Below, piece after piece: positions 1 to 64,000 of a DNA stretch of 64,000 nucleotides. The stretch spans positions 2,123 through 66,122 of IMG/VR virus record IMGVR_UViG_2848732850_000001. The stretch is one strand, 5' to 3'. The notes beneath the pieces were generated by a model that was given only the letters and a program-made list of their open reading frames with translations, was not told where the DNA came from and did no database searches. The translations under genes were made by a program, and so were the position numbers. The first letter of the stretch is position 1. Every line of letters begins with the position of its first letter. This DNA is from a virus. Lineage: Duplodnaviria > Caudoviricetes.

Positions 1-12
1 ATTGCTTCGTTT

Positions 13-252
13 ATGAACGAGAAAGGCGAATGTTACCCGACACAAGCACAAATCGCAAAGGGTCTCGGAGTAAGCCGACAAGCTGCAGGAAAGCGAATTC
101 GAAAGTTACTTGAATATCGATGGCAGGGACGTCCATTAGTTACGGCGGTGCAGGATAGAGCAAGAGACGGTACGTGGGATAATACGAGGTATACCGTGTT
201 GCCGATAAGCCAAATTCGAATATTTGACGCTGAACCAGAGGAGTTAACATAG
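13..252 (+). CDS. Winged-HTH replication-initiator-like protein, C-terminal part (5' truncated by window edge)
   Basis: CYPTQAQIAKGLGVSRQAAGKRIRKL HTH_36-like motif, then a wing ending NTRYTV. Confidence 0.7.
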   Translation: MNEKGECYPTQAQIAKGLGVSRQAAGKRIRKLLEYRWQGRPLVTAVQDRARDGTWDNTRYTVLPISQIRIFDAEPEELT

Positions 253-506
253 CTGTCCATGCAACCTGTAGTCACGTAGTCTATAGCCACCATGGGTGTA
301 GGTTGCACTAACAAGAACTATGTTTTAACAAGAACTAGTATTTTAACAAGAAAAGATACCAGCGCTAAAAAATTAGACGTAATTAAGTACCTTTTCGGAG
401 TAAGTAAAAAGAAAGAAAAACCTACGTCCTTGAAAGAAAAGCACTTTCAAGTCCGGGTCATATAATACATCCGAAAAATAACTACTATAAAGATACTTCG
501 GAAAAT
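253..506 (+). repeat. Origin-like/structured non-coding element, copy A
   Basis: Inverted repeat TGCAACCT (260-267)/AGGTTGCA (300-307); 3x TAACAAGA (309, 326, 344); AAAAGATACC; hairpin CTTGAAAG-N7-CTTTCAAG (429-451); homologous to 39880-40215. Confidence 0.7.
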
Positions 507-523
507 GCTAACTGAATAAAGGA

Positions 524-1378
524 GTGAGAAAGTTGAACGAAGTAAGAGAACAACTAAAGCAAGAGTTATCCTCCGACATCAACATAATAACAGCCGAAAT
601 AAATGCATATAAGCAAGTAGCAGGCGAAGCGATATTTGAAATAGGGAGGAGATTAAAGCATGTAAGGGATGTTATTTTCGAGGACACTATTCGGAAACAG
701 AAAGGGGACTGGCGTAATTTTCTACGTAGTGTAGATTTCGATATAACTACTGCAAAAAGATTCATCAAGGTTTATGAAGAATTCGGCGAGGATGGTGACA
801 CGTGGCACCGACTTACGATGCGTGTTCTGTACGAAATAGCCACACTCCCGCCCGAAGAACGCGACAAACCGCACACCACGTCAAAAGGCGAGCAGAAAAC
901 CCCTTCCGAAATGACCGTCCGTGAACTACGACAACTCAAAGCGGACTTAAAGCGGGCGGAGGAACAACGCAGGCAAGCCGAACAACAAGCCGAACTCGAA
1001 CGCAAGGAACGAGAGCGCCTCGAAGCATTGGCGAATAAACCGCCGGAAGTTCGCGTTGAAACGAAAACGGAATACGTAGAGCCGGATGATTACGAGGACT
1101 TGCGAAGGGAGAATGCGGAGTTGAAAAGTAAGTACGGCGTAGGGGTACGTAGGGTTAGCGGTGAAAATAGAGCGGAATTTTTCCGAGAGTTTGCGAATGA
1201 TCTTAAGTATATTTACGAAAAGTATGGGTCGGTTGTGATAGACGCATATAAACTTAACGAATTCGTAGAACAGGAGAAAGAAGTAGGCGAAAAAATCAAC
1301 GAGTTTGATGATTTTTGGAATATGTTCAGCAAGTCTGTTTTTAAAAATACTAATATTATAGAAATGGAGAGTGTTTAA
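524..1378 (+). CDS. DUF3102-like phage protein with coiled coil
   Basis: ITAEINAYKQVAGEAIFEIGRRLKHVR and LYEIATLPPEER...MTVRELR motifs. Confidence 0.7.
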   Translation: MRKLNEVREQLKQELSSDINIITAEINAYKQVAGEAIFEIGRRLKHVRDVIFEDTIRKQKGDWRNFLRSVDFDITTAKRFIKVYEEFGEDGDTWHRLTMRVLYEIATLPPEERDKPHTTSKGEQKTPSEMTVRELRQLKADLKRAEEQRRQAEQQAELERKERERLEALANKPPEVRVETKTEYVEPDDYEDLRRENAELKSKYGVGVRRVSGENRAEFFREFANDLKYIYEKYGSVVIDAYKLNEFVEQEKEVGEKINEFDDFWNMFSKSVFKNTNIIEMESV

Positions 1379-1883
1379 TATGGGATTATTTAGATCAGCG
1401 ACCAAAAACGAATTAACAGCGGTCGGGAGTTTTGATTATGAAAAGTTAGCGGAAGTAATCATCAGCAGTAATAAGGAATTAATCAACGTAATTGCTGCAT
1501 CAATCAGTCAGTCAATTTCGCAAGAATTCAGCAAACTGTTAAACTCTACCAATCTACTAAGCGAAGATACAACGCGGGACACTAAACATAATTATATGGT
1601 AAGCAACGTTAATAATCTAAGTGATAAGAAAACTGCTGATGAGATTCTGGCAACGCTTTTCGGAAATATGCCCAAACAACATGCATCAAGACTACGCCCG
1701 TTCTATACGTATTTAGAGCAGATAACGTCGGCACCGTTATCAAAGTTCCACGAGGAAAGAGTCGCACATTTACCTAATAGAGGAGACAGCAAATATCCGT
1801 ACCGCAAAATGGACTCGATACTTATGGTATTAGATCCTACGTTAGTATTCGAAGAAGCGAAAAAATACGAATTTAAAAAATAA
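1371..1883 (+). CDS. Hypothetical phage protein
   Basis: 170-aa ORF overlapping the upstream gene end. Confidence 0.6.
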   Translation: MFNMGLFRSATKNELTAVGSFDYEKLAEVIISSNKELINVIAASISQSISQEFSKLLNSTNLLSEDTTRDTKHNYMVSNVNNLSDKKTADEILATLFGNMPKQHASRLRPFYTYLEQITSAPLSKFHEERVAHLPNRGDSKYPYRKMDSILMVLDPTLVFEEAKKYEFKK

Positions 1884-1901
1884 GGAAGGGGACGAATAAA
1901 C

Positions 1902-2216
1902 ATGCCGTTAAATATCCGAATCAACGAAAACTACCGAATTACATCCGACAACTTTAACGTTATTTTACGAAAGCGAAAGCTCGTAGACCCAACGAAAGCA
2001 CCGAACTGGCAACAACGCAAAGCCAACGGAGCATCCCCGGAAATCACCGTCAAGTGGGAGGACGTCGGATATTATCCGAAAATAGAGCAGGCGATTAACG
2101 ACGTAGTCAACAAAACGGTACTCGATTCAAACGCCGAAACAATTACGCAGCTGCTTGACGAAATAAGCCAAATTAGACGGCAAATTAACGAGGTTCTAAC
2201 GCAACATGACGAATAG
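1902..2216 (+). CDS. Conserved phage protein (DUF5405-like)
   Basis: I.INENYRITSD.FNVIL...GYY motif; RBS GGAAGGGG. Confidence 0.6.
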   Translation: MPLNIRINENYRITSDNFNVILRKRKLVDPTKAPNWQQRKANGASPEITVKWEDVGYYPKIEQAINDVVNKTVLDSNAETITQLLDEISQIRRQINEVLTQHDE

Positions 2217-2291
2217 TATTCAGCGGTGATAGAACGGCTCACAGGCTTTTAAAATTAAACGAGGAGGAGACGAGGTAATGTCGATTAAACA

Positions 2292-2648
2292 ATGCTAACG
2301 AAACAACAACTCGAAGAAATAGCGGAAAGAGCGAGCATGGCTACGGAAGGTCCGTGGGGAATCGCAGATACATCGGACGGAGCGTGGATTGTGGACGAGA
2401 GCGGCGACATTATCACTGGAACAACCGAACGCTTATCAGACGCAAACTTCATCGCCCACGCCCGAGAAGATGTACTGAATTTACTCGAACACGTTTCGAA
2501 ACAAAAGACGGAGATTGAGCAATTGAGAAACGAAATGTTAGATACTATCGGTTATGTAATGGGTGTGATGGAGGAGAATCGGCAGGTAGATAAATATCTA
2601 GATCGTGTGATCGATATGCTAATGGGGGCGTTATATAATGACGAATAA
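2292..2648 (+). CDS. Ead/Ea22-like phage protein
   Basis: ATEGPW...DANFIAHAREDV motif. Confidence 0.65.
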   Translation: MLTKQQLEEIAERASMATEGPWGIADTSDGAWIVDESGDIITGTTERLSDANFIAHAREDVLNLLEHVSKQKTEIEQLRNEMLDTIGYVMGVMEENRQVDKYLDRVIDMLMGALYNDE

Positions 2649-2684
2649 AATCGACTTACTATACGGAAAGGAGAGCGAGCGAGT

Positions 2685-3104
2685 ATGACGAAACCAACCA
2701 CGAAAGACTGGCGCAACCTACCGATAGAACGCTGGAACGTAACGACATTTACCGAATATTTACGGGATAAACACAAAGAAATGTTCGGAATTGAGTACGT
2801 ACCTTACCGAAGCTGGCGCGTAGAACAAGGGTTACTCGGAAACCTAATCGGAACACGAGCGAAGCCACAAACGGAAGATAAAGCGCTAGTAAAGCGATTC
2901 ATTGACGAAGCATTCTCCGAGTATCGCCCTAATCCGAAATATCCGGGCGTTAGTTTCGGCTGGTGCTGGACGTATAAAAAACCGACATGGCAACGGGTAA
3001 AGGCGGAGTATTTAGCGGAACAGAAAGCGGGAGAGCAGGCAGAAGAAGAAACGCAAGGCAACGTAGGCAAGCTCGATATGGACGACGTGCTGGACTGGCT
3101 GTAA
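2685..3104 (+). CDS. Conserved phage replication-region protein
   Basis: 139-aa ORF with strong RBS upstream of the loader/helicase cluster. Confidence 0.65.
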   Translation: MTKPTTKDWRNLPIERWNVTTFTEYLRDKHKEMFGIEYVPYRSWRVEQGLLGNLIGTRAKPQTEDKALVKRFIDEAFSEYRPNPKYPGVSFGWCWTYKKPTWQRVKAEYLAEQKAGEQAEEETQGNVGKLDMDDVLDWL

Positions 3105-3139
3105 GGGACGATAAACAAACGAAAAGGGGAGCGGATAGT

Positions 3140-3505
3140 GTGGGTATTGATTATTTAGTTTGTGAAGTATGTGGCGAAGGATTCCCGGATGTAATGGAAT
3201 ACGGATTCTGCGGTAATTGCGAGGCAACCTTATGCGAAGATTGCTTTGCTGATATGCAAGTAAAATACGGAGAAATAGGCGAAGATCACGAACAAGCTTG
3301 TAATGTCGGAGAGTTTGCACCTAATAAGTGTGACGAGTGTACGAAACCGAAAATTGATACGAAAAAGTTTGAAACGTTTATGTATTACCTCGCTAAGGAC
3401 GAAGTCAAGCCGGAGTTTCTTAAACGCGCAGACTTAACATTAGAAGATTATGAGTCTATTAAGAAGTACCTCGAATTTACTTACGGAATTAATATGTATT
3501 TATAA
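3140..3505 (+). CDS. Cys-rich (CxxC x4) zinc-binding hypothetical protein
   Basis: RBS AAGGGGAG before GTG 3140; CEVC, CGNC, CEDC, CDEC. Confidence 0.6.
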   Translation: MGIDYLVCEVCGEGFPDVMEYGFCGNCEATLCEDCFADMQVKYGEIGEDHEQACNVGEFAPNKCDECTKPKIDTKKFETFMYYLAKDEVKPEFLKRADLTLEDYESIKKYLEFTYGINMYL

Positions 3506-3518
3506 GGGAGCGGGTAGA

Positions 3519-4130
3519 ATGCTAGACTTACAAAAACCGTACTCACAGATGACGACGGATGAGTTGGCGGAGTTGCAAAAGAGTATTGCGAAGTACATTG
3601 CGTATAAAGCACGCGAGGAGGCAGGCGGAAAAGAGCCGGAAAGTATATTCGACCAATGGGACGAAACAGGCGGGCAAGTCGACTGTGATACGGACGTAAA
3701 ACAAGCATTACAGGCGGAAAGAGATCGTATTGTTGCGCAGGCTAAGTCATTTGTCGTCAGTATATTAAATCACCCGACATTTCGAGTAGAGTTCGTTGTT
3801 AACAGAGAAAAACGCACAGTAGTCGCGTTGTTAAGACGGTATTTTACGTACAGAGTACACGCAAGAGGTATCGCAAAATGCCATCCGGACGATTGTTTTA
3901 ACGAACATATCGGCAAGTATATAGCGCTACTTAGGGCGTGCGGAAATACGGTTGCTGACGAGTATTTGTACACGCCACAGCCTACGGAAGTTAGGGTTGA
4001 TGTCGTTGTAGAATATTACGGTAACATCGGCATAGTAGATGAAAGAAGCGTTAAGGCGTACAACAACGCCGAAGGGGTAAAGATAATCGACGACTCCGAC
4101 TCGACACCGCCGGAAGGGGACGACGTATAA
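3519..4130 (+). CDS. Hypothetical phage protein
   Basis: RBS AGGGAG before ATG 3519; GIAKCHPDDCFNEHIGKYIAL motif seen in Bacillus phages. Confidence 0.65.
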   Translation: MLDLQKPYSQMTTDELAELQKSIAKYIAYKAREEAGGKEPESIFDQWDETGGQVDCDTDVKQALQAERDRIVAQAKSFVVSILNHPTFRVEFVVNREKRTVVALLRRYFTYRVHARGIAKCHPDDCFNEHIGKYIALLRACGNTVADEYLYTPQPTEVRVDVVVEYYGNIGIVDERSVKAYNNAEGVKIIDDSDSTPPEGDDV

Positions 4131-4343
4131 ATGGGCAACAACGAACAAACTACGACATTAAAAGGCGTAACGTTCGGTTCTGACGAGTACATCCGCATAG
4201 CTAAATACGTAGAAAAACGCGGGGAGGTATCGGAAGCACTCGAGCGATTAGATGAAGCAGTCGGAGATATTGTTGGGTTGTTGCCGGAAATGACACGTGA
4301 CGAGCGTATTAGAGCCGGCGAGATTATCGAGCAGTTAATATAA
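4131..4343 (+). CDS. Hypothetical protein
   Basis: Abuts upstream stop; RBS present. Confidence 0.55.
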   Translation: MGNNEQTTTLKGVTFGSDEYIRIAKYVEKRGEVSEALERLDEAVGDIVGLLPEMTRDERIRAGEIIEQLI

Positions 4344-4364
4344 ATTTAAGCGGAGGTGGGTTGA

Positions 4365-4772
4365 ATGAGAGAAATTAAATTAAGAGGTTATGCTGTCGAG
4401 GAAATGGTTGGCTCTCAATGGCTATACGGCACAGGAATACATGTATCGACCTTCACTGATGAATTTTTCAAAGAAACAGGAATAAAAGAAGAGGTATATT
4501 TATGGACTGATTCAGGCTGGATTGAAGTTTATAAAAGATCAGTTGGTCAATACACAGGGCAAAAAGATAAAAATGGCAAGGAGATATATGAGGGGGATGT
4601 TTGGGATGGTTATAAATTTTTATTAGTAAGGTATAACCAAGATTACGCAGGATTTGAGCCGTTTGTAAATGACGGTGGTTGCGGGTGTTGTGCGGCTGGT
4701 GATGTTGGGCAGACGGCGGAGCATGGAGAGGTAATCGGAAATAAATTCGAACATCCTCACTTACTCGGCTAG
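4365..4772 (+). CDS. YopX family protein
   Basis: MREIKLRG...VGQYTG.KDKNGKEIYEGD...EVIGN.FEHP.LL signature. Confidence 0.9.
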   Translation: MREIKLRGYAVEEMVGSQWLYGTGIHVSTFTDEFFKETGIKEEVYLWTDSGWIEVYKRSVGQYTGQKDKNGKEIYEGDVWDGYKFLLVRYNQDYAGFEPFVNDGGCGCCAAGDVGQTAEHGEVIGNKFEHPHLLG

Positions 4773-4788
4773 AAAGGAGCGATAAAAC

Positions 4789-5532
4789 TTGCGGAATCAA
4801 TGCTTACTAAACGAAGTAACGACGGAAGCCTGCACGCCTCACTCCGCCTTGCACGTCGCATTTCACGGTACAAGCGGAACAGGCGGACGACTTGGCGCAG
4901 CTAACGTACCACCAGATTATCGGCACGTAACGGTGTCAAACTCGCCTGCCCGCGCTGACCAAGCGAAAGTATATACGGTGGTTGATCAGTATATTGTAAC
5001 GTTCAGCCGACAGTTTGACGAAGAAGCCGAACGTATAAAGTCCGTCTACTTACACAGCGAAGAACCCGGCACGGGGAAAACAACGACAGCAGTCGCAATA
5101 CTAAACGCTTGGCTTGTCGTACATTACGTCGGCTCTATTCAACGCGGATTACAGCCGAAGCAACGTCCTGCATACTTCCTCGACGCACACGCATTACAGC
5201 AAGACTACAACGCATTTAACCGACCACGTGTGCCTGACTCAATCGCTAATCCGGCAGGCGAACGTTACTACAACGCCATTATGCGAGCAAAGGAAGCGCC
5301 TTTTGCGGTGATTGACGACCTAGCTACACGAAGCACAAGCGAGGCATTTGTGGCGGACTTACACGGCGTGATTAATGCGAGAGTGACTAGCGGAAAGCCA
5401 ACGGTATATACGTCAAACGTAGCGGTTGATAAACTGCCAATAGTTTTCGGCGAACGAAGGCTTGCCGACAGAATTGCCGATCAGTGCCTTACGTTACATT
5501 TCGGAGGGAAATCGAAAAGGGGGATGCGATAA
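4789..5532 (+). CDS. DnaC/IstB-like AAA+ helicase loader
   Basis: Walker A PGTGKTT, Walker B VIDD, YTSN, RLADRI. Confidence 0.88.
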   Translation: MRNQCLLNEVTTEACTPHSALHVAFHGTSGTGGRLGAANVPPDYRHVTVSNSPARADQAKVYTVVDQYIVTFSRQFDEEAERIKSVYLHSEEPGTGKTTTAVAILNAWLVVHYVGSIQRGLQPKQRPAYFLDAHALQQDYNAFNRPRVPDSIANPAGERYYNAIMRAKEAPFAVIDDLATRSTSEAFVADLHGVINARVTSGKPTVYTSNVAVDKLPIVFGERRLADRIADQCLTLHFGGKSKRGMR

Positions 5533-6126
5533 TTGCGAACTAACTTATTAACGTTATCACTCGGCGGGGTATTTGTCGCACTTTACGGGCTGTCAAAGCT
5601 AGGTGAGCAGAGGAAGCAACAACCGAAACCCGAACGCGACTGGACGAAAGATTATACGATTACTATTGAGCCCGCACCGAGATTCGACGCACCTATGTAT
5701 GAGGTTGGCAACGAAGTGTTTATATACAACCCTTACGAAGACGGGTACTACGCACAGTATGATAATGTGTCGCCTACTCTGTACGAGATAATAGACGTTA
5801 AGTACGACGACGAGGAAGGCGTTTATAGATACCGATTGGAAAACGGCTCACCAACCGATTGGTACTCGGAGGATTGGCTTAGCCTGCCGATACATACGAC
5901 GTTTATTCGTAATTTAAACGAGAAAAAGTCGGAATATAATCGCGTTAACCCTACGCCAGAAATGATCGAAGCAGAACGGAAGATTATCGATAAAGCAATG
6001 GACGACATGGCGAGGAAGGCTACGGTGGATGCGCTGTTAGATCGGATGAATGCGGGGGACGCGGAGGAAAGACGCGAAGCTATGCGGAAATTATCGGAAC
6101 TTACTACGAAGGAGGAATCGGAATGA
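5533..6126 (+). CDS. Hypothetical protein with N-terminal hydrophobic segment
   Basis: 197-aa ORF translationally coupled to neighbours. Confidence 0.6.
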   Translation: MRTNLLTLSLGGVFVALYGLSKLGEQRKQQPKPERDWTKDYTITIEPAPRFDAPMYEVGNEVFIYNPYEDGYYAQYDNVSPTLYEIIDVKYDDEEGVYRYRLENGSPTDWYSEDWLSLPIHTTFIRNLNEKKSEYNRVNPTPEMIEAERKIIDKAMDDMARKATVDALLDRMNAGDAEERREAMRKLSELTTKEESE

Positions 6127-6920
6127 CAGATAAAGAACGGTTGGAAAAGATAAAAGTCAAATACAATGCTGGCAATGCTGGGAAATTAGGGGAATTCATA
6201 GATTTAAAATTAGTTAATCCGTATGATTTGAAATACCTAATCGAGCGAGTACAGGAGTTGGAGAAAGATATAGATGAATGGGAAATAGTTAATGATTCCT
6301 GGGAAGAAATAAACACGAGTTTAGCAAAACAAAACAAACGCTATCGCGAAGCGATTGAATATGCGCATGGAGAATTAAAAAATAGCCCAAGACTTAGTTT
6401 AGAAGCTTTAGAAGCGATGGAAATATTAGGCGATGCATTGGAGGGTGAGGAATGAAGGATTACGAAACGAAAGGTATAGGCGGATTTATTGTATGCAAGG
6501 AGCACGCTAGGTCACGATGCGCCGAATGCGCTTATATTGAAGAATTGAAGGAAATACAACGTAAGTATTGGTGTGCGTATTACGGAATTAAGGCGGAATT
6601 GGATAAAGCCGAAACAATGCTCAAAGAAGCCAAACATCCGTTAGCGAAAACGGAATGGCAGTCATACAAAGACGGCATACAAATGGCGTTAAAACTATTA
6701 GACGCGGAGGACGACGAAAATGAGTGACGGATATACCTACGCACTATATAAAGACGGGAGTATTTACGGAACAGCGTCAAGTCCGCAGTATATGACCGAA
6801 CTATTTTGGGATTACGTCGAATTAATGGATATGTACGGCAAGCAACACGTAAGGTTTGACGTAGTTAAAGTCAGTGGCAAAGGCGAGTTAAAACCGCACT
6901 TAGACGAAAAGGAGGAATAG
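6123..6920 (+). CDS. Three small coupled hypothetical ORFs (6123-6455, 6452-6727, ~6720-6920)
   Basis: ATGA-type overlaps and RBSs. Confidence 0.55.
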
Positions 6921-6924
6921 CCGA

Positions 6925-8271
6925 ATGCCTAACTTCGGAGAACAGTTTTTATCGCGAGTACTTGACGATGGAACAACGCAATCCATCCGCAACTACTCGA
7001 TAGAACAACGCGACTTTGACACGCAAACGGAGCGGGAAGTATTCAACTTTATCTCCGATTATGCAAAAGAAAACGGCGGGAAAGCGCCAGACTACCGGAC
7101 AGTGGTCGAACAGTTTCCCGACTTTTATTACCGAGAGGGAGTGACGGACAGTTATTCGTGGCTGGCTAAGCAAATTAAGCAACAATCGGCTAAGCGTCAA
7201 TTTATGGAGTACCTTAACAGTCCGGATACGCAAAAGAGATTTTCGGAAATGGATGGATTTTCTTTCCTAGAGGACTTGCAAAAAAATGTCGAATCTATTA
7301 CAATTAGAACAGGTGTTCGGGATAAGGCAGGAACAAGCATTAAAAATGACACCGAAAAGATAAAAGAGGAGTATTTCCGCAGGAAACGCGGCGAGTCATT
7401 TAAGATATGGCAAAGCAATTATTCGATCATTAACGACATAGGCGGCGGATACGTCTCGTCGAATATATACGTACCATACGGCAAGTCCGGACGAGGCAAG
7501 TCAGCGGTTACTCTGTACGAAGCGTTACACCTCGCGGAACAAGGCGCAACCGTGCTTATATGGTCGATGGAAATGGGCTGGTACGAGGTAATGGTGCGAT
7601 TATTCGTCTATATGTCCGCAAAGCAAGGCGTGACTAAGGCGGAGATAGACGGAGAAGTATTAGAGGCAGGATTTGAGTCGAGAGGAATCCGGCAAGGCTC
7701 GCTTTCCGAAGATTTTGAGCGTGAATTCCTCGACTTTATCGACTACATACATACGGACTTACAAGGAGACTTAATCGTCCGTGGCGTAGACGACGAAGAC
7801 TTTATGCGGAGAGACTTGCGTCAGTTAGAGTCGGAAATCGCAATAAACGATGCGGACGTAGTCGTAATAGATCCGTTTTATTATCTTGACTACGAAAAAA
7901 ACGTATCACGGAAAACCGGCGGAGACGCCGAGGAAACGTCTAAAGCATTGCGTAGACTAGCAGGACGGACTAAGACGGTTGTGTTTGCGATTACGCAAGC
8001 AGAGGAAACAACGGAAGAGAAAGACGAAGATGGTACGCGTGAAATCAAACTACCAGAGAGGGCTCACGTAAAGAAAACGAAGCAGCTTCTGGAGGACGCG
8101 GCAATGCTAATTCCGATTGACACTAACTATAAAGAGGGACGTGGATTAGTCGGAATTAACAAAGGACGTGACGGCGGAGAGGGCGAACAGTGCGAAATTA
8201 CGTACTTGCCGCAGATCGGGGTTATTCGAGAACTTGTCGTTGACGTCAATGCCTTTACGAAACAATTTTAA
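6925..8271 (+). CDS. DnaB-like (SF4) replicative helicase
   Basis: GKSGRGKS Walker A, SMEM, VVIDP, ITQ, KGRDG. Confidence 0.93.
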   Translation: MPNFGEQFLSRVLDDGTTQSIRNYSIEQRDFDTQTEREVFNFISDYAKENGGKAPDYRTVVEQFPDFYYREGVTDSYSWLAKQIKQQSAKRQFMEYLNSPDTQKRFSEMDGFSFLEDLQKNVESITIRTGVRDKAGTSIKNDTEKIKEEYFRRKRGESFKIWQSNYSIINDIGGGYVSSNIYVPYGKSGRGKSAVTLYEALHLAEQGATVLIWSMEMGWYEVMVRLFVYMSAKQGVTKAEIDGEVLEAGFESRGIRQGSLSEDFEREFLDFIDYIHTDLQGDLIVRGVDDEDFMRRDLRQLESEIAINDADVVVIDPFYYLDYEKNVSRKTGGDAEETSKALRRLAGRTKTVVFAITQAEETTEEKDEDGTREIKLPERAHVKKTKQLLEDAAMLIPIDTNYKEGRGLVGINKGRDGGEGEQCEITYLPQIGVIRELVVDVNAFTKQF

Positions 8272-8317
8272 CCAAGGTAAACTCTTCCAAACTTTACCAC
8301 TAGAAAGGGGTTACATA

Positions 8318-9295
8318 ATGCCGATATTAAAAATAGGCGGCGTTGAAGCTGATGTGGACATCCGCGAGGAACTCGAACAATTTCCGTGGCATCGCCCGCG
8401 TTGGGCTTCGGACAAGTTAATCGCTGCCAGCCCGTTTAGGTACGACAATACCCCGTCATTTTTCGTCAATTTAGACGGAGAGTACGCAGGTACGTGGGCG
8501 GACAGCGGGGCATATGACGCCGATTACGAGTCGGGAAATTTCGTTAAGTTGCTGGCGTTTCTGCGCGACGAAACCTACGAAGAAACTGCCGAGTATTTAC
8601 TTAGCACGTACGGCATAAATAGCGTAAATGCAGGCGATGATTTACGGTTACCTAAGCTACAACTACCGAAGCAAAGAAAGCCTGTAGTGCTTGCGGAAAC
8701 AACGTTAAAACCATATACCTACGAGCATCCATATTTACATAACCGAGGCATAAGCGATAAGGTACAGCGTTTTATGGGCGTTGGGTACTGCCCGCAAGCC
8801 AACGCAATTACTATTCCGTGGCGTTACGCAGATGGAAAACTGGCGAACGTTAAGTATCGCAAGGTACAAGGAAAGGCGTTTTGGTATCGAAAAGGTGCGG
8901 AGCCAGTACGACATCTCGTGTACGGCATCGATAAAGTATATCGTCATGGCTTGTCGGATGTATACATATGCGAGGCGGAGATTGACGTTATGTCGGTTTA
9001 TGCGGCGGGGTTTCCCGCGATTGCGATAGGTGGGGCGAGTATTAGCGATAAACAAATCGAGTTAATACGTAAAAGCCCGATTGAGCGTGCGATAATAGCG
9101 ACAGACAACGACAAGGCGGGCGAAAAGGTTAAACGGCAGTTGATAGACGCGTTAAAAAGTGCGGTGGAATTGCGGGAGTTAATGTGGGGCGATTCGGAGG
9201 TTAAAGACGTTAACGAGGCGTTGGTTGCCGGTAACGTGGAGACGATAAGAAAGACGCAACCGGTAGATTACGCCTTTACGTTTAGTTTTCGGTAG
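8318..9295 (+). CDS. Toprim-domain DNA primase
   Basis: SPFRYDNTPSF N-domain, ICEAEID, ATDNDKAG, KDVNE; RBS before ATG 8318. Confidence 0.9.
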   Translation: MPILKIGGVEADVDIREELEQFPWHRPRWASDKLIAASPFRYDNTPSFFVNLDGEYAGTWADSGAYDADYESGNFVKLLAFLRDETYEETAEYLLSTYGINSVNAGDDLRLPKLQLPKQRKPVVLAETTLKPYTYEHPYLHNRGISDKVQRFMGVGYCPQANAITIPWRYADGKLANVKYRKVQGKAFWYRKGAEPVRHLVYGIDKVYRHGLSDVYICEAEIDVMSVYAAGFPAIAIGGASISDKQIELIRKSPIERAIIATDNDKAGEKVKRQLIDALKSAVELRELMWGDSEVKDVNEALVAGNVETIRKTQPVDYAFTFSFR

Positions 9296-9356
9296 GTACG
9301 TTAGTTTCTACTATTTTAAGGAAACGTCGACTACACCAGCTGTATAAAACACGGTG

Positions 9357-9563
9357 TTATTCATCGTAATATATTTTAACTATGTCATCTAATCCTACTT
9401 TAAGGTATCTACAAACAGAAACTAAATGCTCTAGTTGAACACTTTTTCCCGCCTTAATGTTACGTCGTGCGTGATCAGTGAGGACTCCTAAATCAAATAG
9501 CTTGTTATAAGATAAACCTTTCTTATCTAACAAATTCTCTAATCTAACGTAAGAAAAATTCAA
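9357..9563 (-). CDS. Xre/Cro-like HTH regulator
   Basis: FSY.RL..LL.KKG...L..VCRYL.V.LDDIV pattern; RBS AGGAGGTG; own promoter TTGATT-N16-TATAAT (9585-9612, minus). Confidence 0.8.
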   Translation of the reverse strand: MNFSYVRLENLLDKKGLSYNKLFDLGVLTDHARRNIKAGKSVQLEHLVSVCRYLKVGLDDIVKIYYDE

Positions 9564-9702
9564 TTAATATCACCTCCTACATTTATTATACAATATTCAT
9601 GTAATAAATCAACACTAAAACTCAGTAAATATATGTTGACTTTCTACACAAATTGTTATAACATTAGAAGCAAGACAATGAAAATAATAAAAATAAAATT
9701 AT

Positions 9703-9743
9703 TGTCCCACTTTTAAACATCAAGGTGGCAATATGTACTAGGG
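9703..9743 (+). promoter_or_regulatory. Putative phage-specific promoter/operator motif, copy 1
   Basis: TGTCCCACTTT-N11-GTGGCAATATGTACTAGGG; near-identical arms and the same spacing at 23670-23710. Confidence 0.65.
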
Positions 9744-9755
9744 GAGGAAAACAAA

Positions 9756-10307
9756 ATGAATAAAATGATTTTAGTTTATAAGCAAGATTGGTTGATTAGT
9801 AGAATTTACGAGGTATCAGATAGGATAAGGCATAAAATAACCTACCAGACCGACTTCGAGGAACGGTGTATCGAACTAATCGGAAATTATCTCAGTTTAG
9901 ATAAGAATAATTACAAAAATAAACGGTACATCGACTTGATGATAAACAAAATAGCTTCTGATTCAGTAAATAATAGATACAAAAAAGAACATTACGAAGT
10001 GTTTAGCGAATTTTTGCAGGACGACACAAGCGAGGACGAAGAAATTAATCTCGATCCACCCGACGTTTTGGCGAACGTAGAGGCGGAAATTGAACAAAAA
10101 GAAGTGACCGCTGTTTTGGCGAACGGCGATCACAAAAAGGAATTAATTTTAGATTGTTGGACCATCGGTAACACTAACGGAAAAATGATTGCACGTATGT
10201 TGGCGCATACGTTTGGTGGCAATCCCGAAAGTCACCGAAAGTCAATAAACAGGTTTAAGTCAAACTGCTCTAAAAAATTGGCGTATTTTTATTCGGAAGC
10301 AGTCTAA
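9756..10307 (+). CDS. Putative phage transcription factor (sigma-like/HTH C-terminus)
   Basis: Helical protein with C-terminal IARMLA..FGG...SHRK.INRF HTH-like segment; divergent from the Xre gene. Confidence 0.5.
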   Translation: MNKMILVYKQDWLISRIYEVSDRIRHKITYQTDFEERCIELIGNYLSLDKNNYKNKRYIDLMINKIASDSVNNRYKKEHYEVFSEFLQDDTSEDEEINLDPPDVLANVEAEIEQKEVTAVLANGDHKKELILDCWTIGNTNGKMIARMLAHTFGGNPESHRKSINRFKSNCSKKLAYFYSEAV

Positions 10308-10349
10308 CTTTTTCTAGGTCTTATAGTGTATTTTTATAGACCTTTCTAC

Positions 10350-10378
10350 ATTATAAGACCTCTATATACTCAAGTCAA
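10350..10378 (-). promoter_or_regulatory. Near-consensus sigmaA promoter antisense to 9756-10307
   Basis: TTGACT-N17-TATAAT on the minus strand. Confidence 0.6.
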
Positions 10379-10526
10379 TCGAATAAAGGAGTTGTAATAA
10401 ATTGGCAATATTGTTTTCTAAATTGAAACAAAGACTCCAAAAAATTACAGTCACAGATGTTTTCTTTGTTGTCTGCTTCTTACTCATGATTCGATTTCTT
10501 TATTATTCTTTGACTCTTCATTAAGT

Positions 10527-10555
10527 ATTATAAACTAAAGTTTACATTTAATCAA
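10527..10555 (-). promoter_or_regulatory. SigmaA-like promoter, minus strand
   Basis: TTGATT-N17-TATAAT. Confidence 0.5.
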
Positions 10556-10614
10556 CAATAATGCCATAAATTTGCACAAAAATTGACGACTTTAAGACGA
10601 AAGGACGACGGAAA

Positions 10615-10776
10615 ATGTTAAGTATAGACGAAAACAAGACGATAACTATCAGCATTAACGAATTAATCGCACGCTCAACGCCCGATTACGACTACAACGG
10701 CGCACTTCAAGCGGACGAAGATCTAATGGACTACGTATTCTTGCCGTCCACACTAAAGGCGGTGCGTTGCGGATGA
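10615..10776 (+). CDS. Small hypothetical protein (53 aa), not in ORF track
   Basis: MLSIDENK...KAVRCG; ATGA overlap with the next gene. Confidence 0.5.
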   Translation: MLSIDENKTITISINELIARSTPDYDYNGALQADEDLMDYVFLPSTLKAVRCG

Positions 10777-11297
10777 AATCTGACGTACAGGTGACGAAAC
10801 ATGCGCGAGAAAGGGCTGAGCAACGATTTGGCATTCCGCGTAAACAAACCGGAAAGTGGTTGCGCCAGAAGTTCAGCAGAGCAACGCATATATCCGACAT
10901 AATCGGAGACGACGGAAACGAAGCGAGATTGTTCGTAGTAGACGGAATATTGCTCGTAGTAGACAAAGCTGAGGATCGGATTATCACGGTAATGACGCCT
11001 AACTGGACGAAAGAAACATGTGGTAAAATGCGAAACTTCGCCCGCCAAGAAATCACGAAAGAGAAAACGAAAGAACGACGTAGATTAAACGCACTTACCC
11101 GCCTGCAAGCGGAAATAGAAATAGAAATCGGCGAGTTGAGGTTGCGATTATTAAAGACGCGTAGCCTGCCCAAGAAATTGGCGATTCAAGGGAGGATTAA
11201 GGCGTTGAAAATGCGCTTAGAGGAGTTACCGCAAGAGGAACATATCATTAAGCGGAAACGGGTAGTTGCGGTACAGTCGTTGGCGCGAGTTTGGTAA
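10767..11297 (+). CDS. Hypothetical protein: N-terminal RelE/DUF4258-like motif plus coiled coil
   Basis: VTKHARERAEQR...IITV motif. Confidence 0.55.
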   Translation: MRMKSDVQVTKHARERAEQRFGIPRKQTGKWLRQKFSRATHISDIIGDDGNEARLFVVDGILLVVDKAEDRIITVMTPNWTKETCGKMRNFARQEITKEKTKERRRLNALTRLQAEIEIEIGELRLRLLKTRSLPKKLAIQGRIKALKMRLEELPQEEHIIKRKRVVAVQSLARVW

Positions 11298-11299
11298 TC

Positions 11300-11520
11300 T
11301 TACTCGCCCGTCCGCCGGAGGTTACGTAGCCCTGTGTTAGGTAAGTATGTCGCTGTCCTACTGCCAAGCGCTGGGACGGTTTCGCAGAGGAGTACGTGAC
11401 TTGCGACGGGCGGGAAGTAGCCTTTCGGAAATACCTGACGTAAGTAAGCCGCAAGCACCGTTTAGCTAGCGACTGAAAACGTTAGGAGTGCGCACTATTT
11501 CCGGGAGTACGTCCGAAAAA
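11300..11520 (+). ncRNA. Candidate structured RNA upstream of ssb
   Basis: Nested stems 11303-12/11405-14, 11319-28/11393-402, 11332-36/11383-87, 11352-60/11372-80 with many G-U pairs; GC-rich intergenic region. Confidence 0.55.
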
Positions 11521-11547
11521 ATTAAAACGAAAAGGAGCGAATGTTGA

Positions 11548-12312
11548 ATGGCAGACATTTTAACGGGAGCAGACGCATTGGGAGCGTTAAATGGCGAAGG
11601 CGGGAACGAAAATAACTCCATAGACTTTACGAAGTTTTCTAGCGGTACAACAATACTCGTAAAGGTGATCGGACAGGAAATAAACGGCACAGTAATCGGC
11701 GACTTCGCGATGTATTACAACTACGGAATCTTTAAAAAGGTCAACTCGTTTACTGCAAAGAACCCAAGCAAGAAATCGGCGAAAGGGTATCCAGTCGAAA
11801 ATTTAACGCCGTGGGATAAAGCATGGAAATATCACGCCGATAAATCAGAGGAATTCAACGACGAACACAGCAAAGAGGCAAACAAATACCGCGCTAAGCC
11901 GAAATTTATGTTCGGGTTTATCGACTTAGACTCCGGCAAGCCGATCGTAGTTGACTTAACGAAAAACCAAGCGCAAGCCGTCAATAACGCAATTAAGAAG
12001 TACGGAAACAAAGTCGACAAGTTAGCGTTCGAACTTTCGAAAGAAGGCGCAAGTACGAATACGACGGTAAGCCTAACGCCATATCTTGACGATTTAACAG
12101 CCGACCAGCAGAAGCACTTCGACAATGCGCCGGAAAAGTTCGACGGTAAGCTGTTCGAAAATATTTTGTACCAAGCGGACGATGACGAAATGGTCGGATT
12201 ACTAAAGCAGGCGGGTTTTGACGTAAGTTTGATCGGGCTAACCACGGAATCGACAACACAAGCCGACGACGACGAGCCTACGGAAATTGATGATTTGGAA
12301 CTTCCGTTCTAA
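11548..12312 (+). CDS. Single-stranded DNA-binding protein (gp32-like)
   Basis: Acidic tail ending DDLELPF; position in the replication cluster. Confidence 0.75.
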   Translation: MADILTGADALGALNGEGGNENNSIDFTKFSSGTTILVKVIGQEINGTVIGDFAMYYNYGIFKKVNSFTAKNPSKKSAKGYPVENLTPWDKAWKYHADKSEEFNDEHSKEANKYRAKPKFMFGFIDLDSGKPIVVDLTKNQAQAVNNAIKKYGNKVDKLAFELSKEGASTNTTVSLTPYLDDLTADQQKHFDNAPEKFDGKLFENILYQADDDEMVGLLKQAGFDVSLIGLTTESTTQADDDEPTEIDDLELPF

Positions 12313-12350
12313 GTGGACGGGAGTAACTGACGAAAACTAAACGAGGAGGA

Positions 12351-12830
12351 ATGCGAATAGTGGCTTACATAACCGAAACAGTGGGCGTATACTCCGAACT
12401 GATCGCCGAAGCTGCGTTAATGGCAGCCGGCTATGTTGGAGTCGCTCGCCCAACCACACGGGAATATTACGACTTAATAGCGACGGATAGAATCTCCGGA
12501 AAGGACGTCAAGTTTCAAGTAAAGACGCTGAAACGACGAGAAGATCGTGGAGATAACCTTGTACTTTACGCTAAGAAAGGCAACGGAGAGCGCTATAAAT
12601 CCGCAGAAGCTAACGACTATTTTATCGGTGTGCTGGTGGATGATGGCGTAATCCCTAGAGTGTTCCTCGTTGAAAATCGAGGTCTGTCCGAATATTGGAT
12701 TCGAGAGGAACACGCAAGCGAACGATGGGTTGAATTACCGTTGGCTATCGACAGGGGAACGCTAATGGACGAATTAGTACAGTCAACCGCGCAGGAAATT
12801 GACGAAGAACTACGAAAGGTCGGTGTATAA
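12351..12830 (+). CDS. PD-(D/E)XK nuclease-fold protein
   Basis: G..SE...YDL...FQVKT motif. Confidence 0.7.
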   Translation: MRIVAYITETVGVYSELIAEAALMAAGYVGVARPTTREYYDLIATDRISGKDVKFQVKTLKRREDRGDNLVLYAKKGNGERYKSAEANDYFIGVLVDDGVIPRVFLVENRGLSEYWIREEHASERWVELPLAIDRGTLMDELVQSTAQEIDEELRKVGV

Positions 12831-12999
12831 GTGATGGAAAAACGCTATAAGACGGAAATTAGACTAAACGGCGAAGTGTTCGGAGTATTGCCCGAGACTT
12901 TTCGGTCATTAACAGAAGCTAACGCAGCCGGACGTGTTTTTATTTACGGAATAGATCCGATATTTAAGCCGGGTTACAACGTAAAGGAGTGCGGTTAGC

Positions 13000-13239
13000 G
13001 TGGCAGATATTACAGGCTATGACGAATGGAAACTGGCGGACGGACTTAACGTAGACAACCGCAAGATTGTCGGAGAGTGCGCGAACTGTCTTGACGAGAT
13101 TTACGAAGGTAGCGAAGTTTGGCGGGGTATTAGCGGAGAATATGATGTTTGTTCGCTAGGATGTCTCGTACAGTTTACGAGCAAGTATGACGTGGATATT
13201 GACGAGTTTGACAAAAACGAAGCTAAAGGGGCGGAATAA
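13000..13239 (+). CDS. Small Cys-rich hypothetical protein
   Basis: GYDEWKL...CANC.DEIYEG...CS.GC. Confidence 0.6.
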   Translation: MADITGYDEWKLADGLNVDNRKIVGECANCLDEIYEGSEVWRGISGEYDVCSLGCLVQFTSKYDVDIDEFDKNEAKGAE

Positions 13240-13241
13240 GT

Positions 13242-14300
13242 ATGGCGAAACTAGAGGGCGTAGAAGTTGTCGACATGAAAGACGGAGAAGTGACGAAGGT
13301 TGAATATGAAGGTGCGGAGTATTCGAGGATTGACGTGCCAAAGGGCGGAGACATCGGACTTCGAGTCAATACTCATATTCCTAGAAGAGCGGAGGTCGGA
13401 AGATACTATAAAATTACAAGCAAGGTGATTGAAGAGTATAGGTATGTTTGCTACGTAGATGAAGAAGGAGACGAAATTAGACCAAGTAGTCCAGATAATT
13501 TCCATTATTTCCGAAAAGTCGAAACCCCAACGCTAGACTCCCGCGTAACCAAGCTCGAGCAGGACGTGGAAGAAATAAAGGAGAAACAGCAAGCGGAAGA
13601 ATCCGAAGAAACTAACGAAGAGGATACGGAGTTAAAGCATAAGGGTGGCGATAAAGTACGAATTGTAAAAGAAGGTACTCACGATTTTTCGGAAGGAGAA
13701 GTCGTTGAAATTTTCAAAGTTGACGAAGGGCATGACGGATCACAGCCGTATAAAGCACGATATTCAGACGGAGTTGTACCGGATTGCGCGTGGGTTTACG
13801 AAAGTGAAATTGAGCCAGCAAAACCGAAAATTGGCGACAAGGTGCGCGTTGTAAATGCGTTTATTACAAATGGGGAATACAAAAACGGCGATGTATTAAC
13901 GGTAAGATATATTGACAACGACGGAGATATTTACGTAAAAGAGCACGATAGTTTACTTTTTTCATGGGAAGTCGAAGTCATGACGGCAGCGGAAATCAAG
14001 GCTTGGGAGAAGTAACAGGGGGAAGAAAAGGCGAAGCAAGCAAAGGATGAAGCACGTGCGAAAAAGTGGGCGTCAATTGGACGTAAAGTTGGCGAATTTA
14101 AGGTGGGGGATATTGCGGAGGTTGTACAGAGCCCAAACGCATCTCCGGTAGGTACCTTAGTTGTAGTAACGGGCGCTGGTGAATCTAATGTGAGTGCAAT
14201 AGGTTGGTCTGTGCCACTTGGCACATCAATCGGCTATGGGTACAAAAAAGAGCATTTAAAACTAGTCACACCAGTAGAACAACGATTCGATCGCGACTAA
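13242..14300 (+). pseudogene. Multi-module (SH3/KOW-like repeat) phage protein interrupted by in-frame TAA at 14013-14015
   Basis: The same frame continues after the TAA (QGEEKAKQAKDEARAKKWASIGRKVGEFKVGDIA...) into ORF 14103-14300. Confidence 0.65.
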
Positions 14301-14343
14301 CCGATAGAACAACTAATAAAACGTCACAACCACGAAAGGAGGT

Positions 14344-16563
14344 TTGTCCGCATTGGCGGAGAAAAATACGAAGATTAAACTTACGTTAAATTTAACGCAG
14401 GAAAAAAGCGGCGAGGGGAAAGCGAAAGCTAAGGCGGCAGCCGAACGTAAAAAATCCGCAAACGAAACAATCGAAGAAGCGTGGCAACGTATATTTGCGA
14501 TGAAAAATTCGGAGAAGGACGCTGAACGCTTGCGAAAAGTTAAGGCGTATATGGACGCAGGCGAATTAGGACGTGAGCCAGTTCCGCAAGGTAAGCGACA
14601 AGGCAAGTTTAGCAAGGCGGAGGCTTTGCGGTTGTATAAGACGATTGCGGAGCGAGAGAAAGCGAAGAAATTACAGGAGTTGGTCGATAGTACTCCGGAG
14701 AATTACGCGCTAGTTACCGACAATAAATCAATCTTACGGATGAAGTCGGACATAGAGTCGTCGGAACTGGTCGGATTTGACTGTGAGACTTTCGGAGAAG
14801 CGTTAGACCCATGGCGTGGAGAAATGGCGGGGTTTTCCGTAAGTACAGATCACGCTCATTACTACGTGCCGTTGAATCACGTCCAACACGAAGTAGATGA
14901 TAAGGCAATCGTTAAATTTATCAAACCAACGTTAGAATCCGCAAAACTAGTAATGCATAACGCTCCGTTTGACTGTAAGTGGATGTACGTAAAATACGGC
15001 GTTAATTTAATCGACAACTTGCACGCAGACACACGTATCATGGCGATGTTACTGGACGAAAACAGATCGCATAGGCTAAAAGATTTAATGACGGATTGGA
15101 TGAAAGTACCTTCCGATAACTTTGACGAGTTGTTCGGCAAGACACCGTTCAGTGAAATCGACTTAGATATTGCGCTAGTATATGCGGCAGGGGATACGGA
15201 AAAGACGTTGGAATTATACCGTTGGATGATCGGACATTTTGACAGACGGGAGGACTTGCGAAAGCTAAAGCGGTTATTATTTGAGATAGAAATGCCAGTA
15301 GCTAGGACGTTTATTTGGTCGGACTTACGCGGGATTAGCTTCGATATTGAAAAAGCAAAAGAGTTAGACTATAAGTTTGCGAAAGAAGAAGCGCATTACA
15401 AGGCGGAAATTGATCGGATATTTGGCGAAGAAATCAACTTGAATTCTCCGGCACAATTAAAGCGCAAGTTGTTCGAGGATTTGAAGTTACCGGACATAGC
15501 AAACGGTTCAACTGGTGTAAAGGTTTTAAAAAAACTCGAAAATAAGCACGAAGTCATTTCACATATTTTAGAGTACCGCGGAGTAGGTAAATTAAGGCAA
15601 GCCTTTACGGAGAAATTACCTAACGAAATTAAGTACGATGGGAAAATACATCCGTGGCACAATACGCTAGGTGCTGCGACGGGAAGGTTTACGTGTAAGG
15701 ATCCGAACACACAGCAAATCCCCGCCAAACGACCGGAAGTACGGAAGCTGTTTGTCGCAGATAAAGGACGTATTTTAGTGTCGATGGACTTTTCGCAAAT
15801 TGAGTTACGGGTGTTAGCGCACATGGCTGACGAAAAAGTATTAATACACGCTTTTCATGACGGGCGCGACATCCACTCGACAACAGCGGCAATGATTTCC
15901 AACGGTAAATATACATACAAGGACATCGAAACTCACAAAGACACCGACGGTCATCAGTGCCAAAAGTTACGTAAGCAGGCGAAAGTAGTTAACTTCGGAA
16001 TTGTGTACGGAATGAGCGCTAAAGGTTTGTCCGATACGTTAGGTATTTCGAAAAAAGAAGCGCAAGAGATAATCGACAACTACTTTAAAGGTTATCCGGG
16101 AATATCAACGTATATGAACAAGCAAAAGCGAATGGCTCGTAAGAAAGGGTTTGTAACGGACATATTCGGAAGGAAACGGAGGTTACACGATTTTTATAAG
16201 TCGAAAAACGACTTCGATCACTTTAGAGCAGATAGACAAGGCGGTAACTTTCCAATTCAAGCGTCTGCTGGTTCAATGCTTAAAAAGGCTATCGTCGACT
16301 TGTCGGACGTGTTACCGAAGTATGATTCACATATATTGCTACAGGTTCACGATGAATTAGTGTTCGATTGCCCGGTGTCTATAAGCAAAGAAGCACTTTA
16401 CGACATTAGAGATACAATGACAAATGCCGTTGAATTAATTGTTCCGGTTAAGTCGGACATAGAAATATATCCGCACAGATGGATGGAAAAAGTAGAGGAA
16501 AACGAATGGTTCGCGCAAAAAAAGGAGCATAAACGGAGGGGATTAGATGACGAAGAAATATAA
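14344..16563 (+). CDS. polA: Family A DNA polymerase with 3'-5' exonuclease domain
   Basis: Exo FDCET/HNAPFD/YAAGD; pol DFSQIELRVLAH, RKQAKVVNFGIVYG, QVHDEL. Confidence 0.97.
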   Translation: MSALAEKNTKIKLTLNLTQEKSGEGKAKAKAAAERKKSANETIEEAWQRIFAMKNSEKDAERLRKVKAYMDAGELGREPVPQGKRQGKFSKAEALRLYKTIAEREKAKKLQELVDSTPENYALVTDNKSILRMKSDIESSELVGFDCETFGEALDPWRGEMAGFSVSTDHAHYYVPLNHVQHEVDDKAIVKFIKPTLESAKLVMHNAPFDCKWMYVKYGVNLIDNLHADTRIMAMLLDENRSHRLKDLMTDWMKVPSDNFDELFGKTPFSEIDLDIALVYAAGDTEKTLELYRWMIGHFDRREDLRKLKRLLFEIEMPVARTFIWSDLRGISFDIEKAKELDYKFAKEEAHYKAEIDRIFGEEINLNSPAQLKRKLFEDLKLPDIANGSTGVKVLKKLENKHEVISHILEYRGVGKLRQAFTEKLPNEIKYDGKIHPWHNTLGAATGRFTCKDPNTQQIPAKRPEVRKLFVADKGRILVSMDFSQIELRVLAHMADEKVLIHAFHDGRDIHSTTAAMISNGKYTYKDIETHKDTDGHQCQKLRKQAKVVNFGIVYGMSAKGLSDTLGISKKEAQEIIDNYFKGYPGISTYMNKQKRMARKKGFVTDIFGRKRRLHDFYKSKNDFDHFRADRQGGNFPIQASAGSMLKKAIVDLSDVLPKYDSHILLQVHDELVFDCPVSISKEALYDIRDTMTNAVELIVPVKSDIEIYPHRWMEKVEENEWFAQKKEHKRRGLDDEEI

Positions 16564-17449
16564 ATTATTTACGCACACGGATTTAGACGGAATAGGATGC
16601 GCTATTGTCGCAAAAGACATTCTCGGAAACGTAGACGTCGAGTATCTCGATTACCATAACGTAGATAAACGTATCACCGACTTTATTACAAACGAAAACC
16701 CTAGCGGTTACGAAGCGATTTATATTACGGACATTTCCGTCAACCGAGAAACAGCGGCACTAATCAAAAAATCAAACGCAGATTGGACGTTACTCGATCA
16801 CCACGCAACGGCAACGTGGCTTAACCAATTCGATTGGGCTAAAGTAGTCACGGAAAATGAATATGGAAAGGAAAGCGGAACTTCGCTGTTATTTAACGAA
16901 TTAGGTGGCGATAATATACTCGGAGAATTTGTAGAAAAAGTACGTCGTTATGATACGTGGGAATGGCACGATATTTATTCCGATCATAAAGCGAAGGAAT
17001 TAAACGACTTGCTTTTTATCGTCGGTAGAGATAGATTCGTAGAGCGTTTCAACCGTAATTTAGACTTAGAATTTACCGAGGCTGAACAATTGCTGCTCGA
17101 CTTAGAGCGTGAAAAGATTAACCGAATAATTGACGAAAAGAATAAGCAAATTAGAACGGGCGTAGTCAAGGTTAGCGGAGTCATGTACGAAATGGGCGTC
17201 ATCTTTTCTGAGGGATACACGTCTGAACTAGGTAACGTATTAGCTAAGTACAATCCATCGTTAGATTTAATCGCCATCATCAATCCGAGTCGTTCCGTTA
17301 GTTTGCGTACAATCAAGGACGATGTAAATGTCGGAGAGATTGCGAAGGAGTTTGGAGGCGGTGGACATCCGAAAGCTGCCGGATTTAGATTGGACGATAG
17401 TATAGTAGATTCATTTGTACATGACGTATTCAACAAGGAGCGTGATTAA
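16547..17449 (+). CDS. DHH/DHHA1 phosphoesterase (NrnB-like oligoribonuclease)
   Basis: HTDLDG, ITD, LDHH, SLR, GGGGHPKAAG. Confidence 0.9.
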   Translation: MTKKYKLFTHTDLDGIGCAIVAKDILGNVDVEYLDYHNVDKRITDFITNENPSGYEAIYITDISVNRETAALIKKSNADWTLLDHHATATWLNQFDWAKVVTENEYGKESGTSLLFNELGGDNILGEFVEKVRRYDTWEWHDIYSDHKAKELNDLLFIVGRDRFVERFNRNLDLEFTEAEQLLLDLEREKINRIIDEKNKQIRTGVVKVSGVMYEMGVIFSEGYTSELGNVLAKYNPSLDLIAIINPSRSVSLRTIKDDVNVGEIAKEFGGGGHPKAAGFRLDDSIVDSFVHDVFNKERD

Positions 17450-18496
17450 TTGACTAACGAAACTTTAACGAAACAACAATACGCAACTAAAATAGCGCAG
17501 GATTTCCACGATTTCATGTCGGAATTCCACTCGCACAACCAGCCGTACGACGATCTTATGGACGCTGATATTCACGAAAGATACGCAAAGGTGTTACGTA
17601 AACAATCGAAATGGGGTTATTTCGACTTCAAACGAAACCCCGACGGTATAAAGCGTCCATTTTTCGGACCATCTAGCGCAGGTTATTCCGACAGGGAACT
17701 ATACGAAAAGGCACGAGGCTCTAAGCGAGACCAACCGAATTTTACCGAAAACCAACGCGATTGGATCGGGCTAGGTTCACAGGTCGGCGATTACATACAA
17801 CGAGAAATTTTATTAGCGGAAAGGCATTACGAAAAGCTTACCGGTAGAAAGCCGAGATTCAAATTCGAACGACACGAAAACGGAAACCCACGATACGAGC
17901 ATTTTGACAAGAAAATGCACGAAATAGAACACAACGGACAGCACTTTGCTTATTTCGGACTACCTGACGGCATCCTAACGTACACAACGGACGAAGGCGA
18001 TAAAATACGAGTAGGACTCGAAGTAAAGTCGGTACAACAAAACTGGTCGAAATTTAAATCGATGGATGCTCCGAAATCTAGCCACGTAGCGCAGACAGTA
18101 GCTTACTCGGACATGTACGACTTTGACTACGTTATTATCTTGTACGTACTGACGTACGGGCGCGGTTGGTACGAAGATTTCAGTCGCTTGAAGCCATTCG
18201 GCTTGTACGTTTCGGAAACAGAACGCCAGCATTTGCGGGATAGGTGTTCGGAAGCTACTCGACAAGCTAAAGCAGGTACACCGCCGAAAGTCGATTTATC
18301 TGAATGGAAATTTAACGACTACAAGACGGTAATCGCTACGAGTCTGTCAGAAAGTGAGCTTGCGGAATTAAAGGAGCAGGCGAAGTTGGCGCAACAATCG
18401 AGTTTACCTGCGTGGCAGAAACGGAGCTATGACGAAGCGATTAACGAAATTAAGGAGATTAGGGAGAAAGAACTCGGAAAGGCAGGCGGTAATTGA
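17450..18496 (+). CDS. PD-(D/E)XK (RecB/Cas4-like) exonuclease
   Basis: PSSAG...G.PDGIL...LEVKS...H..Q...Y. Confidence 0.75.
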   Translation: MTNETLTKQQYATKIAQDFHDFMSEFHSHNQPYDDLMDADIHERYAKVLRKQSKWGYFDFKRNPDGIKRPFFGPSSAGYSDRELYEKARGSKRDQPNFTENQRDWIGLGSQVGDYIQREILLAERHYEKLTGRKPRFKFERHENGNPRYEHFDKKMHEIEHNGQHFAYFGLPDGILTYTTDEGDKIRVGLEVKSVQQNWSKFKSMDAPKSSHVAQTVAYSDMYDFDYVIILYVLTYGRGWYEDFSRLKPFGLYVSETERQHLRDRCSEATRQAKAGTPPKVDLSEWKFNDYKTVIATSLSESELAELKEQAKLAQQSSLPAWQKRSYDEAINEIKEIREKELGKAGGN

Positions 18497-18807
18497 TGGT
18501 GAAAAAAGGGAATTATAATATCCCATTTTACGAAGGAAATTTACAAAGCTACCCTTATGTTACCGATGAATGGCGAGACAATTATACCTTCGAAGATACG
18601 CTCGAATATAAAACGTACTACCGGGGAAGATCAAGCGTGACTATCGAATTTTCCGATTCAAAAGGTAATACATACGGAATGTTCATCTCTGATTTTGACG
18701 ACCTTGTGAACCGAAAAGGATTAAACGGAAAGAAAGTACACGGAAAATGGACGTTTGTTAAAAAAGGACAGAACTACGGAATAAGGCTGTGTGAAGATGA
18801 CGAATAA
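18493..18807 (+). CDS. Hypothetical phage protein
   Basis: RGRSS...Y.MF.SD...G.WTF.KKGQNYG conserved-looking small domain. Confidence 0.6.
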   Translation: MMVKKGNYNIPFYEGNLQSYPYVTDEWRDNYTFEDTLEYKTYYRGRSSVTIEFSDSKGNTYGMFISDFDDLVNRKGLNGKKVHGKWTFVKKGQNYGIRLCEDDE

Positions 18808-19324
18808 CCTACCCGCCCGAATCCTCGGCTTAGATTTGTCGCTATCCCGTCCGGGCGCAGCGATAATCGACATAGATAAACGGGGCAGAGCGAAAGTAAT
18901 AGCGGTATCCAACGTAAAAACAGACGCAGATCAGACGTATGCTTTACGAGGACGCATGATCGAGGCATGGCTACGTCTGTTCGTGGCGGAGCATAACACG
19001 AAACGCAAGCCCATTGCGTTAGTTGTTCGAGAGAAATATGCAGGCAAGTTCGGTCATGCTTCGATCTTCACCGCACACTCCGCAGCCGACAGAGTACTTT
19101 CCGACTTTGGGCTTGCGGGGTTAGAAACGGCAAAGCCAATCGCCCAGCAACGTGTAAAAAAGCTAGTAGTCGGAAAAGGACGAGCGGAAAAGGACGAAGT
19201 TGCGGATGCGGTGCGGAAATGGACGGGATATGACGGAGAGTTTGCAAGTTCGGATGAGTCGGATGCGTGTGCTGTAGCGTTGGCATGGGCGATTGAAAAC
19301 GAACTAATTGAAGGAGACGAATAA
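18791..19324 (+). CDS. RuvC-like Holliday junction resolvase
   Basis: ILGLDLS, VRE, VKK.V.GKG.A.K, DESDA. Confidence 0.88.
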   Translation: MKMTNNLPARILGLDLSLSRPGAAIIDIDKRGRAKVIAVSNVKTDADQTYALRGRMIEAWLRLFVAEHNTKRKPIALVVREKYAGKFGHASIFTAHSAADRVLSDFGLAGLETAKPIAQQRVKKLVVGKGRAEKDEVADAVRKWTGYDGEFASSDESDACAVALAWAIENELIEGDE

Positions 19325-20278
19325 ATGAACATACTTAAAGGCTTACTATTAACGGTTGGATGCGTAATTGCTGTGTTCGCTGGAATCATTTTCGGCATTT
19401 ACTTCGCTGTAGCTTTCGGTTATTTCATCGGTATTCTGATCGTTAGCCTTCCGTTCCTAAGCGGTTGGCTTACAGACAGTATTGGTATCAGCCCGGAACA
19501 AATTCCGAATATAACCGCGTGGATGGTAGTACTTAGACTACTGATTACAGCAGGTAACAGCTTCAGAAATCTGAAAGAAGGCGAAGGTTAATGCATTTGT
19601 CTGCTGATAGTCGTATCGAGACCTTACGTAAAATATACGCTGATCAAAGAAGGGAATTTGACGAGATTAGACGCAAACAGGAGGAATTGTTAGAGCGGAA
19701 AGGCGAATTGGATAAGAAAGAACGTGAAGTACTACGCGGAATGATGGATACGGAAATAATGCTGGAAAGGTTCGGAATACTGGCGGGAAAGTACTACGAG
19801 GCTAATTTGCGGAAGGGGAGTCGAAATGCGGAAAGAGAACGTGATTAAGCGAATGAAAGAAGTCGAAGAAACTGAGAGCGTAGAAATAACGTGTAACAGA
19901 TGCGGTAAAACAAAGACAGCAGATAAACTTGACTTCGTTAGGGATGGATTTCACGAATTCTTAGCCACGTTTGGTTACGGCAGTAGTTTCGATTTAGAAT
20001 ATTGGAGTTTCGATCTGTGCGAAAATTGCTTAGTCGACATAGTTAAAACGTTTAAATACGTTCCAAAAGGCTTTCGTATTGACCAGCAATACCCACTTGT
20101 AAAAGACGAAAGCAAAGAACATCAAGCGCTGTTTGACGATTGGAAGAACGGCAAGGAGTGGGATGAATTCCGGTATAAATCGGAAGAAGAACTAAACGAT
20201 TTGCGATGTTTATTTGATGACGGTTATATTGACGAAGTAATAGCGAAAAGAAAGGAAGGGGAAATGCTGATTGACTAA
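19325..20278 (+). CDS. Three hypothetical ORFs: membrane protein 19325-19591, coiled coil 19591-19848, CxxC protein 19826-20278
   Basis: Coupled ORFs with RBSs. Confidence 0.55.
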
Positions 20279-22556
20279 AAACTTAACGGAAACAACTATG
20301 ACAATAGTCACGAAGGATAACGGGAATAGGAGATTACCGTTTGACAAAAATAGATTGCGAGATTTTATTACGAATACCCTTAACGTAACAGACGAAGCTT
20401 ATGCCAACAAGGTTATCCGAACTATAGAAAGTAAAGACGAATGTACTGCCGACTTTATAACGGAGCAACTAATTAACGTAGCCTCCGAAAATATAGACGA
20501 AGCTAATCCGCAATGGACTTACGTAGCAGCTAAAGCGTATTTATTCCGTTTATATAAACAAGCGAGTAAGAACCGCGCTTACGACGCAAAGGACAAATAC
20601 GGCGGTTTATATGGCTTACTAAAAACGTTAGGAACGAAAGGTATTTATGCGCCTAATATACTCGAAAAATATAGCCGTGACGAATTGCGCAAGGCTTCGG
20701 AAATGATCGAACCTAAACGTGATTTATTGTTCGACTTTCCGGGAATCTATGCGTTAGCTACTCGATACCTAGCGACGGATTACGAGAAGAACGTATATGA
20801 GTTACCGCAAGAACGTTTTATGATTATCGCGTTACACCTTATGCAAGATGAGGCGAAAGAAAAACGAATGGGTTACGTTGCGGAAGCGTATTGGGCGTTG
20901 AGCAACTTATACATGACGGTAGCAACCCCGACGCTTGCAAACGCAGGAAAATCACACGGTCAGTTATCGAGTTGTTTTATCGATACTGTGGACGATAGCT
21001 TGCTCGAAATATACAACAGCAATACAGACGTGGCTAGACTGTCTAAGTCTGGCGGAGGTATTGGCGTATATATGGGCAAGGTTCGTGCGAGAGGTTCATC
21101 CATACGCGGTTACAAAGGAAACTCTAGTGGGGTAGTTCCGTGGATAAAGCAGTTAAATAACACAGCTGTTAGCGTAGATCAATTAGGCACACGTAAAGGC
21201 GCAATTGCCGTTTACCTTGACGTTTGGCATGCGGACATTATGCCGTTTCTTGACTTGCGATTAAACAACGGAGATGACCGCCAGAGGGCGCATGACATAT
21301 TTACTGGCGTATGCTTGCCGGACTTGTTTATGGAGCAAGTAGAAAAGCGTGGCGACTGGTATTTGTTCGATCCACACGAAGTACGGCAAGTGATGGGCTA
21401 TTCGTTGGAGGATTTCTACGACGAAGAAAAAGGCGAAGGTAGTTTCCGGGAAAAATACGAGGAATGCGTTCAGTCGAACGATTTAACCAAAACGAAAGTA
21501 CCAGCTATCGAAATTATGAAGCGCATTATGAAATCGCAACTAGAGGCTGGCGTTCCGTTCATGTTTTACCGAGACGAAGTTAATCGAATGAATTCTAATA
21601 AACATGCCGGAATGATTTACTGTTCGAACCTTTGTTCGGAAATAAGTCAAAACCAATCGCCAACCGTACAAATAAGCGAGACACTAGACGAACAAAACGG
21701 CGAAATAATCACACGTAAGAAAGCCGGAGATTTTGTCGTATGCAATCTATCGTCAGTTAACTTAGGGCGCGCAGTACCAGCCGACGTGCTAGAGCGGTTG
21801 ATTCGAATACAAGTACGAATGCTTGATAACGTTATAGATTTAAATACTATCGACGTCAAGCAGGCGCAGTACACTAACCGCAAATATCGCGCAATCGGCT
21901 TAGGCACGTTCGGATGGCATCATCTACTAGCGTTACGAGGCGTGCAGTGGGAATCGGAAGAAGCCGTCCAATATGCCGATAGGCTTTACGAAAAAATCGC
22001 TTATCTGACGATCAAAGCAAGCGCTGATTTGGCGAAAGAAAGAGGGGCATACCCACTATTCGAGAATTCCGAATGGTCTACGGGAGAATATTTCAGCAGA
22101 CGAGGGTATGTAGGCGAAGAATGGTCTGACTTAGCGTCACAGGTAATATCGACTGGCATTCGAAATGGCTACTTACTCGCCGTTGCTCCGAATGCTACAA
22201 CGTCAGTTATTGCTGGAAGCACAGCGACAACTGACCCGATATTTCAGCCGTTCTTTTACGAAGAAAAGAAAGACTATAAAATGCCTGTAGTAGCGCCAGA
22301 CATGAATCATGAAACATACAACATATACAGACGATCAGCTTACGTAATTGACCAGCGTTGGAGCGTTAAACAAAACGCAGCGAGACAGAAGCATTTAGAC
22401 CAAGCTAATTCGTTTAACATTTACGTACCTAATACGATTAAGGCGTCTGTATTACTCTCCTTGCACATGCAAATATGGCAGAGCGGTATTAAAACGACAT
22501 ACTACGTAAGGTCGACGGCAAACGACGTTGAGGAGTGCGAGTGGTGTCAGTCATAA
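20271..22556 (+). CDS. nrdA: Class I ribonucleotide reductase alpha subunit with ATP-cone-like N-terminus
   Basis: ATPTL, LSSCF, SNLCSE, VCNL, APNAT, KTTYY, C-terminal CEWC. Confidence 0.97.
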   Translation: MTKNLTETTMTIVTKDNGNRRLPFDKNRLRDFITNTLNVTDEAYANKVIRTIESKDECTADFITEQLINVASENIDEANPQWTYVAAKAYLFRLYKQASKNRAYDAKDKYGGLYGLLKTLGTKGIYAPNILEKYSRDELRKASEMIEPKRDLLFDFPGIYALATRYLATDYEKNVYELPQERFMIIALHLMQDEAKEKRMGYVAEAYWALSNLYMTVATPTLANAGKSHGQLSSCFIDTVDDSLLEIYNSNTDVARLSKSGGGIGVYMGKVRARGSSIRGYKGNSSGVVPWIKQLNNTAVSVDQLGTRKGAIAVYLDVWHADIMPFLDLRLNNGDDRQRAHDIFTGVCLPDLFMEQVEKRGDWYLFDPHEVRQVMGYSLEDFYDEEKGEGSFREKYEECVQSNDLTKTKVPAIEIMKRIMKSQLEAGVPFMFYRDEVNRMNSNKHAGMIYCSNLCSEISQNQSPTVQISETLDEQNGEIITRKKAGDFVVCNLSSVNLGRAVPADVLERLIRIQVRMLDNVIDLNTIDVKQAQYTNRKYRAIGLGTFGWHHLLALRGVQWESEEAVQYADRLYEKIAYLTIKASADLAKERGAYPLFENSEWSTGEYFSRRGYVGEEWSDLASQVISTGIRNGYLLAVAPNATTSVIAGSTATTDPIFQPFFYEEKKDYKMPVVAPDMNHETYNIYRRSAYVIDQRWSVKQNAARQKHLDQANSFNIYVPNTIKASVLLSLHMQIWQSGIKTTYYVRSTANDVEECEWCQS

Positions 22557-22574
22557 ACGAAAGGGGTTAATAAC

Positions 22575-23606
22575 TTGCTAAATAAAGCGAAAATACTAGA
22601 GCCTGCCAATCCGAATAAGTCTACGGGCTTGTTCGGAGGCAAGTCATCGGGAATTTTAAACTGGAACGATATTGCATATCCGCATTGGTACAAAATGTAT
22701 AAACGATTAGTTGGAAATTACTGGCAAGCAGACGAAATAAATATGTTACCGGACATTAAGCAGTTTCCGAAACTAACCGCAAAAGAACAAGACGCTTACT
22801 TAAAGATAGTCGGCTTGTTATCTACGTTAGATGGTCCGCAAACTAAAACGGCGTTGCTACTATCGCTATACGCAACTGACCCGTCTGTACAATCGATTAT
22901 GGCTGTAATCGCACAACAAGAAGCCGTACACAACGAAAGCTATTCGTATGTACTGTCGAGTGTTGTTTCGTTAGCGCAGCAAAATGAATCGTTTGAAACC
23001 GGACGTACAGACGGTATTTTGCTTAAGCGTAATGAGCGAATCCAGTCGGTGTACAACGAATTTATCGAAAATCCAACGGTAAGTAACATATTAAAAGCGA
23101 CTGTGTACACGGGATTACTTGAAGGGTTATTCTTCTACTCGGGATTTGCGTTCTTCTATAACTTAGCGCGAGACAACAAAATGGTCGGCACATCAACGAT
23201 GATTTCCTATATCAACCGAGATGAGTTGGAGCATAGCCGTTTTATCTCCGAATTATTCCGTGCGACACTCGGAGAAAATCCCGAATTAAATACAGACGAA
23301 TTTATCACGTGGGTGTACGACCAATTTAAGCACAGTGTCGAGCAAGAGATTACGTGGAGCCATTATGTGCTTGACGGCATTGACGGGATCGACTTAACGG
23401 AAATGAGCGCTTACGTAAAGTACCGAGCCAATAAGATGTTACGCATGTTTGGGTTGTCGGAAATATACCCGGAACATATCGAAAATCCTATGAAATGGAT
23501 TCGTGCTTATGTTGATAATTTTGACGGAACGAAAACGGACTTCTTTGAACAGAAATCTAGACAATATACGAAAACAAGTGATTTGAACGGCTTTGATGAT
23601 TTATGA
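22575..23606 (+). CDS. nrdB: Class I ribonucleotide reductase beta subunit
   Basis: Ligands LD, EAVH..SY (radical Tyr), LEG..FY, RDE..H; DFFE...Y tail. Confidence 0.95.
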   Translation: MLNKAKILEPANPNKSTGLFGGKSSGILNWNDIAYPHWYKMYKRLVGNYWQADEINMLPDIKQFPKLTAKEQDAYLKIVGLLSTLDGPQTKTALLLSLYATDPSVQSIMAVIAQQEAVHNESYSYVLSSVVSLAQQNESFETGRTDGILLKRNERIQSVYNEFIENPTVSNILKATVYTGLLEGLFFYSGFAFFYNLARDNKMVGTSTMISYINRDELEHSRFISELFRATLGENPELNTDEFITWVYDQFKHSVEQEITWSHYVLDGIDGIDLTEMSAYVKYRANKMLRMFGLSEIYPEHIENPMKWIRAYVDNFDGTKTDFFEQKSRQYTKTSDLNGFDDL

Positions 23607-23669
23607 GTACGGAAGATTTTTATTTCGACTAAGCGACTTGTAAATATAACTTACAAGTTCGGAATTAAC

Positions 23670-23710
23670 TGTACCACTTTCGCGTATTTACGTGGCAATA
23701 CGTAATAGGG
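23670..23710 (+). promoter_or_regulatory. Putative phage-specific promoter/operator motif, copy 2
   Basis: TGTACCACTTT-N11-GTGGCAATACGTAATAGGG matches 9703-9743; preceded by hairpin ACTTGTAA-N7-TTACAAGT. Confidence 0.65.
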
Positions 23711-23730
23711 ACGTAATAGGAGGGATTTAA

Positions 23731-23994
23731 TTGGCGATTACCGACAGAGACCTCGAATTGCTTGACGACTTATTTAACGGCAGAGCGGACATTCAGCATC
23801 AAACTAGCGAAAGGTTTGCGGAGGATTTAAAAGACATAATACGCGACATGGTTACGGCTTACAAAGAAGCGAAAGAAGACGCCAACTACCTACAGGAAGA
23901 TAGCGAAATGGCGGAAAAACACATCAAAAAGTTAGAAAGTATGCTCGACAGAAGGAAAGTACGCTATAAGAAATGGGAGGATCGGTATTTATGA
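23731..23994 (+). CDS. Hypothetical protein
   Basis: RBS AGGAGGG with TTG start. Confidence 0.6.
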   Translation: MAITDRDLELLDDLFNGRADIQHQTSERFAEDLKDIIRDMVTAYKEAKEDANYLQEDSEMAEKHIKKLESMLDRRKVRYKKWEDRYL

Positions 23995-24150
23995 GTAGTC
24001 AAAGCAACAACCGCAAAGATAAATTCGTAGAGTTTATGGCGTACCTTATGGTAGGCACAGGCGTGGGGATTACCGTCCTCACTGCCTTGGCACTATTCGC
24101 AAGGTTTGTGTTGATTCCGTTATTCAGCTAAACAAAAAGGAGTCGAACAA

Positions 24151-24903
24151 ATGATGAAAGAGATAAATAAAATATATAAAGAAGATTGTTTGGTTGGTAT
24201 GCGGGAGATACCGGATAAAAGTATTGACATGATATTATGTGATCTCCCATATGGTACAACATCTTGCAAATGGGATGAAATTATTCCTTTAGACAAACTA
24301 TGGGAGCAATATGAGAGAATTATAAAAGACAATGGTGCTATAATCCTTACTTCAAAAGAACCTTTTACAAGTGTACTGAGAAGCAGTAATCTAAAAATAT
24401 TTAAACAACCCCTTGTTTGGGTGAAGGATAATTTTGATAACCCTATGCAGGCAAAGAGAAGACACTTAAATATTTTCGAAGATATATCTATTTTTTATAA
24501 GAAACAATGCACCTATAATCCACAAGGTTTGATTGAAGTGAATACTATAACTAAACAAGGCAGATCAAATACGTTGGTAGACAAGCGAGGAAGTAGAAAA
24601 ACGGAATATAAACAACAATATACTAATTACCCTAAAAATATTTTAACCTATAAACGCGATGGGAATCACGTACACCCAACACAAAAACCAATCGCATTAT
24701 TCGAATATCTAATCCGTACATACTCAAATAAAGATGAAACTATACTGGACAACTGCATAGGAAGCGGAACAACTGCGGTAGCTGCAATTAACACTGACCG
24801 AAATTTCATCGGCTTTGAAATCGAATCAGAATATGTAGAAATCGCAAACAAACGAATTCAAGAGGCGTTAGAAATTAAAAACGTAAAGGAGACGGTTATA
24901 TGA
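24151..24903 (+). CDS. Orphan amino-DNA methyltransferase (N6A/N4C, beta class)
   Basis: DLPY before HPTQKP and LDNCIGSGTT; AT-rich insert. Confidence 0.92.
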   Translation: MMKEINKIYKEDCLVGMREIPDKSIDMILCDLPYGTTSCKWDEIIPLDKLWEQYERIIKDNGAIILTSKEPFTSVLRSSNLKIFKQPLVWVKDNFDNPMQAKRRHLNIFEDISIFYKKQCTYNPQGLIEVNTITKQGRSNTLVDKRGSRKTEYKQQYTNYPKNILTYKRDGNHVHPTQKPIALFEYLIRTYSNKDETILDNCIGSGTTAVAAINTDRNFIGFEIESEYVEIANKRIQEALEIKNVKETVI

Positions 24904-25115
24904 CGAACAGAGAAACGTTGTTAAAAATTATTAAAAACCTTAAAAACTTATCGTGGTCAACGATGGACGCACCTTATCACGGAGTATCGGCAGAACAAGA
25001 ATCGGCTATTCATTTTTCGATTAACAAAGCGCTAGAAGGGACGGGCATAACAGAGCAAGACGTTATAAACGGGGATTACTTAGAATTGATTAACAAGGAG
25101 GATTCCTGTATATGA
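24900..25115 (+). CDS. Hypothetical protein
   Basis: ATGA overlaps on both sides. Confidence 0.5.
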   Translation: MTNRETLLKIIKNLKNLSWSTMDAPYHGVSAEQESAIHFSINKALEGTGITEQDVINGDYLELINKEDSCI

Positions 25116-25429
25116 CAATCGATGAATTAACCGTTTTAATCCGAAAATGGTCGCTCGAACGTAGTTTATATACGGCAGACCCAACCAAACAGGCGCTTAA
25201 ACTCGGGGAAGAGTTCGGCGAGTTGTTCGAAGGCTTAGCTAAAGGTGACGAAGAATTGACGAAGGATGCACTCGGAGATATGTACGTAGTTATGACGATC
25301 TTAGCGCAACAACTTGGTTTTAACCTCGAAGAATGTATCGAGATTGCATATAACGAGATAAAAGACCGAAAAGGTAAGATGATTGACGGAGTTTTCGTAA
25401 AAGAGAGCGACTTAAAGGAGGACGAATAA
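25112..25429 (+). CDS. MazG-like nucleotide pyrophosphohydrolase
   Basis: KLGEEFGEL...DALGD...AYNEIKDRKGKMIDGVFVK. Confidence 0.9.
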   Translation: MTIDELTVLIRKWSLERSLYTADPTKQALKLGEEFGELFEGLAKGDEELTKDALGDMYVVMTILAQQLGFNLEECIEIAYNEIKDRKGKMIDGVFVKESDLKEDE

Positions 25430-25759
25430 ATGAATAAACGTTTAGTAAGAATTTCAGTATCATACGGAAAAGGTGACGGAGAAGAAATAAGCGATCAATT
25501 TCTTATTGAGGACACGCCGGAAAATAGAGAGGAACTGCTAGACGATCAAATGTCCATGTTTTCCGATTGCTATGAAAAGGACGAATTTATCAGCGGTAAG
25601 ACAGACGTGGTGTACATCCAGTTGGATGGCGGAGATTGGGACGACCCTACCGGAAAGTTTATCACAATATACGACAAAGACGAAATGCTCGCCGATTTGG
25701 AAAGAAAATACAAGCGAGAAGTGAACGACGTGCTTAAATTATTCGGGGAGGTCGATTAA
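25430..25759 (+). CDS. Acidic hypothetical protein
   Basis: 109-aa ORF with RBS. Confidence 0.55.
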   Translation: MNKRLVRISVSYGKGDGEEISDQFLIEDTPENREELLDDQMSMFSDCYEKDEFISGKTDVVYIQLDGGDWDDPTGKFITIYDKDEMLADLERKYKREVNDVLKLFGEVD

Positions 25760-25897
25760 TTGGTAACCAACCGACAACTTGACTTAGTAGCAGAGATTAT
25801 GAATATATACGCGGAGCAACAAGGACTGAAAAAGAAATTTGACGAGTTGCAAACTAAGTTAGAGTCACTAGTTAAAGAGCTAGAGGAGGTCGAGTAA

Positions 25898-26452
25898 ATG
25901 ACGAAAACACGAGTATACCTCGCAGGCGACATGCTCAAACGTGGCTCGCAGCTACTGCGGGAGCAAGAACGCAATCGCCTCGCACAAATCCCGGGTATTA
26001 GCGTACACAACCCGGCAGACGACGAAGAAATCAACGATAAATCACGATCACCACGCGCCGAGGATATATTTCGCAAGGACACTGAGGCGATTCTCGAAAG
26101 CGACGTCGTTATCTTTGATGCGGACGACGATTCGGTTGGCACTACGACGGAGATCGGGCAAGTGTGGGGCGTCAATTATATGCATAGGAGACTAACCGCA
26201 GCCTTGATCAACTCAGACGGCACGGACGCAGATTTCGGAAAGCGAGTCCGCGAGCTACTGCAAGAGATTCCGTTTAAAGAAACGTATTGGCAATGTACGG
26301 ACATCCGCAATGTGCCTAACGTAGACGAACGAGGGTTAAGACGGAGTTATTCGCTCAATCAGTATTTATACGGGTGCTTGCTCGACTTGGCGGGCGACTC
26401 ATCGACATTTGACGAGATTGTGGTGGAGTTAAGCGATGAGGTGTCGGAATGA
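25898..26452 (+). CDS. Nucleoside 2-deoxyribosyltransferase-like protein
   Basis: VYLAG, NP, IF..D..AI..SD, GTTTEIG, NQY..G. Confidence 0.85.
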   Translation: MTKTRVYLAGDMLKRGSQLLREQERNRLAQIPGISVHNPADDEEINDKSRSPRAEDIFRKDTEAILESDVVIFDADDDSVGTTTEIGQVWGVNYMHRRLTAALINSDGTDADFGKRVRELLQEIPFKETYWQCTDIRNVPNVDERGLRRSYSLNQYLYGCLLDLAGDSSTFDEIVVELSDEVSE

Positions 26453-26928
26453 GAAAATATCTAGGCGTGTTAATTTTACTACTATTATCGCCAATATTAA
26501 TTATCCTAGCTGCAATAGGTACTATTTTACTGTCGGCGTACGAATTTATTTACTCCCCTATCTACGATTTAGCTGGACGCCCTTTTGATAGTAGCGGAGG
26601 TGATTGGTGGTGGAATAATGGTAAGTCATTTAAAGTTGATCGTTGTTATAAAATCGAACTTAATGATTTATATAAAGCTTACTTCACTCTCGCAGACAAA
26701 AAGCTTTACACTATGTTAACCGTCGAAGTGGTAAATAAATACGAAGGTAACACGGTTATACACTGCCGACGAAAATGCTTTCGGTGGGAATTGCTTGTGT
26801 CTCGCGAAAAGGCAATGGCTAAGGCGCAGAAATGGCTCGATAAACACATCGCTATCGTAAATAAAACGATCGGCGAGCACGGCATTGACGCAGAAATAAC
26901 GCTGAATAGAGAGGAGGCTAACGATTAA
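26449..26928 (+). CDS. Hypothetical protein with N-terminal TM segment
   Basis: Hydrophobic N-terminus; coupled ORF. Confidence 0.55.
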   Translation: MRKYLGVLILLLLSPILIILAAIGTILLSAYEFIYSPIYDLAGRPFDSSGGDWWWNNGKSFKVDRCYKIELNDLYKAYFTLADKKLYTMLTVEVVNKYEGNTVIHCRRKCFRWELLVSREKAMAKAQKWLDKHIAIVNKTIGEHGIDAEITLNREEAND

Positions 26929-27568
26929 ACTTTTCGAATTAATCACGGAACTAGGCTTGGCGGGGTCGCTTGTATTAAGCGGGCAATCCCCCGCCAGCCT
27001 TTCCGACAAGCTAACAGAGTTGGACGAATTGCAGGAAAGGGCAGCTAAGGCGCAGGAGCAAGCGGAGGAAAAGGCGAAGGAGGCTGATCGGAAAAATGAG
27101 CGAAGGAGAACGAAAATTGATGGAGAAAATGCACGAACAGGCGAAAAAGATAAACGAGTTAGAGTATCGTCTAAGCCTAGCAACAACGCAAGCTTGGACG
27201 TTGGTAGTCCTACTCACAACGGCGACGGTAATAATGATAATGTCGCTACTGGGCGTAACCTAGGCACGTTCGAAGCCACGTTCTACACCGCTTATTGCTC
27301 GACAGGCTGTACGGGCACTACGGCGACAGGAATAGACGTTAGTCAGACGATTTATCATGAAGGCGTGCGTATCATAGCGGTTGACCCCGCAGTAATTCCG
27401 CTAGGCACGCGTGTAAAGGTGACGTTGGCTGACGGCTCATCATTCGTAGCTACGGCGAGTGATACAGGCGGAGACATTAAGGGGCGTAGGATTGACGTGT
27501 TAGTTGCGAATAAAGCGGAGGCGAGACGGTTGGGGCGACAGAAGGCGGAGGTTGAGGTAATCAAATAA
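26924..27568 (+). CDS. 3D-domain (MltA-like) cell wall protein
   Basis: EATFYTAYC...TATG...IAVDP.VIPLGT...DTGG.IKG.RIDV; probable ATT start 26924 (track start 26957). Confidence 0.85.
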   Translation: MKLFELITELGLAGSLVLSGQSPASLSDKLTELDELQERAAKAQEQAEEKAKEADRKNERRRTKIDGENARTGEKDKRVRVSSKPSNNASLDVGSPTHNGDGNNDNVATGRNLGTFEATFYTAYCSTGCTGTTATGIDVSQTIYHEGVRIIAVDPAVIPLGTRVKVTLADGSSFVATASDTGGDIKGRRIDVLVANKAEARRLGRQKAEVEVIK

Positions 27569-27588
27569 AAAGAAAAGGGGACGGCTAT

Positions 27589-28410
27589 ATGACGAATTTT
27601 CACTACATAATCGACGAGGAATTAAGCGGAAAACAAACGAAGGTTGAACGGGAGTATGTCGAAGTTGATCGCGAAGCAAAAGTCGGTGATTATTTCATCG
27701 CATTAGAGGAGTTAGACGGAATCACAAACGGTGAGATATACCAAGTCGAATCACTTACGGAGGATAAAATCCACAGTCACAAAGGGCGCATGTTTTTTGA
27801 CGATGAAGGTAGATGGCGTGCTATTTGGTCTCCGCATAAGTATAGAACGTTAGAGCCAACGGAATACGTCCGCATCGACGGGAAACGCTACAAACTAGCG
27901 GACAGACGTGCGTTGGTTGGCGAGCAGATTATTACGGTTAGTTATCAAAACTTAGGCAACGAGAACGTTAAAAAAGGCGACATACTCGAAGTTACAGCAT
28001 CGACAAATACTGGTACGTATATCGATAGCCGTGCATTGTTTGACGAGGTAGGTGATTTCGTCGACAAGTATTACGTACTCGAACCTGCTGAGGAATCGGA
28101 AGAAGAAGAAGAACCTCCGAAAACTACCGACGACTTAATCGCAAACCTAGCGTCAGAGGTTGCGAGATTAACACGTAAGGTAGCGGAATTAGAAGAACAA
28201 ACGGACAGTAATCGGAAGGACATCGTTAAGCAGGCGGAAGAGTTTGCGGAATTCATACACACGCCGACGCCATACGCAGAACAAAGCGATTTAATTGAAT
28301 TAAATGGCCGTATTAGCACGTTGGAGGCGGACGGGGTTGCCCACGTCGCTAAGGAAGTCGCTGAACATTTACTAACGGAGGTGTTGATGCGTGAGCGAGG
28401 TACTAAGTAA
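27589..28410 (+). CDS. Hypothetical protein with duplicated module and coiled coil
   Basis: VDREAKVGD / ADRRALVGE repeat. Confidence 0.6.
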   Translation: MTNFHYIIDEELSGKQTKVEREYVEVDREAKVGDYFIALEELDGITNGEIYQVESLTEDKIHSHKGRMFFDDEGRWRAIWSPHKYRTLEPTEYVRIDGKRYKLADRRALVGEQIITVSYQNLGNENVKKGDILEVTASTNTGTYIDSRALFDEVGDFVDKYYVLEPAEESEEEEEPPKTTDDLIANLASEVARLTRKVAELEEQTDSNRKDIVKQAEEFAEFIHTPTPYAEQSDLIELNGRISTLEADGVAHVAKEVAEHLLTEVLMRERGTK

Positions 28411-28669
28411 AGCGGAGTTTTTCCGCAAGAAACTTGACGAAAAAGGCTCGATCGATAAAGACGCGTATGCAGACGCTTTATTTACTGGATTAGTATACAA
28501 CGTAGCTTGCGGAAGTGACTCGTTAGCGGTCGAGCATCTACAGGAATTACGGGATTTGGTAGACGCTTGGCTTACGGAAACTGGACGTGTTGGCGATGGC
28601 TGGGCGTTGACTAATGACGTAAATGATTACCGAAATAAACTATTACGAGAGGGGTTTGCGGATGAGTAA
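28391..28669 (+). CDS. Hypothetical protein
   Basis: Coupled ORF with RBS GGAGGTG. Confidence 0.55.
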   Translation: MSEVLSKAEFFRKKLDEKGSIDKDAYADALFTGLVYNVACGSDSLAVEHLQELRDLVDAWLTETGRVGDGWALTNDVNDYRNKLLREGFADE

Positions 28670-28922
28670 CGATAATGTACAGCACCCGTCACATTATACG
28701 CACGGCAAATACGAAACAATCGACGTCATAGAGGATATAACTAGCGGTTATGACGATGGGTTTACGGCACATTGCGTAGGCACAGCCGTCAAGTATTTAT
28801 ACCGTGCGCCACACAAACACGAGTCACCGCTAGAGGATTTACGCAAGGCAGCGAAATACGTAGAGTTTGCGATAAATCGAGAGACTAAGCGTGCGGAAGA
28901 AAACGGAAAGGGGACGGTTTAA
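28662..28922 (+). CDS. DUF3310 family protein
   Basis: DNV.HPSHY...ETID.I...KYL.R...K...EDL.KA..Y. Confidence 0.9.
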   Translation: MSNDNVQHPSHYTHGKYETIDVIEDITSGYDDGFTAHCVGTAVKYLYRAPHKHESPLEDLRKAAKYVEFAINRETKRAEENGKGTV

Positions 28923-30442
28923 TGACGAAAACTACGCCTTTTACATACGTATCTCTATTTTCGGGTATAGGCGGATTCGAACAGGCGCTAAATAAACTCG
29001 GAGGCACTTGCGTACTAGCTTCCGAGATTGATAAATTTGCAAATCAGGCGTATGAAGTGTTATACGGACATAAAACGGTAGGGGACATAACGAAAGTACA
29101 GGCGGAAGATGTACCAGATCATGACATATTAGTCGGGGGTTTTCCGTGTCAATCGTTCAGTGTTGCGGGGAAACGGGGCGGATTTGACGATGCAAGAGGG
29201 ACGTTATTTTTCGAAATGGCTCGGATTGCAGACGCTAAAAATCCGAAGGTAATACTCGCAGAAAATGTTAAGGGGCTTGTAGGACATGACAAAGGTAAGA
29301 CACTTGATACGATTATTAAAACGCTTAATGACATCGGATATCGCGTAGACTTTATCGTCCTAAACTCGAAATACTTCGGAGTACCGCAGAACAGGGAGCG
29401 GATTTTCTTAATCGGAATACGGGAGGACTTAATCGAAAATGAGCCATGGACTGACGTTAAAGGGACGACTGTTGTCCCGAAAGGTAAGCGAAGGATTAGC
29501 GGATACGACGATGTAAAGACATTTAATTTTGATTGGCCCACGCAGACGGAAGTTACTACGCGACTACGCGACGTATTAGAAACGGAAGTGGACGAAAAGT
29601 ATTATTTATCGGAAGAAAAAACTGCGAAGTTGATTGCGCAGTTACACGTAAAATACCCGATAGATAGAGACGGAGAGGTGAGCGGAATTTGTACGGACTC
29701 CAATATTTCCCCTACCGTGGACGCAAGTTACGCAAAGGGTATGGGTCCGAGCGACATACCGTTAAATAGGCATCGACGCACACACGTGGCAGAGCCACAA
29801 ATGGTCGGGCACTGTGACATTAAAGGACATGACGCCCTCCTTACGACAATGGGTGAAGGACATCGCGAGCCTAAAATTGCGGAGAACCAGTCGGAAGTTG
29901 ACGAGAGGTATTATTTACTGGAAGAAAAGACGGCGAAGTTGGTGGCGCAGTTAGAAAGTAAGGAACCGTCAATATTACAGCTCCCTAGAGGAAATAATAA
30001 AGGCGGAGTACACGAACTAAGCCCAACTGTTACTTCTAACTACTTCCAAGGAAATAACTTACTAAGCGAACCGCAAATGGTTGGTCATCGAGAGCCTAAG
30101 ATTGCGGAAGCTAAGGAAATAAGACCAGTCCTTACGCCAGACCGACTTAACAAGCGACAAAACGGGCGTAGGTTTAAAGAGGATGGCGAAGAATCATTTA
30201 CGTTAACTTCGCAAGACAGGCACGGAGTTGTGGAAGGAGTACCGCCGAAATCTTATCGTATCCGCAAGCTTACTCCGTTAGAAACATGGCGACTGCAAGG
30301 ATTTCCAGACGAAGCACACGAAGCCGTCAAGCAAGCAGGCATCAGCGACTCACAACGTTACAAAATGGCGGGGAATGCTGTCACGGTTAACGTAATTACG
30401 GCGCTAGGACAACGACTTATTTCGTACCTGAATCCGAACTAA
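28922..30442 (+). CDS. C5-cytosine DNA methyltransferase, probably multispecific
   Basis: FSGIGG, GFPCQ, ENV, PQNRER, RLQGF, YK.AGNAV; long variable region with repeats. Confidence 0.95.
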   Translation: MTKTTPFTYVSLFSGIGGFEQALNKLGGTCVLASEIDKFANQAYEVLYGHKTVGDITKVQAEDVPDHDILVGGFPCQSFSVAGKRGGFDDARGTLFFEMARIADAKNPKVILAENVKGLVGHDKGKTLDTIIKTLNDIGYRVDFIVLNSKYFGVPQNRERIFLIGIREDLIENEPWTDVKGTTVVPKGKRRISGYDDVKTFNFDWPTQTEVTTRLRDVLETEVDEKYYLSEEKTAKLIAQLHVKYPIDRDGEVSGICTDSNISPTVDASYAKGMGPSDIPLNRHRRTHVAEPQMVGHCDIKGHDALLTTMGEGHREPKIAENQSEVDERYYLLEEKTAKLVAQLESKEPSILQLPRGNNKGGVHELSPTVTSNYFQGNNLLSEPQMVGHREPKIAEAKEIRPVLTPDRLNKRQNGRRFKEDGEESFTLTSQDRHGVVEGVPPKSYRIRKLTPLETWRLQGFPDEAHEAVKQAGISDSQRYKMAGNAVTVNVITALGQRLISYLNPN

Positions 30443-30821
30443 CAAGCCGAAAAATAAACACGTTCCCGTCCGAACTGCCACGATCATACGCAAACTCATA
30501 CGGCGCTGATTCCATCGAGTACGCATAGTCCTTCGCAAACCTACGTGCAGATAAATAATAACGCTTATCTACGACGTATTGGGCTGTACTTGCATGGACG
30601 TCGGCGTTAATTAAGTGCGCGCTAGGTTTGACGATGGCTAGCGCTTTTTCAGCCGGATTATATGCGATAGATAACCGATGATACGGCTTAATATCGAGTA
30701 GCTTGCGTGTAGTTGCGTTTAGGTAAAAGCGACGTTGTCGGTCGAGCGTGATAAATGGTGACCCGTCGGAAGGGACGAATTCAAAGCCGGATAATAGGTC
30801 GGCAGTTGTAGTTTCGGACAT
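30417..30821 (-). CDS. Hypothetical protein with own sigmaA promoter
   Basis: RBS GGAGTG before ATG 30821; TTGACT-N17-TATAAT at 30854-30882 (minus). Confidence 0.65.
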   Translation of the reverse strand: MSETTTADLLSGFEFVPSDGSPFITLDRQRRFYLNATTRKLLDIKPYHRLSIAYNPAEKALAIVKPSAHLINADVHASTAQYVVDKRYYLSARRFAKDYAYSMESAPYEFAYDRGSSDGNVFIFRLVSSDSGTK

Positions 30822-30913
30822 ATGTAACACTCCGATCAATTTAGTTTACGGACATTATAACGTAACAAAGACGATAAGTCAACGCAAAACAAAAGACGCC
30901 TCGTTTAGACGTC

Positions 30914-31183
30914 CTAGTAATTGTAATATAGATTGTCTCCGAAGAAACTAATTTGCGCTTGTTCCTCGACGAAGTTATATAACCCTTCGTCTTTTATGTC
31001 GTAAACCTTCGTCAAAGTTCCGTTTTTGACTAGGCGCTCAAGGGCGCGAGTAAAGCGGTTATCTTTAACGGTGCTTGCGCCTAACTCATAACCTAAGTTG
31101 TGAGCTATGTCTAAAGCACTGTTTGGTAATTTTATATAGTCATAAACACCTTTAATTTTTATTTCGTTCATTAGTACGTTCAT
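30914..31183 (-). CDS. Moron-like hypothetical protein
   Basis: TTGATT-N17-TATAAT at 31218-31246 (minus), RBS AAGGGGAA, terminator ~30890-30915. Confidence 0.65.
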   Translation of the reverse strand: MNVLMNEIKIKGVYDYIKLPNSALDIAHNLGYELGASTVKDNRFTRALERLVKNGTLTKVYDIKDEGLYNFVEEQAQISFFGDNLYYNY

Positions 31184-31297
31184 TTTTTCATTCCCCTTTT
31201 CTTTTGTTGTTAATTAAATTATAACATCTTTTCTGTTGAAAATCAACCGAAATTTATATAAAAATGGGAAAATTTAACGAAGGGAAGGCGATATATA

Positions 31298-32848
31298 TTG
31301 TTTAACGAGGAGAACAAGGATTTTTACCCCACGCCTAAAGATCTGTTTTATAAACTGATGAATGGAACTAGATATATAAGCGGTAGAATTTTAGAGCCGT
31401 CCGCCGGAAAAGGTGACTTGATTCGATATATAAAAGAATTAAATCGTAATGTAAAAATAGACGCAATAGAAAGGGACAGCCGTTTATCGGGTCTGCTAAT
31501 GGGCGAAGGAATTAACGTCGTATGGGATGACTTTCTCACGTATAAAACGTATAAAGAATACGACCTTATCGTAATGAATCCACCATTTAGCAACGGAGTA
31601 GACCACGCTTTGAAGGCGTTGGAGTTAGTGGAAAATCAACTGAGTGCTTGCGAAGTTTATATAATACTAAATAAAGAAACGCTTAACAACGCCTATTCCA
31701 ATAAAAGACAAGAGTTGTTGCGTAAGCTAAACGAACACAACGCAGAAATTAGGTACGTAAAGGACGCTTTTACTTCTGCTGAACGAAAAACGGACGTAGA
31801 GGTTGCGTTAATTAACGTTGTAATCGCAAATAAAGGAGAAGGCAAGTCGATATACGACGATATTCCGTTTATTAGGCGAGAGGAAACGGAAGGCGCTGCC
31901 TCACTAGAAACAGCGTTGTCTACATACGTTAAAAGTAACGAAGTTAAGGCGAAAATTAACGACATAGAACGTTTAGTGCTTGAGTACGAAAAGGCGTGCG
32001 AGGTTGCTAAAACGTCGTACAAGGTTATGCGTAATAAGTCCTCTCTGTTTAGTTATTTCGGTAAAGTAAACAAGAAAGACAGCGAAATTGGTTCGCCTTT
32101 TACTTACGTGACCAAAAAAGAGTATACCGCAGAAGATTTAAACAACGAGCTAGATAGTTTAAGACGGATTTATTGGGAGTTAATTTTAGATACAGGCGAA
32201 TTTAAAGAGCTGTTAACAAACGAGTCAAGACAGAAGCTAACCCGCCAATTAGAGGTAGCAAACGAAATGGAGATAAATATAACAAACATTAAAACGTTGT
32301 TAACTGCTCTAGGCGCAAACCGTGAAGATATGTTAATCGACTCTATTATTTCGATGTTTGAACGTATTACACAGTACCATATGAATCAGTACTCGACTAA
32401 CATCCACTATTACGACGGATGGAAAACGAACAACGCTTATAAAATTAACAAAAAGATAATCATTCCGATACAACGAGGCGGCTTTGACGAATGGGATTAT
32501 AGAGAGGATTTCGGCATTTTATGTATGGGCGTCAGAGAGTTTATAGAGGACATCGTAAAAGCGTTCCAACTGATCGACCCTTCCGTGTCAAACGAATTTA
32601 CTTACGTAGCTAGAGGAGAGTTTGAAAACGACTTACTCCGTTTTAAAATGTTTAACAACGGTAATATCCACGTTTGGTTTAAACGCTTTGACTTGCTAAA
32701 CAGGCTTAATTATATATGTGGTAGTCACTTCAACTGGATTCCGTCCGAGGACGAAGTTAAAACGGACAGCAAAGCACGGGAATTTGTCGTCAAGGAATTC
32801 GGAGAAGGCGTCTTATCAAGCGGATTGTTAGTCGGAGGTGCTTCGTAA
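31298..32848 (+). CDS. Putative N6-adenine methyltransferase with DUF4942-like C-terminus
   Basis: DFYPTP, ILEPSAGKG, MNPPF; C-terminal KMFNNGNIHVWF...LN. Confidence 0.85.
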   Translation: MFNEENKDFYPTPKDLFYKLMNGTRYISGRILEPSAGKGDLIRYIKELNRNVKIDAIERDSRLSGLLMGEGINVVWDDFLTYKTYKEYDLIVMNPPFSNGVDHALKALELVENQLSACEVYIILNKETLNNAYSNKRQELLRKLNEHNAEIRYVKDAFTSAERKTDVEVALINVVIANKGEGKSIYDDIPFIRREETEGAASLETALSTYVKSNEVKAKINDIERLVLEYEKACEVAKTSYKVMRNKSSLFSYFGKVNKKDSEIGSPFTYVTKKEYTAEDLNNELDSLRRIYWELILDTGEFKELLTNESRQKLTRQLEVANEMEINITNIKTLLTALGANREDMLIDSIISMFERITQYHMNQYSTNIHYYDGWKTNNAYKINKKIIIPIQRGGFDEWDYREDFGILCMGVREFIEDIVKAFQLIDPSVSNEFTYVARGEFENDLLRFKMFNNGNIHVWFKRFDLLNRLNYICGSHFNWIPSEDEVKTDSKAREFVVKEFGEGVLSSGLLVGGAS

Positions 32849-33504
32849 TGAGCGAGGAGACCACCTACAAAGAACGCTTACAAGACGACTATAACCGTAT
32901 ACGCACGCAAGTAAAGGCGGGCGAACTTCCGCAGCCAGCCCGCAACCAAGCGATAGACGAAGCGGTGAGTGCGTATGTCCTAGCGCAGGATACGGAGTTT
33001 GAACGTAAGGGGGATCGCGCGCCCATTGCGTTTAGGGATGCGAACATGCTCGATCGATTCGCAAATTTAATCCTACACGAAGATTTGACGTGGAGTCATC
33101 CGGATAAAATGAGTATCGTGGAGTATCCGGTGATGAGTGACGCGCAAGAATGTCGGAGGGAGCGTAAATATAGACCGTCTGATAACGTTTATTACGATAG
33201 TGGGCAGTTTAGCGGTAGGAAAACGGGCTACGACATGGGAGAGGACGGAGAACTTGGAAAGAAAACGTCGAGCCCCGTATTTAGTCCGATACATAACGAG
33301 GAAATTAATCGAAAAGACGTAAGTATAGACGTGCTTACGTTGTTAGATGACGCAGGATTGACGACTAGGCAACGAGAGGCGGTCGAGTTGGTATATTTCG
33401 AGGGATTGACGCAGGAGCAGGCGGCTGAGCGGATGGGCATACACAAAGCAAACGTCAATGCTTACGTGGGGTTTGCGTTAGATAAACTGCGGGTGGTTAC
33501 GTAA
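32848..33504 (+). CDS. Sigma-70 region 4-like transcription factor
   Basis: LTTRQREAVELVYFEGLTQEQAAERMGI...V...ALDKL. Confidence 0.82.
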   Translation: MSEETTYKERLQDDYNRIRTQVKAGELPQPARNQAIDEAVSAYVLAQDTEFERKGDRAPIAFRDANMLDRFANLILHEDLTWSHPDKMSIVEYPVMSDAQECRRERKYRPSDNVYYDSGQFSGRKTGYDMGEDGELGKKTSSPVFSPIHNEEINRKDVSIDVLTLLDDAGLTTRQREAVELVYFEGLTQEQAAERMGIHKANVNAYVGFALDKLRVVT

Positions 33505-33536
33505 AAAGCCTACTCCTTTATTGGGGTAGGCTTTTT
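33503..33536. terminator. Bidirectional intrinsic terminator at left edge of island
   Basis: AAAAAGCCTACTCC-loop-GGGGTAGGCTTTTT between convergent genes. Confidence 0.85.
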
Positions 33537-33537
33537 A

Positions 33538-33861
33538 TTAGTCATCCATTGAAAAAGCTATAACTTTTTCTTTCGCTTCTTCACCCTCATTTATCCATTC
33601 AGCTAGAAAATAAGCTCTAATAGTTTGTGTTTCTTCACCTTCTACCTTAAACTCAACACTTAATTCTTTATAAATGTTGAAAAAATTAATGGTTTCATAG
33701 TCTTTTTCTATATACGAAACCAGGCTATCTCTTGAAAAATTATTGTCTTCAAGGTAATCTTCGATATCTTTTACCATATCTTCCAAGCAATCCTCGTGAT
33801 AATATATACCCAAGAAACAATTAGCCAGTGTTTTAACGTCACTATATTGCAAAGATTCCAT
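33538..33861 (-). CDS. Small acidic protein, anti-defence candidate
   Basis: 107 aa, D/E-rich, RBS AAGGGGAA, island context. Confidence 0.7.
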   Translation of the reverse strand: MESLQYSDVKTLANCFLGIYYHEDCLEDMVKDIEDYLEDNNFSRDSLVSYIEKDYETINFFNIYKELSVEFKVEGEETQTIRAYFLAEWINEGEEAKEKVIAFSMDD

Positions 33862-33921
33862 TTCAATTCCCCTTTTCTTTTTTCATTCTAAGGCAGTGAG
33901 TTAGTCACTACCTGTATTTGT

Positions 33922-34296
33922 TTAATAAACAACCTCAATTACTACCGCGTCCTCTATAACAACCTCACCAACGTCTAAATCATCATCTTTGTTAACGTCT
34001 CTATTGCCTGCTATTATGTAGCAGTGATAACTGTCGTACTCGCTATCAAAGTCGTCAAATTCGTGTATGTTCCATGCGCTTGTGCCGTCAAATAGCTTCA
34101 TTTCTTCGTATTCTTCTGTTCCGTACTCGGGCATTTCTCTTTCATCCTCCCGATCTGAGTTGTGACGGCTACGCTCGCAGATGTCTCCGACTTGGCGCTC
34201 TTTATCTTCGAAACGTACGCCAATTACATCGTACTCAATTTCGTCGTTTTCCCACTGCTCAATGATTCTTTCAACAACTTCTTTTAGGTTTTTCAT
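33922..34296 (-). CDS. Very acidic small protein, DNA-mimic/Acr candidate
   Basis: 124 aa, roughly one third D/E; RBS AGGAGG; first gene after a near-consensus promoter. Confidence 0.75.
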   Translation of the reverse strand: MKNLKEVVERIIEQWENDEIEYDVIGVRFEDKERQVGDICERSRHNSDREDEREMPEYGTEEYEEMKLFDGTSAWNIHEFDDFDSEYDSYHCYIIAGNRDVNKDDDLDVGEVVIEDAVVIEVVY

Positions 34297-34337
34297 TTCT
34301 ATTCCTCCTGTGATTTTGAATTCTTTTCCTTAACTTC

Positions 34338-34429
34338 TGATTTCATTATAATATACATTGAAATCAAAGTCAACACTTTTGATATAAAAAATTTGATATT
34401 TGAATTCTTTTTATAGTACAATGATATCA
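34338..34429. promoter_or_regulatory. Divergent promoters with TGAWWTCA boxes
   Basis: Minus TTGACT-N17-TATAAT (34345-34373); TGATTTCA 34338, TGAAATCA 34359, TGATATCA 34422. Confidence 0.7.
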
Positions 34430-34460
34430 AACAAAGATATTAAAGGAGATTATTATTATT

Positions 34461-34670
34461 ATGAAAAAAACTAATGAACGTACAGTAGCTAATATTTATA
34501 AAGACACAAGGGAGCTACTTAATGACTTTAAGACAAAGTACGAATTAAAAAGTGATGACCAAGCTATACGCTTTTTATGCCATTCTTTTGATGAGGAAAA
34601 AGGAAAAATGCTAAAAACTTATCTCGAGGTTAAAAAAGGGAAGAAAGGAGAGTCGCAAAACGATGAATGA
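34461..34670 (+). CDS. Putative ribbon-helix-helix regulator
   Basis: RTVANIYKDTRELLNDFK...SDDQAIRFL beta-alpha-alpha pattern. Confidence 0.55.
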   Translation: MKKTNERTVANIYKDTRELLNDFKTKYELKSDDQAIRFLCHSFDEEKGKMLKTYLEVKKGKKGESQNDE

Positions 34671-36003
34671 AACCGTACATGTAAAAGTATACTTTTCTGG
34701 TCGCTGTCCTCGTTGCAACCGATATAACGAGGAATTAACTTATGATTACGGCGTAAAGCCGTATAAAGATGTGGAAAAAGAAATGGATAAGGTAAACCAT
34801 AAAGTACAAGACATGTTATGTAAGTACTGCTCAACAGATTTTGCACCAGAGTCTCTTATATATAAGGAGACATTAGCGGACGTCAAGCTTGCACAAGTGG
34901 CGATAAATTACGACAACACGCTTGATGCCGAAACAAGTCGTCTATTAAATGCAGCGCATGCCAATCGGTTTGATTTTTTTAAACAACACGAGTCAGAGTT
35001 TTGGGACGGATTTGTCGCTCAAGCCTTACAAAACTGGCGTGACAGTATAAACGAGTTACAACCGCATGAGTTATTAGCAGGGTTAAATGCTTTAAATATA
35101 CCAACTAACGGACGTACAGCAAATCAATTAAAGCGTGAGGTACTAAACCGAGTAAAAACAACGGAGCAAAAAGCAAAATTTTGGCGATCAGCTAACCATG
35201 ACTATGTTTATAACCAACTCTTGGATATAGGTCCAATGGGATGGGACGTTGAAACAGAGATAAAACAATTTGGTCAATTGCGTACAAGATATGCTGTACT
35301 CAATTATCCAATGGAGGAGGTACAAGAGCGCCTGCGTACGGATATGATTGGTAAAGTAGTGCGTAAAGATCGTGGAGATAACGCCTTTTTATTTAAACGC
35401 ATTGCTCAATTGTCTGACGATTTTAGTCGTCTGTCTAAAAAACTACTGGACAGATATCATCAGATGCAGGAGTTGCGTGCTGAGATAGATGATAAAAATA
35501 TATTGATACATGAGTTGCGTCAGGCTCTTAAAAACGAGAGAACTAATAAAAATATTGTTAGCCGTGATCCAGATGACATCCGTAAAATACATGAGTTAAA
35601 AAGTCTCGTTAATGAGTTGAACGAGGTAAAGGGAGGGGAAAAAGAAGAACCGAAAGAGGTTGTTATCGAGGAAACTCCTATCAAAGCCGAATCAGCACAA
35701 CCAGCGGAAAAACGTAGCTTAGAGGGTAAAACCATTGGAATAATTGGTGGAAACCGGTCTGAGCAAGCCGAGCAAATAACGGAGTGCAATATATTGACTC
35801 ATGGAGGTAACGACCAAGATCATGAGTTTGATGCCTTGCTAAACGAGTCGGACGAGCTAGTTATACTAACCCGTTTTGTCTCACATGCAGCGATGTGGAA
35901 AGCAAAAGCGCATGCTATTACTGAGGGAAAACCGATACATTATATTAAATCAATTAACATACATCGTATCTTAGATGAGATAAAAACAATCACTACAACC
36001 TAG
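34663..36003 (+). CDS. Zn-ribbon / coiled-coil / DUF2325-like C-terminal domain protein
   Basis: CPRC..CKYC; heptads ~250-325; IGIIGG...D..VILTRFVSH.AMW.AK..A...GKP. Confidence 0.7.
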   Translation: MNETVHVKVYFSGRCPRCNRYNEELTYDYGVKPYKDVEKEMDKVNHKVQDMLCKYCSTDFAPESLIYKETLADVKLAQVAINYDNTLDAETSRLLNAAHANRFDFFKQHESEFWDGFVAQALQNWRDSINELQPHELLAGLNALNIPTNGRTANQLKREVLNRVKTTEQKAKFWRSANHDYVYNQLLDIGPMGWDVETEIKQFGQLRTRYAVLNYPMEEVQERLRTDMIGKVVRKDRGDNAFLFKRIAQLSDDFSRLSKKLLDRYHQMQELRAEIDDKNILIHELRQALKNERTNKNIVSRDPDDIRKIHELKSLVNELNEVKGGEKEEPKEVVIEETPIKAESAQPAEKRSLEGKTIGIIGGNRSEQAEQITECNILTHGGNDQDHEFDALLNESDELVILTRFVSHAAMWKAKAHAITEGKPIHYIKSINIHRILDEIKTITTT

Positions 36004-36036
36004 TAACCTGTTGGTATGGCTGTAGTGATGTTTAAA

Positions 36037-36065
36037 TTGACAGTACCTAAAATGTATTATATACT
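36037..36065 (+). promoter_or_regulatory. SigmaA promoter driving the solitary CRISPR repeat
   Basis: TTGACA-N17-TATACT, 11 nt upstream of the repeat; no ORF downstream on +. Confidence 0.85.
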
Positions 36066-36076
36066 TTATATATATA

Positions 36077-36138
36077 GTCGCCCGAGCAGGGCGTGGATTG
36101 AAACAATCTATTAGTAATGTAGACTAAAGGGTTTGTTA
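36077..36138 (+). CRISPR. Solitary type I-C-like CRISPR repeat (36077-36104) plus 34-nt spacer-like segment
   Basis: GTCGCCCGAGCAGGGCGTGGATTGAAAC: I-C-type 5' GTCGC and 3' GCGTGGATTGAAA(C/T), stem CGCCC/GGGCG; no second repeat and no cas genes. Confidence 0.85.
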
Positions 36139-36172
36139 AAAGAAGAGTGCCTATGTGGTGCTCTTCTTTCTT
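36139..36172 (+). terminator. Intrinsic terminator closing the repeat transcript
   Basis: AAAGAAGAGTGCC-TATGT-GGTGCTCTTCTTT; two G-U pairs form only on the + strand RNA. Confidence 0.75.
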
Positions 36173-36485
36173 ATTCATATGATTTGTCCTGAAGATACTC
36201 TTGATAAGAGTGGATCAACATCAACTGGATTTTATCGTCAACGGATGGATAAAAACCCCCGTATTTTTCAAAATCTTCAACCGAACAATAGTCCATCCTA
36301 GGACTCGGTGCGTATTGTCCTCCATACCGCAAGTATTTCCTTGCTTGTTTTTCGTCTATATGGTGACTTATTTCAAAATCACCGTATTTTTTTTCGAAGT
36401 GCTCGCCTACTTTATCTGATTCATATGCTAACATTGATTTATCGTTAGCGAATCCTCTACCTGAATAAACTAAGAATTTAATCAT
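36171..36485 (-). CDS. Small hypothetical protein, anti-defence candidate
   Basis: 104 aa, RBS AAGGGGAA, second gene under the operator-bearing promoter. Confidence 0.7.
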   Translation of the reverse strand: MIKFLVYSGRGFANDKSMLAYESDKVGEHFEKKYGDFEISHHIDEKQARKYLRYGGQYAPSPRMDYCSVEDFEKYGGFYPSVDDKIQLMLIHSYQEYLQDKSYE

Positions 36486-36544
36486 GTCTGTTTCCCCTTT
36501 TCTTTTTATTATAAGGCAGCGATTAACTTGCTGCCTTTATTTAA

Positions 36545-36757
36545 TTAATCTAAGCTAATAACGTTCCCGTTTCCGTCTTCCCATCCGTTAACATCTTCAC
36601 CGTTGTTTAAGTCTTCGATGATTTGTTCTTGGTCTTCTACAGTGGCGGGGTTGATTGTTCCCACTACCTTACCATTTTGGACTATTTCAAATTCGTGCAA
36701 ATCACCATCAAAATCTTTTTCCTCTACAGTGTAAGTTTCTCTAACCCATGTTCTCAT
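36545..36757 (-). CDS. Small acidic protein, Acr candidate
   Basis: 70 aa, 18 D/E vs 4 K/R; RBS AGGAGG. Confidence 0.75.
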   Translation of the reverse strand: MRTWVRETYTVEEKDFDGDLHEFEIVQNGKVVGTINPATVEDQEQIIEDLNNGEDVNGWEDGNGNVISLD

Positions 36758-36813
36758 TTTTTAGTTCCTCCTATGTTTTTTATTTTTTTATAGTATCTCT
36801 TGTTGTTAATACT

Positions 36814-36842
36814 ATTATATAACCTTATAAGGTTAATGCCAA
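36814..36842 (-). promoter_or_regulatory. SigmaA promoter with palindromic operator
   Basis: TTGGCA-N17-TATAAT; spacer contains perfect palindrome TAACCTTATAAGGTTA (36820-36835). Confidence 0.85.
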
Positions 36843-36860
36843 CAGGAAAATGAAAGTTTT

Positions 36861-37088
36861 TTATTCTTTTTCTCCAAACCAGTATTCCATGGCTTGTACA
36901 CTTATGATCCATTCTTTTCGCTTGCCATCTGGCTTTTGGAAATACTTTATAAGCCCTTGATCTATTAATCGGTCAATAGATTCTTGACCAACAACAGACG
37001 GCTTTAATTTATTTTTTACTGTTTCTAAGGACACCCCCCAACGGTGGGCGGCTTCCGATGGTGACATATAATTATTTATTTCTTTCAC
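36861..37088 (-). CDS. Small HTH protein, Aca-like repressor candidate
   Basis: MSPSEAAHRWGVSLETVKNKL HTH and WIIS..AM..WFG tail; last gene of its operon. Confidence 0.75.
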   Translation of the reverse strand: MKEINNYMSPSEAAHRWGVSLETVKNKLKPSVVGQESIDRLIDQGLIKYFQKPDGKRKEWIISVQAMEYWFGEKE

Positions 37089-38005
37089 GTTTTCCTCTCC
37101 TTTAATTCCATGTATTCTTTTATTTTAGGCACTTCCTTTTTGCTTTGATAGTAGAGTATTTTACATACATCACTACCACTGTGATCTGCTATCTTTTTGA
37201 TAGTTGTGCCTAAATAAATATGTAAGTGTTGATTAAGCATATCCAATAGCTGGTAACTAGCGTAAAATCGTAGTCTAGGCTGGGTTCTTACACGATCGTA
37301 ACTATAGTGGGTATAAAAATACCCTTTTAAAAAGTTATGCTCATCCAGCCGTCTAAATAGTCGTGGTGCCGATCTTTCCAAATTTCCTTGACGGCCTACA
37401 TATCCGTTTTTAATCATGTATTGTACATACTCATTATCAATCCTCATTTTAACTCGATAAGACTTTTTCCTGCTATCGGTAACAGTATTAAATATTTTAT
37501 TTTGGATACCTGTAATTCTCTTTACCTTTAACAGTAATTTCTTATCCGAGTTTTGGATGAGGAAATAATCGCCAGAAAAACGAGCACTACCCCATAAAAA
37601 CCCTAAAACCCAATAACTTAGCGAAGATTTCCTTGAGCATCCACACGATTTTGCATTACCACTCACTAAATTAGTTGTGGTGACTTTGGTATACTCATTA
37701 CAATCGCATCGGCATAACCACAACGCTGACTTAGTTGTTGGGTGTGTACCTAGCCTTTTGATCACAGTCAACTTATTAAATGTTTGACCAGCTAAATCGC
37801 GTGTGTTTACCTCCGCTGCTCTCTCAGGTTTTAAACACCCGCACGATCGTGTATTTCCACTTCGCAAACTATCCATTAGTACGACTGTGTAGTTCTCACA
37901 TTTACACTTACAGAGCCAACGCCTTTTTGTGCCATGTTGCTCTACCTCTTTTACTACAGTCAATTTACCGTAACTTTGACCGGAAATATCCAAGCGTTTA
38001 CGCAT
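37085..38005 (-). CDS. Tandem Cys-rich homing-endonuclease-type repeats fused to a degenerate LAGLIDADG-like domain
   Basis: 2x D..GQ...KLTV...WLC.C.C......L.SGN..SCGC; then YWVLGFLWGSA and HNFLKGYFYTH. Confidence 0.65.
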   Translation of the reverse strand: MRKRLDISGQSYGKLTVVKEVEQHGTKRRWLCKCKCENYTVVLMDSLRSGNTRSCGCLKPERAAEVNTRDLAGQTFNKLTVIKRLGTHPTTKSALWLCRCDCNEYTKVTTTNLVSGNAKSCGCSRKSSLSYWVLGFLWGSARFSGDYFLIQNSDKKLLLKVKRITGIQNKIFNTVTDSRKKSYRVKMRIDNEYVQYMIKNGYVGRQGNLERSAPRLFRRLDEHNFLKGYFYTHYSYDRVRTQPRLRFYASYQLLDMLNQHLHIYLGTTIKKIADHSGSDVCKILYYQSKKEVPKIKEYMELKERKT

Positions 38006-38370
38006 TATGCAGCAACCTCACTCTTTCTTAAGTTAATAATTTGACCATTAACAACTTTGATGTATTTACGCTCGCCACCATCGCACACCTCGTATATACC
38101 GTTGTTAAGTTCAAATTCTTTCCCGTCCCAGCTACAGCTGGAAACCGGATCAACAAACTCGCGAGCGAAACCAAAACGGGCATCTTTGCCAGTAATGCGA
38201 GCAACCCAAGACTTGTGCTTACGAGAACCATGCGTGGTGTTAATTACAACTTTGCGAGTTTCCGCCCATGCCATTTTTAAAGCTTGTGCGAAATACTCTT
38301 TAACTTTACCTCCAAATTTAGCTTGTCCTTGTCTTGCGATCTCCCATGCTCTAACCATTACTTTTTTCAT
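38005..38370 (-). CDS. Hypothetical early phage protein
   Basis: RBS AAAGGAGG before ATG 38370; M.RAWEIA...YFA.ALK.AW N-domain. Confidence 0.75.
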   Translation of the reverse strand: MKKVMVRAWEIARQGQAKFGGKVKEYFAQALKMAWAETRKVVINTTHGSRKHKSWVARITGKDARFGFAREFVDPVSSCSWDGKEFELNNGIYEVCDGGERKYIKVVNGQIINLRKSEVAA

Positions 38371-38400
38371 TTCCGTTTCCTCCTTTGTTTTGTTAATTCT

Positions 38401-38429
38401 ATTATATAACCTTATAAGGTTAAAGTCAA
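38401..38429 (-). promoter_or_regulatory. SigmaA promoter with the same palindromic operator
   Basis: TTGACT-N17-TATAAT; TAACCTTATAAGGTTA at 38407-38422; degenerate copy ~38464-38479. Confidence 0.88.
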
Positions 38430-38615
38430 TAGGTTTTTGCAACTTTTTTTTATTTATTTTTAGTAACCTTTTAACGTTTAGTTAGCTTAGAGGGTGAGGA
38501 CGAGGTTTACAACTATTGGCAAGCGTAAACCTTCTTTCGTTATTAGTTTAATGACCAGCCGCGGAAAGTCTCCGGACACCGCGGTAATTAATATTATTAA
38601 AAAGGAGACGACGAT

Positions 38616-39008
38616 ATGACGAACAAGGCGGCTGGGCAAGCGCGCGAAGTTGAGGCGATTGAATGTAATGTCACGGCGGATAATTGGGGCAAGCACGTAG
38701 ACATATCCGAAGCACTCACCGGACTAAAAGCGGAGCAGGAACATGCGGACAGTATGAAAATAGATTTCGATAGCCTAAAAGGTGCGCTAAAGTCGTACGT
38801 AGAAACACAAAACAAATATGACGGTTACCACGACATTAGTTTTGACAAGGTATTCGAGATACTAAACGGATATAACAACGGTAACTGGCGTATTAGTGAT
38901 TATATTATACATGCAACAACAAAGACGTCCGAAAGCGGGGTATTAACTTACGGTGACGATCAATTCGTAATTGTGCGATTTACTAGTCGCGGAGGTGATT
39001 CGGACTAA
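38616..39008 (+). CDS. Hypothetical protein
   Basis: RBS AAGGAG; 130 aa. Confidence 0.6.
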   Translation: MTNKAAGQAREVEAIECNVTADNWGKHVDISEALTGLKAEQEHADSMKIDFDSLKGALKSYVETQNKYDGYHDISFDKVFEILNGYNNGNWRISDYIIHATTKTSESGVLTYGDDQFVIVRFTSRGGDSD

Positions 39009-39173
39009 TGAGCGAGTTAATTACGTTGGAAAAGGCGTCGGAAATACTACTCGATAAACTCAATAAAGGCGTGATAACCGACGAAAAGTGGGAACGCCTG
39101 CAATGGGTAATTTACGAGTGGGCTTGTGAAGCGGAAGGGTTGAACGACTAGTAAACTACGGAGGTTGGTATAA

Positions 39174-39365
39174 ATGGAAAGCCGAACAAATAAATACTTC
39201 TATTGTTATTCGAACAATCTTAAAAACCGTTTGCTGGACGAAGGCGAGCGGTTTATTTGTGTCGGAATAAATGAGCGGTCAAATAAGCGATTTTGGTTGT
39301 TTGAGCAGTCGGAAAAGCTGTCGGAGGTACTGACGGATTGGAAGGCACGTAAGGCACCTAAATGA
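39174..39365 (+). CDS. Small conserved phage protein (DUF5659-like)
   Basis: KYFYCYS..L...L...G..FIC.G.N....K.FWLF. Confidence 0.6.
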   Translation: MESRTNKYFYCYSNNLKNRLLDEGERFICVGINERSNKRFWLFEQSEKLSEVLTDWKARKAPK

Positions 39366-39394
39366 GTAACGCCGTGTAATTAAATATCGTATAA

Positions 39395-39859
39395 ATGGAG
39401 GAGTTATTTATGAGCGAAGAAAAACGAAAGGTTTACAATAAAACGCAACCAAGCGCAGGAGGACGCACGTTTACGCCAATTCCAAGTACTATAAGACATT
39501 ACATACACCACCCGAAAGTTAAGCCGGGAATGTTGTATTTATATGCGCTTATTATCGATTATTATAACGTAGAGCAAGGATATGCGTTTCCTAGTGTCGA
39601 TCAATTAGCGTTGGATTATGGAATGTCGTACAACGCTACGTCAAAGCATATCGAGGTTTTGCGTGATGTCGGTCTGATTGACTATCCGGAGAAAGGCAAG
39701 TACGTTCCGTTGGAGCCGTTAGAAGCATCGGAATTCTACGACGAGTTTCCAGAAGCGTGGGCGAAATATACGCAGGCTCGTAAAGCTAGCGATAATAAAC
39801 GCGAGAAAGACCGAGAAAGAATGCGTAAGTGGCGTATGGATAACGGTTATGGATCGTAG
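39395..39859 (+). CDS. Second winged-HTH replication-initiator-like protein
   Basis: FT.IP...LY..I.DY.N...GYAFPS.DQLA..YGMS......HI..L...GLI. Confidence 0.75.
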   Translation: MEELFMSEEKRKVYNKTQPSAGGRTFTPIPSTIRHYIHHPKVKPGMLYLYALIIDYYNVEQGYAFPSVDQLALDYGMSYNATSKHIEVLRDVGLIDYPEKGKYVPLEPLEASEFYDEFPEAWAKYTQARKASDNKREKDRERMRKWRMDNGYGS

Positions 39860-39879
39860 ATATTTCGAGTACCGAAGTT

Positions 39880-40215
39880 TGTCACGCCTTAAATTGGGTG
39901 TACGGATTACGCTATTTGGGTGTACGTTTCATTCTAATTGGGTGTTAACTAGATTTAATTAACTAGACTTATTTAACGAGATTTAAAAAGATACCGTAAA
40001 TACCTAAAACCTTGAAAGAGTTAAAACCTACGCCTTGTAAGAAGAGCACTTACAAGTCGGGTCATATATAAATTAAACACATTTCGAAAATGAATGATAC
40101 TTCGAAAATATAGTAAGTACATAAACGATAATTAAGTAAATAGGTATAAGTCGAAGAAAGTAATTATTCTAAAGAATAACAAGAGATAACCGTACACCCA
40201 AAGTGGAGCGTGACA
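39880..40215 (+). repeat. Origin-like/structured non-coding element, copy B
   Basis: TTGGGTGT at 39894/39916/39938 (22-bp period); TAACNAGA x3 (14-bp period); AAAAGATACC; hairpin CTTGTAAG-N7-CTTACAAG; terminal inverted repeat 21/26. Confidence 0.75.
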
Positions 40216-40291
40216 TATTTTGAAATAAAGATACTTTAATGTAGCAAAGCGTCATTTGACGGATAGACCACGTAAAGGAGGACGAATAAAC

Positions 40292-40690
40292 ATGGCGAAG
40301 AAACTCAGCGAAAAACAATACGCGGCTATTGCCATATTGTCATTGCCAAAAAAAGGCGGAATGACGTATGAGCAGATAGCGGATGAGATTGGAGTATCAT
40401 CGGAAACATTGCGTAGATGGCGTAACGAAGATACATTTAACGATGAACTAAAGCGTAACATTATGCGGAGTACGATTGAGCGACTACCGGACATTATGGC
40501 GTCTGTTCCGGATCATATAATTGAGCAAGGAAATGCTGCGATGTTTCGTACATTACTGCAAGCACACGGATTACTAACGGAGAAGCACGAGGTTACTAGC
40601 GGGAATAATGACGCAAAAGACATTGACGTTATGAAGGCAGAATTGGCGGAATTTAAGAAGCGAAAACATGGCGAGAATTATTCGGAATAA
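40292..40690 (+). CDS. terS: Terminase small subunit (phBC6A51-type HTH)
   Basis: LSEKQ.AAI..L...TYEQIADEIGVS..TL.RWR; upstream of TerL. Confidence 0.8.
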   Translation: MAKKLSEKQYAAIAILSLPKKGGMTYEQIADEIGVSSETLRRWRNEDTFNDELKRNIMRSTIERLPDIMASVPDHIIEQGNAAMFRTLLQAHGLLTEKHEVTSGNNDAKDIDVMKAELAEFKKRKHGENYSE

Positions 40691-41574
40691 TTCCTGGGAA
40701 TTTTCAGAGAGCCAATATCGGGTATTTCAGCGGTCATTATATAGGATATTTCTCGGAATTATTGCTGGCAAATAATGTTGTATTATGTGCGATTATTTCG
40801 GGGATTAATATTCGATACGAACAGCAATGAATTGCGTGGGATTTATCGTAATGTTTTCGTACAGAATTATGACGGGATTATATTGGGGGTTATTTCGTTA
40901 TAGTTAATTACGCAATTTGCAGGGCAACAGGCGATTGCGTGCGACCCCTCGATCACTTTGCGAAATCCCTACGAAACCATGCCGAAACTACCACGATAAT
41001 ATGCACGATCTTATACATTGCGGTATTATTGGCGAAATATGGTAAACGTTGGTCTATCAGCGTTACTGCTTATGTATAAACGATAACACAAAAGACACCG
41101 TCATTGAGAAGACATAAATGCAGTCATATCAAGGCGTTGGATGAATCGCTAGTTTACATAATGTGTGTTATCGGAAGTAACTTTTGCATAAACGTGTATA
41201 AAAATACGAATGCAATGCGGTGAGTGAAAGAGGGGCGGGGTGGTCGTTTTCTGAGAATAGTTTGCCAAGCCCGTCTTAACTGCGGATATCAAAATTTCAC
41301 TTCGGCTTATCGGAGGTGGCTCGATTGTCAGATGAAATAAGCATAACAAAACTAAGCACGAAAAGTCAACGTCTAGTGTAGTTATAAACGATATCCTCGG
41401 AGCGTTAGACGCCATTATACCGCCAATAAAGACGGACACAATCGAATTGCACACGAAATAAGGCGAGTACCGCTTAAGATAGACGCACTACAGACGTCTT
41501 AGTGACGAATGGGTACGAAACTACTTACGTAAGGCAAAACGACTCACACACGCCTTAAATCACGTCGAAAGGAG

Positions 41575-43359
41575 ATGAGGTATATCGCATGGGTAAGTAA
41601 TCGGTGGATAGAGTCCGATGAACGAGCAGAGTTAATTGAAACTTATACGTCTTATCTCGATATGATAGACGAAAAATATCCGAATCAAGACGATATGACT
41701 GTTGACGTCGTTTCCGACTATCTTGATAAAGCATACGAATTAGAACGGTTAGAGCGAATACACCGGTGCGAGTCTGATTTACTACAGTTTGCTATCGAAT
41801 ACTTTTCCGAAGCTAAAAACCCGGAGAATGACGGTAATTGGGATGGATTTGATATTTCCGACAAAGCACAATCGCCGGAATTTCACCGGGAGATAACCGA
41901 CATCATGAATACTGTATCCACCGAATATATAAACGCTAAAATTGCGGTTGCCGCACCTCGATCTCATGCAAAGTCGAGTTACCTATCGAAGGCATTTCCG
42001 ATTCACGAGGTAGTATACCGCAAACGTAAGTATGTGATTATTATCTCGGAAACTCCGAACGTATCGAAAGGTAACATGGAGTGGATACGCAATCAAATGA
42101 AATTTAATCGAAAGTTACGGGAGGACTTCGGTCCGTTGTTGTCGCCGAAAGAACAGTCGAACATACAAGATAATTCCGAATCATTTATCGCATGGTATCC
42201 GAAAGAGGGCGGGTTTAAAAAGCAAGTAGCGTTAGTAGAAGCAGCCTCTACAGGACAGGCTTTACGTGGGCGTAACTGGAACGGAACACGTCCAGACTTA
42301 GTAGTCTTAGACGACTTAGAGGACGCTAGACCAGGAGGTAACGCAAGTACTCCTGAACAAAGAGCTAAGCTAAAGGATTGGTTTTCGCAGACTGTTATTC
42401 CGTTAGGTGACCCTAAAGGGAAAAGAACAGCGTTTGTATACATGGGAACTACCGTACATTTCGAGTCCTTATTGATGGACGTTTTACATAATAATCCCGA
42501 CTTTGAATCTAAGGTGTTTAAGGCGATTATCGAATATCCGAAAAGAATGGACTTATGGGACGAGTGTCAAAGGGTATACACCAACAGAGATAATAAAAAC
42601 CGAAAAGAAGATGCAGAGGCGTTCTTTCGAGAAAATGAAGAAGAAATGCTAGATGGTTCAAAAGTATTATGGGAAGATGCTCAGCCATTATTTAAGCTAA
42701 TGAAATGGAAATGGACTTACGGAAGTAAGGCTTTTAATACGGAGTACATGAATAATCCAATCGATGAAGAATCTATGATATTTAATCCCGAAACTTTCAC
42801 TTATTGGGACGGAAAAATGAGATTAGAGGATTTCTTCGGCAAAGAGTTTGTTATCGGGATGGGAATAGACTTTGCGTTAGGTAAAGAAAAAGGGGATTAC
42901 CCTGCAATATCAGTAGTAGTAAAACATAAAGAAAAAGACTTAATCTACGTAGTGGATTCGTACCTCGAGCGAGTGCAGATCGACTACTTTTTTGATGTCA
43001 TCGTAGAAAAGGTTAAATACTGGCAACCGGATATAATAGCTGCTGATGCTAACGCTATGCAAGAAGTAATTGCAGGCTCTTTAGAAAAACGATTGCAACA
43101 AGAGGGCTACCCAGCAACTACACGTATGAGGAAAATTAAAAACAGGGGTAAAAAGGCTATACGTATTGAGGCGATGAAACTCGATATAGACCAAGGCGGT
43201 ATTAGATTTACTAGACGTCATCAACGGCTACTCGAACAATTCGAAAGGTACGGACAAGGAGCGCATGACGACGGTCCAGACTCGTTACAGATGGCGGTTG
43301 AGTCAACATCTCAAGCACGAAGAAGGAAAGCCGGAAACGCCGGCACATATCGATACTAG
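41575..43359 (+). CDS. terL: Terminase large subunit
   Basis: APRSHAKSS Walker A, RG..RPDLVVLDDLED, GT..H, GIDFA, HDDGPD. Confidence 0.95.
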   Translation: MRYIAWVSNRWIESDERAELIETYTSYLDMIDEKYPNQDDMTVDVVSDYLDKAYELERLERIHRCESDLLQFAIEYFSEAKNPENDGNWDGFDISDKAQSPEFHREITDIMNTVSTEYINAKIAVAAPRSHAKSSYLSKAFPIHEVVYRKRKYVIIISETPNVSKGNMEWIRNQMKFNRKLREDFGPLLSPKEQSNIQDNSESFIAWYPKEGGFKKQVALVEAASTGQALRGRNWNGTRPDLVVLDDLEDARPGGNASTPEQRAKLKDWFSQTVIPLGDPKGKRTAFVYMGTTVHFESLLMDVLHNNPDFESKVFKAIIEYPKRMDLWDECQRVYTNRDNKNRKEDAEAFFRENEEEMLDGSKVLWEDAQPLFKLMKWKWTYGSKAFNTEYMNNPIDEESMIFNPETFTYWDGKMRLEDFFGKEFVIGMGIDFALGKEKGDYPAISVVVKHKEKDLIYVVDSYLERVQIDYFFDVIVEKVKYWQPDIIAADANAMQEVIAGSLEKRLQQEGYPATTRMRKIKNRGKKAIRIEAMKLDIDQGGIRFTRRHQRLLEQFERYGQGAHDDGPDSLQMAVESTSQARRRKAGNAGTYRY

Positions 43360-43370
43360 GAGGAATTACT

Positions 43371-43595
43371 ATGTTTAAAGATACCTTTATTATAGCAGGT
43401 AAAGAAGAAGGGTTTAGGTACGAAGACGCAAGGATAGTAGTTCTTCACGACATCTCTATGCATGGTGACGGCAAAGAGATTGTAGAAAACCACATTAATA
43501 AACTAAGAGTAGGTGGATACAAGATATTTTATATAACGGAGACGGTAGATCGAATTGACGACATAGCTGACGCTGCAAACGGGGTTAACCCGTAA
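43371..43595 (+). CDS. Hypothetical protein between TerL and portal
   Basis: RBS AGGAGG; 74 aa. Confidence 0.55.
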   Translation: MFKDTFIIAGKEEGFRYEDARIVVLHDISMHGDGKEIVENHINKLRVGGYKIFYITETVDRIDDIADAANGVNP

Positions 43596-43628
43596 TACTA
43601 GCTTATACTAACCCGAAAGGAGGCGTTA

Positions 43629-45203
43629 ATGATCGTAGCAGATCCAAATTTACTTAACGGATTAGTTTTTAAACATCCGATGCAATATGCGATAGGAGAA
43701 AAAGAGTTTCAACGGATTGTAGACGAACTAAAACTGTACGAACGTTATTACGGCGAACGAGATACGTGGACTGATTACGAAGTTCCTACCGAACTCGACT
43801 ACAAACCTACCGAACTATCGATCAATTATTTACGTAAAATGATCGACACGATCGCAGCGTGGCAATTCGAAAGAGAACCGAAAGTATCTGCACCTCCCGA
43901 AATAGTGGACGACCCTGTCACGTCTCAACTACACGGGACAGAACCAAGCACAGAGCAACAACTAGCGAATAATCAAGCAAAGTCTAAAGAAAAGTTACTT
44001 TCGGCTGTCTGGAAAGAAAACAGGATGCACGAAAAGCTATTAGCGGCAGCAAAAGACCGTGCAATAACGAGAACAGGCGTGTTTGCCCGATTGCATTACG
44101 ACACTAGACGAGGAGCAATTCGGATACTATTCCATCCCTCAACTGAAGTTATTCCGGTTCATAACGAATGGGATGTCGATCAGTTAGACGAAGTTCATTT
44201 TATCGCTTACTTAGACGAAGAAGAGACGAAGCTTTGGAAGCTGTCGTATTATCTCGTTTGGAAAGGCGATGAGGAGTCTGGTCATTATGATTGCGAAATA
44301 GAAGAAGCGATATACAACGAAGAATTAAATGTTGTCGAGAACCGCGTATCTCGCCAATCGATGGGGCTCGATTTTATTCCGGTTGTCCACATTCCAACCG
44401 ACAAACTTACCGGAGCCTTACAAGGTACTTCCGAGTTAGAAAAGATGATCGGAGTATCTGACGAGATAAACAAGAAATTATCGGACTACAGCGATGCATT
44501 GCGGTTTGAAATGTTTGCAATTATGTTACTAAAAAATGTAGACGAAGACCCTAAAAACCCTCTACGAGTAAGCCCGGGAGCTAAATGGAATTTAGGTGAC
44601 GGCGACAAGGAAATTGGAGAACCTCACGCAGAGCGAATAGAGTCTGGCTTTAAATTTAAAGAAGCGATAGAAACGTACCTTGACCGGATGTATAAAGCGC
44701 TACACGAACTGTCCGAAGTACCGATCGTTAACACGTCTGAACTAAAAACAGGCGGAATTAACGAGGTTGCTATGCAGCTTATGTTTTCGTCTATCATTTC
44801 GAAAACGCAACGGTCGTGGGTTATATGGCAATCGAGATTACAGACGTTAAACGAGTATATTTTACGATACATGCAAGCCCGACAAGAGCATCCTAGGTTT
44901 AAGTACGATCGTGAGTTGTTGTCGGAAGTCGGGGACGACTACACAAACGAAATAGTATTTAACCTACCGTTGCCGAAAGATCGTATGGCGTTGGTTACAC
45001 AGCTAAGCAACGAAATAGCCAGCAACATGGAATCTATCAAGGGAGCTATTAAACGTAGCGGTAAGGAAAACGCAGAAGCTAAGCTAATGGAGATACTAGC
45101 CGAGCGAGAAATGATGCGGGAAAGAAAAGTAAAAAACGAAGACCCGTATCTAGAACAAGCGGAACAAACAGAACGACCGAGCAAACAGGAAGTAAAAACT
45201 TAG
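43629..45203 (+). CDS. Portal protein (SPP1 gp6-like)
   Basis: Position, 524 aa, YY.G, IPVVHIP, G.SEL motifs. Confidence 0.9.
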   Translation: MIVADPNLLNGLVFKHPMQYAIGEKEFQRIVDELKLYERYYGERDTWTDYEVPTELDYKPTELSINYLRKMIDTIAAWQFEREPKVSAPPEIVDDPVTSQLHGTEPSTEQQLANNQAKSKEKLLSAVWKENRMHEKLLAAAKDRAITRTGVFARLHYDTRRGAIRILFHPSTEVIPVHNEWDVDQLDEVHFIAYLDEEETKLWKLSYYLVWKGDEESGHYDCEIEEAIYNEELNVVENRVSRQSMGLDFIPVVHIPTDKLTGALQGTSELEKMIGVSDEINKKLSDYSDALRFEMFAIMLLKNVDEDPKNPLRVSPGAKWNLGDGDKEIGEPHAERIESGFKFKEAIETYLDRMYKALHELSEVPIVNTSELKTGGINEVAMQLMFSSIISKTQRSWVIWQSRLQTLNEYILRYMQARQEHPRFKYDRELLSEVGDDYTNEIVFNLPLPKDRMALVTQLSNEIASNMESIKGAIKRSGKENAEAKLMEILAEREMMRERKVKNEDPYLEQAEQTERPSKQEVKT

Positions 45204-45285
45204 GACTTGTCCGAAATGACATTAAACTATGCAGGTTTACACTCGTGTCGAACACGTTAAAAACGAAATTATGGGGGTAATTATA

Positions 45286-46032
45286 ATGAAGATGAATTTA
45301 CAATATTTTGCACACAACAATACAAATCCAGAAGAAACACCAAATAACGAAGGAGCACCGAACAACCCGTCTGCGGAGACGAAAAACCCCGAACAGGTGC
45401 AAGAACCACAACAACCATCGAACACTATACCGTATGAACGCTTTAAGGAAGTAAATGACGCTTATAAGTCGTTTAAACAGCTCGGATATGACTCGCCAGA
45501 TGAACTTAAAGCGCAACTGGACGAATTAAAAACGCTAAAACAAGCGGAAGAAGATCGTAAAAAGGCAGAAATGGACGAGGTCGAACGATTGCAAGCGGAA
45601 AAAGAGGATGCAGCGCAAAAGGCGCAAGAAGCTGAGGAGCAAGCAAAGAAAGCGAAGGAATCCGCAAACAACCGAATCATTAATACAGAAATCAAGTCGG
45701 TAGCTAGGGCGTTAAATGCAAATGACCCTAACGATGTACTTGCGTTGCTAGATAAGTCACAAATCGAGATGGACGAAGAAGGAAACGTGACTGGCGTAGA
45801 GGAGGCTGTGACAGCGTTTAAGGAAAGTAAACCGTGGTTATTTAAGCAAGCAATCGGGGCGGATGCAGCTGGCGGGAGTAACCCAGCGAAGAATCCGACA
45901 ATCAACGAAATATCAGCAAAGGAAAAAGAGTTGGAACAGGCAAAACAACAAGCAATTAAAGATAAAAGATACGCTGGTAAGGTTACAAGAATATGGAATG
46001 AATTAAAAAGTCTTAAAACAAACGGAAAATAA
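45286..46032 (+). CDS. Capsid scaffolding protein
   Basis: MNLQYFA N-terminus, IPYERF.EV, coiled coil, KPWLF. Confidence 0.85.
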   Translation: MKMNLQYFAHNNTNPEETPNNEGAPNNPSAETKNPEQVQEPQQPSNTIPYERFKEVNDAYKSFKQLGYDSPDELKAQLDELKTLKQAEEDRKKAEMDEVERLQAEKEDAAQKAQEAEEQAKKAKESANNRIINTEIKSVARALNANDPNDVLALLDKSQIEMDEEGNVTGVEEAVTAFKESKPWLFKQAIGADAAGGSNPAKNPTINEISAKEKELEQAKQQAIKDKRYAGKVTRIWNELKSLKTNGK

Positions 46033-46044
46033 AGAAGTGAATTT

Positions 46045-46069
46045 GAGTCGCTAAATTAGGCGGCTTTTT
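46045..46069 (+). terminator. Terminator-like hairpin between scaffold and capsid genes
   Basis: GAGTCGCT-loop-GGCGGCTT plus T run. Confidence 0.55.
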
Positions 46070-46106
46070 AATTACAAAAAATACAAATCAAAGGGGAAAT
46101 TTAACT

Positions 46107-47231
46107 ATGGCAGTGGCACAAACATATGATTTTCAACAGCAGATAAGGGACATGCAAGCAAACGTGGATTTAATTTTACAGAAAGCTCCGGTATTATTCG
46201 GGTTAATCGGCACAGGCGACCGACTAACTCAAACTAAGTTCGAATGGCAGAATGATTATTTAAATAGCGATACCGCGATTGTAAAAACAAAAGCTGCGGC
46301 AGACGCAACTACAGTAGAAGTCGAGAAAGGAGACGCTGATAAGTTTGCGGTAAACGCACTTGTACAAAACGGACTTGAAGTATTCCGTGTAACTGCGATT
46401 GACGAGGATAACAACACGATTACGGTACAACGTGGTTACGACACAACCACACCGGAAGCTATTGAAGTTGGCGGAGAATTAAAAATCATTTCACGTCCAC
46501 GTCCAGAAGGCGAGGATACTTTCCGAAAGAACGAAATTAATGACCGTATTGTGTCGTTTAATTACTCGCAAATCTTTTCTCGTTATGCGTCTGTATCTCG
46601 TACTCAACAAATGGTAAGTACATACGGAGTTTCAGATGAATTGGATTATCAAGTTAACCTACGATTAGAAGAAATGATCCGTGAAATGAACAATTCGTTA
46701 ATCTACGGACGTAAATACGCAGGGTCAGGACAACAACCTCGTACATCTGGCGGTTTGTTCGCGTTTGCGCAAGAGCAAGGAGCGTTTAGCAAGGATTTTG
46801 GCGGGGAGGAAATAGATGCTAAAAGGCTGAACGATGGAATCGAGGAAGCATTTAAACGTGGTGGAGGGGTGAATACGATCTTATGTGCTCCTAACGTATC
46901 ACGCCAAGTAACTGCATTAGCTGGTGATACTATCCGTACTACTCGTACCGATAACCAAACAGGACATCAAATTATGTCGTTTATGTCCGATTTACCGGGC
47001 GGAGCAGTTACTAACGTAGTAGTTGACTTAAACATGCCTAAAGACCGTGCATTACTACTTAACATCGATAACATCAAAGCACGTTATTTGACTGGCGTTT
47101 ACGACCAAGACGCTACTCTAGCAGGTGGGGACTACTTCTCTCGTGTTTTACGTGCGGAATTAGGTTGGGAAATCAAAAACGCAAAAGAATCAATGGTTAT
47201 TCTTTCTAACATTTCTAAAACAATTAATTAA
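46107..47231 (+). CDS. Major capsid protein (DUF5309/SU10-like)
   Basis: FEWQND.L, NYSQIF....VS.TQ, LIYG, R...GL; follows scaffold. Confidence 0.9.
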   Translation: MAVAQTYDFQQQIRDMQANVDLILQKAPVLFGLIGTGDRLTQTKFEWQNDYLNSDTAIVKTKAAADATTVEVEKGDADKFAVNALVQNGLEVFRVTAIDEDNNTITVQRGYDTTTPEAIEVGGELKIISRPRPEGEDTFRKNEINDRIVSFNYSQIFSRYASVSRTQQMVSTYGVSDELDYQVNLRLEEMIREMNNSLIYGRKYAGSGQQPRTSGGLFAFAQEQGAFSKDFGGEEIDAKRLNDGIEEAFKRGGGVNTILCAPNVSRQVTALAGDTIRTTRTDNQTGHQIMSFMSDLPGGAVTNVVVDLNMPKDRALLLNIDNIKARYLTGVYDQDATLAGGDYFSRVLRAELGWEIKNAKESMVILSNISKTIN

Positions 47232-47279
47232 TTCATGGCGTTTATAAGACGTCTATTAAACGAAAGGAGAGCGATATTT

Positions 47280-47654
47280 TTGGCACTGACAGAAAACGAA
47301 GTTAAACGGATTAACGTGTCCATGCCCGTAGCTAATGATGTAAAACTAGGTGACGTATTAAAGCAGTTACAAGAATCAGCAGGCGGAGAGGTTACAGTGA
47401 CTTGGGCAGACGTTAAAGACAAGCCTTCGGAATTTGCACCGTCTGCACATACGCATGTAATCGCAGATGTTAAAGATCTACAGGCGGGTCTAGACAGTAA
47501 ATTAGAATCCGTAAAAATAGACGACGTCGCAGGCTTACAAGCAGAGTTAAACAGCAAATTAGAGTCGGTAGCTGTAGCTGACGTATCCGGTCTACAGGCT
47601 GAATTAAACGGTATTAAATCACGTTTGGACGCATTGGAAGGCGGAGGTGCGTAA
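47280..47654 (+). CDS. Head decoration/fibre protein with fibre repeats
   Basis: W.DV.DKP..F.PSAHTH.IADV and 3x DV.GLQA.L..KL; RBS before TTG 47280. Confidence 0.65.
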   Translation: MALTENEVKRINVSMPVANDVKLGDVLKQLQESAGGEVTVTWADVKDKPSEFAPSAHTHVIADVKDLQAGLDSKLESVKIDDVAGLQAELNSKLESVAVADVSGLQAELNGIKSRLDALEGGGA

Positions 47655-47966
47655 TTGATGGCGGAGAATGCAATCTTTGAGACGTTACCAAACTACGAAT
47701 ATACAAGAGACGGTTTCCACATCGTTTTTAATGGCGAAGGTTTATACGTAACTAACAACGCAAGCCACATCGCCGTTTTAGAGAAAGCCAATCCGTTTAT
47801 TAAACGCATTGATGACAGACAGCAGGCGGGGGAAGAAGATACGGAAACTGAAAACGACAAGTCCTACCCGGAACACGTAGGCGGGGGAATGTACGTACTA
47901 TCTAATGGTGAAAAGGTAAAAGGTAAAAAAGCAGCAGAACAAGCGGAGTCTGTGTTAGAAAAATAA
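47655..47966 (+). CDS. Virion-module hypothetical protein
   Basis: PEHVGGG.Y.LSNGEKVKGK..A motif. Confidence 0.6.
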   Translation: MMAENAIFETLPNYEYTRDGFHIVFNGEGLYVTNNASHIAVLEKANPFIKRIDDRQQAGEEDTETENDKSYPEHVGGGMYVLSNGEKVKGKKAAEQAESVLEK

Positions 47967-47985
47967 CGAAGGAGGGTGACGCTAC

Positions 47986-48354
47986 GTGTCGGATAAATTA
48001 ACCGTAACTAAACGCTTGCAATCTCGATTATCAAAAGTGCCGGGCGTCACGGCGGCTGACATCGACATGTGGGTCGCTGAATCCGTCACAGAGTCCGGAT
48101 TTTCCGAAGTAGACAACGCCAACGCCGTGTTTTACCTTGCGTTATATAACGCCTATAGTACGATCGCTTCGGACGCTGCTCGGTATTTTTCGTATGGCGA
48201 CCGGGACGAAGTTGTAGATAAAACGAAAGTATTTAAAAACTACATGGAACTAGCGAAGGAAGCCCGACTCAATTACCGAAAAGCTAAAAAAGAAGGCGAA
48301 GGAACGTCGTTTAGCGCGTACCAAACGCATGCCGGAAGGGCTGACCGTCGATGA
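47986..48354 (+). CDS. Head-tail adaptor
   Basis: Position and size. Confidence 0.6.
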   Translation: MSDKLTVTKRLQSRLSKVPGVTAADIDMWVAESVTESGFSEVDNANAVFYLALYNAYSTIASDAARYFSYGDRDEVVDKTKVFKNYMELAKEARLNYRKAKKEGEGTSFSAYQTHAGRADRR

Positions 48355-49187
48355 ACAGCGAAATTGAACGTAAAATAAACGACGCACTAGAGGAAGCCTA
48401 CGACAATCATGAACGAAGCAACGAACGCCGAATCAACTACGTATTAAAGGAAATCGACCGAACTCGACTCGAATTAATCGACCTGCTAACGGAGTACGCG
48501 AAACAGGATAATACGATCAGTAAAGCGCGGATAAACACGTTATTGGACGAGTTAGACGAGATCGAACGGCAGATACGGCAGAACGGACTAAAGGCGTTAG
48601 ATGAAGTAATTGAAGACTCGGCATCGTCGGCAATCGAGTCAGCGTATATTGCGCTGGGTATAGTCGGCGTGCTTGCGTTGTCTAGTCGTAAGGAACGGCG
48701 ATTAGCGAGAGGTGTGGTTGATTACGTGTTCGGGCGATTTAAAGACGAAAATATAATCGACCTATCTGACCGTATGTGGACGTTGGCTGGCGACTATAAT
48801 GCGGAGTTAAGACGAGTACTACAAGCGGGGATTATACAAGGTAAGTCCGTTAATCAACTAGTATCAGACGTCAGAAAAGTGTACGAAGCCGAAACGTGGA
48901 AGATTGAAACAATCGTAATTACCGAAACTAACACGGCACACCGAGTAGGGATTGCGAAGGCGGCGGAAGCATCCGAAGTGGTTAAAGCGGTAAAAATAAT
49001 TGACCACCCCGGTCATAAGCGGCATGACCAGCACGAATGCTACCGACTTGCCCGACAAAACCCTTACGGTTGGGGCGAAGGGATTTACCGCCCGCAAGAT
49101 ACGTATATCTATTCGCCACATCCTCGGTGTCGTGCGTCGTTTAGGTACGTAATCAAAGACGAGTACTTAACCGGAGGTGAGTCGTAA
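48351..49187 (+). CDS. Minor head/morphogenesis protein (SPP1 gp7/MuF-like)
   Basis: LSDRMW, TE.N.A, C...HPRCR. Confidence 0.8.
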   Translation: MNSEIERKINDALEEAYDNHERSNERRINYVLKEIDRTRLELIDLLTEYAKQDNTISKARINTLLDELDEIERQIRQNGLKALDEVIEDSASSAIESAYIALGIVGVLALSSRKERRLARGVVDYVFGRFKDENIIDLSDRMWTLAGDYNAELRRVLQAGIIQGKSVNQLVSDVRKVYEAETWKIETIVITETNTAHRVGIAKAAEASEVVKAVKIIDHPGHKRHDQHECYRLARQNPYGWGEGIYRPQDTYIYSPHPRCRASFRYVIKDEYLTGGES

Positions 49188-50383
49188 ATGTTAAACAAAT
49201 ATGACATCGACTTAATCAAAGAAACCCGACGAGAAATTACGGAACACCGTGAGTCCGATATTACGTTTATTGGCGAAAAGAGAACCGGAGAGCATCCGAT
49301 TACGGGCGAGCCTATTACGTCGGAAATACCTGAGGAAACTGTCGCGGTAGTTTACGAAATCACCTCAGCGTTTAAATTTGATCGTGAGTTGTCCGAAGGT
49401 GTGGACGTGCAAAACGGCGACTTATGGATTGACGTAGATTTACGAGACATGGCGGGGTTTAGCCCGGACGAAGTAAAGTCGGTTAAGTACGAAGGAGTTA
49501 CCTACACGGTCATGTCGTCTGACTCCGTGGGACTGGGCGAAGATAATCGCGTGCAAATAATCGGAAGGCGGACGAGTTAACATGGCGAGATTTAACGTAA
49601 AAGTGACGGGTATCAAACGTACAATACGAAGTAAATTAACCGACCGCAACTTAGCGCAAGATGTCGATCAAATTACAGAGGCTTACGCAAGGAAAATCGC
49701 AAACGATGCGGCAGAAAAAGCGCCTATTCTTACGGGGTTACTAAAAAACTCGCTGCCTAACGGAGTGGAACGAAGCGCAATAGGCGAGTGGCAAATCGTA
49801 GCAATGACGGACTATACGTTGGTGCAAGAATACACGCACCAGACGAAGAAAGGGTTCGTCCGTAAAGCCGTATGGGATAACAAGGAAGGGTATCGAAAAG
49901 CGGTAGAGCAGCGGGCGAAACGGAGGTAGGCTAATGGTGAAAGTTACGCAATTAGGCGTTGGTTATTCGATTGAGCAAAAAATTGAGCAGGAACTCGGCG
50001 TTAAAACCGTGCTTAAATATGATGGCATAAAACTTCCGACTGAAAAGCCGTTTATCCTTGTCGAGCAGATGCAGAATAACCATACGCAGATATCGAAATT
50101 ACGAGAGGCGATACAGACGACTTTTCGTTTCCAAATCGGAATATATGCAGAAACACAGGCGCAGAGGTCATCGATGCAGGATAAGCTTCGGGATCTCTTT
50201 TTGTTTGCGCAATTTCCGTTGTATGACGATATGGGAGCGGAAACTGGCGTCTTTTTTGACGTTGGTTTAACGAATGAGGTCCCGATTGATGCGGATGATT
50301 TGTCAGACAAAACGAATATGCACCGGCTTTACTTTGACGTAGAGGTTACACAGATTTATCACAGAAATAAAACGAAAAAATAA
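49188..50383 (+). CDS. Neck genes: head closure 49188-49580, HK97 gp10-like 49582-49929, tail terminator 49934-50383
   Basis: Synteny; API.TG.LK.S and QEY in the middle gene. Confidence 0.7.
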
Positions 50384-50400
50384 CGAGGGGGAAACGCTTT

Positions 50401-50862
50401 ATGGCAGTAGAATTTAAGGGAGAAGAATTTCTTTACTTGATTGAAATTCCTGCAGAAGGAGAAAATCCTTTAGAATTAGTTAGACTATGGAACCAAACAA
50501 GTGGATCAAGAACAATAGAGGCTGCGTCCGTAGACTTGGCAACTAAGGATAAGAGCGGGTCAGATTACGGGACAGTTACTGAGTCTGTATCGGTTGAAGG
50601 GATTAGAACGGAAGGAGACAGGGCTTATGAATACATTGAGGAATCTATACGAGGCAAGCGACTGGTTAAAATCCACCGACTAAATAAGAGAGATTTATCG
50701 ACAGAGTCCGGATATTACATGTTATCTAATCTCGAGGATTCTTCGTCAGTAGACGAGTACGCAACTTATTCAGTGGAAGCTACGTTAAACGGAAAAATTA
50801 AGAAAGATACTGTTACGGAAATACCAGAAGGAGCACCAGACGAAGGTCAGGTTACGCCCTGA
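50401..50862 (+). CDS. Major tail (tube) protein, TP901-1-like
   Basis: QTSGS....A...D..TKD.SG; ends CCC TGA. Confidence 0.82.
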   Translation: MAVEFKGEEFLYLIEIPAEGENPLELVRLWNQTSGSRTIEAASVDLATKDKSGSDYGTVTESVSVEGIRTEGDRAYEYIEESIRGKRLVKIHRLNKRDLSTESGYYMLSNLEDSSSVDEYATYSVEATLNGKIKKDTVTEIPEGAPDEGQVTP

Positions 50863-50933
50863 ACAGCCTCAAGGTATAGGGGCAGCCGTTATCGGTGAGT
50901 CACTGAAAATTGGCTAATACAAGGAGGTAAATT

Positions 50934-51263
50934 ATGGCGAAATCAAAAGACGAGTTAAAAACCGTTTTTGTAACGGGCGCAGTACCAACACAACAAGATT
51001 TCCATGATTTGATCGATGTTGCAGGGATTAAAGGAGATCCCGGGGTTGCAGGTAAGTCAGCATATCAAGTTGCTGTAGACAATGGCTTCAAAGGAACTGA
51101 GCAAGAATGGTTGGCATCTTTAAAGGGACCGAAAGGCGATTCTGTAAAAGGTAAAGACGGCGTTGGAGTTGCAGATATTACATCCGACGGAACTACTATT
51201 ACGTTTGAAATGACGGACGGGACTACGAAAGAGATTCCGTTTCCTTCCACAGGCGGACAGTAA
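50934..51263 (+). CDS. Collagen-like tail decoration protein
   Basis: LK..F.TG..PT..DF..LID N-motif, Gly-X-Y, GKSAY..AV.NGF.GT..EWL.SLKG. Confidence 0.75.
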   Translation: MAKSKDELKTVFVTGAVPTQQDFHDLIDVAGIKGDPGVAGKSAYQVAVDNGFKGTEQEWLASLKGPKGDSVKGKDGVGVADITSDGTTITFEMTDGTTKEIPFPSTGGQ

Positions 51264-51319
51264 ACCGCCTTTTTCTTTATTTATAAATTAAATTTAAATA
51301 CGAAAAGGAGCGAGTCATA

Positions 51320-52056
51320 TTGGCTAACGAAAAAGTAACGATGTTTGAAGTTAACGGAAAAGAATACGAGGTTAAGTTAAATTTAAAAAGTATTAAATAT
51401 TTAAACGGTCTTACAAAAGAAGGAGCTTATGGATTACTCGGACGTGTATTAATGGGCGATGTAGGGACGTTTGAAGATATTATTTATGCTGGATTATTTC
51501 ATACCGGAGAAAACTTTAAGAAAACAGACATCCAAAAAGCAATTGATAAAAAGATTGAACTTGAAGAAATCGACCTTAACTACATACATAAAACAGGTTA
51601 CGAGTTGGTAGCAAACCATTTTTTCTACAAAACGACACTAGACAAGATGTTAGCGAAAGAGCCAGAAGCGAAGAAACAAATCGAGGAACTAATGAAGTAA
51701 ATAAACCATTCCACGTCGACACCGAAGAATGTGTTCGTCACGGCTGGCGGTTCCTCGGCTTAAAACCGGAAGAAGTACTCGCTTTAACTTATCGGGAGTT
51801 TGTCGTCTTATGCGAAGAACAAACTGAACGAATGCACGACGAAAACGAACGCGAAGCGCTTTACGCAATCATGTACGCTGCGGCATCGCGAGGAAAAGGT
51901 AAAAAAGGCGAATTGCCGAAGGTTGAGGACTTATATCCACGCCCGGGGACGGAAGAACGGAAACAACAAGAAATGCGCGACATGATCGAAGAAAAAAAGC
52001 GTACCGAAGACTGGCTTAAAAGTCTGGACCTGTCGAAGTTAACACAAAATAAATGA
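51320..52056 (+). CDS. Tail assembly chaperone G (51320-51700) and GT via -1 frameshift
   Basis: T TTT TTC at 51619-51625; -1 frame open to 52056 (GWRFLGLKPEEVLALTYREF). Confidence 0.85.
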
Positions 52057-52108
52057 CGGCAAGGGATCGGAAAATTAACGTCAAACGAACGAAGGGAGGT
52101 AACGCTAT

Positions 52109-55100
52109 TTGATAGGAGACGTTTTAGTAAAAATAGGCGCGGACATTTCCGATTATCAGCAGAAGTTAAGTAAAGCTGGCAATGCGATGGAGAGTTTCGG
52201 CAATAATATGAGCCAACTCGGGTCTACGATGACTACTACGTTTGGGGCTATTGCCGTGGCGTCTGCCGCAGGTGTCGGATTTGCTGTTAAGCAGGCGAGT
52301 GATTTTGAAAGTGCGTTCGCCGGCGTTAGAAAAACCGTAGATGCAACAGAAACAGAGTACGCAAGCCTGTCGAAAGAAATCCGGAATATGGCGAAAGAAA
52401 TCCCGGCAAGTGCGTCAGAAATAGCTAAGGTCGCCGAAATTGCCGGACAGTTAGGCATAGAGAAGAAGCATCTCATGGACTTTACGCGAACTATGGTCGA
52501 CTTAGGCGTATCAACGAATATGAGCGCCGAAGAAGCTGCAACTGCGTTAGCACGATTTGCAAACATTACCGGCATGTCTATGAGCGATGTTGACAGGCTG
52601 GGAAGTACAATTGTAGCACTCGGTAATAATTTGGCGACAACGGAATCCGAAATCACCAACATGTCTCTACGCCTAGCGGGTGCAGGTAATCAGATTGGAT
52701 TAACAGAAGCGGAAATTATGTCCTTTGCAGCGGCGTTGTCATCTGTCGGAATCGAGGCAGAAATGGGAGGTAGCGCGTTTTCTCGCGTTATGCTGAATAT
52801 GAATACGGCGGTAATGGATGGTAGTGAAAACCTCGATAGATTTGCTAAGGTAGCCGGAATGTCTGCCGGAGAATTTGCCACTGCGTTTGAAAAGGACGCT
52901 GCGGGGGCGATACTCGCATTTATAAAAGGATTAGGCAAGATGTCAGACGAAGGGGCGAACACTACGCAAATACTGGACGAACTAGGCTTAGGTGAGATTC
53001 GCGTTAGAGACTCGCTTATGCGTGCGGCAGGTGCGTCTGATGTATTTAGTAAGTCGCTTAAAATCGGTAATAAAGCGTGGGAAGAGAATACCGCGTTAAC
53101 AAAAGAAGCGCAAGAACGGTATAAGACGTTTGCGTCGAAAATGCAAGTACTTAAAAACCGATTTAACAACATTATGATACTAGTCGGTGGTCCATTTATG
53201 GATGCCTTAAGTGGTATCATTGACGCCCTAGACCCGGTTATCTCCGCAATTGAACGTTTGGCGGAGTGGTTTGCTAACGCAAGCAAGCCGGTACAGCAGT
53301 TTATCACGACGTTCGTCTTGCTGATTCCCGTACTTGCGACAATCGGCGTAGCTATAGGCGGATTTCTTATGCTCGTTGGCACGGTAACTGCTGCTGTGGC
53401 GGGAGCAACTGCCATTTTCGGAGGTCTCGGAGCAGCGATAGTATTTACGGCTAAAATAGTCGGTATTGCGGTCGGAGCATTTGTCGGATTAGCAGGTGCG
53501 GTTGCGTTTGCGATTACTACGGTTAAAAACTTCGACAAAGTCTTAGTAGGTCTTTCCAACGCTGCTAAATTTGTACGAGACTCGTTCGTTGCTTTATTTG
53601 ATTACGTTGCAGAAAACGCTGCTAAATTCGCCGAGAGTGTTATACAGTCGGTTGAGAGGATTTCGCCGGCATTTGCGAAATTCCTAAGTGACTCTTGGGG
53701 TAGGCTTGGTAGGTTTTTGTCTTTTATGGAGGAAGTCTTTGCTACAGCTGGCGAGATTGTAACGGGCTTTGTAGGCGTCATTAGCGACTTTTCTTTAGGT
53801 GTTTTTGAGACTGTTTTACTAGGGTTGGATAAAGTAGCAAGACTTGTTGGTGACGGTTTAAATTATCTAAAGGAATCAGGCATTACGTTAGGTGACGTTT
53901 TTAGAAACTTAGCAGGACCAATAACGTCCTTAATCATTATCCTAGGTGGTTTCGCTGGTCCAATTGGTTGGATTTTATCCGCACTAACTTTCCTTGTCAC
54001 AAGGACTAATTTAGTCAGTGACTCTATTAAGGCATTTAAAGGTGAAATGGAGTTTTCAGAGGTAATAAGGAACGTAGGAGATATGACTGCTTCCTTCGTT
54101 ACAAACTTGGCAGAAATGATTACAAAAGCGGTAGAGGTAGGGTCAGACTTAGTTGTTAAATTAATCGAGGGGATATCTAAACAAATACCTAATATTACAA
54201 AAGTAGCGGTTAAGATAGTTACTACATTGATAGAAGGACTTGTAAAAGGTATTACTACGATAGCTGACACAGCATCGGTTGTAATCCCTACTGTAGTTGA
54301 CGCTATCCTAGAATCAATCCCGTTGCTAATTGACCTTGGAATAGTGATTATCAATAGTTTAGTGGAGGCTATTATAAACGCATTACCGGTGTTAATAGAC
54401 GCAGCACTAGCTATAGTAACTACGCTGGTAGATAGTATTGTTGTCGTACTGCCTATGATTTTGGAGATCGGACTCTTAATTATTAGCACCTTGATAGACG
54501 CTGTTTTAACAGCACTTCCGGCTTTATTTGAAATAGGTCTGACTATTATCATAACGCTTGTCAATGCTATTGCCGAAAGCCTTCCGGTATTAGTGGAGAC
54601 TGGTTTTACAATTTTAACTACATTAATACAGGGATTAATCGAAGCTTTACCTAATATACTCGAAGCGGCTATTTTACTAATAACTACGCTAGTAAATGCA
54701 TTAATAGAGTTAATACCTGCCATCATTGACGCTGGCATACAGATCGTCTTAGCACTAGTTGACGGCATTATCCAAATTCTCCCAGCTTTAATAGACGCAG
54801 CACTGCAAATTATCCTTGCGTTGGTTACGGCACTGATCGATAACCTTCCGAAAATAATTGACGCAGGAATCGAAATTTTACTCGCACTAGTAGACGGTAT
54901 CATCGACATGCTTCCGGCTTTAATAGATGCAGCATTGACGTTGATTATTGAGTTAGCGGCTGCGTTAATCGACAACCTACCGAAAATAATTGACGCAGGA
55001 GTCGAGATTTTATTTGCGTTAATCGACGGAATTATGGACGTGTTGCCAAAGTTAGTAGAAGCGGCTTATACGTTGGTTGTCGAGTTAGTCGGCGCTTTAC

Positions 55101-55780
55101 TCGAAAAACTACCGGACTTGTTTGACGCAGGGGTTGATTTACTCAATGAGTTTATTGACGGATTACTGGATGATCTCGGAGACGTTGCAGACGCGGCGGT
55201 AAAAATTGGCGATGAGATTATTAGCAATCTACCTGTTGTTGGCGATTTATACGATCTCGGAAAGAACTTAATTGCCGGGCTTAACGATGGTATGGAGAGT
55301 ATGCAGAGGAAAACGGAGGAAAAAGCCTTAGAAATTGGACTGTTAATCGATAAAACGCTTAAAAAATTCCACAAAATGAGATCCCCGTCCCGTAAAATGC
55401 GTGATGAAGTCGGAGCTATGCTCGGTAAAGGTATAATCGTTGGAATGGACGCAGAAATGACGAACATCCAACGTGCAGCTCAGCGCATGGCAGAAGCAGC
55501 CACGCCTGAGCAACCGAAACTAGCCGGCTTTGACACGTCAAACCTACGCAATTACACACGCCAAGCTACGTCGCGATTACAAGCGGAAATGCAAGCGTCT
55601 GGCACGTTTGAGGCTGATCGGGAGCAACACGTGCTGCTTGCGGAGATTCGCGATGAGTTACGCAGGCAGAAGCAAATGATTATCAAGTTAAACGAGAGGG
55701 AAGTTGGCAGAGCGATTGAACCGACAGTTACCAATATGCAAAAACGTAAAAATTATACAAAATCACAAATGAAGTTGTAA
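52109..55780 (+). CDS. Tape measure protein
   Basis: TP901-type core (FESAFAGVRKT), hydrophobic region, 11/22-aa repeats, SPSR motif. Confidence 0.95.
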   Translation: MIGDVLVKIGADISDYQQKLSKAGNAMESFGNNMSQLGSTMTTTFGAIAVASAAGVGFAVKQASDFESAFAGVRKTVDATETEYASLSKEIRNMAKEIPASASEIAKVAEIAGQLGIEKKHLMDFTRTMVDLGVSTNMSAEEAATALARFANITGMSMSDVDRLGSTIVALGNNLATTESEITNMSLRLAGAGNQIGLTEAEIMSFAAALSSVGIEAEMGGSAFSRVMLNMNTAVMDGSENLDRFAKVAGMSAGEFATAFEKDAAGAILAFIKGLGKMSDEGANTTQILDELGLGEIRVRDSLMRAAGASDVFSKSLKIGNKAWEENTALTKEAQERYKTFASKMQVLKNRFNNIMILVGGPFMDALSGIIDALDPVISAIERLAEWFANASKPVQQFITTFVLLIPVLATIGVAIGGFLMLVGTVTAAVAGATAIFGGLGAAIVFTAKIVGIAVGAFVGLAGAVAFAITTVKNFDKVLVGLSNAAKFVRDSFVALFDYVAENAAKFAESVIQSVERISPAFAKFLSDSWGRLGRFLSFMEEVFATAGEIVTGFVGVISDFSLGVFETVLLGLDKVARLVGDGLNYLKESGITLGDVFRNLAGPITSLIIILGGFAGPIGWILSALTFLVTRTNLVSDSIKAFKGEMEFSEVIRNVGDMTASFVTNLAEMITKAVEVGSDLVVKLIEGISKQIPNITKVAVKIVTTLIEGLVKGITTIADTASVVIPTVVDAILESIPLLIDLGIVIINSLVEAIINALPVLIDAALAIVTTLVDSIVVVLPMILEIGLLIISTLIDAVLTALPALFEIGLTIIITLVNAIAESLPVLVETGFTILTTLIQGLIEALPNILEAAILLITTLVNALIELIPAIIDAGIQIVLALVDGIIQILPALIDAALQIILALVTALIDNLPKIIDAGIEILLALVDGIIDMLPALIDAALTLIIELAAALIDNLPKIIDAGVEILFALIDGIMDVLPKLVEAAYTLVVELVGALLEKLPDLFDAGVDLLNEFIDGLLDDLGDVADAAVKIGDEIISNLPVVGDLYDLGKNLIAGLNDGMESMQRKTEEKALEIGLLIDKTLKKFHKMRSPSRKMRDEVGAMLGKGIIVGMDAEMTNIQRAAQRMAEAATPEQPKLAGFDTSNLRNYTRQATSRLQAEMQASGTFEADREQHVLLAEIRDELRRQKQMIIKLNEREVGRAIEPTVTNMQKRKNYTKSQMKL

Positions 55781-55798
55781 AAGATGGAGTGACTTACA

Positions 55799-56314
55799 TT
55801 GATCGAAAGTCCAGAAAATATGATGTTTAACGGAGTCAACCTCGCGGAGTCCTTTACGGATTCCGTGAAAGGTACATATTTTATCGTAAATAACGTGGAC
55901 GGACGTGGAGTCTTGGGGAAGGAAGTTGTTACAGTAAGAACCCCTAAGATGGACGGTGCTTACGAATCGTTAAAATACACACCGACCCGCACACTGTCCG
56001 TCTCTATCTCAATGAAGGGCGAGTCATTCGCTGATTTACGTAAAAAAATTGATCGACTTAGTTCGATTTTAGTTACGAAAAAACCTGCACCTATCAAGTT
56101 TTCTGACGAATCAGACGTTACATACTACGGCAGTTTAAGCGAGGTCGAACACAAATTAGAAGTTTCTTGTATCTATCAAGCTGTGTTTAATTTCTTATGC
56201 TCAGACCCTTACAAATACGGACAATCGCACAAAACCATAGCTTTAAAGAAATATACCTGGGAAGAATACGCAGGGCAGACATGGAGGAATATAATTGGCT
56301 CTTACAACGCCTAA
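55799..56314 (+). CDS. Distal tail protein (Dit), N-terminal part
   Basis: FNG...V.GR...DG...R......FSDE.D..YYG...F.C.DPYKYG. Confidence 0.8.
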   Translation: MIESPENMMFNGVNLAESFTDSVKGTYFIVNNVDGRGVLGKEVVTVRTPKMDGAYESLKYTPTRTLSVSISMKGESFADLRKKIDRLSSILVTKKPAPIKFSDESDVTYYGSLSEVEHKLEVSCIYQAVFNFLCSDPYKYGQSHKTIALKKYTWEEYAGQTWRNIIGSYNA

Positions 56315-56798
56315 TTTAAAACTAGTCAAGCCAGAGATAACGGACAAGATAGACGTTTCCATTGCTAATTTTGCGCAGAATGCAGATAAAGTCGATGCAG
56401 AAGCAAAGCGGCTGCAGGATAAAACGGCGTCTTTGCAATCTAGTTTGGATAAGACAAAGCAAGACGTATCCAACTTGCGATCAAGCTTAGATAAAACAAA
56501 TAAAGATGTTACATCGTTACAAGGGTCTTTAAATACGACAAATAAATATGTAGCAACTAACAAAAGTGAGATTGCTAGTAACAAAAATAACGTTGCTAAA
56601 AACTCCAATGATATTAAACAGATCAATCAAGAGCTTGGTAAGGTACAGGCGGATATTACCGCACTAAATACCAGAGCTGGTAACCTAGATACAGCTATTA
56701 AGGCAAATAAGACTAGTATTGCTGAGTTTCAGACACGACTAGCTGCCATTGAAGCCCGTCTGACAGCACTAGAAACCCCGCCAGAAGGTGGTAAATAA
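56295..56798 (+). CDS. Coiled-coil fibre/baseplate protein
   Basis: TPNLKL.KP...D...N..K.D N-motif then continuous heptads. Confidence 0.65.
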   Translation: MALTTPNLKLVKPEITDKIDVSIANFAQNADKVDAEAKRLQDKTASLQSSLDKTKQDVSNLRSSLDKTNKDVTSLQGSLNTTNKYVATNKSEIASNKNNVAKNSNDIKQINQELGKVQADITALNTRAGNLDTAIKANKTSIAEFQTRLAAIEARLTALETPPEGGK

Positions 56799-57130
56799 TG
56801 CGCTGGATTGAAATGGCTCAAACGAATGAGGTTACCGTTAAGGGTACAGCTGAAACAGCTCCATTTATTACGGCTGTTATAAAGGATGAAATTCCCTATA
56901 TGCAATTAAGCTGCAGGGACGAGATATTGCGGATTCATTATAATTTTAAAAAAAATGACGTTGTAAAGGTGGATTTTGACAAGCGTAAAGTATTTATTAA
57001 TGGGCGTTTGCAAATGAAAACCGTCGATCTGCTGTATGCGGATTTTTTTATGCTTCAACCGGGATATAACGAGATTAAGACGGTACCAACAATGCAATTA
57101 GAGGTTGAATATACGGAGAGGTGGTTGTAG
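56798..57130 (+). CDS. Distal tail protein (Dit), C-terminal part
   Basis: GTAET.P...D...DF..RKV.ING...DFF.L.PG.N.I......Y.ERWL. Confidence 0.75.
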   Translation: MRWIEMAQTNEVTVKGTAETAPFITAVIKDEIPYMQLSCRDEILRIHYNFKKNDVVKVDFDKRKVFINGRLQMKTVDLLYADFFMLQPGYNEIKTVPTMQLEVEYTERWL

Positions 57131-60100
57131 GAGTGAAGGAAAAAATATTCGTTTTTGATAAATACGATAACTTACTAGCAATCACTGATAACTATATAAA
57201 GGCTGAATTTGAGGAGACGGTAGAAATGCCCGTCTCTTTTTTAATTGAGTTTCCCGTGGCTGACGATGATGCCAAATATCTAGTTGGCGGCAACCAAGTG
57301 GCTTTTCGTGATCTAAAAGGAGATTTTCGCCTTTTCACCATCCGTGAAGTAGATGACCAAGACGGAGAAGCAACCGAAAAGTTAGTTCACTGCATGCCAG
57401 GCATTCAGGAATTAACAGACGTGATGGTAGAGGAACGTAGACCACAGGATAAAACTGCTGCGTATGTATTGGGTTTAATCCTGGAGAATTCCCGATGGCA
57501 AGTCGGTAAGGTAGCCGACCTTGGAAAAAACTCCACTAGCTTTTATTTTAAAAATGCTTATGAATGCTTAGGGGAACTTACAGAGATTTGGGGTGGAGAA
57601 GTCGTTGACCGTGTCGAGATTAAAGGCAATAAGATTGCTGGTAGATACGTTGATATAGTGCATCGTAAGGGATCTGACACCGGGAAGCGATTCGAAATTG
57701 ATAAGGATATCAAAAACATTACTAGAACCGTACTCTATTATCCAAAAACAGCTCTATACGGGAAAGGAAAATCTCTTGAAACGGAAAACGAAGGTCACAC
57801 AAGAAAAATAACTTTTCGTGATGTTGTTTGGTCTAAGAAAAAAGGCGATCCAGTAGATAAGCCAAAAGGGCAGGAATGGGTAGGAGATCCAGAAGCGTTA
57901 GAAAGTCACGGCATACCTAACCACCAAACAGGCAAAATGATGCACCGTTTCGGCTTATTCGAAGACAACGAGGAAGAAGATCCGGAAAAGCTACTAGCTA
58001 AAACATGGCAAGCTGTGCAAGATGAAAAGGATCCAAAAGCACAATATGAAATGGACATTATCACATTCTACGGTATAGCTGGATATGAACATGAACAGGT
58101 ATTTCTTGGTGATACAGGCATTGCTAGAGATAAAGACATTAAGCCTATGATCCTTATTGAAGCACGTATCATGTCGTGGAAATACGACATTGGTAATCCC
58201 GAAGATGGTAGTCTTGTTTTAGGTAATATCTTAGACTTAGACCCGGATGATAGTGATATTGATTGGGTTATTGACAAAGTAAAGGATAAAGAAGGAAATT
58301 GGGATGCTGGCGGTGGCCCTATTACGGATGACAAGTTTCCAGATGTAAAGCCAGATGTGCCAAAAAACTTTAAAGCAGATGGTCTGTTTAAAACAGTTAT
58401 GCTGTCGTGGACATTTGAATCTACTTATGCAATAGCTGCCTATGAAATCTATGCTAGTCAAACAAATGGATTTGCGCCAGACAAGACAAATTTAATATTC
58501 CGCGGCAAAGTCGGGGGTTATAACCATAAGGTTAATACAGATGAAAAATGGTATTACCGTATTCGTGCTGTTAATACGCATGGCACAGCAAGTGAGTACT
58601 CCGAACAGGTTAGTGCTTCAACTGTGCAACTGGATTTGCCAGATATTGAGGATATTGTTCCGGATTTTATCGAATACGGGATTTATAAAGGAAATGAAGC
58701 TCCTAGTCCTAAAGATTATAAGTATTGGTTAGATACGAGTAAAGAACCTAATATCCTACGTCACTGGAATGGAGAGACATGGAAGCCACTTGCACCTACA
58801 AATGCTGATGAAATAGGTGCGGTTGACATTGCAGGTTATCAAGAACAAGTGGGGCAGATTGTGTCTGATTTAACTGATAAAGTAGATGCAGAATGGGTCA
58901 ATGGAAGGCTTGTCCATAAAGCAAATAAAGATGACGTCTATACAGTTGAACAGCTAGATAATAAGTTTGATAATGTTGTTTCCAAAACAACGTACGAAAC
59001 TGACAAAGACGGTATTATTAAAGATTTAGAAAGCCATGAATCTCGTATTACTCAAACGGAAACAGACATTCAAAGTAAAGTGTCTAATACGCAGTATAAA
59101 CAAGATAAACAAAGCCTTGAGACGTCAATAAAAGAGAATAAGTCGTCAATCGAGCAAAATGCTGAATCGATTGCTTCCAAGGTTTCCAGTGACGAATATC
59201 GAACGGACAAAGAAGGAATTATAAGAGGCTTAGAAAGCCATGCATCTCTTATTAAGCAAAATGCTAAAAGCATTAGCAGTAAGGTTGATGCGACTTATGT
59301 TAAAGGTGAGCTGGGGAAGATTGAGGTTGGTGGAAGGAATTTTATTCTTGATAGTGCTAAATGCCCAATGTCTTTTTATAGAATATCTGGCACAAAAACT
59401 ATTACGGAAAATACAACTGTTCCATCTGGTTATGTAGCTAGTTTTAAAGCTAAGACAGATAATAATGGCGAACCGAATGAAGGGGTTATTTATCTATCTA
59501 TTAAGTCCAGAGCACCTAAGGCTACATCATTTGGAGAAAAATATATGTTTTCTGGATATATCAAAGGGAACAGAGAATTCAAGGTGAGAGTTTTAGGGAA
59601 TAATTCTAAAATGATATCTAGAAATATGAATAAAATAACAACAAATTGGTTTAAATTTGAATGCGTATATGAGGTAACTAACGAAAAAGCAGATAACTAT
59701 AATATGCACTTTTGGATTTCTGATTTTAAAAAGGATGATGAAGTTCAATTTCATTCTATAAAAATAGAAAAAGGCAATAAAGCCACAGATTGGACACCAG
59801 CGCCAGAGGATGTTGAAGCTAGAATAAATGGCATAAACGTAGGCGCTAGAAATTTATTATTAAACAGTAAGAAAAGAATTGTAAGTCCCAGAAACACAGG
59901 AGAATTAAGCGATAATTATAATTTTGAAAGATTTTGGTTATCGGACGGGAAAACAACTGAGAAAGATCAAGAATACACGTTTAGTGCAAAAATAGAAAAA
60001 ACACAAGGTGAATTTGATAAAGTGTCAATATTGGAATATGACCCGGGCGGATTACCTACAATAGGTATACCGATAGATAGTAATGGTTATATTACCACTA

Positions 60101-61515
60101 CTTTTAAAGCTGGTGGAGGCAGGAGATCTATATTAGTTTATGCAGGATTAGCAGGATCAACTAGAGGAAACGGGTTGACCGTTCACGAGGCTAAACTCGA
60201 AAAGGGTAATAAACCAACAGACTGGACACCTGCACCTGAGGACACTGATAGAAAAATCGAATCCGTTGAACACTACGCATCGGAAATTGAACAAACAGCA
60301 AAAGGTATTGAGCAAAATTTTTCAGCAATAAAAACCGACTATAAAACGTTTAAAAATACGGCGAACTCAACGTTTAAGAAACAGGCGGACTTGATAGAGG
60401 GTAAGGTGTCGGAAACGACTTATAACGCCGACATGGATAATATGACCATGCGTGTTAGCACAGCTGAATCAACTATTAAACAGCATGCTGACCGTATAGA
60501 GGCAAAAGTAAGCAAAAACGGCGTAGTATCGAGTATTAACCAATCACCTGAGCAAATTAAAATTAGCGCTGCACGAGTTTCTATTGACGGCGATTTAGTC
60601 GTTCGAAATGGAAAAGTCTACATTAAAGACGGTGTGATTACGAACAGCCTTATCGCAGGAGATGCCAAAATAGACTTTGCTAAGATAGCCAATGTAAAAG
60701 TAACCAATGCGATGATATCTAGTATTACTGCAGATAAAATTAAATCGGGTATTATAGATGCAAATAAGGTGTTAATACGTGTTAAAAACGGTACTCAGGC
60801 TATTCAGATTGATGATAAGGGTTTTAAATCTGTTGACAGCAAAGGTAAAGTGCGAATTTTTATCGGTGTGCGTGATATAGCTGGAAAAGGGCAGTCTGAC
60901 CCCGCAACAATCATATTTTATGGAGGAAAAGGCGGAGCAGCAGGAAGTATTGGAAGTAATGTTAATGATGATTTAATTATTGGTTCCAAAAACGGAGCTC
61001 TACAATTCGATGTAAAGAAAAACATGCTTTATTATGCGCAGGAGCATAGGTTTGTAGCAGGAAATAACAATAAATATTGGAGGTTTTTAAACCGAAATAG
61101 CGCTGAGGGTCATCTGAATCCAATTATAGAGCCGTCTCACAGCGGTTGGGGTTATATAGGAACGAAACCAGCGCGTCTTTGGAGAATTTATGTTAATTAT
61201 CTGCATTGTAATGATGTAATAAAAAATTCCACAAGAGACATGAAAGAAAATATTAATGATTTTGCACCAGAAATGGCGCAAAACATTTTCGATCAAGTAA
61301 AAATTAAATCATATCATTACAAAAATGACGATAAGCAAAGCTCTAGATGCAGGAAAAGCTATGGTCCTATCGCGGAAGAAAGTCCAAAAGAAATATTGGA
61401 TGAACAAGGCGATGCTTTAGTACAAGACAACTATATAAACGTTATTGCAGGAGCACTAAAATATCAACAACAGCGTATTGACGAACTAGAAAAAATCATA
61501 AAAGGAGAATCCTAA
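57121..61515 (+). CDS. Tal/central tail fibre: endopeptidase-like N-domain, FN3, two CBM-like modules, S74 chaperone
   Basis: FN3 YYRIRAVN.HG..S..S; 2x G.RN...EKGNK.TDWTPAPED; C-terminal S.RDMKENI...G.IAEE. Confidence 0.9.
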   Translation: MVVGVKEKIFVFDKYDNLLAITDNYIKAEFEETVEMPVSFLIEFPVADDDAKYLVGGNQVAFRDLKGDFRLFTIREVDDQDGEATEKLVHCMPGIQELTDVMVEERRPQDKTAAYVLGLILENSRWQVGKVADLGKNSTSFYFKNAYECLGELTEIWGGEVVDRVEIKGNKIAGRYVDIVHRKGSDTGKRFEIDKDIKNITRTVLYYPKTALYGKGKSLETENEGHTRKITFRDVVWSKKKGDPVDKPKGQEWVGDPEALESHGIPNHQTGKMMHRFGLFEDNEEEDPEKLLAKTWQAVQDEKDPKAQYEMDIITFYGIAGYEHEQVFLGDTGIARDKDIKPMILIEARIMSWKYDIGNPEDGSLVLGNILDLDPDDSDIDWVIDKVKDKEGNWDAGGGPITDDKFPDVKPDVPKNFKADGLFKTVMLSWTFESTYAIAAYEIYASQTNGFAPDKTNLIFRGKVGGYNHKVNTDEKWYYRIRAVNTHGTASEYSEQVSASTVQLDLPDIEDIVPDFIEYGIYKGNEAPSPKDYKYWLDTSKEPNILRHWNGETWKPLAPTNADEIGAVDIAGYQEQVGQIVSDLTDKVDAEWVNGRLVHKANKDDVYTVEQLDNKFDNVVSKTTYETDKDGIIKDLESHESRITQTETDIQSKVSNTQYKQDKQSLETSIKENKSSIEQNAESIASKVSSDEYRTDKEGIIRGLESHASLIKQNAKSISSKVDATYVKGELGKIEVGGRNFILDSAKCPMSFYRISGTKTITENTTVPSGYVASFKAKTDNNGEPNEGVIYLSIKSRAPKATSFGEKYMFSGYIKGNREFKVRVLGNNSKMISRNMNKITTNWFKFECVYEVTNEKADNYNMHFWISDFKKDDEVQFHSIKIEKGNKATDWTPAPEDVEARINGINVGARNLLLNSKKRIVSPRNTGELSDNYNFERFWLSDGKTTEKDQEYTFSAKIEKTQGEFDKVSILEYDPGGLPTIGIPIDSNGYITTTFKAGGGRRSILVYAGLAGSTRGNGLTVHEAKLEKGNKPTDWTPAPEDTDRKIESVEHYASEIEQTAKGIEQNFSAIKTDYKTFKNTANSTFKKQADLIEGKVSETTYNADMDNMTMRVSTAESTIKQHADRIEAKVSKNGVVSSINQSPEQIKISAARVSIDGDLVVRNGKVYIKDGVITNSLIAGDAKIDFAKIANVKVTNAMISSITADKIKSGIIDANKVLIRVKNGTQAIQIDDKGFKSVDSKGKVRIFIGVRDIAGKGQSDPATIIFYGGKGGAAGSIGSNVNDDLIIGSKNGALQFDVKKNMLYYAQEHRFVAGNNNKYWRFLNRNSAEGHLNPIIEPSHSGWGYIGTKPARLWRIYVNYLHCNDVIKNSTRDMKENINDFAPEMAQNIFDQVKIKSYHYKNDDKQSSRCRKSYGPIAEESPKEILDEQGDALVQDNYINVIAGALKYQQQRIDELEKIIKGES

Positions 61516-61516
61516 A

Positions 61517-61681
61517 ATGGAACAAGAAGTTAATTTGCAGTATGTAGTGAATGCATTAAGTAATCAAGTTGCGCAGTTGTCGCAAGAAAAAGCTTATCAC
61601 GAGGCGATAATCGCTGCACAGCAAGAGAAAATTAATGAGTTAAAGGCAAACGCACCACAGGATGAGGAAAACGCTAAATAG
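61517..61681 (+). CDS. Small coiled-coil protein (54 aa), not in ORF track
   Basis: RBS AAGGAG; MEQEVNLQYVVNALSNQVAQL... Confidence 0.6.
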   Translation: MEQEVNLQYVVNALSNQVAQLSQEKAYHEAIIAAQQEKINELKANAPQDEENAK

Positions 61682-61692
61682 GCGTATTTTTT

Positions 61693-61998
61693 ATGTCGAA
61701 ATACAGGGGGTTAAGCATGAGTGAAAAAGAACAATGGTATGACAACAAGGAATTACACGCACAAATAACATCATTATCAGGTCAAATTAGAGATTTAGGA
61801 CATGAAATGCGAGAAACTCGCACAATGATTAAACAGTATAACGGACTACGTGAAAAAATAGAAGTTGTTGAGGATAAAGTAGAAAAGATTGAAGCTTTAA
61901 CAGAAGGTAAAAAAACATTTGCAGAAGCTATTCGCCTATGGGGTGGATGGCTTTTTGCTTTGGTTACTTTAGCAGTATTACTTATTGATAAATTTTAA
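61693..61998 (+). CDS. XhlA-like lysis-associated membrane protein
   Basis: Coiled coil plus C-terminal TM helix, lysis cassette position. Confidence 0.6.
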   Translation: MSKYRGLSMSEKEQWYDNKELHAQITSLSGQIRDLGHEMRETRTMIKQYNGLREKIEVVEDKVEKIEALTEGKKTFAEAIRLWGGWLFALVTLAVLLIDKF

Positions 61999-62203
61999 GG
62001 AGGTAATTATAAATGGAAGAAAGAGTGAAAGAATTAGAAAATAAAGTAGCAATGTTAGAAAGTGAGATTGATCAACTAAGGAAAGAGCTAAAGTTTTATG
62101 TTGATGGGGTAGTCGCGGGTATTATGAAAAATTAAATGAATTAATATAAATTACACCTCTTCTCCGATTTATAGTAGAATATTTTGGGGAGGGAGGTGTA
62201 AAA

Positions 62204-62593
62204 ATGGATAGAAAAGAAATTGCTGACAAGATCAGACAAAGTATAATTGACAAAGATAAAGAATTAATAGTTGATACTGTCGACAAATTGACGGATAGTA
62301 TAACTAGATTTTACGCTTTTGACATTGCTTTAAAGGCAGAATACTCAGAATTATCAAGGGAAGTCACATTCAACCCAAAAGGTGTTAAGTTTAATTACAA
62401 AAATACATCGTTAATAGTTTTGTTAAATCAAGAAGACTATAAAATTACAGTATCTAAGAAAACTGCAGATGACGAGACTGTATTGGATGAAATAGTTGCT
62501 AATAACGGGAAATTAACCTGTCATGACGGCGAATTCAATATTGATGAGGTAGACGATTACTTAGCAAAATGTTTTGCAACTTTATTAGATTAA
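62204..62593 (+). CDS. Moron-like hypothetical protein
   Basis: AT-rich, strong RBS, own terminator. Confidence 0.65.
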   Translation: MDRKEIADKIRQSIIDKDKELIVDTVDKLTDSITRFYAFDIALKAEYSELSREVTFNPKGVKFNYKNTSLIVLLNQEDYKITVSKKTADDETVLDEIVANNGKLTCHDGEFNIDEVDDYLAKCFATLLD

Positions 62594-62596
62594 ATG

Positions 62597-62623
62597 GAAG
62601 CACTCCGAATGGAGTGCTTCTTT
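62597..62623 (+). terminator. Intrinsic terminator
   Basis: GAAGCACTCC-GAAT-GGAGTGCTTC-TTT. Confidence 0.8.
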
Positions 62624-62705
62624 AATTTTACAATATAACTGTTTAAACGGCTAGTCCAATCGGGCAAGCCGTTTTTTAATTATTTTATATCAAGGAGGAA
62701 TTATT

Positions 62706-62975
62706 GTGAAAATCAATTGGAAAGTAAGAGCAAAGAAGAAATCATTTTGGCTGGCTTTAGTTCCTGCAATTGTATTATTGATACAAATTGTAGGTAATTG
62801 GTTTGGATATGATATTGCAGCAGAATTAATTAATGCAGAAGCTGCGAAATTTATCAATGCACTTTTTGCTGTTCTAGTTATTTTGGGTATTGTTAATGAT
62901 CCTACTACAAGTGGGCTAAGTGACAGTAAGCGGGCTTTGAATTATAAAAAGCCTAGAAAGGATAAACAACGTTGA
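62706..62975 (+). CDS. Holin (phiLC3 family)
   Basis: MKINWKVR.K...FW...LGIV.DPTT.G.SDS.RAL.Y..P. Confidence 0.93.
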   Translation: MKINWKVRAKKKSFWLALVPAIVLLIQIVGNWFGYDIAAELINAEAAKFINALFAVLVILGIVNDPTTSGLSDSKRALNYKKPRKDKQR

Positions 62976-63028
62976 TTAAGGTGCTCGTATGGGCGCCTTT
63001 TTTATATAAAAATAAAGGAGAGATCAAT

Positions 63029-64000
63029 ATGGTTAAAAAAGTAGCATGGGGAGCTGGACATGGAATTCATACACCGGGTAAACGTACACCAGACGGTGAA
63101 AGAGAATGGTCATTTAACAACGTTGTGGTAACAGAAGGAATAAAGCATTTAGAAGGCAACTATGATGACGTTGAAGTTTTACGTCTGGATGACCCAACAG
63201 GAGAACGTGACGTACCATTGCAAGAGCGTACAAATAAAGCAAATGCTTGGGGCGCTGATGTTTATGTTTCAACACACCATAACGCTAATACAGGCAAATG
63301 GGGTTCTTGGACAGGTACAGAGACTTACACTTATTTAGGCAACCACCCAAGCACTGAGCAACTTGCCAGTAAAGTGCATAAACGTATCGTTAACGCTTAT
63401 GGTTTAAGAGATAGAGGGTTGAAAAAGGCTGACTTTCATGTGCTTCGTGAAACAAAAATGGATGCTATCTTAACAGAAGGTGGTTACATGGATTCTACAA
63501 TTGATATTAAGAAGCTGCGTGATAATGAAGTGCTAAAGAAAGCTGGACGGGCTATAGCTGATGGTATTGCTGATTTTCTTAATTTAGAGCTTAAAAAAGG
63601 TGGCTCTAAACCAAGTAAACCTGTATCTAAACCTAAACCATCTAAAAAATATAAAAGTGTTGTTGATTATCTTAAAGCCCAGGGAATGGATTCCAGCTTT
63701 AGCAACCGTAAAAAGTTAGCTGCTAAATACAGCATAAAAAACTACAGTGGTACAGCTGACCAAAATGTTAAGCTATTAAATAAATTGCAGGGTGGTTCTA
63801 CCGCATCCAGCAAGCCAAAACCAAAATCCTTTAAAGTCGGTCAGAAAGTAACTGTCAAAAAATCAGCAAGTAAATTTGCTACCGGGCAATCAATCGCAAG
63901 TTTCGTCAAGGGGAATACGTATAGAGTCGCGCAAGTTAAGTCTGATCGCGTATTGCTTGATGGTATTATGTCGTGGGTTTATAAGACCGATATCTACTAA
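63029..64000 (+). CDS. Endolysin, N-acetylmuramoyl-L-alanine amidase (Amidase_3) with cell-wall-binding domains
   Basis: AGHG...E, S.HHNA, TEGGYMD; SVVDYLK..G.DSSF.NRKKLA module; SH3-like end. Confidence 0.93.
   Translation: MVKKVAWGAGHGIHTPGKRTPDGEREWSFNNVVVTEGIKHLEGNYDDVEVLRLDDPTGERDVPLQERTNKANAWGADVYVSTHHNANTGKWGSWTGTETYTYLGNHPSTEQLASKVHKRIVNAYGLRDRGLKKADFHVLRETKMDAILTEGGYMDSTIDIKKLRDNEVLKKAGRAIADGIADFLNLELKKGGSKPSKPVSKPKPSKKYKSVVDYLKAQGMDSSFSNRKKLAAKYSIKNYSGTADQNVKLLNKLQGGSTASSKPKPKSFKVGQKVTVKKSASKFATGQSIASFVKGNTYRVAQVKSDRVLLDGIMSWVYKTDIY

Follow-up and report, generated by a model that had tools for sequence, protein, structure and literature searches.

A conserved cassette behind HTH_36 genes heads the two long operons of a Bacillales provirus and may control their transcription

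A 66-kb Bacillales provirus carries two copies of a non-coding cassette. The window, which is the whole 64-kb stretch of DNA that was analysed (64,000 nucleotides), contains copy A at 253-523 and copy B at 39860-40291, and no other copy. Each lies directly 3' of a gene encoding a winged-helix protein (HTH-A and HTH-B, respectively) and at the head of one of the two long rightward gene blocks defined by the ORF list and Pfam. The cassette represents a real family of elements; no description of it was found in the literature searched, to which it is new. The favoured reading, to which we give a probability of roughly 0.4, is that each copy is a cis-acting transcription control cassette which heads a long operon and is worked by the HTH_36 protein encoded upstream. 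This reading is ranked first, above that of a replication origin. The original prediction did not include it; it had proposed either dual origins with hairpin priming signals or a non-coding RNA (ncRNA) partnered with the HTH protein.

The 3' part of the HTH-A gene occupies 1-252 (+ strand); the whole gene (L003 1946-2374) encodes 142 aa and stands alone between a terminator and a 33-kb early/replication block. The first ORF past copy A is a DUF3102 gene (524-1378, + strand), which opens this 33-kb rightward operon. Pfam assigns to the operon a weak IstB-like ORF, a DnaB-like helicase, a primase, PolA, RNR, methylases and a sigma-4-like ORF (32848-33504) distinct from the HTH_36 genes. The HTH-B gene (39395-39859, + strand; 149-154 aa) is the final small gene ahead of terS. 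Its stop codon is 432 nt from the terS start, and copy B is located immediately ahead of terS (40292-40690, + strand; PHROG terminase small subunit, E 8.8e-20). The terS gene leads a packaging, structural and lysis block which reaches the end of the window and in which terL, portal, capsid, tail and lysis genes were assigned by Pfam. The phage also encodes a tyrosine integrase.

Both copies have the same order of elements: type-specific repeats, three copies of TAACNAGA, AGATACC, and a two-tier hairpin, all given here on the + strand. In copy A the type-specific segment (253-308) comes directly after the HTH-A stop codon. It contains GTAGTC twice, an inverted repeat formed by TGCAACCT (260-267) and AGGTTGCA (300-307), and ATGGGTGTA (292-300); other A-type phages have one to three copies of CAYRYGG-like or GTCACACGGC-like repeats in the same position. 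The direct repeat TAACAAGA is present three times within 309-360 (309-316, 326-333 and 344-351) and is followed by AAAAGATACC (351-360). The conserved block (417-466) forms hairpin 1, which has a lower stem (420-426/454-458), a TC/TC internal loop, and an upper stem made of CTTGAAAG (429-436) and CTTTCAAG (444-451) with the loop AAAAGCA; GGGTCATATAAT comes next. A second inverted repeat, TCCGAA (471-476) and TTCGGA (497-502), has AAAGATACT between its arms, and covarying equivalents of it are present in other phages. Copy A alone has an extra inverted repeat, GAAAAGATAC (350-359) and GTACCTTTTC (387-396), which was found from the - strand fold; it has a single mismatch, A.C on the + strand, which becomes a G.U pair on the - strand.

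In copy B the type-specific repeats are TTGGGTGTA/T at 39894, 39916 and 39938 (22-nt spacing; segment 39860-39946), and the first of these is 35 nt past the HTH-B stop codon. The type-specific word differs between B-type phages (GTACACCCAA, GTACACACAA, GTACACGCAA); in Lietuvens it is 16 bp long. The direct repeats TAACTAGA, TAACTAGA and TAACGAGA (39946, 39960 and 39974) are followed by AAAAAGATACC (39985-39995). The conserved block (40023-40068) again forms hairpin 1, with a lower stem (40026-40032/40058-40062), a C/T internal loop, and an upper stem of CTTGTAAG (40034-40041) and CTTACAAG (40049-40056) with the loop AAGAGCA. The second inverted repeat consists of TTCGAA (40083-40088) and TTCGAA (40101-40106) around GATACT. 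By reading and folding, a third hairpin, TTATTC-TAAA-GAATAA, lies at 40164-40179; 3' of it, at about 40192-40201, is an inverted copy of the type-specific repeat, GTACACCCAA, which was absent from the original prediction. Both features also occur in five other loci (L164, L167, L169, L170 and L171).

Re-reading of both copies placed the elements where they had first been reported and confirmed their common order; the repeats, however, are not equally spaced, at 17-18 nt in copy A but 14 nt in copy B. The reported compensatory pair in the hairpin stem is present, and the arms of the second inverted repeat covary between the copies as claimed. Copy B is without one T 5' of the stem and one C 3' of it, and the lower stem, ACC..CG/CGGGT, is thereby kept. 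The exact words CGGGTCATATA and AAAACCTACG are found only at the two cassettes in the 64-kb window. A covariance model of the hairpin matches the window at 419-462 (39.1 bits, E 1.6e-8) and 40025-40067 (32.7 bits, E 1.7e-6); the next-best matches have E-values of 5.6 and 6.8.

The cassette is present 3' of 33 of the 34 IMG/VR homologues of the HTH genes that were fetched, and the TAACAAGA/AAAAGATACC-type repeat block is conserved in all 33. It is also found 3' of HTH homologues from metagenomes, named phages, one phage-plasmid and bacterial genomes. The cassette-bearing homologues share 50-80% protein identity and come from dozens of independent contigs. In the loci compared, the cassette is always in cis to the HTH gene and the downstream operon, with fixed orientation. 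This distribution, together with hairpin covariation across phages, bears out the suggestion of a portable module made of an HTH gene and a cis element. A Paenibacillus prophage has both copies, separated by ~34 kb; they differ from each other by three compensated pairs. Two phages have A and B; G001-G005, Halcyone and Mgbh1 have A only, and Lietuvens has B only. When IMG/VR was scanned by pattern for three such repeats, most of the loci returned were coding tandem repeats; the true cassettes were chosen by eye (L048, L051, L061, L065, L069, L073, L141, L146, L148, L149, L151, L152, L155 and L159).

A terS-like gene lies 3' of the B-type cassette wherever the downstream gene is readable: in the window, in L004 and L005 (from ORFs), in L167, L168 and L169 (read by eye), and in Lietuvens, where terS comes after two small ORFs. 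The A-only phages G001 and G003 have sigma-like ORFs 2-3 kb upstream of terS, a placement that was not informative. In the phage-plasmid pBWB403 the order is parM, a small ORF, HTH-A, the cassette and a DnaB helicase. In Halcyone the cassette is 5' of an initiator, a loader and a helicase, with the initiator separate (from annotation only). The small B. cereus plasmid pBFR_1 encodes an HTH-B relative (27% identity), and no cassette was found on it, which makes it uninformative. A 27-kb B. subtilis 'plasmid' is a phage fragment.

The stems of hairpin 1 differ completely between phages and their pairing is kept, across arms of different sequence and length (4-8 bp) and spacers of 3, 4 or 7 nt. 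The covariation score is 0.515, versus 0.205 +/- 0.039 in shuffles, none of which (0/500) reaches 0.515; when the pairing partners are slid, the score is at most 0.201. Changes on both sides are seen in 11 of 11 hairpin pairs. This formal test covers 12 of about 24 hairpin-bearing variants because covariance model R1 recovered few beyond its seeds (the 12 seeds and, weakly, L171; the tetraloop class was missed). A perfect stem of at least 6 bp occurs in 19 of 45 unique cassettes, versus a mean of 6.84 in shuffles. About 20 close cassettes (the L010 and L048 groups) have the GC clamp and TC...TC only and lack the strong upper stem. Four successive hairpins with compensated pairs and variable loops are retained in the Paenibacillus prophage and L012, a pattern typical of a structured leader. 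Hairpin 1 combines the conserved loop AARNNCN with conserved linear motifs and has no T run. Its arms were considered as parts of a sigma-A or ECF-type promoter; this was ruled out because arm sequences are wholly different between phages.

The thermodynamic z-scores (-1.14 and -0.36 on the + strand; -2.89 for copy A and -1.01 on the - strand) are weak and decide for neither strand, and RNAalifold gives equal energy on both strands. Stem mismatches are A.C on the + strand (G.U on the - strand) in L007, L010 and the window hairpin at 350-396, and T.G on the + strand in L012. They are split over the strands; wobble pairs therefore lend no support to either as the transcribed strand. A covariance model and an Rfam search had both been proposed as checks. 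Covariation was found across phages; Rfam 15 gave no gathering-score match in the whole window and none at E up to 1 in either spacer.

The two HTH proteins were described as dissimilar, which holds: both are Pfam HTH_36, yet they share 29% identity over 55 residues only. HTH-A matches HTH_36 (E 5e-7) and phrog_12720 (E 2.4e-49). Its family aligns full length to the N-terminal domain of chromosomal proteins with two DnaB_2 domains, which are encoded between asnS and a DnaI/DnaC-like gene; hhalign of HTH-A against one chromosomal DnaB_2-domain protein, taken over its first 133 residues, gives a probability of 98.2% (E 6e-14). HTH-A has this N-terminal (DDBH1-like) domain only, without DnaB_2/DDBH2 (Pfam). 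Profile comparison makes it homologous to the N-terminal domain of DnaD/DnaB-type helicase loaders of the host. HTH-B is only a distant relative. It has a long Arg/Lys-rich C-terminal helix after the winged helix (residues 114-144; AF2 model, nine homologues aligned), and HTH-A is without such an Arg-rich helix. Both proteins have weak PHROG matches to replication initiators and DnaD-like loaders, and both are near DnaD_N clusters in the Atlas. Their AF2 models are of low-to-moderate quality (pLDDT 60.5 and 65.2), and Foldseek against the PDB returned only generic winged helices for both, with E above 1e-3. Searches of Pfam (HTH_36 only), PHROG and NCBIfam placed neither protein in an Ltr family.

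Under the control-cassette reading, the HTH gene would be expressed first. The HTH protein would bind the run of direct repeats beginning at the stop codon of its gene: the type-specific words and perhaps the TAACNAGA triplet as well. Once bound, it would turn on transcription of the downstream operon or render that transcription resistant to termination. The shared core (the TAACNAGA triplet, AGATACC, the GC-clamped two-tier hairpin and the second inverted repeat) would be a non-canonical promoter plus a structured 5' leader of both operons, and the hairpin may act as RNA, either by stabilising it near the 5' end or by serving for loading or recognition. Binding, the promoter, hairpin transcription and the direction of the effect are what we infer in this model. 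No canonical sigma-A promoter was predicted on the + strand at either operon head; an activator-dependent or otherwise unusual promoter would therefore be needed. No terminator-like site was found in 1-700 or 39300-40400, including the interval between HTH gene and cassette, and canonical T-run terminators are used elsewhere in the genome (after int and after a lipoprotein gene). From this arrangement the cassette is predicted to be transcribed, most likely, on the + strand. The separate occurrence of A and B types fits interchangeable, operon-specific regulators. Several points stand against the model: it gives no role to the GC clamp or to the conserved TAACNAGA triplet, and HTH_36 is outside the five Ltr families, both proteins resembling initiator/DnaD-type winged helices. 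The terminator that Ltr modules have ahead of the promoter is not predicted here, and the weak z-scores, the uninformative wobble pairs and the roughly 20 cassettes that lack a strong upper stem also count against it. Mimicry of host rrn boxA by the repeats or the third hairpin was dropped; the likeness extends over only 6-12 nt and is partly on the opposite strand.

In excerpts of Quiles-Puchalt et al. 2013 (PMC3753634), Ltr, RinA and ArpU systems have a ~130-aa basic activator encoded just upstream of terS, with binding sites of 2-4 direct repeats right beyond its own coding sequence and a terminator between activator gene and promoter. The families described there are RinA, ArpU, LtrA (Sigma70_r4), LtrB (DUF1492) and LtrC, which share a C-terminal domain; phages with different families have a near-identical intergenic region apart from the activator repeats (PMC3753634). 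Phage 80alpha has two TGGCAGT repeats directly 3' of rinA and a T-run terminator in the spacer. As in the Ltr modules of those excerpts, a small basic regulator gene is found just upstream of terS (HTH-B, and likewise in L004, L005, L167-L169 and Lietuvens; copy A is not so placed). Direct repeats begin from the regulator stop codon (at it or within a few nt of it in A-type loci), and copies A and B share a spacer while their proteins and repeats differ; a canonical promoter is absent. Unlike the modules so described, the proteins are HTH_36/DnaD-N-like and not of the sigma-4-like Ltr fold, the spacers have no T-run terminator (a difference from 80alpha also), three further conserved repeats and a two-tier hairpin that covaries are present, and the cassette occurs once more at the head of the early/replication operon.

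Processive antitermination sites are also located at operon heads; examples are lambda nutL-nutR (acted on by N), qut (Q) and HK022 putL-putR. The cassettes resemble these sites in that there are two per genome, each in what would be a promoter-proximal position of a very long operon; each combines a conserved linear motif with a small hairpin, differences between copies are slight and compensated, and the regulator gene is adjacent. They differ in that no N-like or Q-like protein is present and HTH_36 proteins are expected to bind DNA. The hairpin of the cassette is only a predicted RNA, and terminator-like sites inside the operons are at chance frequency.

The close rival is the reading that both cassettes are replication origins, each with its own DnaD-N-like organiser protein. 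It is held tentatively and somewhat below operon-head control; dual origins with hairpin priming signals, as originally predicted, are a serious candidate. The type-specific repeats could be iterons, and the AT-rich TAACNAGA triplet could be an unwinding element bounded by the GC clamp, although this allocation of parts is equally tentative. It is possible, to the same degree, that the hairpins, in unwound single-stranded DNA or in a read-through transcript, are priming or helicase-loading signals for the phage helicase, primase and PolA. Known origins with such features include SPP1 oriL/oriR with G38P, RSF1010 oriV with ssi hairpins, and the transcription-primed origin of pAMbeta1 just 3' of rep; iteron origins have an AT-rich region and a GC-rich segment. 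The cassettes are like these in having an initiator-like winged-helix gene beside direct repeats, two distant copies, AT-rich repeats followed by a GC-rich clamp, and hairpins as possible priming sites. Genes for a helicase, a primase and a family A polymerase in the phage itself are a further likeness to such systems. Known adjacent-initiator origins are unlike the cassettes, in which the two copies go with divergent proteins, one each, one of the copies always precedes terS, HTH-A is without DnaB_2/DDBH2, and GC skew shows no switch.

The full-length homology of HTH-A to DnaD/DnaB-type N-terminal domains favours an origin, as do the weak PHROG matches and Atlas position of both proteins. Copy A heads the replication genes, the cassette of pBWB403 is between HTH-A and the DnaB helicase, and that of Halcyone precedes replication genes. 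A homologue of the window's primase is present in 8 of 8 other module-bearing phage genomes tested, although this link is confounded by common ancestry; in the three named phages with the closest primase (268TH002, 268TH007 and phi18-2) HTH-A and HTH-B are not detectable. A link between hairpin strength and presence of the phage primase was tried and failed because all eight tested genomes have the primase. The lack of a terminator between HTH gene and cassette also agrees with an origin, and so does the layout, in which two sets of three direct repeats lead into an AT-rich stretch and on to a GC-rich clamp, although a promoter region would fit this layout too. Against an origin, copy B and its relatives are directly ahead of terS, which is an odd place for one and would be the only one in Lietuvens. 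Two origins with two different organisers would be unusual in one 66-kb phage, and full covariation of stems that vary in length and loop size is not usual for theta origins. In Halcyone the initiator is annotated separately (annotation only). Cumulative GC skew climbs monotonically through both copies without a switch; as almost all genes have the same orientation, this is weak evidence.

The ncRNA half of the original prediction fares less well. A small trans-acting RNA from the conserved block, on either strand and acting with the HTH protein, is improbable. Its hairpins covary, the - strand of copy A folds best (z -2.89), and a sigma-A-like promoter is found on that strand at 511-484; this promoter is missing from copy B. 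Prediction in both spacers found no promoter and terminator bounding a small RNA, with no such terminator on either strand, and Rfam has no match. In the loci compared, the element also never departs from its cis position and fixed orientation relative to HTH gene and operon, as described above.

A DNA site of another kind is slightly harder still to credit. The cassette would be either a pac-type site at terS with flanking protein-binding repeats, or a recombinase core (inverted arms with a 7-bp spacer) with arm-type repeats. Copy B adjoins terS and has type-specific repeats in opposite orientations on the two sides of its core; in hairpin 1, inverted arms of 8 bp enclose an asymmetric 7-nt spacer, with three direct repeats on one side, and the integrase of the phage is of the tyrosine type. 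Copy A, however, is distant from terS and within the provirus, not at its ends, and the Lietuvens terminal repeat begins ~1 kb downstream of the cassette. Arm sequence, arm length and spacer length vary while pairing is kept, which fits a nucleic-acid hairpin and not a protein-bound palindrome. Chance likeness or a functionless recent local duplication, the latter named at the outset as an explanation that would tell against the prediction, is very improbable: although the hairpin blocks of the window's two copies are closer to each other than to any other phage's, the block words are unique to the two sites, the flanks are unrelated, the HTH genes are only distantly related, the cassette follows homologues in dozens of independent contigs, and a second, independent phage retains both copies with different stems, so that recent duplication was rejected.

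The cassette is useful for annotation, as it marks operon heads in prophages and phage-plasmids. The timing of early and late operons and the start of replication in large temperate Bacillales siphophages are little charted; to their study the cassette brings a cis element that is both well delimited and widespread, together with its cognate protein and with compensatory variants found in nature, among them two matched copies within single genomes. If it is a control cassette, it would add a sixth, unrelated protein family to the Ltr-style design of an activator plus distal repeats; that design would be extended to early operons and a structured leader added to it. If it is an origin, the phage would have a two-origin, two-organiser system with structured priming signals. 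A broader proposal, which is rather unlikely as it stands, is that the HTH_36/DnaD-N-like protein and the cassette form a new operon-head switch in Gram-positive phages. The organiser on its repeats would use the two-tier hairpin, in the form of RNA or of a displaced single DNA strand, to make RNA polymerase processive over 25-33-kb operons or to couple read-through transcription to primer formation. If primer coupling is true, a single type of module would work in gene expression and in the initiation of replication alike.

Annotation with Pfam and PHROG indicates that the 66,122-bp IMG/VR provirus, of which the window is bases 2123-66122, is one temperate siphophage. Its left end is ordered int, lipoprotein gene, HTH-A, spacer A (253-523); the 2.1 kb upstream of the window contain the tyrosine integrase and lipoprotein genes and the start of the HTH-A gene. 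Canonical T-run terminators are found 3' of int and of the lipoprotein gene. The rightward block of 33 kb encodes DUF3102, a weak IstB-like ORF, a DnaB-like helicase, Toprim primase, family A polymerase, RNR, methylases and a sigma-4-like ORF (32848-33504). Next, from 33.5 to 38.7 kb, comes a block of mixed orientation in which leftward genes predominate. Small rightward ORFs, HTH-B (39395-39859) and spacer B (39860-40291) then lead into the late genes (terS, terL, portal, capsid, tail, holin, amidase). The 247-aa ORF at 4789-5532, upstream of the DnaB-like helicase gene, has a weak IstB_IS21 match (E 1.1e-3) and is a candidate helicase loader. Between the lipoprotein terminator and HTH-A, AAATTAAATGTCCCA is present twice, ~75 nt apart (about 1815-1830 and 1888-1902 in whole-provirus numbering, L003); these words may be operators of a lysogeny switch. 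Near int, no repressor gene could be recognised.

HTH-A and HTH-B are both HTH_36 proteins, with 29% identity over 55 residues and a profile-profile probability of 41%. The original prediction that both genes are followed by the same ordered non-coding elements was borne out at every coordinate in both copies. Exact CGGGTCATATA and AAAACCTACG occur only at the two cassette sites in the whole window, and a covariance model of hairpin 1 (within block 417-466 in copy A and block 40023-40068 in copy B) scores 39.1 and 32.7 bits there, the rest of the window giving nothing better than E 5.6. Between the lower stem (ACC..CG/CGGGT) and the upper stem lies an internal loop, TC/TC in copy A and C/T in copy B; the one-base differences on the two sides are matched. 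The spacing of the direct repeats, 17-18 nt in copy A, is 14 nt in copy B. Copy B has three upstream copies of TTGGGTGTA and an inverted one downstream (40193-40201), and a third hairpin at 40164-40179. A 57-aa ORF (292-465, ATG at 292) spans cassette A; it is probably non-coding, since copy B has no counterpart and conservation is of the repeat type.

Homologues of HTH-A (51-81% identity) are present in 32 IMG/VR loci and those of HTH-B in two. The triple repeat lies directly 3' of the gene in 33 of these 34 loci (L027 has two repeats), which, with further cassettes of both types, supports the predicted portable module of HTH gene and cis-elements. Other A-type cassettes are found in phages Mgbh1 and Halcyone, phage-plasmid pBWB403 and prophages in sampled Bacilli genomes; B-type cassettes are found in L164, L167-L171 and Sporosarcina phage Lietuvens. 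HTH-A matches were present in 23/401 sampled Bacilli genomes, where 9/14 stand-alone ORFs matched the repeat pattern. Two loci (L207, L208) have degenerate versions, as judged by eye. The common order begins with phage- or type-specific words (A types have words like CAYRYGG or GTCACACGGC; B types have words like GTACACNCAA, which recur inverted on the downstream side), then three (T)AASNAGA repeats and TAAAnnATA(C/G). Next comes a GC clamp (CCG/CGG, GCG/CGC or CG/CG) around an internal loop that often carries TC on either side, and a 4-8-bp upper stem; the hairpin loop has 7 nt (AARNNCN) or is a tetraloop (TTAC, TTGC, TAAC, TATC). A second inverted repeat encloses an AT-rich stretch. In pBWB403 (B. 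mycoides KBAB4; 65-kb circular; L226 2083-4014) a two-repeat version follows HTH-A, and parM plus a small ORF lie directly upstream, in the place of int. The HTH-A locus also attracts homing-type nucleases: a GIY-YIG-like ORF lies between HTH-A and the cassette in a Paenibacillus prophage (L187 about 1060-1500, - strand; G006 C11), and in a B. subtilis phage fragment (L196 16862-18406) annotated PD-(D/E)XK and HNH endonucleases are either fused with the HTH-A gene or inserted into it.

The upper stems all differ (CTTGAAAG, CTTGTAAG, CTTAAAG, ATTTAAGG, GGATATG, GGAATAG, AATAAGC, GAAGGG, GGGAT, GGGC, GGAGAC, GAATGC, GATTTAT, AAACCC, AGTAAGG and others), and each of those listed is perfectly paired. 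Covariation across homologues, as predicted, was evident in 12 sequences aligned to the covariance model: all 11 pairs change on both sides, and the score of 0.515 exceeds that of shuffles (0.205 +/- 0.039; 0/500 as high) and of slid partners (at most 0.201). Pairing cells make up just 70.5% of this alignment because stems of unequal length align imperfectly. Perfect stems of at least 6 bp occur in 19/45 unique cassettes (6.84 expected; maximum 15 in 200 shuffles). Some 20 closely related cassettes (L010, L048, L024 and L033 groups) have the clamp and TC...TC alone, with a 12-29-nt loop. Wobble evidence on the strand is scarce and mixed: A.C on the + strand in three stems, T.G in one. Read on the - strand, the TC/TC loop becomes tandem G.A and some tetraloops become GNRA.

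Paenibacillus sp. SC116 (G006) has both copies: its HTH-A gene lies at C11:1270737-1271135, and HTH-B has the same orientation at a distance of about 34 kb. Its A cassette lies 3' of the GIY-YIG-like ORF inserted after HTH-A. The two cassettes have ~170 nt in common at high identity; their upstream parts and genes are unlike. In hairpin 1 the arms are GGAATAG/CTATTCC (A) and GGATATG/CATATCC (B), which differ by three compensated pairs. Three more hairpins are conserved, likewise in L012, with compensated pairs and variable loops. On the + strand, other hairpins of G006 have GGAA and GTAA loops. Recent local duplication as the source of the window copies, considered in the original prediction, is ruled out by this pair, which shares a core, has compensated stems and retains a different hairpin. 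Two copies inside one genome evolve together, through conversion or through one phage-specific factor reading both. The B-type third hairpin (- strand, C11:1236058-1236070) reads (T)GTTCTTTGAA, a short stretch resembling the host rrn leader word TTGTTCTTTGAAAAC (L188, L190).

The best-ranked reading, at a probability of roughly 0.4, is a transcription control cassette at the head of an operon. The available text of Quiles-Puchalt et al. (2013; PMC3753634) describes five families of late activators, ~15 kDa and basic, encoded just upstream of terS, with binding sites of 2-4 direct repeats that sit just distal to the coding sequence. It also describes spacers that are nearly identical save those repeats in phages with different activator families, and that contain, besides a terminator, a start dependent on the activator, 28 or 118 bp ahead of terS. 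As far as that account extends, copy B resembles these modules in where it lies, in the size and charge of its protein and in where its repeats are placed, and copies A and B (different gene and proximal repeats, shared core) mirror the phi55/phi29 relation; the HTH_36 cassette differs in its protein family and in lacking a terminator. HTH-A stands alone, flanked by a terminator on one side and a 33-kb operon on the other, a position that would suit an immediate-early regulator. Different phages carry the A and B types independently of each other, and conservation over several hairpins looks like that of a structured leader. A canonical promoter is absent from both operon heads. In this part of the window, near-consensus sigma-A promoters (11/12 matches) are limited to 38429-38401, 36842-36814, 34373-34345 and 30882-30854 (- strand) and 36037-36065 (+ strand), which serve the leftward/accessory block lying between the long operons. 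Against a control cassette, the conserved TAACNAGA triplet and GC clamp are given no role by it.

Ranked a close second, though less likely than not, is the reading of the two cassettes as replication origins. The HTH-A homologue profile (positions 2-133 of 136) matches the N-terminal domain of chromosomal proteins of 372-398 aa (E 1e-11 to 1e-18) with two DnaB_2 domains each; in one genome the gene is flanked by asnS and a DnaI/DnaC-like gene. The hhalign comparison gives 98.2%, E 6e-14 and 29% identity over 131 columns. These matches make HTH-A a free-standing relative of the DDBH1-type domain found in Firmicute helicase-loading proteins. Origins would also fit copy A upstream of the replication genes, parM beside HTH-A in pBWB403, the layout (two direct-repeat sets, AT-rich block, GC clamp), the absence of a terminator 3' of the HTH gene, and a phage-encoded helicase, primase and PolA. 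However, type B is strictly tied to terS, Lietuvens has B only, GC skew is flat, and three close primase relatives have no detectable HTH-A or HTH-B. Of the readings that the data permit, the boldest is a combined, transcription-primed origin.

Other identities were rejected: a terminator (there is no T run, whereas genuine terminators of this genome carry one), a canonical sigma-A promoter, a palindrome of fixed geometry bound by protein (arms and spacers are of variable length) and an end site (the cassette is neither at the provirus ends nor at the terminal repeat of Lietuvens). An unannotated RNA had also been proposed; the cassette matched no Rfam family. No description of it was found in the literature on HTH_36 in phages, late regulators and related phages, supplements being outside this scope; the Mgbh1 paper, in the text available, reports no repeats of significance at a minimum of 15 bp. 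The cassette is real and conserved, and the family is apparently new to the literature.

Returning to transcription control, the sigma-4-like ORF (32848-33504) may encode either a late regulator of the LtrA kind or whatever factor reads the shared cassette core. In four of the A-only phages (G001, G003-G005) the two halves of the ORF match at separate places in the DNA; in G002 the C-terminal half alone was matched. Within the late block, terminator-like hairpins with T runs occur on the + strand at 46045-46066 (after the scaffold gene) and 51251-51270 (after ORF 50934-51263). If these are functional, expression of the late genes further downstream would need read-through.

Follow-up and report, generated by a model that had tools for sequence, protein, structure and literature searches.

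A probable type I-C anti-CRISPR locus in a temperate Bacillaceae phage, with a repeat-mimic RNA gene beside operator-bearing small acidic genes

By the account of Camara-Wilpert et al. (2023, PMC10651486), the distance between Racr candidates and acr genes is at most 1 kb; in a Bifidobacterium pseudocatenulatum prophage, RacrIC1 adjoins AcrIC5. Cracrs, as described by Liu et al. (bioRxiv 10.1101/2024.10.29.618823), are viral crRNA-like RNAs that turn Cas complexes into silencers of cas or creT genes, and are defined there by at least nine PAM-proximal bases that match a host cas or creT promoter. On the protein side, one Aca can control two operons, as reported for Aca14 (bioRxiv 10.64898/2026.07.27.740549), AcrIF11 (structure 6KYF) is an ADP-ribosyltransferase anti-CRISPR (PMC12421852) and AcrIF24 is an Acr fused to its own regulator domain (PMC9638941, PMC9001735).

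Here we describe a block, found in a temperate phage whose hosts are halophilic relatives of Bacillus, that holds a type I-C repeat-like small RNA gene together with small acidic genes under putative repressor control. The window is the whole stretch of 64,000 nucleotides analysed (IMG/VR record IMGVR_UViG_2848732850_000001), and all coordinates are window positions. The best explanation makes this block an accessory hot spot of mosaic make-up in a temperate siphophage of Bacillaceae, the host probably being Virgibacillus-like because the closest named ORF124 homolog is that of V. dokdonensis. This locus probably belongs to a known class of anti-CRISPR loci, a Racr or Cracr RNA plus regulated cargo. 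Taken as a whole, we put at about 0.4 the probability that this hot spot carries an I-C-directed RNA and at least one counter-defence protein gene. The RNA part of this verdict is well supported; for the protein cargo the support comes by association.

The original prediction of an AT-rich 5-kb block held in part, as the G+C content (0.35-0.41) is lower than in the majority of 1-kb bins elsewhere in the window (about 0.39-0.48) but several others are equally low. The small ORFs it listed are all present, with 107, 124, 104, 70 and 121 aa (the last from an ATG at 38370), each having a Shine-Dalgarno sequence. Three are strongly acidic, with net charges of -18 (ORF107), -26 (ORF124) and -14 (ORF70), and the values for ORF104 and the 121-aa ORF are -4 and +10. 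The block may be divided into four transcription units: those of promoters P1 and P2, the RNA gene and a divergent pair. A bidirectional terminator hairpin (33502-33537; 15-nt arms, 93% complementary, 6-nt loop) separates a plus-strand sigma-like gene (32848-33504) from the minus-strand ORF124-ORF107 operon. The alignment of an Rfam Thr_leader match at this site covers the terminator hairpin only. Two minus-strand leaders composed of a hairpin plus a Shine-Dalgarno sequence form direct repeat family D2 (73% identity) and precede ORF107 (33875-33926) and ORF104 (36498-36549); the hairpin of the latter (36513-36537) scores as a plus-strand terminator as well. The closest relative, L002, retains the Gp111-HTH genes, ORF446 and ORF124, lacks P2, ORF70, ORF104, the RNA gene and the HNH-like gene, and has an XRE-type HTH gene in the place of ORF69. 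This comparison supports a variable accessory region and suggests cargo turnover, a point in favor of the best explanation.

The RNA gene is on the plus strand. Its promoter (36037-36065; TTGACA-17-TATACT, 11/12) is followed by a solitary type I-C-like CRISPR repeat unit (36077-36104; 28 nt with a 5-bp G+C stem, ending in GTGGATTGAAAC), a 34-nt spacer-like segment (36105-36138) and an intrinsic terminator (36139-36169; 13 pairs, then a T-rich tail). The predicted fold of the transcript gave z = -4.1. The repeat is the sole copy in the 66-kb provirus, and its 5' GTCGC and last 14 nt are identical to those of the L. pneumophila type I-C repeat documented in PMC5071653, although that repeat is given as 32 nt rather than 28. 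Hence, the solitary repeat unit of the original prediction was recovered as a single I-C-like copy with its own promoter and terminator, albeit with an Rfam CRISPR-DR9 score (21.4 bits, E 0.73) below the threshold of 45. An Rfam search of five related loci gave no match. These five further phage loci share the design: in six independent phage loci the hairpin plus GGATTGAAA unit occupies an intergenic gap, and in three of them both promoter and terminator were scored. In the related units the spacer-like segment is 20-32 nt long and ends in a terminator with no second repeat, and segment conservation in register among the six units is weak (best pair 12/20; shuffle p 0.005, uncorrected for 15 pairs). 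The sequence features support a stand-alone small RNA gene of type I-C form, and its transcript would probably target type I-C CRISPR-Cas.

As described for RacrIC1-AcrIC5 (PMC10651486), the phage unit is a promoter-driven single repeat look-alike in a prophage intergenic region, lying among small genes of an anti-defence-type locus; like RacrIC1 it is of type I-C and, as with solitary viral repeat units in general, no cas genes are nearby. It differs in that the phage RNA forms a gene of its own, convergent and equipped with both a promoter and a terminator, whereas RacrIC1 is reported to be bicistronic with the acr gene. Moreover, the neighboring phage proteins are unrelated to AcrIC5 by sequence search, and the phage repeat is shortened to 28 nt. 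With Cracr RNAs the unit shares the order of repeat and then spacer-like segment, and in the account of Liu et al. the predicted Cracr targets include type I-C and Bacillota and Cracrs are often co-encoded with Acr proteins. The phage unit is a Cracr candidate by its form.

Promoter-like sites in the whole region numbered 18 versus 16.4 expected from shuffles and therefore the quality and placement of P1, P2 and P3 matter rather than their number. All three are near-consensus minus-strand promoters matching at 11 of 12 positions: P1 (38401-38429; TTGACT-17-TATAAT), P2 (36814-36842; TTGGCA-17-TATAAT) and P3 (34338-34373; TTGACT-17-TATAAT at 34373-34345). The divergent plus-strand promoter of ORF69-ORF446 (34393-34422; TTGATA-18-TACAAT) matches at 10. 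An identical perfect 16-bp palindrome, TAACCTTATAAGGTTA, fills the -35/-10 spacers of P1 (38407-38422) and P2 (36820-36835), and these are the only two matches in the window at up to two mismatches (0.00 expected). At P3 an 8-bp inverted pair, TGATTTCA-N13-TGAAATCA (34338-34366), spans the -10 element (one match, 0.03 expected). Thus, the three strong minus-strand promoters with operators that had been predicted are indeed there.

The HTH gene claimed for the block is also present. HTH75 (36861-37088, minus strand) scores above the Pfam cut-offs for pXO2-72, HTH_59 and HTH_17 and is a candidate Aca-like repressor of P1 and P2. Aca proteins silence acr promoters after an early burst. When loci encoding an HTH75 homolog were searched at up to three mismatches, the palindrome was found at promoters in three of the five other phage loci (L005, L008 and L018), where it lies before the Gp111/HNH-like/HTH module and before the ORF124 homolog; at this threshold L172, which also has an HTH75 homolog, gave no operator. 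This co-occurrence of the operator with HTH75 homologs supports an Aca-like repressor circuit, and the sequences support a promoter/operator layout like that of acr-aca loci. As in acr-aca loci and the Aca14 case (bioRxiv 10.64898/2026.07.27.740549), a small DNA-binding protein gene ends the operon, two strong promoters share identical internal inverted repeats and the regulated cargo genes differ among relatives. In contrast to those systems as described, HTH75 falls in the three Pfam families above, and the genes directly upstream are Gp111-like and HNH-like rather than small acidic ORFs. Hence, the layout is not that of a textbook acr-aca operon.

The first of these upstream genes (38005-38370, minus strand) encodes a 121-aa basic protein (pI 9.9) of the Gp111 family (PF07410, 101.6 bits); an alternative TTG start at 38442 would lie upstream of P1. 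Given its family, its charge and its membership in the conserved Gp111/HNH-like/HTH module, we rejected this ORF as an unrecognised Acr, as which it had been put forward. The second (37085-38005, minus strand) encodes a 306-aa HNH/homing-endonuclease-like protein (phrog_374, 2.3e-36) with an N terminus of repeated Cys-rich units, and has relatives in 17 of 41 ORF124 loci. On the plus strand ORF69 (34461-34670) encodes a small basic protein, a presumed regulator. It had been called RHH-like, but searches of Pfam, PHROGs, NCBIfam and PDB sequences gave no family match and so lent that fold no support. ORF446 (34663-36003, plus strand) has a C-terminal DUF2325 domain (PF10087, 34.9 bits; cut-off 33.6), N-terminal cysteine pairs that by eye look like a zinc ribbon and a helical middle whose coiled-coil-type Pfam matches all fall below threshold. 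Its homologs occur in 3 of 41 ORF124 loci, and a PADLOC search gave no match.

None of the Acr-candidate ORFs matched a known Acr by sequence among the PDB chains, which include solved Acr entries, or convincingly by fold, and PADLOC, Pfam and NCBIfam searches returned no family. Of the type I-C anti-CRISPR island that had been proposed, the repeat-mimic RNA, the operators and the accessory block stand, but no protein matches a known Acr. ORF124 (33922-34296, minus strand; 135 matches) belongs to a conserved Bacillales phage family whose alignment has 14 invariant columns. Its confident structure model (pLDDT 89) gave a best fold match of Z 5.3, below the level the tool deems meaningful. ADP-ribosyltransferase (ART)/PARP entries are abundant at Z 2-5 in the VIA fold list, with such titles in at least 17 of the 50 VIA matches listed (Arr, Z 4.7; 6KYF, Z 2.2). 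Hence, the model looks weakly ADP-ribosyltransferase-like, and this together with the 14 invariant residues points to a candidate enzyme rather than to the DNA mimic that had been suggested. By our own reading the conserved R28, T72-S73 and E111 would suggest an R-S-E-type site. Like AcrIF11 as described (PMC12421852), ORF124 is a small widespread phage protein (124 aa versus 137 residues in the 6KYF chain) with a possible ART-type fold and conserved acidic residues in the loop before a late strand. However, it has no sequence similarity to AcrIF11, the structural score is far too low for a claim of kinship and its target system would be type I-C rather than I-F. The conservation of ORF124 is unusually strong for an Acr, which we counted against the best explanation.

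ORF70 (36545-36757, minus strand; 35 homologs) is a conserved small acidic alpha/beta protein modelled at pLDDT 94.6, its best fold match (Z 5.4) being below the level deemed meaningful. In P0151, P0137 and P0139 homologs are fused to HTH_17, HTH_59 or RHH-like N-termini, a likeness to AcrIF24 as described (PMC9638941, PMC9001735), and the model resembles the N-terminal part of AcrIF24 weakly, at a Z of 4.4-4.7 that lies in the range of chance arrangements. Unlike AcrIF24, ORF70 stands alone in the phage studied, and such fusions also suit antitoxins and ordinary regulators. ORF104 (36171-36485, minus strand; pI 5.5) matched only itself among 5.8 billion clusters, and ORF107 (33538-33861, minus strand; pI 4.1) matched itself plus one weak sequence (E 2.9e-4) among 1.84 billion representatives; neither gave a Pfam, PHROG, PADLOC, NCBIfam or PDB match. 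Both are orphans. An Acr or other anti-defence role for one or more of the four small ORFs is possible but somewhat doubtful.

The RNA could act alone against CRISPR. The protein genes would then have accessory or regulatory roles unconnected with it (host take-over, control of lysogeny, partnership with HTH regulators) and would occupy a common insertion site, a hot spot downstream of the Gp111/HNH-like/HTH module. We consider this a serious contender, though short of an even chance. One difficulty is co-location: the 42 viral records in which an ORF124 homolog occurs (1,864,675 bases) contained five clear I-C-like units, all 0.05-4.7 kb from the homolog and three within 0.6 kb. ORF124 homologs, and ORF70 homologs as well, adjoin I-C repeat mimics in other phages. 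The remaining 9-mer GGATTGAAA matches in the whole records (4 in the first five, 30 in the other 36) lack the repeat form and were rejected. Yet 37 of the 42 records and 23 of 24 ORF70 loci have no mimic, and the reverse test of 112 viral loci with the I-C repeat pattern (86 single-copy) found no ORF124 homolog; therefore, the association may be no more than a hot spot for insertion that both use. The ORF124 homolog of P. larvae phage Halcyone, gp29, is flanked by the lysis genes and a CI-like repressor, a classic moron site, and has no repeat mimic there. The ORF70 fusions would also suit a regulator's partner or an oligomerisation domain, and conservation as strong as that of ORF124 is atypical of Acrs. 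Against this, acidic small proteins behind repressor-gated strong promoters are the usual makeup of anti-defence loci as described in PMC10651486.

A prophage defence or addiction cassette is improbable. ORF69-ORF446, ORF70-ORF104 or ORF124-ORF107 would then be exclusion or toxin-antitoxin-like modules, and the repeat with its 34 nt a one-guide mini-array using host Cascade against competing phages. The genes are indeed antisense to the lytic genes with their own sigma-A promoters and terminators, as in prophage-expressed morons, a small acidic protein with a second small gene after it and with RHH/HTH N-terminal fusions in relatives recalls antitoxin architecture, and toxins use the ART fold too. 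The 34-nt segment would also fit real arrays of this repeat type, in which 32-nt repeats start about 66 nt apart. However, PADLOC at E 0.01 returned for ten proteins only one weak match (the HNH-like protein), and the 34-nt segment has no convincing target in 50,697 phage records (best E 0.5) or in the provirus itself. Moreover, the related units are closed by a terminator instead of a second repeat, and as orphans ORF104 and ORF107 have no conserved gene pairing. Less probable still is an ordinary early or regulatory region in which the repeat is a relic or chance look-alike. The sub-threshold Rfam score and unremarkable promoter count would suit it, but not the recurrence of the unit in six independent gaps, three with promoter and terminator, nor 14 terminal nucleotides identical to a documented type I-C repeat.

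We prefer an accessory hot spot with an I-C-directed RNA and regulated cargo, and infer the function of each of its parts as follows. P1 would drive the Gp111-like gene, the HNH-like gene and HTH75, and P2 would drive ORF70 and ORF104, an HTH75 dimer on the shared palindrome repressing both. The two divergent promoters, served by a separate inverted-repeat operator, would express ORF124-ORF107 in one direction and ORF69-ORF446 in the other. The strong promoter of the RNA gene would give a transcript of ~100 nt composed of the repeat mimic, the 34-nt segment and the terminator hairpin. At about even odds, this RNA may be a Racr-like decoy that titrates Cas5c and Cas7c of the host type I-C system, or may be processed to a Cracr-like guide that keeps Cascade bound at the cas promoter of the host itself. 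At least one cargo protein would also be a counter-defence factor: ORF124 may, in the manner of AcrIF11, modify a host defence protein as an enzyme of ADP-ribosyltransferase-like type, and ORF70 may be a small stoichiometric inhibitor.

The provirus record of 66,122 bp is rated complete, and its first and last 200 bases read as an integrase-like gene and an amidase-type endolysin, respectively; the window holds bases 2123-66122 of it. Its large terminase shares 63-64% identity with the enzymes of Bacillus subtilis phages and 48-56% with their counterparts in Sporosarcina and Paenibacillus phages, and the closest named homolog of ORF124 (33922-34296, minus strand; small ORFs are named by their length in residues) comes from Virgibacillus dokdonensis (90% identity). 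The block of interest, 33503-38490, lies between a plus-strand methyltransferase/sigma-like gene pair (31298-33504) and plus-strand genes leading into the terminase. The majority of its own genes are on the minus strand, in keeping with the original prediction of a mostly antisense block. The description of the block as AT-rich held only in part, as its G+C content of 0.35-0.41 is somewhat under that of most of the window but several other bins are as low. Megablast of positions 33000-39000 against phage records gave no match, and the sequencing runs that share words with the window were DNA runs (shares of 0.11 and 0.05 of the sampled words), with no RNA run among them. A sub-threshold Rfam match to Thr_leader (33472-33540, 27.6 bits) is the terminator hairpin of the sigma-like gene.

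Four promoter-like sites of the block each match the promoter pattern at 11 of 12 positions: P1 (38429-38401), P2 (36842-36814) and P3 (34373-34345), all on the minus strand, and a plus-strand site at 36037-36065 that precedes the repeat RNA discussed below. As the region holds 18 promoter-like sites compared with 16.4 in shuffled sequences, which is no excess, the argument for these promoters rests on the quality of the sites, their positions before genes and their operators. The operators claimed for the strong minus-strand promoters are indeed there. A perfect 16-bp palindrome, TAACCTTATAAGGTTA, lies between the two hexamers of P1 and again between those of P2; these are its only two occurrences in the 64 kb, where none would be expected. 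P3 is spanned by a different inverted pair, TGATTTCA-N13-TGAAATCA, which is unique in the window. The P1 unit is composed of a Gp111-family gene (38005-38370), a gene encoding an HNH/homing-endonuclease-like protein of 306 residues (37085-38005) and HTH75, the gene of a 75-residue helix-turn-helix protein (36861-37088). P2 precedes ORF70 (36545-36757; net charge -14) and then ORF104 (36171-36485). P3 precedes ORF124 (net charge -26) and then ORF107 (33538-33861; net charge -18), and this unit ends at a bidirectional terminator (33502-33537). Divergent from P3 is a plus-strand unit in which a promoter with 10 of 12 matches is followed by ORF69 (34461-34670) and ORF446 (34663-36003). Both of the orphan genes ORF107 and ORF104 are preceded by a hairpin plus a AAAAGGGG-type ribosome-binding leader (33875-33926 and 36498-36549, respectively; 73% identity over 52 nt), an arrangement that resembles a portable 5' cassette or a site of RNA processing.

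HTH75 exceeds the Pfam cut-offs of HTH_59 (36.0 versus 25 bits) and pXO2-72 (29.1 versus 27) and scores at that of HTH_17 (27.0 versus 27); comparison with PDB chain sequences gave nothing informative. The first protein of the same operon, a 121-residue ORF product beginning at an ATG behind a good ribosome-binding site, had been listed among the candidate anti-CRISPR (Acr) proteins. It was set aside as an Acr, being basic (pI 9.9), a member of PF07410 (Phage_Gp111; 101.6 bits versus a cut-off of 27.1) and part of a conserved module. The literature on Gp111 and PF07410 yielded nothing usable. The HNH-like protein matches phrog_374 and gave the single, weak PADLOC match of the block (E 0.0024). 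It contains a Cys-rich unit of about 60 residues in duplicate, a unit that adjoins Gp111-like genes in many Bacillales phages and at times has an AP2-like N-terminus (as in the related locus L013). Given the constant place of its gene in the module, the HNH-like protein is suggested to have a DNA-binding, not a homing, role.

We scanned 1.65 Mb of viral loci for the palindrome, allowing up to three mismatches. It was found at promoters in three of the five other loci that encode a HTH75 homolog. In L008 the Gp111-like gene is preceded by an exact palindrome and the promoter of the ORF124 homolog holds two copies, in L018 paired sites precede both the HNH-like gene and the ORF124 homolog, and in L005 a site is located upstream of the ORF124 homolog. 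The L004 contig stops at the Gp111 start, such that its Gp111 promoter lies off the contig, and L172, which has a HTH75 homolog, has no palindrome at this stringency. Six matches with three mismatches in unrelated loci appear chance-like. That the operator and the HTH gene vary together is the strongest indication that HTH75, or at least its module, would repress its own promoter and the cargo promoter in the manner of an Aca protein, the repressor of acr promoters. The acr-aca layout proposed for the block is thereby retained in one respect, an inverted-repeat operator in the promoter of the regulator operon that is kept with HTH75 homologs, but not in another. In an acr-aca operon a small acr gene is directly upstream of aca, whereas HTH75 is preceded by the genes of the basic Gp111-like protein and the 306-residue HNH-like protein, and the acidic ORF70 sits in the operon downstream of that of HTH75. 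An Aca protein can control two operons according to the available part of the Aca14 preprint (bioRxiv 10.64898/2026.07.27.740549), and that part contains no mention of HTH_17, PF12728, excisionase or Bacill-.

A profile of the ORF124 family retrieved 41 viral loci, against which the proteins of the block were compared by tblastn. Relatives of the HNH-like protein were found in 17 of the 41 loci, of the Gp111-like protein in 11, of HTH75 in four and of ORF446 in three, and ORF107, ORF104, ORF70 and ORF69 had relatives in none. The usual order is Gp111-like, HNH-like, HTH and ORF124, often adjoining lysis genes, an integrase or a repressor, and the 24 viral loci of ORF70 have the same upstream module. 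These shared orders in the ORF124 and ORF70 loci indicate that the module is conserved and that the downstream cargo is variable. The closest viral relative, L002 (87% identity in ORF446, 90% in ORF124), lacks the HNH-like gene, P2, ORF70, ORF104 and the RNA gene, with its Gp111-like and HTH genes directly abutting ORF446. L002 also has different genes after ORF124 and an XRE-type HTH gene at the place of ORF69. In L038 a 49-residue ORF directly downstream of the ORF124 homolog (positions 6369-6518 of that locus) reads as a ribbon-helix-helix protein. This ORF, the XRE gene of L002 and ORF69 together argue that the small regulator paired with ORF124 differs from phage to phage.

ORF124 belongs to a family with 135 matches among 142 candidates, from Virgibacillus, Bacillus, Paenibacillus and Brevibacillus. 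When 45 members are aligned, 14 columns are invariant, including R28, S43, N46, R49, D51, R53, S73, Y93, D108 and E111. Neither Pfam (run on the 45 members, ADP-ribosyltransferase families included) nor a search of the family profile against PDB sequences identified the family, and Protein Atlas gave no usable match; the best BFVD match was an uncharacterised phage protein (E 1.3e-3). The AlphaFold model (pLDDT 89, pTM 0.82) had no significant Foldseek match in the PDB. The best-shaped Foldseek rows were the Arr rifampin ADP-ribosyltransferases, at TMq values of 0.38-0.42 (the best being Arr-2, with E above 1). An exhaustive VIA search returned a Bacillus cereus protein of unknown function (Z 5.3), Arr (Z 4.7), Agrobacterium 6b (Z 4.2) and then a long run of ADP-ribosyltransferase, PARP and toxin ART domains at Z 2-3, including 6KYF (Z 2.2), all of these values being under the level that the tool itself calls meaningful. 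The 6KYF entry is AcrIF11 (PMC12421852). Only the enrichment of one fold class, ART, is suggestive, as a hint of an enzyme fold for ORF124, and from the strand order of the model an R-S-E-type site made up of R28, T72-S73 and E111 is conceivable. The original prediction had offered DNA mimicry as the alternative to an Acr function for such acidic ORFs. For ORF124 we set this aside, as the invariant polar residues and the mixed beta fold of the model make the protein appear enzyme-like rather than a DNA mimic. Homologs are carried by the cultured Paenibacillus larvae phages Halcyone, Heath and Scottie. That of Halcyone, gp29 (NC_055029.1, L215, 4947-5372), is 52% identical over 77% of the ORF124 query and is encoded between lysis genes and a CI-like repressor, with no repeat unit nearby.

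ORF70 gave 35 matches at 57-76% identity and had no match in phage records. Its model (pLDDT 94.6) is a four-stranded sheet plus one helix, and the top VIA rows (Z 4-5) included the N-terminal part of AcrIF24, AcrIF1, a phage enolase inhibitor, an anti-adaptor and immunity proteins, values that are within the chance range for a modelled fold this small. Three longer ORF70 homologs (P0151, P0137 and P0139) are apparent joins to HTH_17, HTH_59 and RHH-like N-termini; each fusion as called has a methionine at the junction. Searches with ORF104 and ORF107 returned only self-matches, and the two proteins have no similarity to one another. No PADLOC, PHROG or NCBIfam model matched ORF124, ORF107, ORF104 or ORF70, and none of the four had a match below E 0.1 among all PDB chain sequences, a set that includes solved Acr entries, so that the comparison covers Acrs of solved structure. 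Hence, as unrecognised members of the solved Acr families these small ORFs found no support by sequence. ORF446 starts with cysteine pairs, continues with a helical middle part and matches DUF2325 just over the Pfam cut-off. Its Protein Atlas clusters were only unnamed viral or DUF2325 clusters (score 0.86), no relative was found in the genome contigs searched, and the literature on DUF2325 gave nothing usable. PDB chain sequences were uninformative for both ORF446 and ORF69. ORF446 recurs with a small upstream regulator in L004, L020 and L024, and it could be a separate prophage cargo system.

The repeat unit is a 28-nt plus-strand sequence, GTCGCCCGAGCAGGGCGTGGATTGAAAC (36077-36104), that begins eleven bases past the end of the -10 hexamer (36065) and is followed by a 34-nt spacer-like segment (36105-36138) and a 13-pair terminator (36139-36169). 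The predicted transcript folds into a 5-bp G+C repeat hairpin plus the terminator (z = -4.1), and with its promoter and terminator the unit is a predicted promoter-driven small RNA gene. A search with GTGGATTGAAAC at up to one mismatch gave one match in the provirus, and there was no further copy among the repeats of the region. Neither Pfam nor PADLOC found Cas families among the neighbours. A type I-C repeat from Legionella pneumophila is quoted in PMC5071653, and the first five bases of our unit (GTCGC) and its last fourteen are identical to that repeat; the L. pneumophila repeat is 32 nt, and the stem of the 28-nt unit is shorter. Given this identity of the ends, the fold and the single copy in the provirus, we conclude that the unit is a genuine solitary repeat of I-C form, as had been proposed. 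Rfam CRISPR-DR9 aligns to it at 21.4 bits (threshold 45). The exact 28-nt repeat was absent from the viral and the genome contigs searched, and the spacer-like segment had at most chance-level matches in phage records (38-nt query, best E 0.5) and no match of 12 nt or more inside the provirus. As ten large ORFs beside the arrays of L147 and L081 belong to restriction, recombinase and tail families, with no Cas family among them, the subtype was assigned through the repeat of PMC5071653; PMC9504256 quotes the same repeat type and leaves the subtype unnamed. Rfam found no CRISPR family in five related repeat loci.

Four of the 41 ORF124 loci hold units built in the same way, in which a hairpin with GGATTGAAA at its end is followed by 20-32 nt and a G+C-rich hairpin; the repeat lies at about 50 nt (L013), 580 nt (L018), 500 nt (L038) and 4.7 kb (L037) from the ORF124 homolog; the distance in the window is 1.8 kb. 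In L162, one of the ORF70 loci, a unit of the full 32 nt follows about 1 kb downstream. Under strict scoring both promoter and terminator are predicted in the window, L018 and L162, and neither in L013, L037 and L038. When the 9-mer GGATTGAAA was searched through the whole records of all 41 loci, and matches outside the loci or unclear were inspected, none of the 34 other matches had the repeat form, the only doubtful case being L203 (4-bp stem). Thus, 42 records (1,864,675 bases) hold five clear units, every one within 4.7 kb of an ORF124 homolog, a closeness for which the chance under random placement is about 2e-5 (combined Fisher, a post hoc hand estimate from distances and record lengths). 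On the other side, 37 of the 42 records that carry an ORF124 homolog lack such a unit, and an IMG/VR scan for the I-C repeat pattern gave at least 112 viral loci (L045-L156), none of which, among those listed, encodes an ORF124 homolog. Given these counts and loci such as that of Halcyone, the co-location may reflect a common hot spot for accessory genes rather than a functional pair. In that scan 86 of the listed loci are single-copy, in agreement with how abundant solitary repeats of viruses are in the literature, and a few of the others hold real arrays of 4-17 repeats.

On the evidence as we analysed it, the locus is most likely an anti-CRISPR locus of the published kind. Candidates for RNA anti-CRISPRs (Racr, repeat decoys) are, according to PMC10651486, typically solitary repeats close to a promoter and show enrichment within 1 kb of acr genes; RacrIC1 adjoins AcrIC5. 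The crRNA-like regulatory RNAs (Cracr) are another published form, in which Cas complexes are guided by a repeat and its spacer-like segment to shut off cas or toxin genes. As described in the preprint (bioRxiv 10.1101/2024.10.29.618823), this class takes in type I-C and Bacillota and is defined by a spacer-like segment that pairs with at least nine PAM-proximal bases of the host cas or creT promoter. In-register comparison of the spacer-like segments of the six units gave at best 12 of 20 agreements (15 pairs tested), and judged by sequence so weak a conservation leaves decoy and guide undistinguished. A counter-defence role for the proteins is argued from their neighbours, their charge, the gated promoters and, for ORF124, also the hint of an enzyme fold. 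The specific joint reading, that ORF124 represents a new enzymatic anti-CRISPR or anti-defence family and that HTH75, with its AACCTTATAAGGTT operator, represents a new Aca family, we regard as unlikely as a whole, at roughly one chance in six. If it holds, ORF124, as a minimal ADP-ribosyltransferase, would disable a type I-C Cascade component or Cas3 and would work alongside the type I-C repeat-mimic RNA recurrently beside it. HTH75 would then gate interchangeable counter-defence cargo, ORF70 included, in phages of Virgibacillus, Bacillus, Paenibacillus and Brevibacillus.

In principle, loci that combine an RNA mimic with candidate protein inhibitors and a repressor circuit are already known. 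New, if true, would be the families themselves, an Aca of the HTH_59/pXO2-72 type whose operator is conserved and the families of ORF124 and ORF70. We know of no characterised type I-C inhibitors from Bacillota phages. As cultured P. larvae phages carry an ORF124 homolog, this widespread candidate enzyme is directly testable. Were the proteins to prove unrelated to defence, a recurrent hot spot and its regulatory module would still be defined. If the reading is true, the locus would provide a compact RNA that either inhibits type I-C or silences its cas genes, and the conserved operator-repressor pair would mark counter-defence cargo in Bacillales phages and could be used as a search handle, like the aca genes in other bacteria.

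What the first reader, a model, noticed from the sequence alone, without database searches (positions are those of the whole stretch)
36037..36172. Self-contained crRNA-mimic gene: promoter, single type I-C repeat, 34-nt segment, terminator
Seen: TTGACA-N17-TATACT; GTCGCCCGAGCAGGGCGTGGATTGAAAC (28 nt, 5-bp stem); AATCTATTAGTAATGTAGACTAAAGGGTTTGTTA (34 nt); then a hairpin with + strand G-U pairs and a U tract. No cas genes and no second repeat. Established: I-C repeats (~32 nt, GTCGC...GCGTGGATTGAAA[T/C]) are cut by Cas5d at the 3' base of the stem, leaving an 11-nt handle (here TGGATTGAAAC); I-C spacers are ~33-35 nt; phage solitary repeats can act as RNA anti-CRISPRs (Racrs). Inference: host Cas5d would produce handle + full-length guide + terminator hairpin in place of the 3' repeat stem. 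This could be a decoy that titrates Cascade, a guide that represses a host (e.g. cas) promoter by partial pairing, or a one-spacer array against a competing phage. I saw no match to the 34-mer inside the window by eye.
Basis: partly seen in the sequence, partly recalled or inferred. Interest (0 to 1): 0.92.

Follow-up and report, generated by a model that had tools for sequence, protein, structure and literature searches.

The report
Phage RNA gene mimicking CRISPR guide
A prophage of a Bacillus-like bacterium carries a tiny RNA gene built from one CRISPR repeat, most likely to jam or hijack the host's CRISPR defence, which is a good new example of a phage trick that has already been described.

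Summary
At 36037-36176 (+) lie a near-consensus promoter, one 28-nt type I-C-style repeat, a 34-nt spacer-like segment and a terminator hairpin. That promoter is the only match of 11/12 or better on the + strand of the 64-kb window. The record is a complete provirus, integrase to endolysin, of a Bacillaceae-type host. It has no cas5d match and no second repeat. The repeat keeps the features reported to matter for Cas5c cutting: stem base, UGG, 11-nt handle. Its stem is 5 bp instead of 7. With almost no leader, the useful product would be handle + 34 nt + 3' hairpin. That is the layout published for the viral CracrVA1 and for a Neisseria I-C regulatory crlRNA. It is not the handle-less RacrIF1 layout. 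The most likely role is an RNA anti-CRISPR that loads host Cascade. I could not tell a pure competitor from a promoter-silencing guide, because the host genome was out of reach. The 34-mer found no target. An unrelated viral contig (L123) has the same design, and the closest relatives lack the cassette. This is a new member of a known kind. This scan already reported similar I-C units in Paenibacillus and Heyndrickxia prophages.

The parts
36037..36065 (+). Sigma-70-type promoter TTGACA-N17-TATACT. The start site is inferred at about 36072-36074, 3-5 nt before the repeat.
   Evidence: 11/12; the only match of 11/12 or better on the + strand of the window. The start site is inferred from the usual -10 to +1 distance.
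36077..36104 (+). Solitary type I-C-style repeat (psi-R), 28 nt: GU overhang, 5-bp stem (36079-36083 with 36089-36093), pentaloop GAGCA, 11-nt handle 36094-36104. The Cas5c cut is predicted after 36093.
   Evidence: The repeat family lies in arrays 5.5-9.1 kb from Cas5d genes in 5 of 5 genomes. The cut site is inferred from PMC8524198.
36105..36138 (+). 34-nt spacer-like segment (psi-S), 26% G+C. It has an internal 5-bp hairpin, and its first 6 nt can pair with the handle.
   Evidence: No target found.
36139..36176 (+). Intrinsic terminator: 13-bp hairpin 36139-36169 plus a T-rich tail. It sits where the 3' repeat hairpin of a crRNA would be and abuts the stop codon of the convergent gene.
   Evidence: Reading for the G-U pairs.
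36171..36757 (-). Context: a convergent two-gene operon of orphan small proteins, 70 aa (very acidic) at 36545-36757 and 104 aa at 36171-36485. They are Acr candidates by position only.
   Evidence: No family or PDB match.
36814..37088 (-). Context: promoter 36842-36814 carrying the palindrome AACCTTATAAGGTT, and the 75-aa HTH gene 36861-37088 just upstream. The layout is Aca-like.
   Evidence: The same palindrome lies in the promoter 38429-38401.

Best explanation
This is a phage-encoded small RNA gene that imitates a complete type I-C CRISPR RNA and serves as an RNA anti-CRISPR.

Shown: a near-consensus promoter sits 11 nt upstream of a single I-C-style repeat. A 34-nt spacer-like segment and a terminator hairpin follow.

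Inferred: transcription starts 3-5 nt before the repeat. In a host with a I-C system, Cas5c cuts at the 3' base of the 5-bp stem, after 36093. The roughly 20-nt 5' hairpin piece is discarded. The 3' product carries the authentic 11-nt 5' handle, 34 nt of guide-length RNA and a hairpin where the 3' repeat hairpin would be. Cas5c, Cas7 and Cas8c would therefore assemble on it as on a real crRNA. Made from a strong promoter, it would divert Cascade from the host's phage-targeting crRNAs.

Whether the 34-mer also steers that Cascade to a host cas or defence promoter by partial pairing (the Cracr mode) cannot be decided here. I put about 0.3 on that and about 0.35 on pure competition.
For: - The elements are real and their juxtaposition is not chance.
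- The repeat belongs to the GTCGC...GCGTGGATTGAAAY family. That family forms arrays 5.5-9.1 kb from Cas5d genes in 5 of 5 genomes checked.
- It keeps the features reported to matter for B. halodurans Cas5c: stem base, U22-G23-G24 and the 3' overhang. The loop and the 5' overhang are reported as dispensable (PMC8524198, passages).
- A Neisseria I-C SRU with one psi-R gives Cascade-bound crlRNAs with an 11-nt handle and a 3' end in a 3' hairpin (10.1101/2024.12.27.630466, section 4).
- The viral CracrVA1 is one psi-R + psi-S + rho-independent terminator (10.1101/2024.10.29.618823, passages).
- RacrIC1 is a validated I-C RNA anti-CRISPR, and a non-targeting crRNA alone lowers interference (PMC10651486, passages).
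- The unrelated viral contig L123 has the same design: a 12/12 promoter 5 nt upstream, a 28-nt repeat, and a hairpin starting 35 nt after the repeat.
- The cassette is accessory. The provirus whose DUF2325 protein is 87% identical lacks it. So do 3 of 3 cultured relatives.
- It lies next to an operator-controlled operon of small orphan proteins with an HTH gene.
Against: - No expression or processing data exist, and no function was tested.
- The host genome could not be reached, so it is unknown whether the host has a I-C system or what its repeat looks like.
- The stem is 5 bp where characterised I-C repeats have 7 bp. Whether Cas5c accepts that is untested.
- The exact 28-mer occurs nowhere else in viral contigs or metagenome contigs. 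There is therefore no conservation to lean on.
- The neighbouring small proteins match no known Acr or any family.
- The terminator could equally be read as serving the flanking genes.
- The handle can pair with the start of the 34-mer (7 bp), which might compete with Cas5c binding.
Confidence: 0.65

Rival explanations
1. Cracr mode specifically. This is a special case of the best explanation, not exclusive of it. The 34-mer is a copy of, or a match to, the host's own cas-regulating or toxin-regulating crRNA-like RNA. It guides Cascade by about 9-16 PAM-proximal base pairs to a host cas, CreT or defence-system promoter, and silences it without cleavage.
For: - The architecture is identical to CracrVA1 and to host I-C crlRNAs.
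- I-C Cracrs are reported among 219 candidates.
- The 34-mer is AT-rich (26% G+C, my count) and holds a promoter-like TTGAAA-N16-TAGACT match together with the handle, as a copy of a promoter region might.
Against: - No CreR-like element with the same handle and seed was found: 0 in viral contigs. The 17 metagenome hits are 14 matches without a repeat 5' part and 3 ordinary array spacers.
- No host cas promoter could be examined.
- AT-richness fits a spacer taken from an AT-rich phage just as well.
Confidence: 0.3
2. It is a one-spacer guide for conflict between mobile elements. The 34-mer is a true spacer, and the prophage uses the host's I-C Cascade-Cas3 to destroy a competing phage or plasmid.
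For: The length is that of a full I-C spacer: 34 nt, against 33-34 nt in S. mutans and array periods of 64-69 nt. Mini-arrays in viruses are a known phenomenon, cited in PMC10651486.
Against: - No protospacer turned up in phages or plasmids.
- None turned up in 2.9 million viral contigs with a 23-nt seed pattern.
- None turned up in the window, in four related phage genomes totalling 240,708 b, or in 1.46 Mb of other loci. The best seeds there are 10-11 positions without a TTC PAM, which is chance level.
- There is only one repeat, so it is not an array.
- Most real spacers also lack database matches, so this evidence is weak.
Confidence: 0.1
3. It is an inert relic: a repeat plus spacer captured from a host array by recombination, lying by chance between a promoter and a terminator that serve the neighbouring genes.
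For: - It is a singleton with no conserved relatives.
- Shortened 28-nt units also arise as sporadic deletion variants inside ordinary arrays, in 6 of 9 genome loci.
- The terminator abuts the stop of the convergent gene.
Against: - The only strong + strand promoter in 64 kb ends 11 nt before the repeat.
- The hairpin starts exactly 34 nt after it and is stronger on the + strand.
- L123 has the same layout in an unrelated phage.
- All 39 viral contigs with 28-29-nt units carry them singly.
Confidence: 0.1
4. It is a RacrIF1-type decoy. The active product would be the piece upstream of the cut, a handle-less RNA that nucleates an aberrant Cas7 filament.
For: This is the one Racr mechanism that has been worked out (PMC10651486).
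Against: RacrIF1's active product is 70-76 nt upstream of the cut. Here the promoter leaves only about 3-5 nt of leader, so the upstream piece is about 20-25 nt of hairpin with no room for Cas7. In I-C the nuclease Cas5c stays with the 5' handle, that is, with the downstream piece.
Confidence: 0.03

Closest known systems
Cracr RNAs, viral crRNA-like regulatory anti-CRISPR RNAs (Liu et al., bioRxiv 10.1101/2024.10.29.618823), in particular CracrVA1 and the I-C candidates
   Same: Phage-borne. A single repeat-like unit, a spacer-like segment and a rho-independent terminator. The product carries a 5' handle and can load the effector.
   Different: Cracrs are defined by 9 or more PAM-proximal matches to a host CreA/CreR spacer or promoter target, and no such match could be tested or found here. 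CracrVA1 is type V-A, whereas this element is I-C with a stem-shortened repeat.
Racrs, RNA anti-CRISPRs from viral solitary repeat units (Camara-Wilpert et al. 2023, PMC10651486), in particular RacrIC1
   Same: A solitary repeat in an intergenic region of a provirus, directly downstream of a predicted promoter, in a region that looks like an anti-defence island. The subtype is I-C, as for RacrIC1.
   Different: RacrIC1 is co-transcribed 11 nt behind an AcrIC5 gene, whereas this unit has its own promoter. RacrIF1 acts through the handle-less upstream fragment, whereas here only the handle-bearing downstream fragment has any length. No inhibition has been shown here.
Host type I-C crlRNA of the Nezha-associated SRU in Neisseria (bioRxiv 10.1101/2024.12.27.630466)
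   Same: One psi-R cut to leave the 11-nt handle, a psi-S, and a 3' hairpin in place of a second repeat. It shows that I-C Cascade accepts this design.
   Different: That element lies inside a host cas operon and has a proven 16-bp target with a TTC PAM. This one lies in a phage, far from any cas gene, and its target is unknown.
Virus-borne mini-CRISPR arrays used in conflicts between viruses
   Same: A repeat plus a full-length spacer on a virus without cas genes.
   Different: Those have two or more repeats and spacers that match related viruses. Here there is one repeat and no match in relatives.

Membership tests
Type I-C CRISPR repeat | 2-nt 5' overhang, stem, pentaloop, 11-nt 3' overhang beginning UGG. 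Characterised repeats have a 7-bp stem and 32 nt in all (PMC8524198). | tested here: inconclusive
   The overhangs, the pentaloop, UGG and the whole handle are present. The stem is 5 bp and the unit 28 nt, so it is a shortened variant. Rfam CRISPR-DR9 scores only 21.4 bits against a gathering score of 45.
Type I-C CRISPR repeat | The repeat family is associated with I-C cas genes. | tested here: met
   This holds for the family, not for this copy. Arrays of GTCGC...GCGTGGATTGAAAC lie 5.5-9.1 kb from a Cas5d (PF09704) match on the same contig and strand in 5 of 5 genomes. One of the five matches is weak, at 29.8 bits.
Solitary repeat unit (SRU) in the sense of SRUFinder, PMC10651486 | Intergenic, with no other full or partial repeat within 100 bp. 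| tested here: met
   It lies between the stop at 36003 and the stop at 36171. There is a single copy at up to 3 mismatches. The best local match of the repeat to its flanks scores 5.0, which is background.
Solitary repeat unit (SRU) in the sense of SRUFinder, PMC10651486 | BLAST match to a reference repeat with 90% or more coverage and a bit score of at least 41.1. | not tested
   The SRUFinder reference set was not available. A 28-nt unit against 32-nt references may fall under 90% coverage and be filed as partial.
Racr (functional RNA anti-CRISPR) | Inhibits the cognate CRISPR-Cas system and is bound by its Cas proteins. | not testable with these tools
   Needs interference assays and pull-downs.
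Racr (functional RNA anti-CRISPR) | The host carries the matching CRISPR-Cas subtype (83% of GTDB prophage SRUs, PMC10651486). | not testable with these tools
Terminase relatives point to Bacillaceae in the broad sense.
Racr (functional RNA anti-CRISPR) | Acr genes nearby (an enrichment, not a requirement). | tested here: inconclusive
   Within 1 kb lie an operator-controlled operon of 70-aa and 104-aa orphan proteins and an HTH gene. They have no similarity to any family or solved structure.
Cracr (viral crRNA-like regulatory RNA) | psi-R plus psi-S, often with a terminator, on a virus outside any CRISPR-cas locus. | tested here: met
Cracr (viral crRNA-like regulatory RNA) | psi-S shares 9 or more PAM-proximal nucleotides with a host CreA/CreR spacer or its promoter target. 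| not testable with these tools
   No host locus was available. The partial searches were negative: 0 in viral contigs, and only chance or ordinary-spacer hits in metagenome contigs. Tables S1 and S2 of the preprint could not be read, because supplements are closed.
Viral mini-CRISPR array | Two or more repeats flanking the spacer. | tested here: not met
   One repeat only. The sequence after the 34-mer is a terminator hairpin, not a degenerate repeat.
Viral mini-CRISPR array | The spacer matches related viruses. | tested here: not met
   There is no protospacer in four related genomes, in phages or in viral contigs.

The most novel reading that the evidence does not exclude
Stem-shortened (28-29-nt) I-C repeats may be a distinct design selected in viruses, not decay products. 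The design would be a minimal hairpin that is thrown away, a start site at the repeat, the universal I-C handle, a guide-length body and a terminator as the 3' hairpin. That would give a compact, possibly broad-host crRNA scaffold with which phages reprogramme whatever I-C Cascade they meet. In IMG/VR all 39 contigs with such units carry them singly. In the first scan, 16 of 88 solitary units were 28-30 nt, against 0 of 28 arrays. The window and L123 reached the same full design independently.
Probability: 0.2. Interest if true: 0.55.

Novelty: new member of a known kind. Interest (0 to 1): 0.3.

Why it matters
This is a clean, fully delimited example of a self-contained I-C crRNA mimic in a Bacillaceae-type temperate phage. 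It has its own promoter, no leader and a terminator acting as the 3' hairpin. That makes it easy to test: one ~140-bp cassette can be cloned against any I-C system. The outcome would show whether such units act as competitors or as promoter-silencing guides. It would also show whether a 5-bp stem is enough for Cas5c, and whether the neighbouring orphan genes are new I-C anti-CRISPR proteins. It does not establish a new principle.

Tried and rejected
Chance: rejected.

Second or degenerate repeat: none.

Flank duplication as the origin of the 34-mer: the window scores 6.5, inside the null.

Self-targeting or self-regulation: the best seed in the window is 9 positions with a TTA PAM, which is chance level.

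Targets elsewhere:
- Phages: two chance-level hits, E = 4.
- Plasmids: one hit, E = 0.9.
- Viral contigs seed pattern: 0.
- Relatives and all held loci: nothing with a TTC PAM.

Same handle plus seed elsewhere: 0 in viral contigs. The 17 metagenome hits were 14 without a repeat 5' part and 3 ordinary array spacers.

Exact 28-mer elsewhere: 0 in viral contigs and 0 in metagenome contigs.

Repeat plus 34-mer by blastn: nothing meaningful in plasmids or phages.

The locus (34600-37100) against the phage collection: no match.

The 104-aa neighbour in viral contigs: no relative.

Sequencing runs: no RNA holder is listed. Only small shares (0.11 and 0.06 of the words) occur in DNA runs of one study. 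I did not lay them and I draw nothing from them.

ESM Atlas on the endolysin: phylum-level taxa only.

Host genus: not resolved. Named terminase relatives are at most 69% identical and spread over many Bacillaceae genera.

Paper search for the flank-duplication signature: uninformative, so I make no claim on whether it is in print.

Supplements of the Racr and Cracr papers (lists of SRUs and Cracrs) are closed. This element or L123 may be listed there.

Full report
WHAT IS THERE. The window is 2123-66122 of a 66,122-b IMG/VR provirus record rated 100% complete. The record begins with a tyrosine integrase (L011). It then has a replication block: DnaB-like helicase, primase, family A DNA polymerase, ribonucleotide reductase, C5 and other methyltransferases and a sigma factor. 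An accessory block of about 5 kb follows. After it come terminase, SPP1-type portal, SU10-type capsid, tail genes and an amidase endolysin. None of the 32 ORFs I scanned belongs to a Cas family, and Cas5d (PF09704) finds nothing in the record.

THE ELEMENT. The finding lies in the accessory block, between the stop of a 446-aa DUF2325 gene (34663-36003, +) and the stop of a convergent 104-aa orphan gene (36171-36485, -). Read, it consists of:
- TTGACA-N17-TATACT at 36037-36065;
- 11 nt of TA-rich sequence;
- GTCGCCCGAGCAGGGCGTGGATTGAAAC at 36077-36104;
- a 34-mer at 36105-36138;
- a 13-bp hairpin at 36139-36169, followed by CTTATTC.

IS IT MORE THAN CHANCE?
- The repeat is unique at up to 3 mismatches, and no shuffle of 100 gives a match.
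- The promoter scores 11/12. A scan of the whole window finds it to be the only match of 11/12 or better on the + strand. Six more lie on the - strand. Fifty shuffles gave a mean of 1.86 on both strands together and at most 5.
- In the 5.2-kb region the total numbers of weak promoter-like and terminator-like sites are not above shuffles: 17 against 15.4, and 4 against 3.3. Only the quality and placement of these two sites carry weight.
- The transcript folds much better than shuffles: -35.3 kcal/mol, z = -4.2.
- Two pairs of the terminator stem are G-U on the + strand RNA and would be mismatches on the other strand. The hairpin therefore serves the + strand unit at least as well as the convergent gene.

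IS THE REPEAT TYPE I-C?
- Rfam gives only a sub-threshold CRISPR-DR9 hit.
- The evidence comes from comparison. A scan of one genome per species for GTCGCCC-N5-GGGCGTGGATTGAAAY gave 9 loci. In 6 of them the 28-nt unit is a shortened variant inside a long array of 32-nt GTCGC...GCGTGGATTGAAAC repeats with periods of 64-69 nt.
- In 5 of 5 of those genomes that I checked, a Cas5d match lies 5.5-9.1 kb away on the same contig and strand. Four match at E about 1e-42 and one is weak.
- PMC8524198 (passages read) describes I-C repeats of four species as a 2-nt 5' overhang, a 7-bp stem, a 5-nt loop and an 11-nt 3' overhang. [quoted passage not shown]
- For the B. halodurans enzyme, recognition centres on U22-G23-G24, the stem base and the 3' overhang. 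The loop and the 5' overhang do not matter.
- The window's unit has the same overhangs, a pentaloop, the UGG and the complete handle. Only the stem is 5 bp instead of 7.

HOST. The terminase is 63-64% identical to those of three B. subtilis phages, 56% to a Sporosarcina phage and 48-49% to Paenibacillus larvae phages. In the large protein collection the nearest relatives are at most 74% identical. The named ones come from Cytobacillus, Oceanobacillus, Robertmurraya, Heyndrickxia, Shouchella, Thalassobacillus, Virgibacillus and Bacillus. The host is therefore a member of Bacillaceae in the broad sense, genus unknown. Plasmid loci gave handles without relatives.

IS THE CASSETTE CONSERVED? No.
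- The only viral contig that encodes a close relative of the DUF2325 protein (87% identity) has a different convergent gene directly after it and no repeat.
- Its whole 42.6-kb record holds only two one-mismatch chance matches to the handle, and neither is a repeat.
- The three closest cultured phages hold none. One one-mismatch site in phi18-2 is not a repeat.
- The exact 28-mer is absent from viral contigs and metagenome contigs.

The unit is thus an accessory insertion in a variable region.

THE CLASS. Of these, 88 hold one exact match and 28 hold several.
- Solitary units are often shortened: 16 of 88 are 28-30 nt, whereas all 28 multi-copy loci have a modal length of 31 or 32 nt.
- A second scan for 28-29-nt units found 39 contigs, all with a single copy.
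- With simple detectors, 6 of 88 have a promoter of 10/12 or better within 40 nt, 5 of 88 have a strict terminator within 70 nt, and 1 (L123) has both.
- Among the 39 short units the figures are 3, 14 and 1.
- These detectors suit sigma-70-type promoters only, so they give lower bounds.
- L123 shares no detectable protein similarity with the window (tblastx at 1e-5). It nevertheless has a 12/12 promoter ending 5 nt before a 28-nt repeat, and a hairpin starting 35 nt after the repeat (34 nt for the window by the same detector). The design has therefore arisen at least twice.

WHAT THE LITERATURE SAYS.
- PMC10651486 (passages): viral solitary repeat units often lie directly downstream of a predicted promoter. 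The authors report 2,103 of them on viral sequences. Nine candidates, among them RacrIC1 from a Bifidobacterium prophage, inhibit CRISPR-Cas.
- In the same paper, the active product of RacrIF1 is the 70-76-nt piece upstream of the Cas6f cut. It lacks a 5' handle and builds a Cas6f-Cas7f filament without Cas5f or Cas8f. A non-targeting crRNA also lowers interference.
- 10.1101/2024.10.29.618823 (abstract, section 7 and passages): phages carry crRNA-like regulatory RNAs, the Cracrs. The first one consists of a single psi-R, a psi-S and a rho-independent terminator. The 219 candidates, I-C ones included, were defined by 9 or more PAM-proximal matches to host CreA/CreR spacers.
- 10.1101/2024.12.27.630466 (section 4): a Neisseria I-C SRU with one psi-R yields 48-50-nt crlRNAs. 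They are cut to leave the 11-nt handle and end in the loop of a 3' hairpin. They repress a promoter through 16 bp next to a TTC PAM.

HOW IT MOST LIKELY WORKS. The -10 box ends 11 nt before the repeat, so the leader is about 3-5 nt (inferred). The piece upstream of a Cas5c cut would be a bare hairpin of about 20 nt. This rules out the RacrIF1 mode. The downstream piece has the authentic handle, 34 nt and a hairpin where the 3' repeat hairpin would be, which is the proven I-C crlRNA design. I therefore read it as a Cascade-loading crRNA mimic made from a strong promoter, and so as an RNA anti-CRISPR.

Whether the 34-mer also has a target is open. I found none:
- in the window;
- in four related phage genomes or 1.46 Mb of other loci;
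- in phages or plasmids;
- in viral contigs with a seed pattern.

No other crRNA-like unit shares its handle plus seed. None of this excludes a host promoter target, because no host sequence was searched. The low G+C of the 34-mer and a promoter-like hexamer pair within it would suit a copy of a promoter region, but they are not evidence for one.

CONTEXT. The convergent operon encodes a very acidic 70-aa protein and a 104-aa protein. It is driven by a promoter at 36842-36814 that holds the perfect palindrome AACCTTATAAGGTT between its hexamers. The same palindrome sits in the promoter at 38429-38401. A 75-aa HTH gene lies between the two promoters. This resembles acr-aca operons. The small proteins match no Pfam or PHROG family and no solved structure, so the resemblance is positional only.

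VERDICT. The reading as a self-contained crRNA mimic is sound and has direct published precedent. Function is untested and the host is unknown. It is a new member of a known kind. Earlier notes of this scan, which I did not check, report similar I-C units in Paenibacillus and Heyndrickxia prophages.

Noticed in passing
L104, L121, L161, L072, L055, L030, L062, L168, L110, L057 (viral contigs), at the solitary repeat: In 14 of 106 dereplicated viral solitary I-C repeats, the sequence just after the repeat duplicates the sequence just before it. Ten exceed the maximum of 2,109 permuted pairs. In L104 and L121 the duplicated block is 34 nt, giving X-repeat-X. This looks like a footprint of how such units are acquired: integrase-type insertion, or recombination with a matching host spacer. 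The window's unit lacks it.
   Followed up: partly
L123, reverse strand, about 10880-11020 of the reversed locus (G002:C1:26438-26449 holds the handle): An unrelated viral contig has the same complete design: a 12/12 promoter 5 nt upstream, a 28-nt repeat with a 4-bp stem, a spacer-like segment of about 34-37 nt and a terminator.
   Followed up: partly
L152, L158, L163, L167, L170 (viral contigs): These form a conserved family of 28-nt solitary I-C units. Their downstream sequence is almost identical, with a terminator 20 nt after the repeat. L152 differs from the others in the stem-loop letters while keeping a hairpin.
   Followed up: no
Solitary repeats, first bases after the repeat: Nine of 88 solitary units are followed by AAAC, and 17 of 88 by AAA plus A, C or T. 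Several unrelated contigs share longer starts, such as AAACAAAC in L054, L074 and L088. Shared seeds could mean shared targets, which would be Cracr-like.
   Followed up: no
L057 (provirus of an isolate genome), around the repeat: A mini-array of three repeat-like units, two of them partial in the view I printed, has two spacer-like segments that resemble each other. This is the pattern described for Cracr arrays.
   Followed up: no
window 36814-36842 and 38401-38429, - strand: Two 11/12 promoters carry the same perfect palindrome AACCTTATAAGGTT between -35 and -10. A 75-aa HTH gene (36861-37088) lies between them. This looks like an autoregulated acr-aca-like circuit.
   Followed up: partly
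window 36094-36110: The handle UGGAUUG can pair with CAAUCUA, the last handle base plus the first 6 nt of the 34-mer, to form a 7-bp hairpin in the minimum-energy fold. L115 begins its spacer-like segment in almost the same way. The meaning is unknown, and it may be chance.
   Followed up: no
window 36047-36178, - strand: A 43-aa ATG ORF runs antisense across the whole element. It spans the terminator and the repeat, and I take it to be spurious.
   Followed up: no
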